A DNA stretch of 64,000 nucleotides, from the NCBI GenBank assembly GCA_964016885.1, contig OZ024743.1, positions 167,896,001 through 167,960,000 of the forward strand, read 5' to 3'. Source of the DNA: Eledone cirrhosa (lineage: Eukaryota). Below, in pieces: positions 1 through 64,000 of the stretch (positions are counted from its first letter, which is position 1; every line of letters begins with the position of its first letter). A program made the position numbers and the translations under genes. Below the pieces are notes generated by a model that did not search any database, was not told where the DNA came from, and saw only the letters and a list, made by a program, of their open reading frames with translations.

Positions 1-2080
1 CCATTCCGGACAGATCCATACACGACAACCTCCACCTCATGCGATACATCATAGAGAGGGTGGTTAAGGAACCTGGCAAGGGTGGGGCCCTGATCAATTG
101 GATCAATCCAAAGCATTCGATAGGGTCGACCATCGGTACCTGGCGGCGGTCCCCGAGGCAGCCGGTTTCGGGCCCGTTTTCAGGCGTTGGATCGCAGCAA
201 TGTACAGCGACATCTGCTCAGTTGTGAGGGTGAACCGTCACCTGTCGCAGCCGTTCAGCATCATGCGCTCAGTCCGCCAGGGTTGTCCCCTCTCGTCCCT
301 CTTGTACGTATTGGCTCTCGAGCCGTTACTGCACAAACTGGGGGCGATGAGGGGCGTCCCACGCGAACTAGGATGCTGGATATCCGAGTCGGCTTACGCT
401 GACGACGTCACCGTGGTGGTGTTGAGCACCAGACACGTCCAGATGCTCGGCACCGCTCTCAAGGAATACGAAGCGGTGACAGGGGCAAAGATAAACCAGG
501 AAAAGTCGGTGGGCTTTTATTGTTTATATATATTGGTTATATATATATAGCTAGGCACCTGGAGAGGCAAGTCCATGCCGTCCGACAGCGTCGTGGGGCG
601 TTGGACGGACGGACCGGTTAAATTGCTCGGGGTCTGGTTCGGACCGGACCTCCAGATGGAGAAAAACTGGAACGAGGTGACAAGCAGGGTGGCCTCCCTC
701 ACCCAGAAATGGGCTGAGAGGAAGCTGTCCCTGAAAGGCCGGGTGGAAGTGGCGAATGCGTACATCGCATCCGTCATCTGCTACCGCCTCACCGTCGTCC
801 CTTGCTCCAGACCAACTCTCACCAAAATGGAGCGCCTCCTCTTCCGCTTTTTGTGGAAGGGACGCACTCCCATGGTCAGACGATCCATCTGCTGTCAACA
901 CCCGTTGCGTGGAGGACTGGGCATGCCATGGCTGATGGTGCCCAAACATGCGCTGAGGCTGCGACATCTCTGGTGCTTCCTTGATGGTGAAGGGGTGTGG
1001 TCGCCGTTCGCCAGGCACATTTTCCCACAGCTCGTCTCCTTGACGGAGCTGCAGTCCTGGGTCAGAAAAAGACCGAGAGATAGCGCTTGGAAACTGGAAT
1101 GTCTCCAGGCGCTCACTGCCCTCTCCCAGTTGGGCACCAGTATCGGTGGAACATCCACCTCGGCGTTCTGTAGAGGACTAGTGGAGGGGAAGAGCGACGA
1201 CATTCTCGGAGAGATCCTGGGCGTCGAAGAAGATCAGCTGTTTGCTCTCTTCCGGAGAACTTTCAGCCCGGGGCCTATGGATAACTTCCAAAAATCCCTG
1301 GCCTGGCTGTGCCACCGGGGAGCGCTGCCGGTTCGAGATAAGCTCTACAGGCACGGAAGTGCCGTCAGCCGAGCCTGTCCGAGATGCGCGCATAGCGACG
1401 AAACCGTTGTGCACGCACTCGTTCAGTGCCCGAGCATTGCTGACTTGTGGAGCTATGTCGAACAGTTGCTGTCACGTGTGGGACTGATCCGGTTGTCGAC
1501 TGAGTCCATTGTGCAGATGGTCTCGCCGTCTTCCTTTGAGGAGGAAGGGCAGGCGGTTTTCATCTGCCTGGTGGCCATGGCGAAAGAGATTGTGTGGTGG
1601 ACAAGGTTAAAAGGATTAAAGACAAAGACTTTCCTCTTCGGCGAATCCCTAATTTACTTTTTCACGTTTCACTTGAAGAGGAAAATCAGGGTGGAGAGGC
1701 AAGTGCTGCTTTCTAGCAAGTTTGTTGAAAGGTGGGTGAATGTAGCGAGAATGGTCCGAGTGAACGGGACCACTCTGAATATACGTCTGTAGTTTGAGAG
1801 ATGGAAAAATTGGGAGAGGGCGCTTGCCCTGGTAGTCAGGGTGGCCGTGGTCTTTTGTGTGGTTTTCGCCACAAGTAACCCTCGGAGGTTTCCCCCTATT
1901 GGGGAATTTTTCATTGTTTCAATTTTCATTTTATTGTTTATATATATATATGTTTTATGTCTTTTTTCTTTTCTTATATAAATAATAAAAATATTTACAC
2001 GCACAAAACCCACATCGTACCGTCCTGTTCCGTCTGTGATGTTTTGCTTGATGTCAGCCCTTGTGGCCAATAAAGAAATC
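1..2080 (+). mobile_element. Tx1-group (L1 clade) non-LTR retrotransposon, family B, 3' part (ORF2 RT and C-terminus, 3' UTR); runs off window start
   Basis: ORFs 98-550 and 575-1792 carry RT motifs DQSKAFDRV, SVRQGCPLS and AYADD, plus GGLG and a C-terminal CPRC..DETVVHALVQC zinc motif. A frameshift near 100 and an AT-rich insert near 517-549 break the frame. Ends CCCTTGTGGCCAATAAAGAAATC followed by (ATT)n. Confidence 0.9.
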
Positions 2081-2096
2081 ATTATTATTATTATTA

Positions 2097-2396
2097 CAGT
2101 TGCATTTATCTTGCTTTATGTTCATACGAGTTACCACGACGTCACAACCAGTGACCTCAAGAGACAACAAGGTCCGCCATGTTCAAGAAAGAACATACAT
2201 ACTCACACATGCATCTTTAGTGTTTAGACTTGTGATGTACTTATATTGACATAATCTTCCTTAGTATATGGGCAGTTCCCATTAGTACTATCTTTTGTAT
2301 TTCTCCTATACGCGGGTTTCCTGGGATTTGCGATAAGTAATCATTAGACCCCTTAGGTGTCATTCCCGGAGCGCCTACAACCACTGGTATTGTTTT
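2097..2396 (-). mobile_element. R4/Dong family 2, short 5'-truncated 3' fragment
   Basis: Near-identical to the 3' end of the element at 25346-25640. The minus strand encodes the RLE C-terminal TIPVVVGALG...LMGTAHILRKIMSI. Confidence 0.8.
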
Positions 2397-2399
2397 TAT

Positions 2400-2479
2400 T
2401 ATCATTTGTACCGTCCTGTATTGTCCTGTACAGTCCTTAATGTCTACTTTATGTAAACCCTTGTGGTTAATAAAGAAAA

Positions 2480-2480
<1 letters not shown>
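2400..2480 (+). mobile_element. Tiny 3'-terminal fragment of a third Tx1-like family
   Basis: Ends AACCCTTGTGGTTAATAAAGAAAAT+(ATT)n, a variant of the Tx1 tail. Preceded by CCGTCCTGT as in the Tx1-B 3' UTR. Confidence 0.6.
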
Positions 2481-2512
<32 letters not shown>

Positions 2513-2514
<2 letters not shown>

Positions 2515-5500
2515 CTTGAATCTCAGTCATTGATGTTAGTTAACTGGAAAGTCCGTTGGAATGAATATCAAGCCACTACCTGCAGCCTCAGATATTCAGG
2601 ACGTATCGGAGGGTTCTTGCTGTTCCCAGCAAGCATGCCTTTTGAAGCGTTCCAAAAAGCGTGAAGGGGCCGATTTTCTTTAACCATCTCTGGAAACTTT
2701 TGGAGATAGTCCCCAGTGCGCCTATGACAATCGGGATCACTTTGACTTCATGGCAGTTCCAAATCCTTTTTACCTCCCACTTTAAGTCTTGGTATCGGTT
2801 AATTTTCTCCCTCTCCTTCTCTTGCACTCTTGTGTCGAATGGGCAGGCCACATCCACAATCAGACACGATCTTTTTTCTTTGTCCACAACCACCAGGTCA
2901 GGTCTATTGTGTTCCAGTTTCTTGTCCGTCTGTATCCTACAATCCCACAGCACCTTCACCTGATCGTTCTCCATCACCGCCTCTGGCTTATGCTCATACC
3001 ATTTCTCAGAATGTGGTAAATTGTTTACTTTGCACAGGTGCCAGTGGATCACCCTGCCCATCACATCATGTCTCCAGCCCTTATAGTGGGTCTGGGCTAG
3101 GTGTTTACACTCGGATACAATGTGAGCCAGTCTCCTCTCTCTCTCTCCACAGATCCTGCACAGTGGGCTAGCCTACTCCTTGTGAATATGGTGTTTCAAC
3201 CACTTCGTTTTGAGGGCCTGCTCCTGCGCAGCCATTAACATTCCTTCTGTAGCCTTTTTAAGGTCTCCTCTTCTCAACCAGTTCCATGTCTGTCGATCTC
3301 TAAATTCAGTTTTCTCAAAGAAGGTACTATGAAGGGATTTTTCCTGAAGGCTGCTTTTTCTCCTTGATGTTATTTCCTCCTTGGACATCCCCTGGCCTAT
3401 TGTCCCCTCCTTCAGTACAGTTCTGAGCATTGGCTCCTTACTATCAGTCACGTATTTGTGTAGGTTGTTTTTCTCCATCTGAACACAGTCCTCTATGCTG
3501 ATAAGACCTCTTCCACCCTCAGATCTCCTTAGGTAGTCTATCGACATCACTCCTCTTGTGGAACATGTTGTAGATAGTCAATAGCTTCCTAGTCTTCCTA
3601 TCCATTTCTTTTTGTTCAGCAACATTCCATCTCAGAATACCCGCACTGTACCTAATAATAGACACAGCTCGGGAATTTACTGCGCTTATGGCATTTCTGC
3701 TGTTCAGATGTGACTTCAATACGCTCCTTACACTCCGAATGTATACATTTCTTAACAATTCCTTCATTTTTTTTGTTCTTTATGCCATCAGCCTCCAGAA
3801 CGCCCAAATACTTGTATCCTTCCTCAGAGTCAATTTCCTTTATCATCTCACCTGTTGGTATCTGGATTCCGTTACTTCTGCTCAACCTACCAGTCCTCAT
3901 CACAATGACTCCACATTTACTAATACCAAACTGCATACATATATCACTGCTGAAAATACGGACAGTGTCAACAAGCACATCCAACTCCTTCTCACTCTTC
4001 CCGAAGAGCTTAAGATCGTCCATGAAGAGGAGGTGATTGATGGTAAGCCCTCCCTTTCCCAACCCGTATCCTGCTCTCACTTTTCGCAGTACACTGGTCA
4101 GGGGCATCAGGGCAAGGACAAACAACAGAGGGGACAGGCTATCTCCCTGGAAGATACCTCTCTTGATCTTCACGCTTCCCAAGGATTCTCCAGTTGATGT
4201 CAACTCTGTTTCCCAGGACCTCATACTCTTGCTCAACAACTGTCTGATGTTATCTGCCACCTTGAAGATCTCCAGGCTTTTGGTGATCCAAGAATGAGGC
4301 ACCATGTCGAATGCCTTTCTGTAGTCTATCCATCCCATGGCAAGATCAGTGTGTCTCCTCCTGCAATTCCCCATTACCATCTTATCAATAAGTAACTGGT
4401 CCTTTGTACCACGTGACTTCTTTCGGCATCCTTTCTGTTCGTCCGGTAACAAGTTGTTTGTGTGGAGGTGATGGTAGATTTCCTCAGACACAATGCTCGT
4501 CAACAGTTTCCACATTACGGACAGACATGTGATAGGTCTATAGTTGGTAACATCATTACCCTTGATTCGGTCTTTCATTATCAGAACTGTGGTACCTTTT
4601 GTCAACCACTCTGGTACCTCACCTGACATCAAGCAGTCATTGAACATGGTTGTCAGTTTCGGGTGGAGGGATGTTATATTTTTAATCCAATACCCCTGCA
4701 CACCATCTGGGCCTGGTGATTTCCAGTTGGTTAGTTTTTTGTCCTGCCCCTTAAGAGTTTCAACTGTGATACTCAAATCAGTTTTTTGGTGTGCTTGCTC
4801 ACCGATCTCCCTCTGTACTGTCTCAATCCACCCTGCCTGGTCATTATGTCTAACATCCTGCTCCCATATTCCTCTCCAGAATGTTTTAGTTTGTTCCGCC
4901 TCAGGGATCAAGTCGTTGCCTCTTTCTTTCCCCTCAAGCTGTCCAAACAGCATCTTCTGGTTGTTGTCGAACATGCGGTTCTGTTTATACTGACTGACTC
5001 TGTTCTCGTATCGCCTGATTTTTGCACTCTTTGCTACAATGCGTTGCTTCAGTTCCTCTATGATAATATTTAGCTTTTTCCTCCTAGTTTTGTACTTTAT
5101 TTCCAGTCTATTTTTAGTGCCTATGTTTTTTAGTGTCCCATTCAGTAGTGACTTAAGCTTTCCAATGTCATTTCTCATTTCCCTGATTTGACCACTCAGT
5201 CGTTTCTTCCACCAAGGCTCTTTCTTGTCTGTTGTTTCCCCTCGCTTTTATACCAAGTAGTTTCCTCACCGTATTTGCTGTTGCTTTGAGGATATTGTTG
5301 CACTGGTGAAGGCTCCTCGCCTCAAGGTATGGGATGACTTTGTTTACCTTAGCTGTTGTCTTTTAACTTTTTCCTGTCTACAAATCTTAGGTTCATAGGT
5401 CTCCCACTATCATTGTTCAATTCATCTACCACTAAATTTAGGATGTCAACCGAATCTTGTCCTAGCCCGTCAGCATTCATCTCCTCAGTGTCCGTATCTC

Positions 5501-7194
5501 TGTTCCAGGTATTATTTATCTCAGTATTCAGATCATTGTCTGCTTCGGGTGGTTCCTCCGTTCTCTCGACCTCTTCACCTTCATTTCCCACTGGCTCGTT
5601 TGCCTGGCATACTCCACCCTCCATCTCCAAGCTAATCTCTCTGCTCAGTTCCTCCAGTTCCAGCTCACTTGTCCAGCCATTAGTTCTTATTACCCGAGCC
5701 TGCCCGGCCAATTTTTGTTCATCTAATTTAAATAGACCAATCTCGTTCCAGATGTTATGCATCCGTCTCCTATAGCCCCTCTCCTTGGGGTTACTTTTCA
5801 TGTAACATTGCATAACAGTTCTATTCAATTCTTTCGTCCAGTTGGTTCTGGTCCCTTTCCTTCTTCTTCTTCCTCCGACACCAGCAGTATTTGGTTGACA
5901 GCCAGATTCCTGCTGCTGAGCCAGGGAGCACCTGTTGGGTGAGAGTCTGTCACATGACGTTCTAGTCTCCATTTCACCGTTATTCGAACTGTTTAGGTTC
6001 GATATTTAAACACTCTTATCGAGGATTGGCGAATGTATGGTTACATAACCATCTGTGGATTCACTGTCTCCGGTGGTTGCGTCACTCCACTTGGCACTTG
6101 TGTGGCATTATCACCACGCTGTAGACGAACACAAATAAACAAACAAACAAACAGGCAGAAAAAATCCCCAAAATGAATAAGCATAAGTTTCATTGTAATG
6201 TAGTGTTCGAATGTCTGACTTAGTTCTTCCCTTCTCTTCTCTGTCCGTCCGCTTGTTTCTCTCTTCATTCTTATTTTCTTTATGTTTTTTTTTTGTTTTT
6301 GTTTTTCTCTGCTTGTTTTTCTTTTTTTTTGTTGTTGTTGTTGCTGTGCTGCTTTGGTTTTGATTTTCGTTTTTTCTTTTGAGCCTATCTATATATTTTG
6401 ATGCCTTCCTCTTTTTTAGTAGGAATTCTTTAATGTGGTGTTGCTGCTGTGCTAGCAGCAACTAGCAGGAAGCAATGGGAGAGAATAGCGGCGGTAGCGA
6501 TACTGAGACAGTGGTGGTGGTGATGTCGATACTGAGGCAGTGGTGGTGGTGATGTGATCGTATTACTGTAGTGATGGTGTTGTAGCGGTGGTAGCAATGA
6601 AGGAGTGGTGGCGGCGGTGATGGGATAGTGGTAGTAATGATGGATGGGCGGCGTTGTCGTTACTGATGTCCGTTCGGTGAATCTATGGGGTTAGTCGCGT
6701 ACATGTGTTGACATAAATTCCCTTAATGTTGGAATTAAACATTTTGTTAAAACTTGGGACAATAATAATAGTATTTATTATTATCATTATTATGTTGAAA
6801 TTGGTTGTGGTGGTGGTGAAGTTGCCGTTATCTGGCTGTTGTGTTTAGTGTACACAGAGAGGTGATGGGGTAGATGGTGTATCTAGTTTCTGGTGTTCGT
6901 GAGATTGGTGTTGTTTGGCTGTTCTATATAGTGTAGACAGAGGAAGGGGGGGGGGGTTCTTCTTCCATTTATAGCCATTTTCTTTTTTGAATATACAATG
7001 TACAATACAAAGTTGAATATTTGAATATTTGAGTCTTATAACAATATATTTTGGGTCCGAATTTTTTGGAGGCTCAAGCCGGATGCTTTACGTAACATTT
7101 GTACTAAGAGTTGTTATTTCACAAATGATTTAAATATGTTAAAAATTCAAAACTTACGGGAGCGATTTCATGACCTTCTACCACCTCGTGCGTC
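2513..7194 (-). mobile_element. R4/Dong-clade RLE non-LTR retrotransposon, family 1, full-length but frameshifted
   Basis: ORF pieces 5349-5972, 3652-5178, 3519-3767, 3173-3550 and 2588-3064 give the N-terminal WTKELNRTVMQCY motif, RT ([37 protein letters not shown]), a CCHC and a restriction-like endonuclease (HNRPD..D..KINRY). There is a ~1.2 kb 5' leader, and the 3' end abuts (TAA)n. Confidence 0.92.
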
Positions 7195-7402
<208 letters not shown>

Positions 7403-8481
7403 TCCTTGAATCTCAGTCATTGATGTTGGTTAACTGGAAAGTCCGTTGGATTGAATATCAAGCCACTACCTGCAGCCTCAGATATTCAGGACGTATCGGA
7501 GGGTTCTTGCTGTTCCAAGCAAGCATGCCTTTTGAAGCGTTCCAAAAAGCGTGAAGGGGCCGATTTTCTTTAACCATCCCTGGAAACCTTTGGAGATAGT
7601 CCCCAGTGCGCCTATGACAATCGGGATCACTTTGACTTCATGGCAGTTCCAAATCCTTTTCACCTCCCACTTTAGGTCCTGGTATCGGTTAATTTTCTCC
7701 CTCTCCTTCTCTTGCACTCTCGTGTCGAACGGGCAGGCCACATCCACAATCAGGCACGATCTTTTTTCTTTGTCCACAACCACCAGGTCAGGTCTATTGT
7801 GTTCCAGTTTTTTGTCCGTCTGTATCCTAAAATCCCACAGCACCTTCACCTGACTGTTCTCCATCACCGCCTCTGGCCTATGCTCATACCATTTCTCAGA
7901 ATGTGGTAGATTGTTTACTTTGCACAGGTGCCAGTGGATCACCCTGCCCATCACATCGTGTCTCCAGCCCTTATAGTGGGTCTGGGCTAGGTGTTTACAC
8001 TCGGACACAATGTGAGCCACAGTCTCCTCTCTCTCTCCACAGATCCTGCACAGTGGGCTAGCCTCCTCCTTGTAGATATGGTGCTTCAACCACTTCGTTT
8101 TGAGGGCCTGCTCCTGCGCAGCCATTAGCATTCCTTCTGTAGCCTTTTTGAGGTCTCCTCTTCTCAACCAGTTCCATGTCTGTGGATCTCTAAATTCAGT
8201 TTTCTCAAAGAAGGTACTATGAAGGGATTTTCCCTTAAGGCTGCTCTTCCTCCTTGATGTTATTTCCTCCTTGGATATCCCCTGGCCTACTGTCCCCTCC
8301 TTCAGTACAGCTCTGAGCATTGGCTCCTTACTATAGGTCACGTATTTGTATAGGTTGTTTTTCTCCATCTGAACACAGTCCTCTATGCTGATAAGACCTC
8401 TTCCACCCCCAGATCTCCTTAGGTAGAGTCTATCGACATCACTCCTCTTGTGGAACATTTTGTAGATAGTCAATATCTTCC

Positions 8482-8482
<1 letters not shown>
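7403..8482 (-). mobile_element. Dong family 1, young 5'-truncated copy
   Basis: Open ORF 7478-8480 with [15 protein letters not shown] and RPD-type RLE; flanked by (TAA)n on both sides. Confidence 0.92.
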
Positions 8483-8540
<58 letters not shown>

Positions 8541-8551
8541 GTTATTGTTAT

Positions 8552-9457
8552 TCCTTGAATCTCAGTCATTGATGTTGGTTAACTGGAAAGTCCGTTGGAT
8601 TGAATATCAAGCCACTACCTGCAGCCTCAGATATTCAGGACGTATCGGAGGGTTCTTGCCGTTCCAAGCAAGCATGCCTTTTGAAGCGTTCCAAAAAGCG
8701 TGAAGGGGCCGATTTTCTTTAACCATCCCTGGAAACCTTTGGAGATAGTCCCCAGTGCGCCTATGACAATCGGGATCACTTTGACTTCATGGCAGTTCCA
8801 AATCCTTTTCACCTCCCACTTTAGGTCCTGGTATCGGTTAATTTTCTCCCTCTCCTTCTCTTGCACTCTCGTGTCGAACGGGCAGGCCACATCCACAATC
8901 AGGCACGATCTTTTTTCTTTGTCCACAACCACCAGGTCAGGTCTATTGTGTTCCAGTTTTTTGTCCGTCTGTATCCTGAAATCCCACAGCACCTTCACCT
9001 GACTGTTCTCCATCACCGCCTCTGGCCTATGCTCATACCATTTCTCAGAATGTGGTAGATTGTTTACTTTGCACAGGTGCCAGTGGATCACCCTGCCCAT
9101 CACATCGTGTCTCCAGCCCTTATAGTGGGTCTGGGCTAGGTGTTTACACTCGGACACAATGTGAGCCACAGTCTCCTCTCTCTCTCCACAGATCCTGCAC
9201 AGTGGGCTAGCCTCCTCCTTGTAGATATGGTGTTTCAACCACTTCGTTTTGAGGGCCTGCTCCTGCGCAGCCATTAGCATTCCTTCTGTAGCCTTTTTGA
9301 GGTCTCCTCTTCTCAACCAGTTCCATGTCTGTGGATCTCTAAATTCAGTTTTCTCAAAGAAGGTACTATGAAGGGATTTTCCCTTAAGGCTGCTCTTCCT
9401 CCTTGATGTTATTTCCTCCTTGGATATCCCCTGGCCTACTGTCCCCTCCTTCAGTAC
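8552..9457 (-). mobile_element. Dong family 1, young 5'-truncated copy
   Basis: ORF 8627-9316 has the same protein sequence as the preceding copy; flanked by (TAA)n. Confidence 0.92.
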
Positions 9458-9496
<39 letters not shown>

Positions 9497-9497
<1 letters not shown>

Positions 9498-9581
9498 TGC
9501 CTTTCATCCTTACGGTGTCGATAAAATAGAGTATCAGTAATGTACTGGGTAATTGCTGGCCTTGTGCCAAAAGTAGAAACA
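9497..9581 (+). mobile_element. tRNA-derived SINE, 5'-truncated
   Basis: GCCTTTCATCCTTACGGTGTCGATAAAATA core and GGCCTTGTGCCAAAAGTAGAAAC tail match the longer copies; (ATT)n on both sides. Confidence 0.85.
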
Positions 9582-9605
9582 ATTATTATTATTATTATTA
9601 GTATT

Positions 9606-12600
9606 GGTCTAAGCGGACGTATTTTGCTTGCTCACAGTAAGTCGCTTTATTTGCCTGTTAAAATTATTTGTTGTTAAATATTTCTTGTTGTGTAAGGGAT
9701 ATAAGCTCTTAGACTTTGCCCCGTGAAGGGGAAAGTATAATATTTGGGCCTTTTGGCCCGAATATTTGAACTTTTTTTTACATGTTAAAAAATTTACGAA
9801 GAAAAAAATCATGGCTGAGTCACGCCCCCCAGCGATATGTCGACTGTCGTGCGACAACGAAATAGCAGTTGAGAGGAGCGCTACAGTGAAATTAACACAC
9901 ATTGGTAACACAAACACCACCACAAACAAGGTAAACAAAGACACCAATGATACCAATAATAACTCTAATTTTGAAAAGAAATGACAGTAACAGCGACAAC
10001 GAAAATACAGATAACAAAAAAAAAGAAAAAATACAACAACAATATCAACACCACTAACATGAAAACAAATAGCGACAACACCAGCAGCAACAATAACAAC
10101 TGCACCGAGAACAACGGTGGCAACAAAGACAACAATGATAACAGCGACAGTGCTAACAACAACACCAAAAAGAACAACGACAACAACACCCCCAACGAAA
10201 ACAAGAAGAACACTTTCGCTGCGGCAGTAGCAAAAAAGAGGCCATGCATCAACATGGACCTCTCAAACAAAGATGAAAAGTTGGCCCAGGCATGGAAGCT
10301 CATCAAGCAAGAGCAAACTTGAGCCAACTTAACTGTCCCGGTAGAAGCTATTGAGGCAGTGGAGCGCAAAACGGTGCATTATAGATGCATCTCAGCACAA
10401 ACCAAAAGGGCAGCTTTAATCCCACAAGAAGATGTTGAAGTCGCGCTGAGGTGCATCAGAGAAGACACCCAGTACATAGAGAGGGGCAGACAGTACGGCA
10501 CCATTTCGGTGTTGTTCAAGTCAGAAGCCCTCGCTATGAAACACGCTATGACTCCTTGCAAAACCAGCAAGCTCATAATGTACCCCTCCCACATGGGAAA
10601 AAGAACGGCCCGTCTCCGCATTCCCAGAATCCCACCAGGACTTGACATGTGGTGGCTTCTGGGATGTGTGATTGTGGAGGGGACGGATACAGTCCCTATA
10701 GAAGTGACCAAAACGGCCAGAGAGGACTGGTCCGGGATTGACCTGGAGATCCTTCTCCGAGAATGTGAAGACAATTCCGGACCACATCCGCCTTCAGAAT
10801 GGGACGGTCATTCACATTATGACCGAAGGCAAAAGGCTGCAGTGTTTTGTTTGTGGGGAAAAACCCATTCGCGAGCCTTCTGCCCTCAACTGCTGAAAGA
10901 GGCAAGGGGTCGAAAGGCTCCACTGCTGCCGACGTCGGGGCGAGGACCACAACCAACACCAGCACCGGTAAAACCACCAACAACAACACCAACGGAAAGA
11001 CCACCACCAACATTGACCACCCAGGGGGGAAAGGAGGAAAGCTGTAAAATTCCCCCTCCCCCCAAAATTCACACACCAATAAAACCATAAACATACATAC
11101 AGACACACTTACAGACACAGACCCCTCATCTACCAGTAGTGAAAATGATGGAAATCCAAAATTCCCTTAAATACAAAAAAGGAAACACAAAAAGAAAAAA
11201 AAAACTCAACAAAGCACAAAAGCACCCACAATAAAAAAGGCAGACACAACCCACGCAAACATCTCTCCAATAACACCAACATCAACACCACCATCACCAT
11301 CACCAGAATCCCCCAAATTAAACAACCGAAACAGACGCAAGAACAAATATACACACAAACATCTGAAACCACAGACACCGCACTCACAACAAACACAGAT
11401 ACAACCGAAACAACACCACCAAAACCATCACCACCACAGCCACGCAAACAAATAAAATCACACCAACAAAGCATACAAAACTTCGTGCTCGTCAGGAGGG
11501 CCAACAAGGAACTGATGGCCCTCGTAGCACGAAGTGAAAATATACAAAAAGAGGGGGAAATTTTTAAATCGAGCACATTTCGCGTGCCGGAAGATTTGGT
11601 TCTGGTGCGAATGTCGCTCGAGATATTCAAAGAAATACGAGACAGCTTTCCTCGGGACGTGGGAACCCCGAACGTAAAACCCACTTCAAGACTTTTAAAG
11701 GGGTTCCCAAAAGAAACCCCACTAACTATGGAAGTCGAACAACCCGACCTTCACAAGAGCCCGGAAGGTAAGTTAACCTTCCTCCCTCTCTGTTTAACCT
11801 GCCAACATGGCCGTATTAAGAGTAGGATGTTTAAATGTTCGAGGCCTGGGATCGGCCTGCTCAATGACCTCAGGTCTATAGAAATGGATGTAATTGCCGT
11901 CTGCGAGACCAGGATTTCCGACACACGCGCACTAGCCCCCATTTTCGACGACTATCAGATCTTTGCATCTGTTAGCCGGCCGGGAATGGGAGGCGGGGTG
12001 GCAGTGCTGTTTAGGAAAGGCCTGGATCTCGAGGTAAGGTCGATCTTCCCGGACCCGGACAGGAAGTTGGTGGTCCTGGACGTGAACAATAACGAAGGTG
12101 GTGCCTTTAGACTGGTGGCCGTCTATGCTCCTACTGGGGCAGGGCGGCTGGACTTCTTTAGACGCCTGGAAGCCTTTCTGGGTACGTTTCGCCTTTTACT
12201 GTTAGCGGGGGACTGGAACGGCATCTTATACGCACGCTGGGACTGTGTGGGAGTATTCGATAGGAGCCGGGGGTGCAAAAGCCTCAAGAACCTGATCAGC
12301 CAGTTCCAACTGTCTGACAGGTACCGACTAGATTTCCCTAATGCACCAGTGTGGACCTGGGCTAACCGAATAGGGTCATCTAGATCGTATATAGACAGGA
12401 TATTCATTATGAAAATAGACAGAAATAGTGTAAGCTGTCCACGTTTTGAAACGGTTGCCTATTCAGATCTGTTTGTGATCTGTATGATCGACCTAGATAA
12501 GACGCGTAGGTTAGGACCTGGTTACTGGAAGACGAGGCTATTGGTAGTGGCATTGCAACTGATGTGCTAGCGGCGAGAATGGCATTAGACCATTTCTTCA

Positions 12601-15220
12601 ATGCGAAACACGAAGGTTGTATTGTCAGAGCTAAGGCGCGTGCTCTGAGAAACCAGGGAACCAAAGCTGTTCGATGGGCCCGCGTGGCAGAGGCGCAGCG
12701 TGGTAATAAAACAAGGATTCGGTCTTTGACGGACCGAGACAGGCACGAGCTGAGCGATTCCAGGAGGATGTGTGAGGCCTTTCGCCAACATTTTGCTCAG
12801 TTGTTCGGGGGAAGTGGCGGGTCAGAGATGGTGGCGGACTTCAGTCCCTACCTCGATGTCCGCAACTCTCGACGGCTGACGCTGGGCGCTGCGAAAGGCC
12901 AATTACTTCTGCCGAGATTCAGGATGCCCTTGTTGGCTGCATGAGGCGCAAGTCATCCGGTTTGGATGGTCTGCCCTACGAACTTTCCGTAAATATTCCA
13001 GACTTGTTCTCCAATCTCCTCGAAGCCCTCTACTGCAACTGGCAGCAAAAGGGGAATATTCTCAGTTCTGTGAGCCGGGGCGTAGTGACGCTGATAAGGA
13101 AAGACGAGAACAAGAGGAACACATTAGACAATTTCTGGCCCATAACTCTGCTCAACACAGAGTTTAAGATTTTGGCTAGGGTGTTAGTGAAGAGGTTGGC
13201 GCTTGTCGTCGGGGATTTGGTTGGGGATGCGCAAACTCTCAAAATCTGAACCAGGTCCATACACGACAACTTCCACCTAATGCGGTACATCATAGAAAGG
13301 GTAGGATGTAAACCTGGCTTCGGTGGGACTCTGATCAATTTAGATCAATCGAAAGCATTCGATAGGGTCGACCATCGGTACCTGGAGGCTGTCCTCAAGG
13401 CGGCTGGCTTCGGCTCCGTCTTCAGAAGCTGGATCGCTGCAATGCACAGCGGTCAAAATTAATGCCCACTTCTCGGAACCGTTTCAGGTCTCCCGATCGG
13501 TCCGTCAAGGGTGCCCTCTCTCCTCCCTTCTGTATGTATTGACTCTCGAGCCTTTACTGCTGAAGCTGGAGCTGTTGCAGAGCATTCCGCTCGAACCGGG
13601 ACTCGGAAAGGCTGTGTCGGCTTATGCGGACGACATCACTCTGATGGTCTCGGACACCTCAGAAATCGAGGTGGTCGGCAACTTATTGGAGGAATATGAA
13701 AGGTTGACGGGAGCAAAACTTAACCCGGAAAAGTCAGTGGGCTTGCAACACGGCACCTGGGGAGGCAAGTCCATGCCGTCCAACAGCATCGTTAGGCGCT
13801 GGACGGACGGGCGGTAAAGTTGCTAGGGGTTTGGTTCGGGCCAGACCTCCAGGTGGATAAGAATTAGGACGAGGTGACGGGCAGGGTAGTCAGTCTCACT
13901 CAGAAATGGGCTGGGATGAAGCTATCACTGAAAGGTCGGGCGGAGGTGGCGAACGCGTACATCGCGTCCGTCATCTTCTACCGTCTGACAGTCGTCCCTT
14001 GCCCCCGTTCGCGCCTCGCCATCTTGGAGAGGCTCCTCTTCAAATTCTTGTAGAGGTGTCTGGTTCCGCTGGTGAGGCGGTCTATCTGCTGCTAGCACCC
14101 TCTACGTGGAGGACTGTGCATGCCGTGGCTAATGATGCGCAGGCACGCGCTGAGGCTGCGGTATGAACAGGTGTGGTCGCCGTTTGTCAGACGGGCCTTT
14201 CCGCAGCTCGTTTCTTTGACTGAGTTGCAGTCCTGGGTCAAGAAGAGACCGAGACTGGCACTGGAATGTTGCCAGGCACTCACTGCTCTCTACCAGGCGG
14301 GCAATGCGGTCAGTGGAACTGCCACTCTCGAGTTCTATAGAGGATTAGTGGTGGGCAAGTGTGACGACGCACTCGGAGAGGCTCTGGGAGTCAACGAAGT
14401 CGAACTAACCAGTCTGTACCGGAGGACTTTCGAGCCGGGGACGATGGATAATTTCCAAAAATCCCTCGCTTGGCAGTGCTACCGGGGGCATTGCCGGTTC
14501 GAGATAAACTTTACAGGCACGGAAGTGCTGTCAGACGGACCTGCCCGAGATGCGTGCAAAGCGACGAAACCGTTCTGTGTCCGTGCATTACTGACTTGTG
14601 GAGTTATGTTGAACAGCTGTTGTCGCGTGTAGAACGGATCCGGCTATCTGCCGAGTCCATAGTGAAGATCGACCCGCCGCCTTCTTTTGGCCAGGAAGGG
14701 CAGGCAATTTTCCTCTGTCTGGTGGCAGTAGCGAAAGAGGTTGTATGGTGGACGAGGTTGAAAGGACTGAAGACAGACACTTTTCTCTTCGGCCAATCCT
14801 TCATCAACTTTTTCAAGTTTCACTTGGAAAGGAAGGTGAGGGTGGAGAGAGAAGTGCTTCCCCCCAGAACATTTGCTGAAAGGTGGGTGAATGTGGCGAG
14901 AATGGCCTGTGTGAGTGGGCCTACTCTGGTCATGCGGCTGTAGGTAGGTAAATTTGAAGAGGAGAGGGGTGCCCTTCCAGGGTGCTCTCGAAGCGTCGGG
15001 TCGTTCAGGACTGGTGGGGTACCTGAGCGAACCGTAGGTGGTCATCCCCCCTATTGGGGAATTTTTTCTTGTAATTTTATTGTTACTTTATTGTTACTTT
15101 GTTATTGTTACTTTGTTATTGTTATTCATATTGTTTACTCGATTTTTCTGTAAAACCCCACTGTCCCAGTCTTTTGTATTGTCCCCTATATGTCGGCCCT
15201 TGTGGCCAATAAATGAAATC
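9606..15220 (+). mobile_element. Tx1-group retrotransposon, family A, full-length degenerate copy
   Basis: ~205 nt leader. ORF1 starts at ATG 9811 (Asn/Thr-rich N-terminus, CFVC..KTHSRAFC knuckle across a frameshift). ORF2 starts at ATG 11807 with APE (ETR, VYAP, GDWN, SYIDRI) and RT (SGLDGLP, PITLLN, KAFDRV, YADD). Many stops. Tail followed by (ATT)n. Confidence 0.9.
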
Positions 15221-15234
15221 ATTATTATTATTAT

Positions 15235-18200
15235 GGAAGTATACACGTCGCAGGAATATTGTTCCCGTAAGCTTGTGATTTTTGAACAGTTTTTATTGCG
15301 AACTTAATGTAAAAATCATATTGTCTTGTGTTGAAACACACCCCATTTCTTTTGAAGTTGTCGAAAATAATCGGTATTTAACCCTTCGGGGCTAAATCCC
15401 AATTTGAACTTTGCATCTAGCAAACAGAAATCTCGCAAAAAGAAAAATGGCGTCATTCAAAAAATCCATTTCCATGCCGTGTATTCACTCAAAAATTACT
15501 CTTTCAGCAAGATATCCTCCTCAACCTTTTTTTTTTCGTCCAGCTGTCAGAGTGGAGTCTCGCTTTCCTTTTCGTCTTCTTCACCGTCCTATAGTCAAGG
15601 GAATGCCGCCACTCCCCTCTCTCTCCTCCATCAAGCAGCAGTCGTGAAGTGGCTACTACTGATACATTTGATACATTTGAAATCAAAGGAACTAGCAACA
15701 GTCAGAATGGAGTCTCGCTTTCCTTTTCCTCTTCTTCACCAAATAGCAAAAGTCAGACGAATTCCACTCTTTCCTCTTCACCCAACGGCAATCTTGAAGC
15801 GGCTGCTGCTGACACATTTAACAACAAGGGAGATAGCAGCAGCAACGGCAGTATTAAAAATAACACCTGTGGTAGCGGTAGTGGCGGCAGGAGCAGCAAC
15901 ACCAACAACACTGTTTGTAGCTGTGACAACAACAACAACAGCACCGGCATCACCAACAACAAGACCAGTAGCAGCAGTAGCGGTGGCAACAATGACGCCC
16001 CTGAAAAAGCGACCACCTCTTTTGCAAAAATAACTCGCAACGTAGAAACATTCATGATCATAGAGGAGGAGATGGCGGTCGCAAGACACATGGTAACCAG
16101 AACTAAATTTTCAGTGTCCTTGAAACCACCAACCGACTTCCTGGAGGAACAAGAGCGACGCCCAGTGTCGTACCGCACGATTGCCACGAAATTGCATCGT
16201 GTGGAGAAAGCCTCGGAGGCCGAAATCCAGAAGGCCTTGGGAACTGTGTGGGCATGGAAAACCCACATCACCCGTGGCAAGAAATATGCTACTGTGGACG
16301 TCCTTTTTGCTACCACCTAGGAAGCAAAATCGCACTCACTGAGGACCCTACGGAGTGATGACATAACCTTAGTCCCGTTTTATTGCGGGAAAAAAATTGC
16401 AAATGTCAGGGTAACACAGGTCCCGCCCTACGTACCCGTGCCTTGGTTGGTCGTGTCTGTTCTTGGTACAGAAGTTGGGGGGAGAGGACTGGTCCGGTAT
16501 TGGAATGGAGATGCTCATCCAAACCGACCAGGACTGCATCAGCGCTATTCCCGACGTAATAGACATCGGGAATGGCTCCCAACTTCCCATATCTGTTGAA
16601 GGAAGGCGCCCAAAATGCTTCAACTGTGGATCAAAGTCTAACCTCAGGGCTTTCTGCCCACAGAAAATAACAAAGACCAAGGTCACCCTCCTTCCAACGC
16701 CAGAACCGCTGCCATCAGAAACAGAGCAGTCAGCGAAAAAGTTGGGATCTTCTACAGAGAATAAGAAGACAACGTCCGTAAAACCCACACCAAAGCCACG
16801 GACATCAAAACAGCGACGGTAGCTGCAGCAACAGAAACAGTTGCACTAGCTGCACCTGTGCCAGGAGCGGCAAACCAGGCTCCACCACCACCACCACAAA
16901 CAACAACAACAAAGACAAATGAGAGGGTAGAACTCATAGCCCTCTCCGACCTCTCACAGTCGGACATGGAGTATGAGGCGGCTGAGGAGTGGAAAACGGT
17001 TGTTAACTAAAAAAACAAAACAAACGAAAAAACACCAGCATCACCAAAAACACCAACATCGCAAACACAACAAAGCACACATACCCAACAGCAACAACAA
17101 GAAACCCCCCCCCCCCCCCAAAAAAAATACACAGCCATAAACATTGCACACCAAGGACTAATGGAACACATAAAACACCACACCGATATTTCAGACGTAA
17201 ATTACTACACACCACCAACACCAAGAACATTGCCAAAAAACATTAATATTGTAGAAATTGAACTCGAAAACTACAAACAATTAAAACAAAAAATCCCCAA
17301 AGTAGTTGGGGATTTCGGGGGGTCACTCCCCAAAAGAATCTACAAAGATATCGTTTTGGAAACACCCATGACCAGCCGAGGGGACGGTTCTACTGTCCCT
17401 TCCCCACACGATCAAGGTAAGTGACCCTTTCTCACTTGCCTCGTTCCTCATCCAACATGGCCTTACTTAGGCAGCATAAATGCACGTGGCCTGCATCTTG
17501 GAAGCTGAGTCACCTGCTCAACGACCTCAGGTCACTAAACATAGATGTGGTGGCCATCAGCGAGACCAGAATCTCCGAAGCACGAGCCTTTGCACCGATC
17601 TTCGGCGGCTACGATGTATACGCATCTCCCAGCCATCCTGGATCGGGGGGCGGAGTTGCTGTGCTTTTTCGGACAGGCTTGGATCTCGCCATACCGGCCA
17701 TCTTCCTGGACCCAGAAAGTAAGTCGGTGGTGTTGGACGTGACTGTCAGCGAAGGCAATGATTTCAGGCTAGTAGCCATCTACGCCCCAACAGGGGCAGG
17801 ATGGCCAGATTTCTTCAGACGTCTAGAGAACTTTCTTGGCGCGACTGGAACGGAATCTTAGATGCACGCTGGGATTATGTGGAGGATGTAAAATCCTTAA
17901 CAACCTGCTCAGATGTTTTGAAATGTCTGACAGGTATAGACTGGATTATCCGAATGTACCAATGTGGACATTGGCAAACCTTATCGGGTCATCCAGATCG
18001 TATTTAGATAGGGTATTCTGTAGGGAAACAGATAAGGCTAGTGTAAGTTGTCCACTATTTAAAGTAGTCGACTACACGGCCCAAAAATTCATTACCTGTG
18101 AGGTTGACTTAGATAGACTCCATAGGCAAGGACCCGGTTACTGGAAGCTGAACGCGTCGTTCCTGGCGCGCAAAGCTTACAGAAACCGGATTAGCTAACT

Positions 18201-20688
18201 AGTTAAGCGTGCGTTGACGGGGCGATCGTCAAAAACAGGTGGTGGTTTACCCTGAAAAGGGCTATTAGAGTATAATCGAGAAAGTTTAGCAAAGGAGTAG
18301 TGATAGAGGAAAATAGAGTAGAGCGAGAGCTAATTAGAAAACTAGAAGAGGCGTTTAGGATAGGCATCGCAACCGACGTGCTTGCGGCGAGATTGCCACT
18401 CGACCATTTCTTCAACGCACAGCACGAGGGATGCGTTGTCAGAGCTAAAGCGCGTGCTCTGAGATACAAGGGGACGAAAGCTATTCAATGGGCCCGAGTG
18501 CTGGAGGCGCGACGTCGCAAAAATCCACAATACGGTCTTTGCCTGATCAAAACGGGCGCATATTCCTCGAACACGAGCAGATGTGTGCGGCTTTTCAACA
18601 GCACTTGGCTCGATTGTTCGTGGCAGCGGCGGACAGGATCAGAGTATGGACTGCGGTTCATATCCTGACGGACTGCTGCGGTTCTCAGTGACAACAGCGC
18701 AGTGCTGCGAAAGGCCGATAACAGCAGGTGAAATACGGGAAGCGATGTCTATCTGCACGAGGGGTAAATCGCCAGGTCTGGATGTTCTACCCTACGAGCT
18801 TTATGCATACATGCCAGACTTGTTCGGCGACCTCTTGGCAGATGTCTACTGTAATTGGCAGCAAAACGGGAGCATTCCCAGTTTTGTGAGCCGGGGAGCG
18901 GTGGGGCTGCTGAGAAAAAACCCGAACAAAGGGGTCGTTATAGACAACTTCAGGCCCATAACCCTGCTAAACACAGAGTTCAAGATTTTGGTCAAGGTGT
19001 TAGCAAAGAGATTGGCGCTTGTCGACGGTGATCTGGTGGGAGAGGCGCAGACATGCGCCATCCCGGAGAGATCCATCCAAGACAACCTCTATCTCATACG
19101 ATACATCATAGAGAGGGTGGTTAATGAACCTAGCACGGCTGGGGCCCTGATCAACTTGGATCAATCTAAAGAATTTGATAGGGTCTACCATCGGTACCTG
19201 GCTGCGGCTCTCGAGGCGGCCGGCTTCGGGCCCGTTTTTAGAGGCTGGACCGCTGCGATGGACAGCGACATCTGCTCGATTGGGAGGGAGAAGGGTGACC
19301 TGTCGCAGCCTTTCAGCATCATGCGTTCGGTCCGACAGGGTTGCCTTCTCTCGTCCCTCTTGTACGTACTGGCCCTCGAGCCGTTACCTCACAAATTGGA
19401 GACGATGAGACTGTCTCTGAAAGGTCGGGAGGAGGTGGCGAATGCGTACATAGTGTCCGTCATCTGCTAGCTCCTGACCGTCGTACATTGCTCCCGCCCA
19501 ACTCTGACCAAAATGGAACGCTTTCTCTTCCGCTTTTTGTGCAAGGGACGTGCTCCCATGGTCAGACGATCCATTTGCTGTTAACACCCGCTGCGTGGAG
19601 GAATAGGCATGCTGTGGCTGATGATGCGCAAACATGCGCTGAGGCTGCGAGATCTCTGGTGCTTCCTTGACAGTGAACAGGTGTTGTCGCCGTTTGCCAG
19701 ACGCGCTTTTCCCCCGCTTGTCTCCTTGCGGAGCTGCAGTCCTGGATCAGGAAAAGACTGAGAGTTAGCGCTTGGAAGCTGGAATGTCTCCAAGTGTTCA
19801 CCGCCATCTACCAGCTGGGCACTAGTCTCGGTGGAACATCCACCTCGGCGTTCTATAGAGCAATAATGGACGGGATGAGTGACGACGTTCTCGGGGAAAC
19901 CCTGGGCGTATGGACAACATCCGGAAATCCCTGCCCTAGCAGTGCTACGGGGGAGCGTTGCCGGTTCGAGATAAGCTCTACAGGCCCGGAGGTGCTGTCA
20001 GCCGAGCCTGTCCGAGATGCGCGCAGGGCGACGAAACCATTGTGCACGCACTAGTTCAGTGTCCGAGCATTGCTGACTTGTGGAGCTATGTCGAACATTT
20101 GCTGTCACGTGTAGGACGGATTCCGTTATCGACTGAGTCCATTGTGCAGATAGCGCCGCCGTCCGCCTTTAAGGAGGAAGAAGGGCAGGCAGCTTTGATC
20201 TGTGGCCACGGCGAAAGAGATTGTGTGGTGGACAAGGTTGAAAGTGTTGAAGATGGACACTTTCCTCATCGGCCAATCCCTGATTAACTTTTTCAACTTT
20301 CACTTGAAGAAGAAAATCAGGGTGGAGAGGCAAGTGCTGTCGTCTAGTAAGTTTGTTGAAAGGTGGGTGAAAGTGGCGAGTCTGGTCCGAGTGAACGGGC
20401 CCGCTCTGAGTATGCGCCTGTAGACTGAGGAGTGGAAACACTTAGAGAGGGCGCTTGCCCTGGTGGTCAGGGTGGCCGTGGCCCTTTTAGTGTGGTTTTC
20501 GCCACGAGTGACCCTCGGATGTTTCCCCCTATTTGGGGAATTTATGTTGTTTGAATTTTTTTGATTTCTAGACCAATTTTGTTACAACCTGTTTACACGA
20601 CCAAAACCCACTTTGTATCGCCCTGTACTGTTCTGTGCCGTCTCTAATGTATTTCTTCGTGTTAGCCCTTGTGGCCAATAAAGAAACC
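15235..20688 (+). mobile_element. Tx1-group retrotransposon, family B, full-length degenerate copy with internal deletion of the YADD region (~19405)
   Basis: ORF1 starts at ATG ~15447 (Ser/Asn-rich, CFNCGSKSNLRAFC). ORF2 starts at ATG 17457 with APE and RT motifs. The 3' UTR matches the copy at 1-2080; (ATT)n on both sides. Confidence 0.9.
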
Positions 20689-20730
20689 ATTATTATTATT
20701 ATTATTAGTAGTAGTAGTATTATTATTATT

Positions 20731-20914
20731 GGTGGATTGGCAGTATCGGTAGAGGGTCATACGTCATGCTTTGCAGCATAGAGTTACGGCCCTTTACGGT
20801 CTGAGTTCAAATCCCGCCGAGGTTAACTTTGCCTTTCATCCTTACGAGGTCGATAAAATAAAGTACCAGTAATGCACTGGGATAATTGATGGCCTTGTTC
20901 CAAAAGTAGAAACA
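20731..20914 (+). mobile_element. tRNA-derived SINE (central domain resembles the Meta-SINE type)
   Basis: A box TGGCAGTATCGGT, B box GAGTTCAAATCCC, core ACTTTGCCTTTCATCCTTACGAGGTCGATAAAATAAAGTACC, then tail and (ATT)n. Confidence 0.88.
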
Positions 20915-20931
20915 ATTATTATTCTTATTAA

Positions 20932-23900
20932 TGGTCTGTTCGGAGGCTTTTTCTGTAAGGGATATAAGCCCTTGGACTTTGCCCTTGTGAAGGGGAAAGT
21001 ATAATAATTTTGGCCTTTTGTCCCAAATATTTGAACTTTTTTACATTTAAAAAGATTATCGAAAAAAACAAAAAAAAACATGGCTGAACCACGCCCCCAG
21101 TGATATGTCTGCTGTCGTGTGACAACGGCGTAAAAGTTGAGCGGAGAGTTACGGCAAAATTTACAGAAATTGATACAACAAACACCACCACAAACAACGT
21201 GAACAAAGACAGCAATGTCAACAACACTGAGAACTCTAATTTTGAAAAAAATGACAGTAACAGCGACAACCAAAATACAGATAACAGAAAAAATGACAAA
21301 TGCAACAACAATATCAACACCACTAACATGAAAACAAATAGCGACAACATCAACGGCAACAATACCAACTGCACCGAGAACAACAACACCGGCGGCACCA
21401 AAGATATAGCCAAATGCAACAGTGACAACAATAACAACACCAACAAGAACAACGACAACAACAACAACAACAACAACACCACTAACGACAACAAGAACAC
21501 TTTCGCTACGGCAGCAGCAAAAAAGAGGCCATGCTTCAGCATGGACCTCTCAAACAAAGATGAAAAGTTGGCCCAGGCCTGGAAGCTCATCAAGCAAGAG
21601 CAAACCTGGGCCAACTTAACTGTCCCGGTAGAAGCTATTGAGGCAGTGGAGCGCAGAACGGTGCATTATAGATGCATCTCAGCACAAATCAAAAGAGCAG
21701 CTTTAATTCCACAAGCAGATGTCGAAGTCGCGCTGAGGTGCATCAGGGATGACACCGAATGCATAACGAGGGGCAGACAATACGGCACCATTTCGGTGCT
21801 GTTTAAGTCAGAAGTCCTCGCTATGAAACATGCTATGACACCTTGAAAAACCAGCAAGGTCATAATGGGAAAAAGAACGTCACGTCTCGGCATTCCCAGA
21901 ATCCCACCAGGACTTGACATGTGGTGGCTTCTGGGATGTGTGATTGTCGAGGGGACGGATACCGTCTCTATAGAAGTAACAAGAACTGCCAGAGAGGACT
22001 GGTTCTGGGTTGACGTGGAGATCCTTATCCAGATCAGGCTGTAGAATGTCAAAACAATACCGGACCACATCCGTATTCAGAATGGGATGGTCATTCACAT
22101 TATGACCGAGGGACAAAACGCCGCATTGTTTTGTTTGTGGTGAAAAAACCCATTTGCGAGCCTTCTGCCCTCAACTGCTGAAAGATGCAAGGAGTCGAAG
22201 GGCTCCACTGCTGCCGACGCCGGGCGAGGACCACAACCAACACCAACACCAACACCGATAAAACCACCAGCAACATCACCAATAGAAAGACCACCACCAA
22301 CATTGACCACCCAAGGGGGAAACGAGGAAAGTTGTCAAATCCCCCCCCCCCCCCCAAATACTCACATCAATAAAAATATATATACACTCACAGACACAAA
22401 CACACTTACAGACACAGACCCCTCATCTACCAGTAGTGAAGATGAGGGAAAACCCAAATCCCCCAAAATACAAAAAAGGAAACACAAAAAGAAAAAAAAA
22501 CTCAACAAAGCACAAAAACACCCATGATAAAACATACAGACACCACCCACGCAAAGATCTCCCCAACGACACCAACATCACACCACCGTCACCATCACCC
22601 CCCAAACGCAAACAACCTAAACAGACGCAAGAACAAATACACACACAAACATCTGAAACCACAGACACCGCACTCACAACAAACACAGACACAACCGAAA
22701 CAACACCATCAAAACCATCACCACCACAGACACGCAAACAAATAAAATCACACCAACAAAACATACGAAACTTCGTGCTCGTCAGGAGGGCCAACAAGGA
22801 ACTGATGGCCCTCGTAGCACGAAGTGAAGAAATACAAAATAAGGGGGACATTTTTAAATCGAGCAAATTTCGCGTGCCGGAAGATTTGTTTCTGGTGCGA
22901 ATGTCGCTCTATTTATACAAAGAGATACGAGGCAGCTTTCCTCAGGACGTGGGAACACCGAACGCAAAACCCACTTCAAGACTTTTAAAGGGGTTCCCAA
23001 AAGAAACCCCACCAACTATTGGGGTCGAATCACCCGACCTTCACAAGAGCCCGGAAGGTAAGTAAACCTTTCCTCTCTCTCTTTTAGCCTGCCAGCATCG
23101 CCGTATTAAGAGTAGGAAGTTTAAATGCTCGAGGCCTGAGATCATCCTGGAAGCAGGGTTACCTGTTCAACGACCTCAGGTCTCTAGAAATGGATGTAAT
23201 GGCCGTCAGCGAGACTAGGATTTCCGACACGCGCGCACTAGCCCCTATTTTCGACGACTATCAGATCTTTGCATCTGTTAGTCGGCCGGAAATGGGAGGT
23301 TGGGTGGCAGTGCTGTTTAGGAAAGTCCTGTGTCTCGAGGTAAGGTCAATATTCCGGGAACCGGACGGTAAGTTGGTGGTCCTGGACATGAACAATAACG
23401 AAGGTGGTGCCTTTAGACAGGTGGCCGTCTATACCCCACCTGGGGCACGATGGCCGGACATCTTTAGATGCCTGGAAGCCTTTCTGGGTACGTCTCGCCT
23501 TTTACATTTAGCGGGGGACTGGAACAGCATCTTAGACGCACGCTGGGACTGTGTGGGAGTATCCGATAGGAGCGGGAGTTGCAAAAGATACCGACAGATA
23601 CCGACTAGATTTCCATAATGCGCCAGTGTGGACCTGGACTAACCGCATAGGGTCATCTAAATCGTATATAGACAGGATATTCATTATGAAAATAGACAGA
23701 AATAGTGTAAGCTGTCCACGTTTCAAAACGGTCGCCTATTCAGTTCACAAGTTTGTGATCTGTGAGAAACGAGGGAACCAAAGCTGTTCGATGGGCCCGC
23801 GTGGCAGAGGCGGAGCGTGGTTATAAAACCACAATTCGGTCTTTGACGGACTGAGACGAACACGAGCTGAGCGATTCCTGGCAGATGTGTGAGGCCTTGG

Positions 23901-25311
23901 GCCAGCATTTTGCTCGGTTGTGCGGGGGAAGTGGCGCGTGATAGACGGTAGCTGACTTCAGTCCCTACCTCGATGGCTTGCCGCAATCTCGACGGCCGAC
24001 GGACGCTGAGCGCTGAGAAGGGCCGATAACTTCAGCCGAGATTCAGGATGCCCTCGTCGGCTGCATGAGGCGCAAGTCACCCGGTTTGGATGGTCTGCCC
24101 TACGAGCTTTACGTAAATATGCCAGACTTGTTCTCCAATCTCCTCGAAGCCCTCTACTGCAACTGGCAGCAGAACGGGAGTATTCCCAGTTCTGTGAGCC
24201 GGGGCGTAGTGACGCTGATAAGGAAAGACGAGAACAAGAGGGACACATTAGACAATTTCAGGCCCATAACTCTGCTCAACACAGAGTTTAAGATTTTTGC
24301 CAAGGTGTTAGCGAAGAGGTTGGCGCTTGTCGTCGGGGATTTGGTTGGGGATGCGCAAACTCTCAAAATCTGAACCAGGTCCATACACGACAACTTCCAC
24401 CTAATGCGGTACATCATAGAAAGGGTAGGATGTAAACCTGGCTTCGGTGGGACTCTGATCAATTTAGATCAATCGAAAGCATTCGATAGGGTCGACCATC
24501 GGTACCTGGAGGCTGTCCTCAAGGCGGCTGGCTTCGGCTCCGTCTTCAGAAACTGGATCGCTGCAATGCACAGCGGCACCTGCTCGGTGGTCAAGGTTAA
24601 TAGCCACCCCTCGGAACCGTTTCAGATCTCACGATCGGTCCGTCAAAGGTGTCCTCTCTCCTCCCTTCTGTACGTATTGACTCTGGGGCCTTTACTGCGG
24701 AAGCTGGAGCTGTTTCAGGGCATCCCGCTCGAACCAGGACGCGGAAAGGCTGTGTTGGCTTATGCGGACGACATCATGATGGTGTCGGATGGTGATGGTG
24801 TCGGACACCTCACAAATCGAGGTAGTCGGCAACTTATTGGAGAAATATGAAAGGTTGACGGGAGCAAAACTTAACCCGGAAAAGTCGTTGGGCTTGCAAC
24901 TCGGCACCATGTCGTCAAATAGCGTCGTTGAGGGTGGAGAGAGAAGTGCTGCCCCCCAGTACATTTGCTGAAAGGTGGGTGAATGTGGCGAGAATGGCCA
25001 TTGTGAGTGGGCCTACTCTGGTCATGCGGCTGTAGGTAGATAAATTTGAGGAGGAGAGGGGTGCCCTTCCAGGGTGCTCTCGAAGCGACGGGTCGTTCAG
25101 GACTGGTGGGGTACCTGAGCGAACCGTAGGTGGTCATCCTCCCTATTGGGGAATTTTTTCTTGTAATTTTCTTGTTACTTTATTGTTACTTTGTTATTGT
25201 TACTTCGTTATTGTTATTCATATTGTTTACTCGATTTTTCTGTAAAACCCGACTGTCCCAGTCTTTTGTATTTTGTCCCCTATATGTTGGCCCTTGTGGC
25301 CAATAAATGAA
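20932..25311 (+). mobile_element. Tx1 family A, second copy with large internal ORF2 deletions (~23765, ~24930)
   Basis: Colinear with 9606-15220. ORF1 N-terminus open at 21080-21846; ORF2 start mutated to ATC at 23097; same 3' UTR. Confidence 0.9.
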
Positions 25312-25345
25312 ATAATAATAATAATAATAATTATTATTATTATTA

Positions 25346-28085
25346 CAGTTGCATTTATCTTGCTTTATGTTCATACGAATTATCACCAAATCACAACCAG
25401 TGACCTCAAGAAACAACAAGGTTCGCCATGTTCAAGAAAGAACATACATACACACAGATGCATCTTTAGGTGTTTAGACTTGTGATGTACTTATATTGAC
25501 ATAATCTTCCTTAGTATATGGGCAGTTCCCATTAGTACTATCTTTTGTATTTCTCCTATATGCGGGTTTCCTGCGATAAGTAATCATTACACTCCTTAGG
25601 TATCATTCCTAGAGCACCTACAAATACTGGTATTGTTTTAGTTCTCAATTTCCACATTTTTCCAATTTCTATCTCCAGGTCCTTATACTTGCTCAATTTT
25701 TCAAATGTTTTTATAGATACATTCTTATCTATTAGAACGGACATATCAATTAGCAGGCGTACCCTGTTTTTAAAGTCCTTCACTATTATATCAGGTCTAT
25801 TTTTATCTATTTTTCGGTCTGTTTGGATGCTAAAGTTCCATAAGATTGAGATGTGATCTTTTTCAAGTATGGGAGGTGGTTGATGCTCCCGCCAATTCTT
25901 TTGATAGGGCAGGTCAAAATGCTTACACATTATCCAATGTATGTATTGTGCCTGTCATGCCTGTTTAGGTATTCGGTTGGAGCTACAGGACTGCACATTG
26001 AAATTATATGATCAATGGTCTCTGGGTGTTTTTTTACATACACGGCATAATGGGTTGCATCCATTTTTTATTATGTTGGCTTGATAATATTTTATTGGCA
26101 GACACTGATCTTGTGCTGATATAATCAGTCCTTCAGTCTCCGATTTCAGTCCAGAGGATGCCAACGACTGGTGGGTTAAAGTTTTGTCAACATCAGGATT
26201 GTTAACTCTTTCTGGGTATTTTCCATACAGAGGCTTTTCTTGCCATTTCTTAGCCAGTTTCTGTAGCAGTTCTTTCTTTGCAGTTACTTTTACCTGCTTT
26301 GCTTTTTCTGTGTTTTCCATTTCAGCAGTAAATGGGACTTCTGAAATTTGTAGTCCATTACTGTATCTTTGTGCATCTTTTGTAATGGAGTATGATCTTT
26401 TGATGCTTTCGTGTTTCAAAACGAGTTTGATCATCCAATCATGTGCTTCCCTTAGATATGTAGATAATCCAATTGTTGCAGTTTTCAACACAATATCTAA
26501 CTGGATTAACCCACGTCCTCCTTCTTTCCTAGAGAGATATATTCTATCTATATCTGCCTTAGGGTGATGCATTCTGTGCATGGTTAAGCATTTTCTAATT
26601 TTTGTATCGAGCCTACGGATCTCTGTGCTTGACCAGTTGATGACATTGTAACTGTAGGTTACTACTGGTATGACAAGCGTGTTTATGGCATCGATCCTAT
26701 TCCTTGCATTCAATTCCGTTCTTAAGATTGCTCTTACTCTGCGGTAACATTCCTTCCTTATCCTTTCCCTCATTGTCGAGTGCTTGATTCCGTCTCCTTC
26801 ACAAACACCTAGATATTTGTAAGTTTCCTCCTGATCAAGTTCTCTTATCACATTCCCCCGATCAAGATTAATGTCTGAACTTTTCAGTAGCTTTCCTGTG
26901 GTGAACGTTGCTTTGGCGCATTTATCTAGTTCAAACTCCATTTTAATGTCATCACTGAACTGCTTCACAGTGGATAATAGCCCTTGCAATTGTTCAACAT
27001 TTTTTGCAAATGTTTCAGGTCATCCATGTAGAACAAGTGATTAAAGGTTTTGTCATAGACTTTATTTCCATGTTTTGTTTCATTGAGCATTTTACTTAAA
27101 GTGCGATGCAGAATAAAAGCTGTGATAAAGAGTCACCCTGAAATATTCCACAATTAATATTAACCTCTCCAGCTTCCAGTGATTTTTTCAGTATTCGAAA
27201 GGAGTGTCGTTTTCCATTTCTTCATACTGAATGACAGGAACCTCTTGACAACGGGAGATATTTTGAAAATCTCTAAACATTTTACAATCCAACTGTGTGG
27301 CAAACTATCGAATGCTTTTTTATAATCTATCCAAGCAATTGATAGATTTTTGTGTCTATTATGACAATCTTCCAGTATCATTTTGTTAACCAAAAGCTGA
27401 TCCTTACAGCCATATGAGCCTCGTTTACGCCCTTTCTGCTCATTTGGAAATAGGTCATTTTTTTATCAGGTGGTCATATGTATATTCAGTTAGGACTGAT
27501 GTTAAAATTTTATACATTGTGGTCAAGCAAGTTATCGGTTTGTAATTTTGGGGATTGTTTGTCTCATCATTCTTCGGAAGTAGGAATGTAATGCCGTTAA
27601 TTAGCCATGATGGTATCTTTTCTGGCTCCTTAACTATTTCATTGTAAAGTTGGGCTAACAGCTCATGAGACTCTGTGAAGGCATTTATCCAAAAATTTGG
27701 TATTTTGTCTTTGCCTGGGGATTTCCATTTGCTGGTTTTTCTTAGAGCCAAACGCAACTGTTCAACTGTTATATTTTCCCATATTTGTTCCTTAAGGTGA
27801 GCTTTATCTTTCATGTGTCTGTATATCCATGGGGCATGTATATTATGAACTTTTTCTTCGGCCCAGATCTTTTCCCAGAATTCTTGCACTTCCTCCTTGG
27901 GTGGTATTGATTTAGCAGTTATTGTTGACTTGCCAATATTTCTGTAGAAGTTTCTTTGGTTGTTTTTGAACATATTATTGTCCTTATAGAATCTAGATCG
28001 TTTTTCAAAGCGCCTTATACGAGCAGCTTTAGCCGACACTTTTTGCTTGATTATTTCTATCAGCATGTGACATAGATGTCACTTG
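25346..28085 (-). mobile_element. R4/Dong family 2, 5'-truncated, degenerate
   Basis: ORFs 27455-28066, 27160-27393, 26012-26989 and 25556-25930 contain [37 protein letters not shown] and NRPD..D..KLSKY. The 3' end lies in (TAA)n. Protein and 3' UTR are distinct from family 1. Confidence 0.9.
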
Positions 28086-28108
28086 ATTATTATTATTATT
28101 ATTGTTGT

Positions 28109-29385
28109 TTGAGTCTCAGTCATTGATGTTATTTAATTGGTAAGTTTGTTGAAATGAATATCAAGCTGCTATCTGCAGCCTCAGATATTCAGGACGTTTC
28201 GGAGGGTTCTTGCTGTTCCCAGCAAGCATGCCTTTTGAAGTGTTCCAAAAAGCAGGACTGGACCAATCTTCTTTAACCATCCCTTCTTCAGTGTCAATTT
28301 CCTTTATCATCTCACCCGTTGGTACCCGGATTCCGTTGCTTCTGCTCAATTTACCCCTCTTCATCACAAGGACTCCACACTTACTAATACCAAATTGCAT
28401 ACATATATCATTGCTGAAAATATGGACAGTGTCAACAAGCACATCCAACTCCTTCTCACTCTTCCCGAAGAGTTTAAGATCGTCCATGAAGAGGAGGTGA
28501 TTGATGGTAAGCTCTCCCTTTTCCAACTTGTATCCTGCTCTAACTTTTCGCAGTATAATGGTCAGGGGCATCAGGGCAAGGACAAACAACAGAGGGGACA
28601 GACTATCTCCCTGGAAGATACCTCTCTTGATCTTCACGCCTCCCAAGGATTCTCCAGCTGATGCTAACTCTGTTTTCCAGGACTTCATACTTTTGCTCAA
28701 CAACTGTCTGATGTTATCTACCACCCTGAAGATCTCTAGGCTTTTGGTGATCCAAGAATGAGGCACCATGTCAAATGCCTTTTTGTAGTCTATCCATCCC
28801 ATGGAAAGACCAGTGTGTCTCCTCCTGCAATTCCTCATTACCATCTTATCAATAAGTAACTGGTCCTTTGTACCACGGGACTTCTTTCAGCATCCTTTCT
28901 GTTCGTCCGGTAACAAGTTGTTTGTATACAGGTGATGGTAGATTTCCTCAGACACAAGTCCTGGTATCGGTTAATTTTCTCCCTCTCCTTCTCTTGCACT
29001 CTCGTGTCGAATGGGCAGGCCACATCCACAATCAGGCACGATCTTTTTTCCTTGTCCAAAACCACCAGGTCAGGCCTATTGTGTTTCAGTTTCTTGTCCG
29101 TCTGTATCCTAAAATCCCACCGCACCTTCACCTGATCGTTTTCTATCACCGATTCTGGCTTATGCTCATACCACTTCTCAGAATATGGTAAATTGTTTAC
29201 TTTGCATAGGTGCCAGTCACATCATGTCTCCAGCCTTTATAGTGAGTCTGGGCTAGGTGTTTACACTCGGATACAATGTGAGCCACAGTCTCCTCTCTCA
29301 CTTCACAGATCTTGCACAGTGGGCTAGCCTCCTCCTTGTAGATATGGTGTTTTCCTGCACAGTGGGCTAGCCTCCTCCTTGTAAA
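28109..29385 (-). mobile_element. Dong family 1 (older subfamily), internally scrambled copy
   Basis: Order on + is 3' end (28109-28280), RT segment (28281-28956), RLE segment (28957-29350), then a short duplication. Confidence 0.85.
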
Positions 29386-29415
29386 TATTATTATTATTAT
29401 TAATATTATTATTGT

Positions 29416-29913
29416 TCTTTGAGTCTCAGTCATTGATGTTAGTTAACTGGAAAGTTTGTTGAAATGAATATCAAGCAGCTACCTGCAGCCTCAGATATTC
29501 AGGACGTATCGGAGGGTTCTTGCTGTTCCCAGCAAGCATGCCTTTTGAAGCGTTCCAAAAAGCGTGGCGGGGCCAATTTTCTTTAACCATCCCTAGAAAC
29601 CTTTTGAGATAGTACCTAGTGCGCCTATGACAATCGGGACCACTTTGACTGGCAGTTCCAAATCCTTTTTACCTCCCACTTTAACTCCTGGTATCGGTTA
29701 ATTTTCTCCCTCTTCTTCTCTTGCACTCTCGTGTCGAATGGGCAGGCCACATCCACAATCAGGCACGATCTTTTTTCCTTGTCCAAAACCACCAGGTCAG
29801 GTCTATTGTGTTCCAGTTTCTTGTCCGTCTGTATCCTAAAATTCCATAGCACCTTCACCTGATCGTTTTCTATCACCGACTCTGGCTTATGCTCATACCA
29901 CTTCTCAGAATGT
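29416..29913 (-). mobile_element. Dong family 1 (older subfamily), 5'-truncated
   Basis: ORF 29625-29876 with RLE motif; same 3' UTR. Confidence 0.88.
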
Positions 29914-30057
29914 GATTTCGTTTCATTTTTTCCATTTATCGTTTTCGGTACCCCGGCCGATTAACTCACTCAATATGCTAATTAGGCTGCTCAGCCGTTA
30001 ATATGCATAAGGAAAGTATATACTTTCAGACGTTCAATCACCTGGCAGGAAGGTATA

Positions 30058-30098
30058 CGTTGCTGACGATAGCTAATACGCTTGAAACTAGTACAGCG
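30058..30098 (+). ncRNA. Minimal type I hammerhead ribozyme (PLE-associated type)
   Basis: CGTTG-CTGACGA-T-AGC(taatac)GCT-T-GAAA-CTAG-TA-CAGCG: intact core, palindromic ACTAGT stem III, 5-bp stem I. Confidence 0.75.
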
Positions 30099-30862
30099 AT
30101 CCTTTGTCAGTGTTGAACAAATGAGCAACGTTGGTGGCTAGACACTGTACGGCTTAATTCGGGATGTTTGTTTACAAACACACTGAGCATTATAATAAAT
30201 GTTCGGTGAATCCATACGTACATATATATATGTGTGCATGTATGTATATATATATACATACTACTGTACGTCTGTATACATATATATATATATATACTTA
30301 GGTTAATAGGAGTTAGGTATTTTATACCCGTGTCCCATTAAGGTATTGGCAGCATAATAATTAGCTCTATGCTTTGGAGCATTATTTTTATTTTTTATCT
30401 TTTTTATTTTTTATCTGTTTTATCTTTATTATTTCCACTTTTATCCTCCTTTATATTTTACCTTATTCTTACTTTTATACCTTATTATAGTGTAATCTTC
30501 CCCATGCCTTATTATACATTATTAATTATAGATTATTATTATTACTCTTTTTCCATTTCTACTTACCTCATGTACTTTCTCCTCCGTTATATATATATAT
30601 ATATATTGTATGCCCTTTGTGTTTGTGTAGCCTCTGCACACCCTCTGCACCATACTATCGACGCCACCCCATCTATGGTTCAGCTAACCACTCGACTCCC
30701 GGGAATGAATATGACCGCAGCTAGTAAACAAGGACTCACACCCCACCCTCCCGCACCAAAATTAGACTTATCGTCCCCTACTTTTGCTCTTTACTCTCTT
30801 TACTCTTTGTTCTTGAATGTTTGGTTGGTAGAGTCCATAACACCAATAAAACCCCTTTTATA

Positions 30863-30907
30863 GCTCTGACGAATCCTACGGTTACGTAAGGAAGAAACAT
30901 TGTAAGC
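30863..30907 (+). ncRNA. Minimal type I hammerhead ribozyme followed by AATAAA
   Basis: GCT-CTGACGA-A-TCCTACG(gtta)CGTAAGGA-A-GAAA-CATTG-TA-AGC. Confidence 0.72.
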
Positions 30908-31025
30908 CAATAAAAATATTTTGATGTTGTAGACGCTCTTGTGTTCCTTTTCATATATATATATATAAAATAAAATAAAATAAAATAAATAAGTCAAATG
31001 TTTAAAATTTTGATTCGTTTATTAC

Positions 31026-31076
31026 TGCTATATATATTTCGGTGACAGCCATGTTTGGTTGTGACCTCTTCAGGCA
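31026..31076 (-). ncRNA. Type I hammerhead ribozyme, with a partial tandem duplicate at ~31113-31165
   Basis: Minus strand reads TGC-CTGAAGA-GGTCACAACC(aaacat)GGCTGTCACC-GAAA-TATATA-TA-GCA. Confidence 0.62.
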
Positions 31077-31168
31077 CTCCGAATTAGTGTGGTAGAGACG
31101 AGTAAACATGTTGTTGTGACCTCTTCAGGCACTCCGAATTAGTGTGGTAGAGACGAGTAAACATTTTG

Positions 31169-31985
<817 letters not shown>

Positions 31986-31999
31986 ATTATTATTATTAT

Positions 32000-34019
32000 T
32001 TGAGTCTCAGTCATTGATGTTATTTAACTGGAAAGTTTGTTCAAATGAATATCAAGCCGCTACCTGCAGCCTCAGATATTCAGGACGTATCGGAGGGTTC
32101 TTGCTGTTCCCAGTAACCATACGTTTTGAAGTGTTCCGAAAAATGGGGCTGGACTTCTTTAACCATCCTCTTTAACCATCTTCTTTAACCATCCTCAAAA
32201 CTGTTTGAGATATTACCTAGTGCTCCTCTGACAATCGGGACGACCTTGATCTCATGACAGTCCCAAATCCTTTTTAACTCCCCCTTTAAATCCTGGTATC
32301 GGTTAATTTTCTCCTCACCCTTTTTTGCACTCCTGTGTCAAAGGGGCAGGCTACATCTACAATCAGGCATGATCTTTTTTCCTTGTCAAAAACCACCAGG
32401 TCAGGGCTATTATATTCTAATTTCTTGTCCGTCTGTATCCTGAAATCCCATAGCACATTCACTTGATCGTTTTCTATCACCGACTCTGGCTTATGCTCAT
32501 ACCCCTTCTCGGAATATGGTAAATTGTTTAATTTGCATACATGCCAGTGAATCACCTTTCCTATCATATCATGTCTCCAGCCTTCATAGTGAGTCTGGGT
32601 TAGGTGTCTACACTCGGATATGATGTGAGCCACAGTCTCCCCTCTATCTCCACAGATCCTACATAGTGAGCTAGCCTTCCTTGTTAATATGGCATTTCAC
32701 CCACTTCGTTTTGAGAGCTTGTTCTTGTGCAGCCATTAGCAATCCTTCTATAGCTCTTTTAAGGGCTCCTCTTTTTAACCAGCTCCAAGTCTGAGGATCT
32801 CTGAATTCCGTTTTCTTAAAGAAGGTAGTATGAAGGGATTTTTCATGAAGGTTGCTCTTCCTCCTTGTTGTTATTTCCTCCTTGGACACCCCCTGGTCTA
32901 TTGTCTTCTCCTTCAGTACTACTTTTCCAACTTCAGATCTCTTTAAGTAGGATCTATCAACATCACTCCTCTTGTGGAACATGCTGTAGGTAATAATGAG
33001 CTTCCTAGTCTTTCTATCCATTTCTTTTTGTTCAGTAACATTCCATTTCAGTATTCCCTTACTGTACCTAATAGACACAGCTCGGGAATTTACTGAACTT
33101 ATGACATTCCTACCATTGAGATGTGATTTTATTATGTTCCTTATGTATTCAGATCTTATCAATTCCCTCATTTTATTGTTCTTGATGTCATCTGCCTCCA
33201 GAACACCCAAATATTTGTATCCCTCTTCAGTGTCAATTTCCTTTATGATCTCACCTGTTGGTACCTGGATTCCGTTGCTTCTGTTCCATTTACCCCTTTT
33301 CATCACTAGTATTCCACATTTATTAACACCAAATTCCATACGTACATCATTGTAGGAAATACGGACAGTTTTAACAAGTACATCCAACTCCTTCTCTCTT
33401 TTCCCAAAGAATTTTAGCTCGTCCATGAAGAGGATGTGGTTGATGGTAAACTCTTCTCTTCTCAGCTTCTATCCTTCACTTTTCGCAGGCTGTCTGATGT
33501 TGTCTGCCACCTTGAAGATCTCTAGGCTTTTGGTTATCCAAGACTGAGGTACCATGTCGAATGTCTTCTTGTAATCTATCCAACCCATGGGAAGACCAGT
33601 ATGCCTCCTCATGCAATTCCTTATTACCATCTTATCAATAAGTAACTGGACTTTTGTCCCACGGGACTTCTTTTCTGTTCGTCCGGTAGTAAGTTGTTTA
33701 TATTTCCTCAGACACAATGCTTGTTAACAGTTTCCACATTACGGACAGACATGTGATAGACATATAGTTGGTAACCTCTTTACCATTCATTCGGTATTTC
33801 ATTACCAGAAATGTGGTACCTTTGGTCAACCACTCTAGTACTTCACTCGACACCAAGCAGTCATTGAACATGGCTGTCAGCTTTGGGTGGAGGGATGTTA
33901 TATTTTTTATCCAATATCCTTGCCCACCATCAGGGCCTGGTGATTTCCAGATGGTTAGGTTTTTGGCCTGCTTTTGAAGAATTTCAGTTGTGATACTCAA
34001 ATCAGGTTGTTGGTGTGCT
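32000..34019 (-). mobile_element. Dong family 1 (old, diverged), 5'-truncated with internal deletions
   Basis: ORF pieces 32286-32633, 32671-33426, 33469-33717 and 33698-34019 with RT and RLE motifs. Confidence 0.88.
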
Positions 34020-34479
34020 CCTCCAGAAGACGATCCTCCGTCGTTTCCACCGCCTTCTGTCAGATCCTTCCCCCTCAACCATTTTTACATTTCCACCCCT
34101 CCATTCAAGCGCGCTCGTGATCTTCGGCGTCTGCTCGTCTGCAGCGCCCTTCCTCCCCAACCCATCTTCTGGATCCCACACCTTTTCCCGACCCCACTGC
34201 CATACATGCAGCTTTATCTCTAACACCACCACCCTTTTTCATCCCAATAACCGAGTTAGGGACTCCACCAGCCTTGTCTGTGGGATTCGTTGTACTCTGT
34301 GTGGAGCCATCTACCTTGGTCAAACTAACCGTCGTCTGGCCGACAGATTTACTGAACGTCTTCAGGACATCCGGGTCGGCAACTCGACTCCAATCCACCG
34401 ACATGTTCGATCCACCGGCCACTGCATACGCTACTTCAGTGTCTTCGGGCTCGCACATTTTGCCGTAACCTCTGACTAG

Positions 34480-34480
<1 letters not shown>
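34020..34480 (+). mobile_element. Penelope-like element fragment (GIY-YIG endonuclease region)
   Basis: CHTCSFI...SLVCGIRCTLCGAIYLGQTNRRLADRFTE..DIR...PIHRH; ends at (TA)n. Confidence 0.8.
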
Positions 34481-34548
<68 letters not shown>

Positions 34549-35012
34549 GTTCAAGTTAAAGGGAGAAAGAGTCATGTATCGTTTGAGAATCACACAGTAT
34601 TTTGTACACATATACAAATCAAATAATATTCAGCTAAATAGACGTATTATAAGATTGAAAAATTCATATATTCCTTACAGTGCAGTCTCATAGAAAAAAA
34701 AGAAGCGAAGCACACAATCGATCTAAGTAATCAATTATCCATTACCAACTATCGATTTTGGTAAAGCAACAGAAAACATAGAACTAATTATTAGAGGAAT
34801 TGTCTTTATATATATCCCACAATGTACAAAATACCTTTATATCTGTCGAAAGCAGAGAGTTTGTTTAAATTTCTACTCCATATGGTGTCAAAAATGTTTA
34901 ACGGCTAGAAAACAGAACTGGATGTCGTATCGTCTAGAAAGAGCCCAGAAGTGCCAGTCAAAGTTGAAGCAACTCAGCAAATGAATAAATTTGAAGTCGT
35001 TATGTACTATGT

Positions 35013-35494
35013 TAAGGTATCAGTACATATTTAATATGTATGACGATCATGTTTCTCAATACATAAGCTCAATCTACATTGGTTCAGAACATCAATAATT
35101 CAAATTAATAGATATATCTAGAAAGAGAAAGAGTCATATATCGTTTGAGAAACACATAGTATTTTGCACACATATACAAGCAAATAATATTCAGGAAAAT
35201 ACACAAACTTTAGGATAGAAAAAGTGAATTTTTCCATTCCTTAGGTCGATTGTTCGCTTCGTTTTTTTTTAGAAAATGAAAGAGCGCTTTAAGGAAGATA
35301 TGACTTTTTCCATCTTAAAGTACGTGTATTTTCCTGAATATTTATGTGTGCAAACAATACAAACGATATGTGACTCTTTCTCTCTCTACATATATCTATT
35401 AATTTGAATTATTGATGCTCTGAACCAAGGTCCATTGAGCTTATTTATTGTAAAACATGATCATCATACATATTAAATACGTATTGATACCTTA
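35013..35494. mobile_element. Fold-back/MITE-like element with ~200 bp imperfect inverted arms
   Basis: 35013-35225 is the reverse complement of ~35302-35494; a further partial arm copy lies at 34563-34660. Confidence 0.75.
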
Positions 35495-36059
35495 GTATAA
35501 CTATGTGCTTTATGATAGGAATCAATATTTGTATTGTTGCTATTCACGACATGAATGTGATGAAAGGATCTAATACAAGAAGAAAAGAAGAACGAAAAGA
35601 AAGAAAGAAGTAAGCAGAAGACAGAAGTAACAGGATTTAACTATGTCATAACGGGATTTTTGTTGTTGCTGTTTTCTTTTTTTCTTTTTTTTTTCTTTTC
35701 ATTTTAAAAACGTAAGTAGTTCGTACCGAACAGGGAGGGTTCTATTTCCTTCCTTTGCCGAATCACCATAATATTGAAAGTAGCAGAAATTACAACTATG
35801 AAAGATTAAAACAATGATACATAAAACACACTGTATTGCCATTATATCACACATTAGCTCTATGTTGTTTTCCACGTTGTATGTTTATTATTTTGTTGCT
35901 TTCTTTTTATAATGTTCGGACTCTAATGGGTAAAAATTCAGTTTCTTCCTTTTCTGTCTTTTCCATTAAAATGCTCATTGTAAGCCGCCGTACTAATGGA
36001 ACATCATACATTTACATACTTTCTTATTTTCTCTTTCGCACTCCCCCCTCTATCGGTTT

Positions 36060-36102
<43 letters not shown>

Positions 36103-36119
36103 TATATATATATAATATA

Positions 36120-36272
<153 letters not shown>

Positions 36273-36704
36273 TATATATATCTCACTCATTCTCTGTCAC
36301 TACCTCTCCTCCTCCTCTTTCCTCCTCCTCCTTCAAGTTTGACCTGTGTGTAATTCTTTTCTCGCGCAGTCTTGACCGAGCTGGTATGGAATTTTTTTTC
36401 TCTCTCTCTTTCGTCTGCGACTTCACAAAACTTGCGTTTACCGAATTCGTAGACCAGTTTTCTTTCTCTCTCTCTCTCTTCCCCCCCCCCCCGTCGAACT
36501 TGGGCGAAATTCTTTCCTTGCTCACATTTCTACCAGGTTCGATGGTCTTTCGTCTCTTGTTCACGATTTCACAGAGTTTATATTCATAGAGATCTGGGAC
36601 TTGTCTATTTCTACTCACTTTCCGTTGCTATAACCCTTTTGTTGTTACTCTAGCGTCCCCCTTTATTTACGTGTCCCAACGACTTTTTTTAGCCGTTGTT
36701 CGCA

Positions 36705-36770
36705 CCAACCTGAGGCATATGGCCCTTAAAGCGATGAAATGCCGAGGACGGTTGGAGGGTCACTGATGAA
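36705..36770 (+). ncRNA. Candidate non-circularly permuted hammerhead ribozyme, copy 1
   Basis: GGCA-TA^TGGCCCT...T-GAAA-TGCC...AGGGTCA-CTGATGA-A. Stem III GGCA/TGCC, stem I TGGCCCT/AGGGTCA, extra helix CCAACC/GGTTGG. Confidence 0.62.
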
Positions 36771-37350
36771 GGACTCACTTTTTCATATGTATCCCATTTG
36801 CAACGCCGCAGCTCCATTATTATCATCATATTTACACATATTACTTTTCCATGCTGCCTGTCTGTTTCGTTCCTTGTATCTCTACCACTTCTAGCAGTCT
36901 CCTCTCTGTTACCCTCTCCTCAACTTTCACTCACTCATTCTCTGTCACTACCTCTCCTCCTCCTCTTTCCTCCTCCTCCTTCAAGTTTGACCTGTGTGTA
37001 ATTCTTTTCTCGCGCAGTCTTGACCGAGCTGGTATGGAATTTTTTTTCTCTCTCTCTTTCGTCTGCGACTTCACAAAACTTGCGTTTACCGAATTCGTAG
37101 ACCAGTTTTCTTTCTCTCTCTCTCTCTTCCACCCCCCCGTCGAACTTGGGCGAAATTCTTTCCTTGCTCACATTTCTACCAGGTTCGATGGTCTTTCGTC
37201 TCTTGTTCACGATTTCACAGAGTTTATATTCATAGAGATCCGGGACTTGTCTATTTCTACTCACTTTCCGTTGCTATAACCCTTTTGTTGTTACTCTAGC
37301 GTCCCTCTTTATTTACGTGTCCCAACGACTTTCTTTAGTCGTTGTTCGCA

Positions 37351-37416
37351 CCAACCTGAGGCATATGGCCCTTAAAACGATGAAATGCCGAGGACGGTTG
37401 GAGGGTCACTGATGAA
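37351..37416 (+). ncRNA. Candidate permuted hammerhead ribozyme, copy 2
   Basis: Same motif; one change in the unpaired linker (AAAACG). Confidence 0.62.
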
Positions 37417-37997
37417 GGACTCACTTTTTCATATGTATCCCATTTGCAACGCCGCAGCTCCATTATTATCATCATATTTACACATATTACTTTTCCATGC
37501 TGCCTGTCTGTTTCGTTCCTTGTATCTCTACCACTTCTAGCAGTCTCCTCTCTGTTACCCTCTCCTCAACTTTCACTCACTCATTCTCTGTCACTACCTC
37601 TCCTCCTCCTCTTTCCTCCTCCTCCTTCAAGTTTGACCTGTGTGTAATTCTTTTCTCGCGCAGTCTTGACCGAGCTGGTATGGAATTATTTTTCTCTCTC
37701 TCTTTCGTCTGCGACTTCACAAAACTTGCGTTTACCGAATTCGTAGACCAGTTTTCTTTCTCTCTCTCTCTCTTCCCCCCCCCCCGTCGAACTTGGGCGA
37801 AATTCTTTCCTTGCTCACATTTCTACCAGGTTCGATGGTCTTTCGTCTCTTGTTCACGATTTCACAGAGTTTATATTCATAGAGATCTGGGACTTGTCTA
37901 TTTCTACTCACTTTCCGTTGCTATAACCCTTTTGTTGTTACTCTAGCGTCCCCCTTTATTTACGTGTCCCAACGACTTTTTTTAGCCGTTGTTCGCA

Positions 37998-38063
37998 CCA
38001 ACCTGAGGCATATGGCCCTTAAAGCGATGAAATGCCGAGGATGGTTGGAGGGTCACTGATGAA
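37998..38063 (+). ncRNA. Candidate permuted hammerhead ribozyme, copy 3
   Basis: Same motif; C>T at the k-turn non-canonical pair. Confidence 0.62.
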
Positions 38064-38129
38064 GGACTCACTTTTTCATATATATATATATATATATATG
38101 AATTATAAGAATCAAAGAGCTGTTCAAAA

Positions 38130-41100
38130 CTTGTTTATGCTTACAACTGTTTCCTCCAAACCGAGGTTTGGATTCTTCGGAGCAATTTATTAATGAATGA
38201 ACACTTATATGACCCCCTTTTCACCCAAGAGCCATACAGATACATATGCAAATATTGTGGGTCAACATTCATTACAGCATTTAGAGTGGCAGTACACACT
38301 TAGAGATTACATTCATATTAAAAGATACAATCAAAATACAGGTTAACATACAACATGAAAATAAGCAGTTATATAGTGCAAAGGTTATATGTGTGGCAAG
38401 CACGTGCGTCTTGTTTATATAGTGTGGCAGAGAGTTACGTGTAGTAGAAGCACTTAAGTAGGTAAACAAGAGTGTTAGGTTGGTTGATCTGGTGACAAAT
38501 TCTTTATATGATTGTTATAGTCTGTGTGTGGAGAAATAATATAAGCATTAAAAATATTGCAAGCATTAAAAATATTAAAAATATTGGAAATGCGCAGCGG
38601 AGGGATGATATGGACTTCATGTACTTCGACATTTTCATAGTCTGGGGAGTGTATTTTTCAGATTATATGCCCCTCACATAATCCACGACGATTCGATATT
38701 GAACGTTTGACAATCCAGTTAGAGAATCGTAGTCTGATGTTCTTTAGTTCAATACAGGAGGATGTTACGTTTCGAGGATCGACATCGAAATACTACCCGG
38801 AAGTGTGTGTGTGGCTAAGGGGAGTTAATGCATGAGGGGAGGTAACTCGGAGGTTTCTATTACTAACTATTAAAATGTGTCTCAAAATAGACCCTAACTT
38901 TTATGGTTATACGCAATTTCTAAAAAATTTCTAAAATTTAAAGTGTTTTAACTATAGAGTAGTCTATTAAGTTGTGCTGAAGGTGTTCGTATTATTATGG
39001 TGATTAACCCCCATCGTAGAGAGCCACAAATGAATATTATAGACGACAAGCGAGGATTCTAAATTAATTATCTCTGTGGTTGCAGTCTACTCAAAGGACC
39101 AGGCGCGGTGATTGCAGAATCACTTCAACACACAATGATCTCTGGTAAGTTCTGGGTCATCGCTTGCTACATTGGATGTCGAAAGATAATCATCACCAGG
39201 GCCGACCAGAGGTCAATCCGCAGTCCTCATGACCCCAATCTTACCATCAAATCATCCATATATGTACAACCCATACGCCACCTGCAACACATTCATTCGC
39301 TGCACTCAGCGTACCGGTCATACAGATCATCAGCGTTACTAGATTAATTCGTTTTTCATCTGTCCAACGATGGCACTTCCTCCGCACAACACTACCAAGA
39401 CAATCAATTCATGCTTAAATTACCTATAGAGCGGTTCAAGTGGGTGGATGTTGTCACACCTAAAGTAGAGGTACAAATGGGTATTCGCCCTGCGAGGGGT
39501 TCTAGAGGGATGTCGCTGTTTGTGTTATATTAGATCAGTGAGTGTTGGGTATGTGGTATAAGGTGTGCCCCTGGTGTTTGATGCTAGAGGTGGCGTTTGG
39601 TTCAAGTCTGACATTGCTATATATTGGGCTTAAAGTTTTGGAAGGAATGTCTGAAGCGGTGCTGTCAAGTTGCAAACACTTCAGATTTTTTGTTAAGTAG
39701 GTTACGGTTAGAGAAGATAATATTGTGGGTCTCTAGTATACAGAGGTTACAAAATTTATTAGGTGGTTTGTACGAAGTCGCGCTGCCTATCACTTCCCAT
39801 TTGAGTGTGTAAGGTTTATATTTAGTTTTTATATAGTGTATGTAGCTAGATAGTGAGGTGGAGTTGGCTAGACTGTGCTTTTTGAACGAGTGGATGTGCG
39901 AATTATATCTGATTTTGAAGCAGTTAGAAGTGGAGCCTACATACGTTTCTGAAGAGTTGCTAGTTGTGACGGTGCATGAGTATATGATATCCTTGGTTAG
40001 GCATTTTTTAGGTTCTATTAGCTCTACAGTTACAATTATCCTGTGTGTTAGTCTGCTGGTTATAATGCAGTGCAGAAGTCTGGGTGGTAGCTATAGGATT
40101 TTGGACATTCGGGTTGTCGACTCCGGTGTTATTTCTTATACTAGTGTTATTTCTATTGTTACTGCCGTTACTATGGTTGCTTGCTACAGAGGTATTTAGA
40201 AGGTTTACCTCCTGTTGTGAATTCGTTTGTTGGAAGTAAGAATTAATTTTACTTTTATTGCTGCTAGCTATGTGGTATGCTAAGTTAGGCGTCGTAGAGT
40301 ATGAGATTTTAATAGTGTTTTTGTTTAAAAGGTTGTGGTACTTGTGTCCTAGAGGGAAGTTTTTATCTAGTAGTGAGAAGAAAGCCCTAGGTATGTTGGT
40401 GGAGACATTTAGGTTGAAAGGAGGGTTGAAAAATGTATTATTTCTTCTTCTATTTTTGTTTTTAGTGTCTGGTGTGTTGTTTCTTCCTAAGGCACTACGG
40501 TAGTTTCCGTGGTAATGGTTACTTCCGGTGGCACCCTCCGCTTTGTTGTACTTGTGGTTGCTATTCCTATTATTAGGTTTCCTCATGGACATGTTGTGCG
40601 AGATGATGTTGTAGCTATGCGTTTTCTTAGGTAGGAACTCAATTTCTATATTATGGCCGGATCTAGCTAATGCTTGATTATAATATTGTGAGTTTTTGCT
40701 AAATATGTTTGCGTCATAGGATAGATTAGAGATTCTATTGGATACCCCCTTAGAGATAGAGTTTAATATTGATCTAGGGTGATTAGACTTGGTATCTACG
40801 TAAATGAGTTTTCCGTTAGGCTTATGGAAAGGTGTATTTTGAGTCTAGGTATAGTGTGGCGTCTAGGAAGTTAACATTTTTAGTGTTTTTGTCCATGGTG
40901 ATACTAAGGTTAAAGTTTTTGAATGTCCTGTGCAATAGTTTTCTAGTTCTTTCTATATTAATTTTTTTATATTCTATAAGTAGAAGTGCATCATCGCGGT
41001 ACAAACCACCGTTGAGGTAAGGGAGGTCCTTTTGGATTTCATTAAGAAGGTATAGGCCGACCAAATCAGTGACCTGCGCCGAGTCACTAGATCCCATGGT

Positions 41101-41260
41101 TATGTCGAAGTTGTGCGTATTCCTGCGTGTCCATAGTTGGTCCTCGAAGGTGATTATGGTTTTACGGGCCGCAAGGATGACATCAATCTGGGCTCTAGTC
41201 AGGTCGCTATTGTTCATGGCCATGATTAGTGCCTTATAATTCATATAACTGCTCTGTAAA
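38130..41260 (-). mobile_element. Penelope-like element, 5'-truncated (RT, linker, C-terminal GIY-YIG, long 3' region)
   Basis: ORF 40822-41244 has TMGSSDSAQVTDLVGLY, GGLYRDD and VNFLD. ORF 40008-40592 has FFNPPFN, KISYST and NCNCR. 39690-40005 reads CLTKDIIYSC..ETYVGST..FKIRYNSH..CNLC. Hammerhead at the 3' end. Confidence 0.88.
38138..38184 (-). ncRNA. Type I hammerhead at PLE 3' end (U4>C variant, probably impaired)
   Basis: Minus strand reads TGCT-CCGAAGA-A-TCCAAACC(tc)GGTTTGGA-G-GAAA-CAGTTG-TA-AGCA. Confidence 0.65.
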
Positions 41261-41416
41261 TCATCTGATGTTTTTACATTGAGCTACTTACTGGTAATAA
41301 GGTAGTAATATATTACTGCCTACCACTATTTAGGGTTTATATATATAAAAATATATATAACTGCAAAAGGTTCTTGTATTTACATAACCATAAATAGTAT
41401 AATTAATACTAATTAA

Positions 41417-41494
<78 letters not shown>

Positions 41495-41496
<2 letters not shown>

Positions 41497-41952
41497 CAGA
41501 ATTAGTTTCGCTCTGATATAGCGGATACATAAATGCATTAGTGAGTTTTATATCGAATAATAATATTCGATTTGTTTGCAAACAGTCTCATTACGCTATG
41601 TGTTTTAGATGACCATCGCTATCCTTCTGTTCTAGCAGTTTGCTTGCAAACAAATCAAATGTTATTATTATTCGATATAAAACTCACGAATGCATTTATG
41701 TATCCGCTATGTTAGAGCGAAACTAATTTTGTTTTTAATTTTCGGCAAAGCCATCCGTAAAATCACTCGATATAATAATTAGGCTAATTAGCCGATGTAT
41801 ACTTTAGAGAATACTATATATTCTCAATGTTCTAGTGTGTGACAGAAAAGTGATACACAATCTTGACAAAGGGCAATAACAAATGGATAGCGAGGGTCAT
41901 CTAAAACACATGGCGTATAATGCTGTTTGCTGGCAAAAAAATCGAATATTAT
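41495..41952. repeat. Overlapping inverted repeats (fold-back element) next to (TA)n
   Basis: 41495-41582 pairs with 41645-41733, and 41560-41624 pairs with 41885-41952. Confidence 0.75.
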
Positions 41953-42985
41953 TATAGTTATTCCGAATGCATATGTATATATATATAATTCTTTGTCTGT
42001 CTGTCTGTTCCTATGTATTCTCTAACGGCTGGACCATGCAAATAAAATTTTACAACCCCAGGAGTGTCAACATGTAATTATTATTTTCATTTGGATTAAA
42101 ACAATATAAGATTTTATCTAGAATAACATATCTATAATCAACTATAGTAAACCACAACGATGACTCACATTTTGTATATGAGTGTGTATGTGTCTGTCAG
42201 TGCGTGTGTGTTTGCGCGTTTGTTATGTCTTATGTCTCAGAGATTTAAATAAACACACATCTACACATACATACACATAATGTGTGTGAGTGTATGTGAG
42301 AGTGTGGACGTCACATTTTGTATGTGTATATGTCTGTCTTAGTGAATGTATGTTAGAGTGTATGTGTATGTGTGTTGACTGACATAACGATATTTTCTTT
42401 GGTCAACTATAGTAAGCCACCACCACCACGACAACGTCACATTTTGTATATAAGTATGCACATAGACAATTAAACACACACACACATGTACACGTACAGA
42501 TACATATGTTATGACAGACAGGTGTGCATGAATTATATGTCTGTGTGTCTGACTTAGTATATGTATGTGAGTGTATGTGAGAGTGTATGTGAGTGTATGT
42601 GAGAGTGTATGTGAGAGTGTATGTGTGTGTGAGTGTATGTGTGTGTGAGTGTATGTGTGATAATCTTTTTTCATTTGGATTAAAACAATAGGACGTCACA
42701 TTTTGTATATGAATATGTATGTGTCTGTGAGTGTGTGTGTGTGTTTGCGCGTTCATTATGTACGTCATTAAATACACACATACATCTACACATACTTTAA
42801 TTACACAATGTTTACCTTAAGGTGCTTCAAGATTTTCATTTCAAAATTCTGTTATCATTACAATTTCGATATTAAAAAAAATTAATATATAGATATTCTG
42901 AAATCATTATGAGAAAAAAATAACATATCTTTATATTTATTGTTTACTAATCTGAATAAGAACAGCAGTAACCCAGTAATTCATC

Positions 42986-43058
<73 letters not shown>

Positions 43059-43189
43059 GGTGTGTGTATGTGTGTGTGTATTGCCAATAATAACTGTATA
43101 CCCATCCCATGATGTAATGCACCCAAAACTACAAAAAGTATTCACATAAACATGCAGACAAAATAAAAGAAATCAAGATTATTATAATT

Positions 43190-43520
43190 GTTGTTTCTAA
43201 CAAAGGAACAAGGTAAAAAAAAATGTGTGGGTAAGAATAGTCGATTGATATCTTATTTTATTGATCCTCGCTGCATGAAAGCGAAAGTTGACCTTGATGG
43301 GAATGGAATTCGGAACGTAAAGATCTCTCAGAAAATGTCAAAAAATATTTTGTCGAACAACTCTTCCAGTTCTGCCACCTAATAACAATTCTTCTAATTT
43401 AGGCACAAGGTTAGTTCGGGTGGGAGAGGAAAAGTCGATTAAATCAACTCCAGTATTTGACTGATACGTTATGTTATTTATTGCTGAAGGGTAAAGAGGA
43501 AAATTTGAATTCAGATGGAA
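43190..43520 (-). mobile_element. Two old degenerate copies of the tRNA-derived SINE type
   Basis: Reverse complements of the core (ATGAAAGCGAAAGTTGACC) and of the tails (TTCTAATTTAGGCACAAGG, TTTCTAACAAAGGAACAAGG). Confidence 0.55.
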
Positions 43521-44196
43521 ATATAGTCTACAGATAATTTAAAGAAACCGGAAACATAAATCGGGTGACTGACTCAGAGACCCGAGAGAAACACCAGTCA
43601 CGTCACATCAGGGCACCCCCACAGCTCAATTTACTCACGACGCAACGTTTTTGGAATCTCTCGAGACCGTTTTGGTATATCTCGAGACCGTTTTGTGTAT
43701 TGAAAGTTGCAATTCTACGTCCCCCGAGCAAGTGATCATTAATTTATGACAGTTAATAGAGTGCTTCCTATAAAAGTTCTACCCTTCCAGAGACATTTGA
43801 AATCTTCTGGCCTTAATTCCGCGACTCCATTAAACACTCGCTTTCATTGTCAAGAAATATTGATGCGTTTCAAAACTATGAAATTTATGTCATCGGTAGA
43901 GGAGTTTTCTCGCACATCCTACTTACGTTTCCTTGCTTTCTTTTCTCTTTCTACTCTTTCAACTATCTCCGAGGATTTTGCTCATCAGTTCGTTTTCCAT
44001 ATTCTCCTCAAGATCGCAAGGTAATGGAGAATCTCTACTGCAAAATAGGATATTCGGCTTCCTGGTCGTAGGTTTCTATTTTAAAGACGATCCGAGTACT
44101 TCGGCGGCGGCCCCCTTGAATTTGCAATCGCTAGTACGAGTGGTGGTATTGTTGAAGCATTAGTCTCTATTATCTAGTTGTGTTGCTGTTGGCTCA

Positions 44197-44250
<54 letters not shown>

Positions 44251-44399
44251 GAATACTGCTGCTGCCACCATCACCATCACTACAGGCACCACCACTGCCA
44301 CCAGACTTGTCAGGGCTACCTTAATTATTATTTTGGGAGTATGCGGATAGCTATCCAAATTTTGGCAATGTATGGAAGGTAAATTTTTTCTTCTCTCGT

Positions 44400-45140
44400 T
44401 CTTGAACAAGAAAAGCTTGTGCAAAGTAACCTTGGGCCCATACAGAAACATCACAGATATGTCCTATGGCACATGTTGAGACACGTACCTGCACCATTTT
44501 CATTACTTTCCCCCATCTTACAGAAAATTCCATGTACGGTAGCATCTGTCTTCCTACACTTATCTTTTCGAAATGGAACTTGAAGAAATTGTGAGCTTGA
44601 AGAAGAAAGTGTTTGTCTTTAATACTTTCAATCTTGCCCACCATATAATGTATCTTGTTATGTCTACTAGATTCCCATTCCCGGTCTAAGGAAGACTGTA
44701 ATGGCACTCCTCACAATGGACTCGGTCGATATCGAAATCCTTACTGCACGTGACCACAGCTGTTTGACATACTTCCACATGTCAGCCATGCTCGAATATG
44801 AACGAGTATGTACAGAACGATTTCAACGGATCACGAAATCTACAAAACCTGTAGATTGTATGCCCGGTAGCACAACCAAGTGAAAGATTTATAGGGGTCC
44901 GTAGTCTTCGGACTGAAAGTTCCCCAGAACTGGCTGTTCAACTGATTCTATCTGTCACCAAGAGTGTCCTTAAGAAAATTGTCGCCTTTGCTCATTATTA
45001 ACTCTCTGTAAAACCACCTAATTTGTTTAACTCCAACTCAGCCAAAGAAATGTCCCGCGGAAAAAGGAATGTACCTTGAAAATGGTAACCACACCTCATC
45101 GCCCGAAAATCTTTGAAAATGCCAGGGTCTCGGTCCATAC
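44400..45140 (-). mobile_element. Old degenerate Tx1 ORF2 C-terminal fragment
   Basis: Minus strand gives ADMWKYVKQL, ISTESIV, WWARLKVLKT and NFFKFHFEK..GRQML..RW, homologous to the Tx1 ORF2 end. Confidence 0.75.
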
Positions 45141-45519
45141 TTACGTATCAATAATAATAATGTGAGATACAGAGCAAAAATAAGATAATTAGGCACAGAA
45201 GGGACTTACAAATATTTAATGAACTAGACAGAGTACCATGTACGCACAAATAAAAGGCAAAGAAGGAGTATTGCATATGAACTAGATTAATAGTTCAAAC
45301 AACTTTGTTCGCGGTGCAAAACAGAAACTATGTATCGAAGCAGAACATAAACTTACATGTAGAAATCTTGAAGATGCAATCATTCATGTTAACTCTAGCT
45401 GCGAAATCTTAACCAAGAGAGGATACACATGTAGGCATGGTTTCATGCACCAAGAACTATATTAGTATTGTGAATTATCGACAGAAATGTTAAAAACATT
45501 TGCCAGAAAATGTTGTAGA

Positions 45520-45960
45520 AAATGAGAAGGTAATCATGTCTTTGGAATATGGGAGGTCAAAGAAAATATAGCTTTGTTCTATTGTATGGCTGCTCAGCAT
45601 AGACCGTTTCCTCAAAACTGGAAAGAAGATTAGATTATTAGATGGAGCCTAAACTTTCATGCTAGAATGGCTTTGAATGTTACTTGGATAGATCGTCTGA
45701 CCAACGAGCGACTGTAAGGGAACCTCCGCTCGGTTTCGGACATCATCAAAGAGCGTAGAGTCAGATCCGCAGGACATTGCTAGAGAACTAAAGACGAAAT
45801 TGTTCGAGAAGTTTTATTTTTGTGGGAGCCTACTGAAGGAAGAACTATCAGAAGACGACAACTAGATTTGTGATGACATTAACTGCAATCTCTCTAGTCA
45901 GCCAATGAACAATAGAAATGGATAACGGCAGAGATTTAAATGAATCCATGCGAGCACTGC
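45520..45960 (+). mobile_element. Degenerate RTE-like LINE 3' fragment
   Basis: VLLYGC..., MLRMALNVTWIDRLTNE-like and IIKERRVRSAGHC. Confidence 0.65.
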
Positions 45961-46329
45961 AACCTTTTGATTGCTAGAAAGAAATAAACCAGATATTTTT
46001 GTTTAGGAACGCTAGGAAAGAAAATGTAGAAACAAATCAATTATAAAAAAAATAGCCATATAGATTATTAGAATATTTGTACTGGAAACAGAAGCAATCC
46101 TTATAAAATAGGTACATTGGCAATGGCAAAAAAACACAATAAACAAAAACGAAACAAAAACAAACATGCATTCAAATACATAACTAAAATCATAAGACTT
46201 ACACACGTACACACCCTTACCACTACTAGGCACTACACACGTTTTACGTGGAGTAGTTTCAATAACTCTGAAAAATTCTCGAGCTCATCGGCGCGCCTCC
46301 CAAGGTCACCCCAATGTTCCCACGGCTAT

Positions 46330-47259
46330 ATAGTAGTGCCAAGATTTGCATGCGGATGAACGAGAAGGACTTCGACTGGTTTCTCATCAACAGCGGGGTC
46401 CGATAGGGCTGCGTGGCTCACCCGACCTCTTCAACTTTGTCATCGATGACCAAATATGAGCGAGTTTCTGGCTTTACCTTCAGGAACTACCATCTTACCA
46501 ACCTGGAGTATGCGGACGACACCACCCTATTCACCAACGTGATTGATCAGTACAGGGACGCATTCACCATATACCGAAAGGAATTAGCAAAGCATGGCCT
46601 TTCGGTGAGCTGGGTGACGACCAAGCTGATGGATCCTCCCCCGCTTCATATTGACCTCAATGTCGTGGAGTTTGTGAGCTCCATCTTTTACCTGGGCTCG
46701 ACAGTCACCAACAATGGAAACAAAACCCCGGAGGTCAACCGCACGTGTAGTCTGGCCGTCGGAGTAATGCACTCTCAATCGAAGCCCTTTTTGCGCCACT
46801 GCTCTATTTTCCGGAAGACGAAGCTCCGTATCTACAACGCGTGGATCCCCTCCATTCTCCTCTATGGAACAGAAACGTGGCCCCTCATGAAGACTTGGCA
46901 AATAGGATCAGATGTTACCACCCCATTTCCAATACAGAGTTGCGTGCGCGCAAGCATCAGCCAGCAGCCTCCCGTCTCATAGCCAACCATCACATGCGCT
47001 GGTAGGGACATGTCCTCTGCCGCCAGATCATCCTACCAGGGCCTTACTCTCGTTCAACGCAGCAGCTACAAGCTGGAAGAGGCACCGCAACAGATGGTTG
47101 GATGTCATCAAGGAAGATCTCCAGAGGTTCGACGTCACCTTGGAGGATGCAGAGGGGCAGACATGAGACCGCCAGCGATGGGGAGCATTGGTGGATCGGG
47201 TCGGCTCTACGTAGCATTATGCCTCAGGATCACTGACTTAAGATGACCCCAGACTCATC
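46330..47259 (+). mobile_element. Degenerate RTE-like LINE (RT C-terminal half), followed by (GAA)n
   Basis: SGVR*GCV, LEYADD, FYLGS, RKTKLRIYNA..ILLYGTETW and RWLDVIKEDL. Confidence 0.8.
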
Positions 47260-47281
47260 GAAGAAGAAGAAGAAGAAGAAG

Positions 47282-47312
<31 letters not shown>

Positions 47313-47949
47313 TTCAATACAATTGAAAATATATTATATTATCAATGCACGAACATTAAGCACATTGTATGGAATAATAAGTATGTCTGTTTTGTACATT
47401 AAATTTATGATACCCTCCCCTAAAAGAAGGTGATATAAAAATAATAACAATAATATAATAATAACAACAATAGAAATACTAATGTATGATAATAAAGTAA
47501 AACAATAAACCAATATAAAATAATAATTAAAAAAAGGAAAACAATGACTAACTATAGAAATTTATTATAAGTACTAAATGAAAATCGAAAATCGTTTACT
47601 GAACTGGCTCGTAGCATCGATCAAAGTGTTGTATGTATGTATTATAAATTTATGCGGCTATATCTATTTTTAAAAACTTTTTTATCTTTTAACATTTCAA
47701 TCTTGTCACACTATTTGTCACTCTGAATAGCAACTTCATGCATTAAAATGTGGAGATGGAGTTGTGCAAGCTACAACCACTTTAAAAATAATATATCTCA
47801 CAAGTACTTCTTGTACACTTTACTCGTTATTTAAGATCGTAATGAGGGCTGGAAGTAATTTAAAAATGAATTCATAATTCTAATTGAAATGTCTCACACA
47901 AAGTCAGTAAATAGCAGAAAGATCTTGGTATCTTCTTGTGAACAAGTCT

Positions 47950-50400
47950 GGCCAGCAGGTGCCCTTGGATGCCACAGCCTTGTCCCGGGCGTCATCCTGC
48001 TACTGTGACAAACATAAACACTCAAATCCAAATAAAATTTAGGGACATTTTGAAGTTTGCTTGTTGGAATGTGTGCATTCTCTTAGACTTTGTTAAGTTT
48101 GATACAGCAGACTGTCGCACAGCATTAATTGCAAACGAAATTGATAAATGTGATCCGGACATCGTTGAACTATCTGTGACACGCCTACATGTAGATCGCG
48201 AACTTACTGAAAAGCCATTAGGTTACACTTTCTTTTGAAAAGGTTTGCCTGAGGGGCACAGAAGAAATTTAGGTGTTGGTTTTACAATTAAAAGCTCAAT
48301 CCTAGACTGTGTCCAAACATTTCCAAGCGGTGTATCTGAACGCACGGTATCTTTCTAGTTCCAGCTAAAAGATCGATAACCGACAATAGTGAATGTATAT
48401 GCACCGACAATGTCACATTCCATTGAAAGCTTTGAAAAATTTAATCAGGATCTTCGGAACCTAGGTAACTTTATTGCTGGAGTGGGAGTAGATCATGCAA
48501 CATAGCCTGTTTTGGGGAAGCATGGCACTAGAAAATGCAACAAAAATGGACTATTTCTTTTCACATTTTGTACCAAACACCAGCTGGCTAACTTAAATAC
48601 TTGCTTCAAGCCAAAAGAGAAATATAAAAACACATGGATACACCCTAGGTCTAAGTGCTGGCACCTTCTTGACTATATATTAGTTTGCAAAGCAGCTTTG
48701 AATGACGCAACTAGTATTCGAGTAATGAAAGGTGCAAAATGTTGGATAGACCATATGCTTGTTAGGGGGAAATTCAATTTCTCAATCAGGAAAAATCAGG
48801 AAGGTGGGGTCTAAAATACCAAAGAGAATGAACATTGCAAGGTTCAAATCCCCTATGATGTTGAAAGGTTTTCAAGATGGACTTATGTGCATTACTCTCG
48901 TTGAAGATAACCTTTAGGGGAGTTTCAAGTCTCAAGTCTATGATGTTACATCAAGCACTTTGGGTCTTAAATCCAAAAAGGTGGCTGATTGGTTTGCTGA
49001 TCATGACTTAGAAGTGTCCACACGTCTGCGTAAAAAACAAGAGATGTGCAAACTCATTTTAGGAAAGCCCGAAAATTCCAACAAAACAGTAAATGCAAGG
49101 CTATGAAATGGTCATAGAGCAACAGCGATATCTCCTGGGAGATGCGTTGATGAACAACAACTCTTTACTGATGTCATACAGAAACGTTGGGTGCAACACT
49201 ACTCAGGTGTGCTTAACGGGTTATCAAATTTGAATATGGACACAATTGAGAGAATGGACAACCTTCCAATCATCGAAGAAATGTCTTCTGAGCCTTCAGT
49301 AGATGACATCACCGTAGTTGTGAAGAAATTAAATAACAATAAGTCTCCCATATCTATAGTATCAGTTCAGAAATATTGAAATTTGGTGAACAAAGGATGA
49401 TCGAAATGCTTCACTCACTACTTTTGCATTGTTGGAGGAAGTACGACAGGACTGGGTCGATGCTATTTTAATATCTCCTTTTTAGCCTGGTCCTAAAGAT
49501 TTTCATGGCATATCTTTATCTGTTGTGATGTACTCTCGTGTATTCTTTTAGAGCGTCTTTACAAATTCATCATTCCAAGAGCTGTCAGAATCACGCTGAC
49601 ATGATTTCCACCATCCGCCAGCTACAAGAAAAATGCACGGAGCAAAACATGGGGTTATATCACTGCTTTGTAGACCATAGCAAGGCGTTCAACACTGTTA
49701 ACAAGACTTGTGGTTGGTGTTGAAAAAAATTGGCTGTCCTAAAAACTTTGTGAATATAATTAAAGCCCTCAATAAGGATATTAAGGCCCGCGTTAATTTT
49801 GGTGGCACTCTTTCAGGACTGTTCGTAGTGGAAAATGGAATAAGGCAGGCCGATCTTGAAGCACCAACACTCTTCGCCATCTATTTTGCGTTAATGCTGT
49901 CAAGTGTGTTCAATTTGATAACAATGAGATTCAACTCTAAAGACTTCACCTCTTTGAGCCGTGACCTTCTATATGCTTCATATGTGACTTCAACCTGATA
50001 AGTCACACTGAGAAGGGCTTGCAAAGACTGTTCTTTGATTTCAACACAGCTTGTGATGTGTTCGGTCTTATAATTAATTTAAAAAAGACTGTTGTAATGC
50101 ATCAACTTGCTCCCTGGGAGCAGACAACTGCACCTCGAATCCTTGTTAGGGGTACAATGCTAAAGATGGTGACATACTTTGAATACATTGGCAGTAGGAT
50201 ACAAGCTGATGTCAAATTAGATACTGAAATCAAGTCTCGTATAAATTTGGCAGCAAAAGCCTTTGGTAGACTAGAAATTAAGGTCTGGTCATAACGTAAC
50301 ATTAAAATGGAGAATAAGATTACTGTATACGTCCCATTTCTACTATCCGTAGTATTGCATTTATTTGAGACATGGACGTTGTACACACGGCATGTTAAAA
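47950..50400 (+). mobile_element. Highly degenerate RTE (BovB-like) LINE with APE and RT
   Basis: FACWNV..LLD..RTALIA, VNVYAPT, TWIHPRSKCWHLLDY, QLQEKCTEQN..FVD.SKAF, NGIRQ..APTLF, FEYIGS and ETWTLY. Confidence 0.82.
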
Positions 50401-50409
50401 TGCTGTGCA

Positions 50410-50440
50410 TGTGTGTGTGTGGGGGTGTGTGTATGTGTGT

Positions 50441-50525
<85 letters not shown>

Positions 50526-50769
50526 GGGGGGAGGGGGGTGCGTGTGTGTAAACCAGCATTCGTTGCCATTCTCTCTCACCCTCTATCTGAATATCTAACG
50601 CTAATTGTACCTCTCTCTGTATAACGGCCTATCTCCTCCCCTCTCTCTGCCTCTCCATTTGTGTCTCTCTTTAGATGTGTGTGTGTCTATGTACGTGTGC
50701 GCGTGTAATTTTCGAGTGATTAAAGCAATCAACCAGCCAACCAACCAGTCAACCAAGAAACATCTCTTT

Positions 50770-50812
<43 letters not shown>

Positions 50813-51195
50813 GCAAGATGGTCAGCAATGTGTGTGCATATGTCTGTGTATGTATGAAACTGTACGTGAGTGTGAATGTGTATGTGTGTGCCTCTGTGTG
50901 TGTGTGTGTGTGTATGTGTGTGTGCGTGCACGCGTATGTGTGTATGTACGTGTGTGTGTATGCGTATGTGTATTATTTGTATGTATGTATAAAGTGTGAA
51001 AACGCAGGAAGACTAAAAGGCAAACGGCAAAATGTAAAGCACACTAGCAATGGTTTGATGCATAGCGCTAGTTATTGTTCATGTATTATGTACCATTCAG
51101 TAACTAGTCATCCCTCTCTGGCAGTAGTAGTAGTTGTAGTTGTTGTTGTAGATGAGGTGGTTGTGGTGGTAATATTAGTAGTAGTCATAATATTA

Positions 51196-51263
<68 letters not shown>
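50410..51263. repeat. Microsatellite cluster (GT)n, (TA)n, (GTA/GTT)n, (TTA)n
   Basis: Read directly. Confidence 0.95.
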
Positions 51264-51264
<1 letters not shown>

Positions 51265-51449
51265 GGACGGTGGATTGGCAGTATCAGTAGAGGGTCGGAC
51301 GCCATGCTTTCTAGCACAGTTACGTCCCTTTACGATCTGAGTTCAAATCCCGCCGAGGTTGACTTTGCCTTTCATCCTTACGGGGTCGATAAAATAAAGT
51401 ACCAGTAATGCACTGGGTAATTGCTGGCCTTGTGCCTAAAGTAGAAACA
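51265..51449 (+). mobile_element. tRNA-derived SINE, full-length
   Basis: A box TGGCAGTATCAGT, B box GAGTTCAAATCCC, core and tail; (ATT)n on both sides. Confidence 0.88.
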
Positions 51450-51487
51450 ATTATTATTATTATTATTATTATTATTGTTATTGTTAT

Positions 51488-54400
51488 TCCTTGAATCTCA
51501 GTCATTGATGTTGGTTAACTGGAAAGTCCGTTGGATTGAATATCAAGCCACTACCTGCAGCCTCAGATATTCAGGACGTATCGGAGGGTTCTTGCTGTTC
51601 CAAGCAAGCATGCCTTTTGAAGCGTTCCAAAAAGCGTGAAGGGGCCGATTTTCTTTAACCATCCCTGGAAACTTTTGGAGATAGTCCCCAGTGCGCCTAT
51701 GACAATCGGGATCACTTTGACTTCATGGCAGTTCCAAATCCTTTTCACCTCCCACTTTAGGTCCTGGTATCGGTTAATTTTCTCCCTCTCCTTCTCTTGC
51801 ACTCTCGTGTCGAACGGGCAGGCCACATCCACAATCAGGCACGATCTTTTTTCTTTGTCCACAACCACCAGGTCAGGTCTATTGTGTTCCAGTTTTTTGT
51901 CCGTCTGTATCCTAAAATCCCACAGCACCTTCACCTGATTGTTCTCCATCACCGCCTCTGGCCTATGCTCATACCATTTCTCAGAATGTGGTAGATTGTT
52001 TACTTTGCACAGGTGCCAGTGGATCACCCTGCCCATCACATCGTGTCTCCAGCCCTTATAGCGGGTCTGGGCTAGGTGTTTACACTCGGACACAATGTGA
52101 GCCACAGTCTCCTCTCTCTCTCCACAGATCCTGCACAGTGGGCTAGCCTCCTCCTTGTAGATATGGTGCTTCAACCACTTCGTTTTGAGGGCCTGCTCCT
52201 GCGCAGCCATTAGCATTCCTTCTGTAGCCTTTTTGAGGTCTCCTCTTCTCAACCAGTTCCATGTCTGTGGATCTCTAAATTCAGTTTTCTCAAAGAAGGT
52301 ACTATGAAGGGATTTTCCCTTAAGGCTGCTCTTCCTCCTTGATGTTATTTCCTCCTTGGACATCCCCTGGCCTACTGTCCCCTCCTTCAGTACAGTTCTG
52401 AGCATTGGCTCCTTACTATAGGTCACGTATTTGTATAGGTTGTTTTTCTCCATCTGAACACAGTCCTCTATGCTGATAAGACCTCTTCCACCCTCAGATC
52501 TCCTTAGGTAGAGTCTATCGACATCACTCCTCTTGTGGAACATGTTGTAGATAGTCAATAGCTTCCTAGTCTTCCTATCCATTTCTTTTTGTTCAGCAAC
52601 ATTCCATCTCAGAATTCCCGCACTGTACCTAATAATAGACACAGCTCGGGAATTTACTGCGCTTATGGCATTTCTGCTGTTCAGATGTGACTTCAATACG
52701 CTCCTTACTCTCCGAATGTATTCAGTTCTTAACAATTCCTTCATTTTTTTGTTCTTTATGCCATCAGCCTCCAGAACGCCCAAATACTTGTATCCTTCCC
52801 CAGAGTCAATTTCCTTTATCATCTCACCTGTTGGTATCTGGATCCCGTTACTTCTGCTCAACCTACCCCTCTTCATCACAATGACTCCACATTTACCAAT
52901 ACCAAACTGCATACATATATCACTGCTGAAAATACGGACAGTGTCAACAAGCACATCCAACTCCTTCTCACTTTTCCCGAAGAGCTTAAGATCGTCCATG
53001 AAGAGGAGGTGATTGATGGTAAGCTCTCCCCTTCCCAACTTGTATCCTGCTCTCACTTTTCGCAGCATAATGGTCAAGGGCATCAGGGCAAGGACAAACA
53101 ACAGAGGGGACAGGCTATCTCCCTGGAAGATACCTCTCTTGATCTTCACGCTTCCCAAGGATACTCCAGTTGATGTCAGCTCTGTCTCCCAGGACCCCAT
53201 ACTCCTGCATAGCAACTGTCTGATGTTATCTGCCACCCTGAAGATCTCCAGGCTTTTGGTGATCCAGGAATGAGGCACCATGTCAAATGCCTTTCTGTAG
53301 TCTATCCATCCCATGGCAAGATCAGTGTGTCTCCTCCTGCAATTCCCCATTACCATCTTATCAATAAGCAACTGGTCCTTTGTACCACGTGACTTCTTTC
53401 GGCATCCTTTCTGTTCGTCCGGTAACAAGTTGTTTGTGTGGAGGTGATGGTAGATTTCCTCAGACACAATGCTCGTCAACAGTTTCCACATTACGGGCAG
53501 ACATTATCAGAACTGTGGTACCTTTTGTCAACCACTCTGGCACCTCACCCGACACCAAGCAGTCATTGAACATGGTTGTCAGCTTCGGGTGGAGGGATGT
53601 TAAATGTTTAATCCAATACCCCTGCACACCATCTGGGCCTGGTGATTTCCAGTTGGTTAGTTTTTTGGCTTGCCCCTTAAGAGTTTCAACTGTGATACTC
53701 AAATCAGTCTGTTGTTGTGCCTGCTCACCGATCTCCCTCTGTACTGTCTCAATCCACCCTGCCTAGGCATTGTGTCTAACATCCTGCTCCCATATTCCTC
53801 TCCAGAATGTTTTAGTTTGTTCCGCCCCAGGGATCAAGTCGTTGCCTCTTTCTTTCCCCTCAAGCTGTCCAAACAGCATCTTCTGGTTGTTGTCGAACAT
53901 GCGGTTCTGTTTATACTGACTGACTCTGTTCTCGTATCGCCTGATTTTTGCACTCTTTGCTACAATGCGTTGCTTCAATTCCTCTATGATAATATTTAGC
54001 TTTTTACTCCTAGTTTTGTATTTTATTTCCAGTCTATTTTTAGTGCCTATGTTTTTTAGTGTCCCATTCAGTAGTGACTCAAGTTTTCCTATGTCATTTC
54101 TCATTTCCCCGATTTGCCCACTCAGTCGCTTCTTCCACCACGGCTCTGCTCTTTCTTGTCTGTTGTTTCCTCTCGCTTTTATACCAAGTAGTTTCCTCAC
54201 CGTATTTGCTGTTGCTTTGAGGATATTGTTGCACTGGTGAAGGCTCCTCGCCTCAAGGTATGGGATGACTTTGTTTACCTTAGCTGTTGTTTCTTTTAAC
54301 TTTTTCCTGTCTACAAATCTTAGGTTCATAGGTCTCCCACTATCATTGTTCAATTCATCTACCACTAAATTTAGGATGTCAACCGAATCTTGTCCTAGCC

Positions 54401-55984
54401 CGTCAGCATTCACCTCCTCAGTGGCCGTATCTCTGTTCCAGGTATTATTTATCTCAGTATTCAGATCATTGTCTGCTTCGGGTGGTTCCTCCGTTCTTAG
54501 GACTTCCTCACCTTCATTTCCCACCGGCTCGCTTGTCTGGCATACTACACCCGCCATCTCCAAGCCATTCTCTCTGCTCAGTTCCTCCAGTTCCAGCTCG
54601 CTTATCCACCCATTAGTTCTTATTACCCGAGCCTGCCCGGCCAATTTTTGTTCATTTAATTTAAATAAACCAATCTCGTTCCAGATGTTATGCATCCGTC
54701 TCCTGTAGCCCCTCTCCTTGGGGTTACTTTTCAGGTAGCATTGCATAACAGTTCTATTCAATTCTTTCGTCCAGTTGGTTCTGGTCCCTTTCCTTCTTCT
54801 TCTTCCTCCAACATCAGCAGTATTTGGTTGACAGTCAGGTTCCTGCTGCTGAGCCAGGGGGCACCTGTTGGGTGAGAGTCTGTCACATGACGTTCTAGTC
54901 TCCATTTCACCGTTATTCGAACTGTTTATGTTCGATATTTAAACACTCTTATCGAGGATTGGCGAATGTATAGTTACATAGCCATCTGTGGATCCGCCAT
55001 CCCACTTGGCCCTTGTGTGGCATTATCACCACGCTGTATACGAACACACATAAACAAACAAACACACAGGCAGAAAGGGCCCCAAAAATGAATAAGCATA
55101 AGTTTCATTGTAATGTAGTGTTTGAATGTCTGACTTAGTTTTTGTTTTTTAAGTTTTACTTTTTCCCCCCTCTTCTCTGTCCGTCCGCCTGCTTCTCTCT
55201 TCATTCTTATTTTCTTTACGTTTTTGGGGTTTCTTTTTTTATTTTTGTTTTTCTCTGTTTGTTTTTCTCGTTTTTGCTGTTGTTGCTGTGCTGCTTTGGT
55301 TTTGTTGTTTGTTTTTTCTTTTTTCTTTTGAGTCTATCTATATATTTTGATGCCTTCCTCTTTGTTAGTAGTAGGAATTCTATAATGTGGAAGTAGCAGC
55401 CAGCAGGGGGAAGTGGGAGACTGGCGGCGGTAGCGATACTGAGACAGTGGTGGTGGTGATGTCGATACCGAGGCAGTGGTGGCGGTGATGTGACCGTATT
55501 ACTGTAGTGATGGTGCTGTAGCGGTGGCAGTAGTGAAGGAGTCAAGGGGTGGTGGCGGCGGTGATGGGATAGTGGTGGTAATGATGGCCGTAGTGAGCGG
55601 TGGCGGTGAAGGTGAAAATGTCGTTATCTGGCTGTTGTGTTTAGTGTACACAGATGATGGGGTGGGTGGTGTATCTAGTTTCTGGTGTTGGTGAGTTTAG
55701 CTGTCCTATATAGTGTAGCCAGAGGAGAGGAAGGGGGGGGGGGGGTTCTTCTTCTTCCATTTATAGCCATTTTCTTTTTTGGATATACAGTGTACAATAC
55801 AAAGTTGAATATTTGAATATTTGAGCCTTATAACAATATATTTTGGGTCCGAATTTTTTGGGGCTCAAGCCGGGTGCTTTACGTAGCATTTGTACTAAGA
55901 GTTGTTATTTCACAAATGATTTAAATATGTTAAAAATTCAAAACTTACGGGAGCGATTTCATGACCTCCGTCACCTCGTGCGTC
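51488..55984 (-). mobile_element. Dong family 1, full-length young copy (one stop at 53763, small deletion near 53500)
   Basis: ORFs 53763-54905, 53460-53702 and 51563-53491 (642 aa: RT, CCHC, RLE). Leader 54906-55984 is homologous to 5973-7194. Confidence 0.93.
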
Positions 55985-56032
55985 TTCTTCCCTTATTCTT
56001 CTTCTTCTTATTATTATTATTGTTATTGTTAT

Positions 56033-57468
56033 TCCTTGAATCTCAGTCATTGATGTTGGTTAACTGGAAAGTCCGTTGGATTGAATATCAAGCCACTACC
56101 TGCAGCTTCAGATATTCAGGACGTATCGGAGGGTTCTTGCCGTTCCAAGCAAGCATGCCTTTTGAAGCGTTCCAAAAAGCGTGAAGGGGCCGATTTTCTT
56201 TAACCATCCCTGGAAACCTTTGGAGATAGTCCCCAGTGCGCCTATGACAATCGGGATCACTTTGACTTCATGGCAGTTCCAAATCCTTTTCACCTCCCAC
56301 TTTAGGTCCTGGTATCGGTTAATTTTCTCCCTCTCCTTCTCTTGCACTCTCGTGTCGAACGGGCAGGCCACATCCACAATCAGGCACGATCTTTTTTCTT
56401 TGTCCACAACCACCAGGTCAGGTCTATTGTGTTCCAGTTTTTTGTCCGTCTGTATCCTAAAATCCCACAGCACCTTCACCTGACTGTTCTCCATCACCGC
56501 CTCTGGCCTATGCTCATACCATTTCTCAGAATGTGGTAGATTGTTTACTTTGCACAGGTGCCAGTGGATCACCCTGCCCATCACATCGTGTCTCCAGCCC
56601 TTATAGTGGGTCTGGGCTAGGTGTTTACACTCGGACACAATGTGAGCCACAGTCTCCTCTCTCTCTCCACAGATCCTGCACAGTGGGCTAGCCTCCTCCT
56701 TGTAGATATGGTGCTTCAACCACTTCGTTTTGAGGGCCTGCTCCTGCGCAGCCATTAGCATTCCTTCTGTAGCCTTTTTGAGGTCTCCTCTTCTCAACCA
56801 GTTCCATGTCTGTGGATCTCTAAATTCAGTTTTCTCAAAGAAGGTACTATGAAGGGATTTTCCCTTAAGGCTGCTCTTCCTCCTTGATGTTATTTCCTCC
56901 TTGGATATCCCCTGGCCTACTGTCCCCTCCTTCAGTACAGCTCTGAGCATTGGCTCCTTACTATAGGTCACGTATTTGTATAGGTTGTTTTTCTCCATCT
57001 GAACACAGTCCTCTATGCTGATAAGACCTCTTCCACCCTCAGATCTCCTTAGGTAGAGTCTATCGACATCACTCCTCTTGTGGAACATGTTGTAGATAGT
57101 CAATAGCTTCCTAGTCTACCTATCCATTTCTTTTTGTTCAGCAACATTCCATCTCAGAATTCCCGCACTGTACCTAATAATAGACACAGCTCGGGAATTT
57201 ACTGCGCTTATGGCATTTCTGCTGTTCAGATGTGACTTCAATACGCTCCTTACTCTCCGAATGTATTCAGTTCTTAACAATTCCTTCATTTTTTTGTTCT
57301 TTATGCCATCAGCCTCCAGAACGCCCAAATACTTGTATCCTTCCTCAGAGTCAATTTCCTTTATCATCTCACCTGTTGGTATCTGGATCCCGTTACTTCT
57401 GCTCAACCTACCCCTCCTCATCACAATGACTCCACATTTACCAATACCAAACTGCATACATATATCAC
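56033..57468 (-). mobile_element. Dong family 1, young 5'-truncated copy
   Basis: ORFs 56108-57103 and 57116-57457; flanked by (TAA)n. Confidence 0.92.
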
Positions 57469-57544
<76 letters not shown>

Positions 57545-57545
<1 letters not shown>

Positions 57546-60197
57546 TTTGAGTCTCAGTCATTGATGTTATTTAACTGGAAAGTTTGTTGAAATGAATATC
57601 AAGCCGCTACCTGCAGCCTCAGCTATTCAGGACGTATCGGAGGGTTCTTGCTGTTCCCAGCAAGCATGCCTTTTGAAGTGTTCCAAAAAGCGGGGCTGGA
57701 CTAATTTTCTTTAATCATCCTAGGAAACTCTTTGAGATAGTACCTAGTGGGCCTATGACAATCGGGACGACTCTGACTTCATGGCAGTTCCAAATCCTTT
57801 TTACCTCCCACTTTAAGTCCTGGTATCGGTTAATTTTCTCCCTCTCCTTTTCTTGCACTCTCGTGTCAAATGGGCAAGCTACATCAGGCACGATCTTTTT
57901 TCCTTGTTCCAGTTTCTTGTCCGTCTGTATCCTAAAATCCCATAGCACCTTCACTTTATCGTTTTCTATCACCGACTCTGGCTTATGCTCATACCACTTC
58001 TCAGAATGTCTCCAGCCTTTATAGTGAGTCTGGGCTAGGTGTTTACACTCGGATACAATGTGAGCCACAGTCTCCTCTCTCTCTCTCCACAGATCTTACA
58101 CAGTGGGCTACTCCTCCTTGTAAATATGGTGTTTCACCCACTTCGTTCTGAGGGTCTGCTCTTACGCAGCCATTAGCATTCCTTCTGTAGCCTTTTTAAG
58201 GTCTCCTCTTTTTAACCAGTTCCATGTCTGTGGATCTCTAAATTCCGTTTTCTTAAAGAAGGTACCATGAAGGGATTTTTCATGAAGGTTGCTCTTCCTC
58301 CTTGTTGTTATTTCCTCCTTGGACATCCCCTGGTCTATTTTCCTCTCCTTCAGTACAATTCTGAGCATTGGCTCCGTACTGTCAGTCACGTATTTGTGCA
58401 GGTTGTTTTTCTCCATCTGAACACATTCCTCTATGCTGATAAGACATCTTCCACCTTCAGATCTCTTTAAGTAGAGTCTATCGACATCACTCCTCTTGTG
58501 GAAAATGTTGTAGATAGTCAATAGCTTCCTATTCTTCCTATCCATTTCTTTTTGTTTAGCAGCATTCCATTGCAGGATTCCCGCACTGTACCTAATAAGA
58601 AAAACAGCTCGGGAATTCACTGCACTTATGACATTCCTACTATTTAGAAGTGATTTTAATACGCTCCTAACTCTCCTAATGTACTCAGATCTTATCAATT
58701 CCTTCATTTTCTTGTTCTTGATGTCATCTGTCTCCAGCACACCTAAATAGTTGTATACTTCTTCAGTGTCAATTTCCTTTATCATCTCACCTTTTGGTAC
58801 CTGGATTCCGTTGCTTCTGCTCAATTTACCCCTCTTCATCACAAGGACTCCACGCTTAGTAATACCAAATTGCATACATATATCATTGCTGAAAATGCGG
58901 ACAGTGTCAACAAGTACACCCAACTCCTTCTCCCTCTTCCCAAAGAGTTTAGGATCGTCCATGAAGAGGAGGTGGTTGATGGTAAGCTCTCCTTTTCCCA
59001 ACTTGTATCATGCTCTCACTTTTCGCAGTATAATGGTCAGGGGTATCAGGGCAAAGACAAACAACAGAGGGGACAAACTATCTCTCTGGAAGATACCTCT
59101 CTTGAACTTCACGCCTCCCAAGGATTTTCCACCCGATGTTAACTATGTTTCCCAGGACTTCATACTTTTGCTCAACAACTGTCTGATGTTATCTGCCACC
59201 TTGAAGATCTCTAGGCTTTTGGTTATCCAACAATATGGTACCATGTCGAATGACTTTTTGTAATCTATCCATCCTATAGCAAGACAAGTGTGCCTCCTCT
59301 TGAAATTTCTCATTACCATCTTATCAATAAGTAACTGGTCTTTTGTACCATGGGACTTCTTTCGGCATCCTTTCTGTTCGTCCGGTAGCAAGTTGTTTAT
59401 ATACAGGTGATGGTAGATTTCCTCAGACACAATGCTTGTTAACAGTTTCCACATTACGGACACACATGTGATAGGTCTATAGTTGGTAACATCATTACCC
59501 TTGATTCGGTCTTTCATTACCAGAACAGTTGTACCTTTTGTCAACCACTCTGGTACCTCACCCGACATCAAGCAGTCATTGAACATGATTGTTAGTTTCG
59601 GGTGGAGGGATATTATGTTTTTGATCCAATACCCCTGCACACCATCTGGGCCTGGGGATTTCCAGTTGTTTAGTTTTTTGGCCTGCCCTTTAAGAGTTTC
59701 AACTGTGATACTCAAATCAGTTTGTTGGTGTGCTTGTTCACTAATCTCCTTTTGAACTGTCTCAATCCACACTGCCTGATCATTATGTTCTCCAGAATGT
59801 CTTAGTCTGTTCCGCCTCAGGGATCAAGTCGTTGCCTCTTTTTTTCCCTTCAAGCTGTCAAAACATCTTTTGGTTGTTGTCAAACATTCGGTTCTGTCTA
59901 CACTGACAAACTCTGCTCTCATACCGCCTAATCTGTGCACCTTTTGCAACAATGCGTTGCTCCAGTTCCTCTATGATAATATTTAGCTTTTTCCTCCTAG
60001 TTTTGTACTTTATTTCCAATCTATTTTTAGTGTCTATTTTTTGTAGTGTTCCATTCAGTAGGGACTCAAGCTTTCCAATGTCATTTCTCATTTCCTTAAT
60101 TTGATCATTCAGTCGTTTTTTCCACCAAGGTTCTAATATTTCTTGTTTGTTGTTTCCTCTCGTTTTTATGCCAAGTAATTTCCTCACCGCATTTGCT
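57545..60197 (-). mobile_element. Dong family 1 (older subfamily), 5'-truncated
   Basis: ORF pieces 57715-58068, 58162-59001, 59143-59772 and 59858-60197. Confidence 0.9.
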
Positions 60198-60770
60198 ATG
60201 AACATAGCACAAAATATAAATAGAATTAATAATAGAAACTTAAATTTAAACCCTAACCAAAATAACCAAAATATCAGTAATAATTCTAACAATATCCAAC
60301 CTAATAGTACCGTTCCGAGCAACAACAACTCCGCAAAATGTAACTGTAGAATTAAATCAAACTGTCCTTTACAAAATAAGTGTTTAGATAAAAACTTGGT
60401 CTATAAATGCACAATTAAAACTAGTGATAATATATTTAACTACGTCGGAGTAACTTCTACAGAATTTAAAATTCGCTGGAAAAATCACAATTTTTCTTTC
60501 CGAAGATTTGATAAAAAATCTTCAACTTCTCTTTCAAACCTGATATGGAACTTAAAATGCAAGAATATGGACTATTTATTAGCTTGGGAAATAGTTTCAA
60601 AAAGCACCCGCGTACCGAAACACAGCTTTATCTAGATTCTGCAAAATGTGTATTGAGGCAATTTTTTTATATACTTAACTATAAAAACTCAATTAATCTA
60701 AGAACGAATTTATTTAATTCTTGTAGACATCGCCAGAATTCAACATTCAGAACTACATATAACTTATAAT
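60198..60770 (+). mobile_element. Penelope-like element fragment (linker and GIY-YIG)
   Basis: KCNCRIKSNCPLQNKCLDKNLVYKC..YVGVTSTEFKIRWKNH..STSLS..WEIV..CRH; same subtype as 38130-41260. Confidence 0.85.
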
Positions 60771-61557
60771 TATACTTATAATATTCCTATTAATCTCCAT
60801 AACAATCTCATCTACTCGGTTTTAATATATTGATATCTCTAAATCATAATATCTCTAACATTTGCTGTACTTACACTTTTATTTCTTTAAAAATTACTTA
60901 TTTCTTAAAAAATTATTTTAAAGATTTAAAAAAAGTTTTCTCAAAAATGTTTTCAAAATTTTTCTCAAGATTTTTTAAAATTAAAAAAAAAAATATTTTC
61001 AATATTTTTTTAAATATTTTTTTTGCAATAGTTTTTCAATATATTCTTTCAATATTTTTTTCAATAATTTTTCAATATTTTTTCAATAGATTAATAACCA
61101 CTAACTGATTCTGGCTAAATGTATCTTAAACATCCTTACTTATTTTGACTAAATAGTCTCCCACTAACAAATAAATAAATAAAACCGGAGTTTTTTCCTT
61201 ATCTTCCCTTTTCAATCATATAAATATAAATATTTTTACTTAACTCAGTTAATTTAATTTAATTTTAAATCATTCTCAATTTTAAATACATATTTATTTA
61301 CATAAAATACAAATCCCTCATAACTCATTAGAACAAGTATCTATAACATGATATACCCATCTATTTATTTATTTATTTATTTATCTACTTATAAACGAAT
61401 GAAAAATATATTATAAACAAATTTTATACAACTAATAATCGTAAAATATCTTTTTAATATAAATATACATGTTATTAAAATATATATTTACACATATACA
61501 TAGATAATTGTCCGAATATATTTCCCTCAAATTAACGTTATATGAGTTTTTTTATTC

Positions 61558-61690
<133 letters not shown>

Positions 61691-61696
61691 CACACA

Positions 61697-62430
61697 AGTT
61701 AAATTTTAATTAGTTACTTATCTAGCTGTGTGTGCTTACACACTTTACAAATTATCCCCTGTTATTGTTTCATGTGTTTAAATTAGATATATATATGTCA
61801 ATCAATTTCTAGTTGATATAAAATCCTCGGATCTATTCCTTGGAATCTTTGAGCATATTCTACAGTGGATATAGTGCATGTCTTTCGGACATGACACCCT
61901 TAATTTAATTTTGGATATATATACGGCCCCTTAATAGTAGAGCTAACTCAGTTGGACTCGGCTGCTATTTCTCGGCTCCTATTCACGCCACCTGGATGAC
62001 GCTGGTACGATGTGTGTATTTTTAAACAATGCAACACGTGCGACGGGTCATTCGCAGATTTGCATTTGCTGTGTAAACACAGATAGTTAAATCTTCTCCC
62101 TTGTCGAAAATCCGTCGATTTGACTACTGTGGTTTACGGATTAATGGTAAAATATATTTCTTTCATGAAATATATACAAGGAAGATTAATCATTTTAAAT
62201 ATTTGAAGTTCTAGTTAAAATTTAATTAGTTACCTACCTAGCTGTGTGTGCTTACACATTTTACAAATTATCCCCTGTGATTGTTTCATGTGTTTATTTT
62301 AGATATATATATATATGGCAATCAATTTCTAGTTGATATAAAATGTTCGGATCTATTCATTGGAATCTTTGAGCATATTCTACAGTGGATATGGCGCATG
62401 TCTTTCGGACATGACACCCTTAATTTAATT

Positions 62431-62435
<5 letters not shown>
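61697..62435. repeat. Second locus of the unclassified ~520 bp repeat (unit plus partial tandem copy), ending at (TA)n
   Basis: 61697-61920 recurs at 62213-62435; homologous to 31169-31867. Confidence 0.8.
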
Positions 62436-62483
<48 letters not shown>

Positions 62484-62484
<1 letters not shown>

Positions 62485-63682
62485 AATGATATTAAATAAA
62501 TGGAAACTATATTTATAAAACCATATTTATTCTATTATATATATTTCAAGGGTTCCAAAAACGTTGGTATGCTTTCATCAAATAAAATACAAAGTGTGTT
62601 TTATAAATTTTTGACATAGCCAAGGAAACATACCTTATCAGTTGAATTTCCCTTGGATAGTGATTTTAAAGGCGGTTTTTTTAAACATTCACATTTCTTT
62701 CGATTAAATAATTAATTAATCTCACACTAATTCTTAAAAGATTTATCGATTAACAAACAAAATTGGAGTTATCTTTCCTTTCTCTATCTAACTCTGTTAA
62801 TTTAAAACATTCTCAAAGCCGAACAAGATATTCAAATATATATAAATTCATAATTTTAACTACCTATTTATTTACATAAAATACAAAATCAACTTACTCG
62901 TAACTCATTATTTACATAAAATACAAAATCAACATCCCACGTAACTCATATTATAAATAACCACCTAAAACATAAACTACCTATTTATTTATTTATTTAT
63001 CTACATAAAACACAAAATTAATATCCCTCGTAACTCATATTATAAACAACTAATAATAATACATATGCTATTATTAAAATATATATATATTGAGTTCAAA
63101 TCCCGTTGAGGTTAACTTTGCCCTTCATCCTTATGGGGTCGATAAAATAAAGTACCTCTAATGCACTGGTGAATTGCTGGCCTTGTGCCAAAAGTAGAAA
63201 CAATTATTAAGATATAGTTATTTATATATTTAACCCACTACAATATTATAAGATAAATACTTACAAACATAATTCTCCATATAAATATATACATAATATA
63301 GGTAAATATTCAATTTTTTCCCCTAACTTAACGTATATAAGTGGTGTTTTTCTTTTTCTTTTTCCTCTTTCTTTTTTTATTTTTTTCGCTCCTACTCATT
63401 TTTTATAAACTTTCAATAGCTTTTAAAATAACGGTTTTTTCAATCATATAACTCAACCTCATTTACATATTCATTTGCATACTCATCCTAAAATATTGAA
63501 AAATCCTTTCTTTAAATTCACTATCCAAGTGAAATTCAACTGATCAGGTATGTTTCCATGGCTATGTCAAAATTTATAAAACACATTTTGTATTTTATCT
63601 GATGAAAGCGTACCAAAGTTTTTGGTACCCTTGAAATATATATAATAGAATAAATATAGTTTCCATTTATTTAATATCATTG
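62484..63682. mobile_element. Non-autonomous TIR element with ~180 bp terminal inverted repeats
   Basis: 62484-62670 is the reverse complement of 63512-63682. The AT-rich interior partly resembles 61280-61550. Confidence 0.78.
63091..63202 (+). mobile_element. tRNA-derived SINE, 5'-truncated, nested in the TIR element
   Basis: B box GAGTTCAAATCCC, core, and tail GGCCTTGTGCCAAAAGTAGAAAC+ATTATT. Confidence 0.85.
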
Positions 63683-63757
63683 AAATTGTCGAGTGCTCTG
63701 AATCAGTTATAAACATTTATATTTGTTGAATTTCCAACAAATTAAATATACCTTCTA

Positions 63758-63812
<55 letters not shown>

Positions 63813-63926
63813 CGAAAGAAATGTGGTAAGGAACCAGGTGGACCATAACGCACCAAAGTACTCAATACTTGAGGTAGAATTAGCCGTCGAAACGGCTTGA
63901 GCTCAGCTGTCGGGGTCTTACTGGTT

Positions 63927-63979
<53 letters not shown>

Positions 63980-64000
63980 AAGAAATTAAAAGATGGTTAA

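Follow-up and report, generated by a model that had tools for sequence, protein, structure and literature searches.

Within the window, the 64,000-nt stretch of DNA analyzed here, an RLE-type element designated Dong-A lies on the minus strand from about 7202 to 2514 with (TAA)n tracts on both sides, and its 5' end raises the question of how an element with a single ORF came to begin like a Tx1 element. The reading we favor, at a probability of roughly three in four, is that this one-ORF RLE element carries a Tx1-homologous leader that was captured once, long ago, together with some downstream sequence, and that likely acts as an internal promoter. Confidence is higher in the homology of the leader than in its function as a promoter. 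The features on which the argument draws are the following.

7203 to 7403, minus strand: (TAA)n target microsatellite, then a (GAA)n run (element strand), directly 5' of Dong-A
6979 to 7202, minus strand: Tx1-type leader of about 225 nt, likely captured, putative internal promoter (profile, alignment, tree)
7149 to 7167, minus strand: core motif AATCGCTCCCGTAAGTTTT, candidate promoter element that includes a splice-donor-like GTAAGT (conservation, genome count)
7008 to 7090, minus strand: decayed remnants of two Tx1 leader hairpins, with the TTCAACTTTG motif at the end (alignment, folding)
6966 to 6978, minus strand: two upstream ATGs (6978, 6968) at the site of the Tx1 ORF1 start, with only short frames
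6476 to 6965, minus strand: A/C-rich non-coding stretch common to Dong-A and Dong-B
6372 to 6413, minus strand: Lys-rich frame KRKASKYIDRLKRK without a linked ATG
5973 to 6130, minus strand: likely native R4 5' UTR (by-eye reading)
2588 to 5972, minus strand: single Dong-A ORF encoding RT, CCHC knuckle and RLE; in the window copy it is split among three frames
2480 to 2587, minus strand: 3' UTR and (TAA)n tail of Dong-A
54906 to 55992, minus strand: leader and 5' region of a second full-length Dong-A copy
25312 to 28068, minus strand: 5'-truncated Dong-B copy, 93-95% identical to loci L043-L048
9606 to 9813, plus strand: Tx1 leader of type T2, through the ORF1 ATG
15235 to 15449, plus strand: Tx1 leader of type T1, through the ORF1 ATG

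The preliminary description had classed the element as RLE-type Dong, and the domain content bears this out. As in the RLE-type R4/Dong clade, the single ORF combines an RT, a CCHC knuckle and a C-terminal endonuclease; it matched RVT_1 without Exo_endo_phos (no APE), and its RT was nearer to R2 structures (2e-25) than to L1 ORF2p structures (3e-14). We take the CCHC and the RPD..D..KY.DL pattern to be the knuckle and a PD-(D/E)xK-type RLE endonuclease, respectively. Insertion into TAA microsatellites was reflected in the TAA tail and in (AAT)3 within 40 nt upstream of 25/30 Dong copies, (ATT)3 being present there in 0/30. Among the 120 homologues listed, 118 carried no informative name and the other two were uncharacterised shrimp proteins; Dong-A is provisionally assigned to the R4/Dong type by the order of its domains and by its TAA target rather than by a phylogeny that includes named elements. 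By eye, a GTGATRRTGYCAC-like motif (6117-6100) was also seen ahead of the ORF of other, leaderless R4 families.

The elements on the donor side are assigned to Tx1 (L1 superfamily) by their ORF and domain content, with a zinc knuckle in ORF1 and APE and RT in ORF2; within the window, Exo_endo_phos matched 11149-12567 and zf-RVT matched 551-1789. A search of the genome (3.0 Gb) with a back-translated ORF1 motif gave 232 matches compared to 0 for the control, and the collection of leaders from these loci and from the neighbours of other loci resulted in 11 types (T1-T6, T8-T11 and the T2-like L111). The ORF1 core was found in T1-T6, T8, T9 and T11, while T10 shows a knuckle and the start of an APE. 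All types follow (ATT)n, begin mostly with G and present the same order of parts, namely a GCTC..GTAAG-type motif at about +35, then hairpins, then TT.AAC.TTT and, roughly 205-225 nt from the start, an A-rich ATG. The ORF1 cores fell into two groups that are approximately 28% alike, and since T2- and T6-type leaders each occur on both groups (L116 and L124 versus L064 and L129), Tx1 families swap leaders, which are therefore not strictly inherited in Tx1. T1 leaders were also found in tandem, with a unit of about 200 nt (L033, L034, L096), like the monomers of mouse L1.

Comparison of Dong-A with these leaders partly confirmed what had been observed earlier. The named motifs were present at their sites (GCTCCCGTAAGT at 7163-7152, CAAATATTCAACTTTG at 7023-7008, the A-rich ATG at 6978), as was the Lys-rich frame at 6413-6372; the second Dong-A copy starts with the same module, its motifs repeated from 55992, and the Tx1 counterparts were found at 9606-9813 and 15235-15449. 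On the Dong leader the parts follow each other in the Tx1 order of G start, GCTC..GTAAG, T-rich run, TT.AAC.TTT and A-rich ATG. The module itself stands, but its start had been set at 7194 and the usual start lies 8 nt further out, with GGGAAGAAGAC at 7202; GCTCCCGTAAGT is at +32 counted from 7194 and at +40 from 7202. This start, which can be written GGGA(A/T)G, was common to 28/40 copies sampled by the core motif and merges with the GAA run in the window copy. The best 40 genome matches of the leader were 97-100% identical.

A search of the leader against Tx1 5' ends and a comparison with shuffled controls had been proposed in the preliminary description, and both favored a genuine likeness. 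The 225-nt Dong leader (7202-6979, minus strand) is colinear with all 11 Tx1 leader types of the same genome. Global alignment to four T1 leaders gave z values of 4.5-7.2, with 0/1000 dinucleotide shuffles as high in each case, and T1 aligned to T2 leaders with a similar z of 4.1-5.9. On a Tx1-only profile built from 20 Tx1 leaders of 7 types, the leader of the window copy scored a weak 13.1 bits, above 2000/2000 shuffles, and the four Dong leaders examined ranged from 13.1 to 22.3 bits (15-22 for the young forms besides the window copy); for the two Dong leaders tested by shuffling, 0/2000 shuffles scored as high with or without the 30-nt A-rich end. True Tx1 types that were withheld from the profile gave comparable values (22-37 bits for T1, 8-22 for T3), whereas T2, T5, T6 and T8 scored far higher (42-84 bits). 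Among 27,186 real 225-nt windows, a repeat-rich background without chosen host promoters in which known leaders were masked, five reached 13.1 bits; four of these correspond to one more old leader piece and one is unrelated.

Older forms of the leader were considerably more Tx1-like than the young ones. A search for other R4 families gave 210 matches, of which 40 were examined, and revealed an older relative of Dong-A, termed A2; the leader copies of this form agree with one another at 92%, those of young copies at 99%. All 30 A2 leaders scored between 25.7 and 49.9 bits on the Tx1-only profile (mean 38.1), whereas 30 young copies reached a mean of 15.6, which includes one row at -34.8 bits that is likely mis-cut, and a maximum of 19.3; the variant form was represented by only 1/30 leaders in this scoring. 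Aligned end to end with Tx1 T6, A2 shared 140/202 aligned bases (z 8.8-9.6) and it retains the hairpin-1 segment that is gone from young copies. Relic leaders matched the 23 Tx1 leaders searched by BLASTN at 72% over 122 nt (E 5e-12), 71% over 129 nt (7e-10), 71% over 122 nt (3e-10), 78% over 65 nt (1e-8) and 71% over 100 nt (5e-6), and the Tx1 types matched by these single copies were T6 or T10. In a tree of 35 leaders, 12/12 R4-borne leaders formed one branch (support 95/93, stem 0.13) among the Tx1 leaders, whose types have stems of 0.14-0.40; within the R4 branch, the oldest forms were basal and the young forms at the tip, in a tree that is unrooted and was given a midpoint root only. Because the likeness of R4 leaders to Tx1 rises with age, descent is favored over convergence. 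The direction from Tx1 to R4 is suggested by the greater diversity on the Tx1 side and by the position of the leader before a real ORF1 in Tx1 only.

This graded series of older, more Tx1-like leaders supports the capture of a Tx1 5' end that had been proposed, but a neighbour in the window as the donor is not supported, as the closest types, T6 and T10, lie elsewhere and are only about 70% identical. The donor search, consisting of patterns and DNA searches of the genome, yielded more Tx1 types and older R4 forms and no donor family; the pattern of the R4-type leader in its oldest form had 7 genome matches, none of which leads into a Tx1 ORF1. The exact R4-type leader was not seen on any Tx1 family, which leaves the donor missing and the closest similarity at approximately 70% identity, in AT-rich DNA. 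At 4/8 loci with the oldest form of the leader no R4 ORF adjoins, and the oldest joins of leader and R4 sequence, all of them single copies, may be chance neighbours.

What has been kept of the leader differs markedly from what has been lost. Conservation across seven R4 forms peaked at 0.94 over 7167-7153 and fell to 0.50-0.62 in the hairpin region, which in the leader of the window copy also contains an 8-nt duplication (7031-7024). The stem that had been described in the leader was not borne out: the Dong leader forms no stable hairpin (z -0.3 to -0.85; +1.0 to -0.86 across the seven forms). None of the 7 R4 forms folded below z -1, the window copy being at +1.0, compared to 7/12 Tx1 leaders below z -3. 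The R4 forms lack the two stable hairpins of Tx1 leaders, of which sequence traces persist in the old forms; the consensus fold of the 12 Tx1 leaders comprised only 3 pairs. Since the DNA motif was kept, the RNA structure was lost and the start is common to the copies, we infer that the captured leader is likely Dong's own internal promoter. Searches for a ribozyme identified no Rfam family at 8 loci and an HDV-like pattern in 0/11 leaders, the latter with a crude descriptor that had no positive control. The idea of an snRNA-type promoter was dropped, as the 400 nt upstream of 3 U2 genes (of 20) held no match to the 16-nt motif with up to 5 mismatches. The U2 snRNA genes form a tandem array with a period of approximately 2.2 kb at G000:C3:307349256-307453739 (L321-L338).

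GTAAGT is the intron side of the 5' splice-site consensus. It is among the best-kept letters of the leader, and this leaves room for a different account, in our judgment an unlikely one, according to which the Tx1 5' end was captured but kept for another job, as a U1 site against early polyadenylation of the A-rich RNA or as a translation or processing signal, in elements that could be read through from host transcripts. Conservation, however, also covers TCGCTCCC ahead of GTAAGT, and the Tx1 types T4 and T5 alter GTAAGT yet retain GCTCC. Most copies (28/40) moreover share one 5' start, and neither an Rfam family nor an HDV-like pattern was found that might cut the leader from a longer RNA.

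The preliminary description had ascribed the capture to this family. The event is old, and several R4 lineages now carry the leader. Exact copies of the 19-nt core motif number 1,994 in the genome, against 0 for its reversed control; the first-look candidate counts of 2290, 2388 and 1927 overlap and are not copy numbers. Forty of the first 100 listed core-motif matches were chosen blind to the sequence downstream, which contained a Dong-A-type ORF in 28 cases, a Dong-B ORF in 10, neither in 2 and a Tx1 ORF1 in 0. Even though the proteins of Dong-A and Dong-B are only 35.7% identical over 893 aa, their young leaders are 98.8% alike, and the common stretch extends to window position 6476, with the Dong-B copies lacking approximately 6807-6644. 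A comparison with Dong-B, the second Dong family, had been suggested and was carried out, but it cannot serve as a control because the same leader sits on Dong-B. By a crude word test, the young form of the leader was on 14 Dong-A and 1 Dong-B copies, the variant form on 7 and 7, and the A2 form on 4 and 1; as each of the three forms occurs on both families, the exchange of leaders was repeated. Leader-bearing ORFs were found on both sides of the deepest split in an R4 tree of 24 rows, several of which are less than half filled; the 6 leader changes in this tree are not a count of losses, as many of the rows without a leader are 5'-truncated.

Such mobility might be expected if the leader were a free-moving module, either a SINE-like head or sequence from a third source, that was joined to Tx1 and R4 alike, an explanation we consider less probable than a kept secondary function. 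Leaders do cross Tx1 ORF1 groups that are only 28% alike as well as R4 families, T1 leaders occur as tandem repeats and 4/8 oldest-form loci are without a linked ORF; on the other hand, 38/40 sampled core motifs lead into an R4 ORF, the solo copies share neither a 3' end nor a tail and have been interrupted by later insertions, and in 11/11 Tx1 types, despite their deep diversity, the spacing between leader and ORF1 ATG is the same.

Two further R4 families have 5' ends of their own. The old family D (L264, L275, L280), in which the leader was detected at 1/25 loci, contains GCAGTAAGTT in an unrelated 5' region, and the GTAAGT motif is thus present in three kinds of R4 5' end. Family E (L238:250-1500 in element orientation, L242, L256) has a layered 5' end of approximately 1.5 kb, whose first module, marked by GGACG..GCTCCCCACAAG, is followed by two monomer-like repeats, one of them with GAGTAAGTTTTG, and by an A-rich ATGG and an A/C-rich stretch; no leader was found in this family (best score 7.1 bits among 1,560 windows from 30 loci), and its 5' end is possibly an independent capture from another LINE. 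Because a GTAAGT-type motif is present in these unrelated 5' ends, a short motif of this kind may recur by convergence. Convergence of the whole leader, in which the Dong and Tx1 5' ends would independently have gained a host promoter motif or a U1-binding GTAAGT together with its spacing and start context, is the least probable of the accounts considered, since the weak scores of young copies (13-22 bits), the recurrence of the motif in families D and E and the missing donor are outweighed by older R4 leaders that are more Tx1-like than young ones, the opposite of what it predicts, by 120-200 colinear bases that are alike and include the hairpin segment missing from young copies, by the lack of a profile score in the 5' ends of families D and E, and by the absence of the core motif upstream of 3/3 U2 genes checked.

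Downstream of the leader, the 1,006 nt from the ATG at 6978 to the Dong-A ORF are A/C-rich, like Tx1 ORF1 starts, and had been read as an ORF1-like relic. This reading found no further support, as the likeness is one of composition and position, with neither homology nor a kept frame. The longest frame from the upstream ATGs was 47 codons in 31 copies, with free frame drift; comparison with 17 Tx1 ORF1 regions, by BLASTN and by alignment in three frames, gave forward scores that did not exceed those of reversed controls (protein means 64.0 and 64.9), and a profile of the ORF1 core returned a best E of 2 against 114 frames of the stretch. Coding constraint in young copies was rejected as well, as the shift at a poly-C tract spreads the copies evenly over the three frames (10, 8 and 10 of 28 well-anchored copies, after 3/31 mis-anchored rows were dropped), and the Lys-rich frame is interrupted by an internal stop in Dong-B. 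Two old copies have open Thr/Asn-rich peptides of 53 and 66 codons from the second ATG, and the third-position excess between them was not significant (14/32, p 0.14). Since Tx1 ORF1 starts cannot be aligned even among themselves, it is plausible, though unproven, that the stretch derives by decay from the low-complexity beginning of such an ORF1. One strong BLASTN match to ORF1 turned out to be the tail of a SINE within the Dong-B 5' UTR. This short SINE-like repeat resides in the same microsatellites (window 9496-9605, 20689-20930, 51221-51473 and 63091-63209); its tail is fixed in the Dong-B 5' UTR, and AAT runs within the 5' regions of Dong elements contain whole copies of it (L026, L166).

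The capture had been attributed to a microsatellite niche shared by both elements. Niche sharing alone is not sufficient to make a chimera, because Tx1 and Dong are oppositely oriented on (TAA)n. At 4/4 adjacent Dong/Tx1 junctions the two elements point in opposite directions, and on this ground read-through from a neighbouring Tx1 is rejected; a same-orientation junction of Dong within Tx1 was not found in 1.5 Mb (0/4 junctions). AAY runs were present in 12/17 Tx1 ORF1 starts and pure (AAT)3 in 0/17. In several old copies, as read by eye, the A/C-rich stretch passes into R4 sequence at an AAT run. Two routes to the chimera can be envisaged. The reverse transcriptase of an R4 element might have switched template onto a Tx1 RNA, or a 5'-truncated R4 copy might have inserted into an AAT/AAC (Asn-codon) run of a Tx1 ORF1 start, which would be the only place where R4 and Tx1 share an orientation. 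A transcript from the Tx1 promoter would then have spanned the R4 body, and the R4 3' end would have primed reverse transcription of the whole chimera. Thereafter the core DNA motif would have been under selection for driving transcription, the hairpins of the Tx1 RNA and the ORF1 start, useless to the R4 protein, would have decayed, and further recombination may have handed the leader to other R4 families. A promoter of its own would free the element from the read-through-plus-ribozyme route of Bombyx Dong and might help to explain its high copy number.

Related exchanges have been described. In mammalian L1, a young 3' body takes on a different 5' end, which acts as its promoter; the recruitment is likewise repeated, with 11 replacements in mouse, and L1 families that resemble each other in the 5' UTR do not form monophyletic groups (PMC3600994). 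In L1 the exchange takes place among L1 families or from unknown sources (PMC3600994), whereas here it would lead from an APE-type Tx1 to an RLE-type R4 without ORF1. The Drosophila R2/R1 hybrid SIDEs also join the 5' end of one endonuclease class to the 3' end of the other, and the RLE reverse transcriptase of R2 jumps templates in vivo (PMC3414825). SIDEs are rare, short elements that are not autonomous, and their ribozyme comes from the RLE partner (PMC3414825), while Dong-A represents an autonomous RLE element with the leader of the APE partner in approximately 2,000 copies. Dong of Bombyx mori and R4 of Ascaris have the same single ORF with RT, C-terminal RLE and TAA-repeat target (PMC3774820). 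Both carry a 5' HDV-like ribozyme, a feature that is not known to be clade-defining, and Bombyx Dong uses it for self-cleavage from a co-transcript (PMC3774820); here none was found and a Tx1-type leader is present instead. The exchange of ORF1 in the Jockey superfamily similarly involves 5' modules that move between LINE lineages with a tree-like ORF2, but it remains within one superfamily and concerns a working ORF1 (PMC4120745), unlike the present case, which crosses superfamilies and in which ORF1 was not kept. Our literature searches turned up no earlier description of an R4 element with a Tx1 leader, a point on which Repbase entries, subscription papers and supplements may bear.

Non-LTR transcription is described as poorly understood (PMC3774820), and an autonomous RLE element that likely gained its promoter from an APE-type LINE bears on RLE transcription outside the rDNA. 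It would also extend recruitment of 5' ends in the style of L1 across superfamilies, and the role of the 19-nt core motif is open to direct test. On the broader proposition that a ribozyme-dependent RLE lineage took a Tx1 promoter, that this promoter spread through R4 lineages that are about 36% alike and drove the expansion of Dong-R4, and that dated intermediates of the process are still readable, we consider the odds to be even. In Octopus vulgaris, Dong-R4 exceeds all other LINE types in the number of recently active insertions (1,129; PMC13282606), and if the genome studied here is that of an octopod, the captured promoter is a candidate cause of this high activity.

Two additional arrangements were noted in the window. 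Two ORFs on the minus strand at 40011-41283, with no Pfam match for 40011-40844, resemble a Penelope-type RT and its downstream region. Two 5'-truncated Dong-A 3' ends (7363-9457) that are 99.7% alike precede the full-length copy as a head-to-tail stack, each in the TAA tail of the other.
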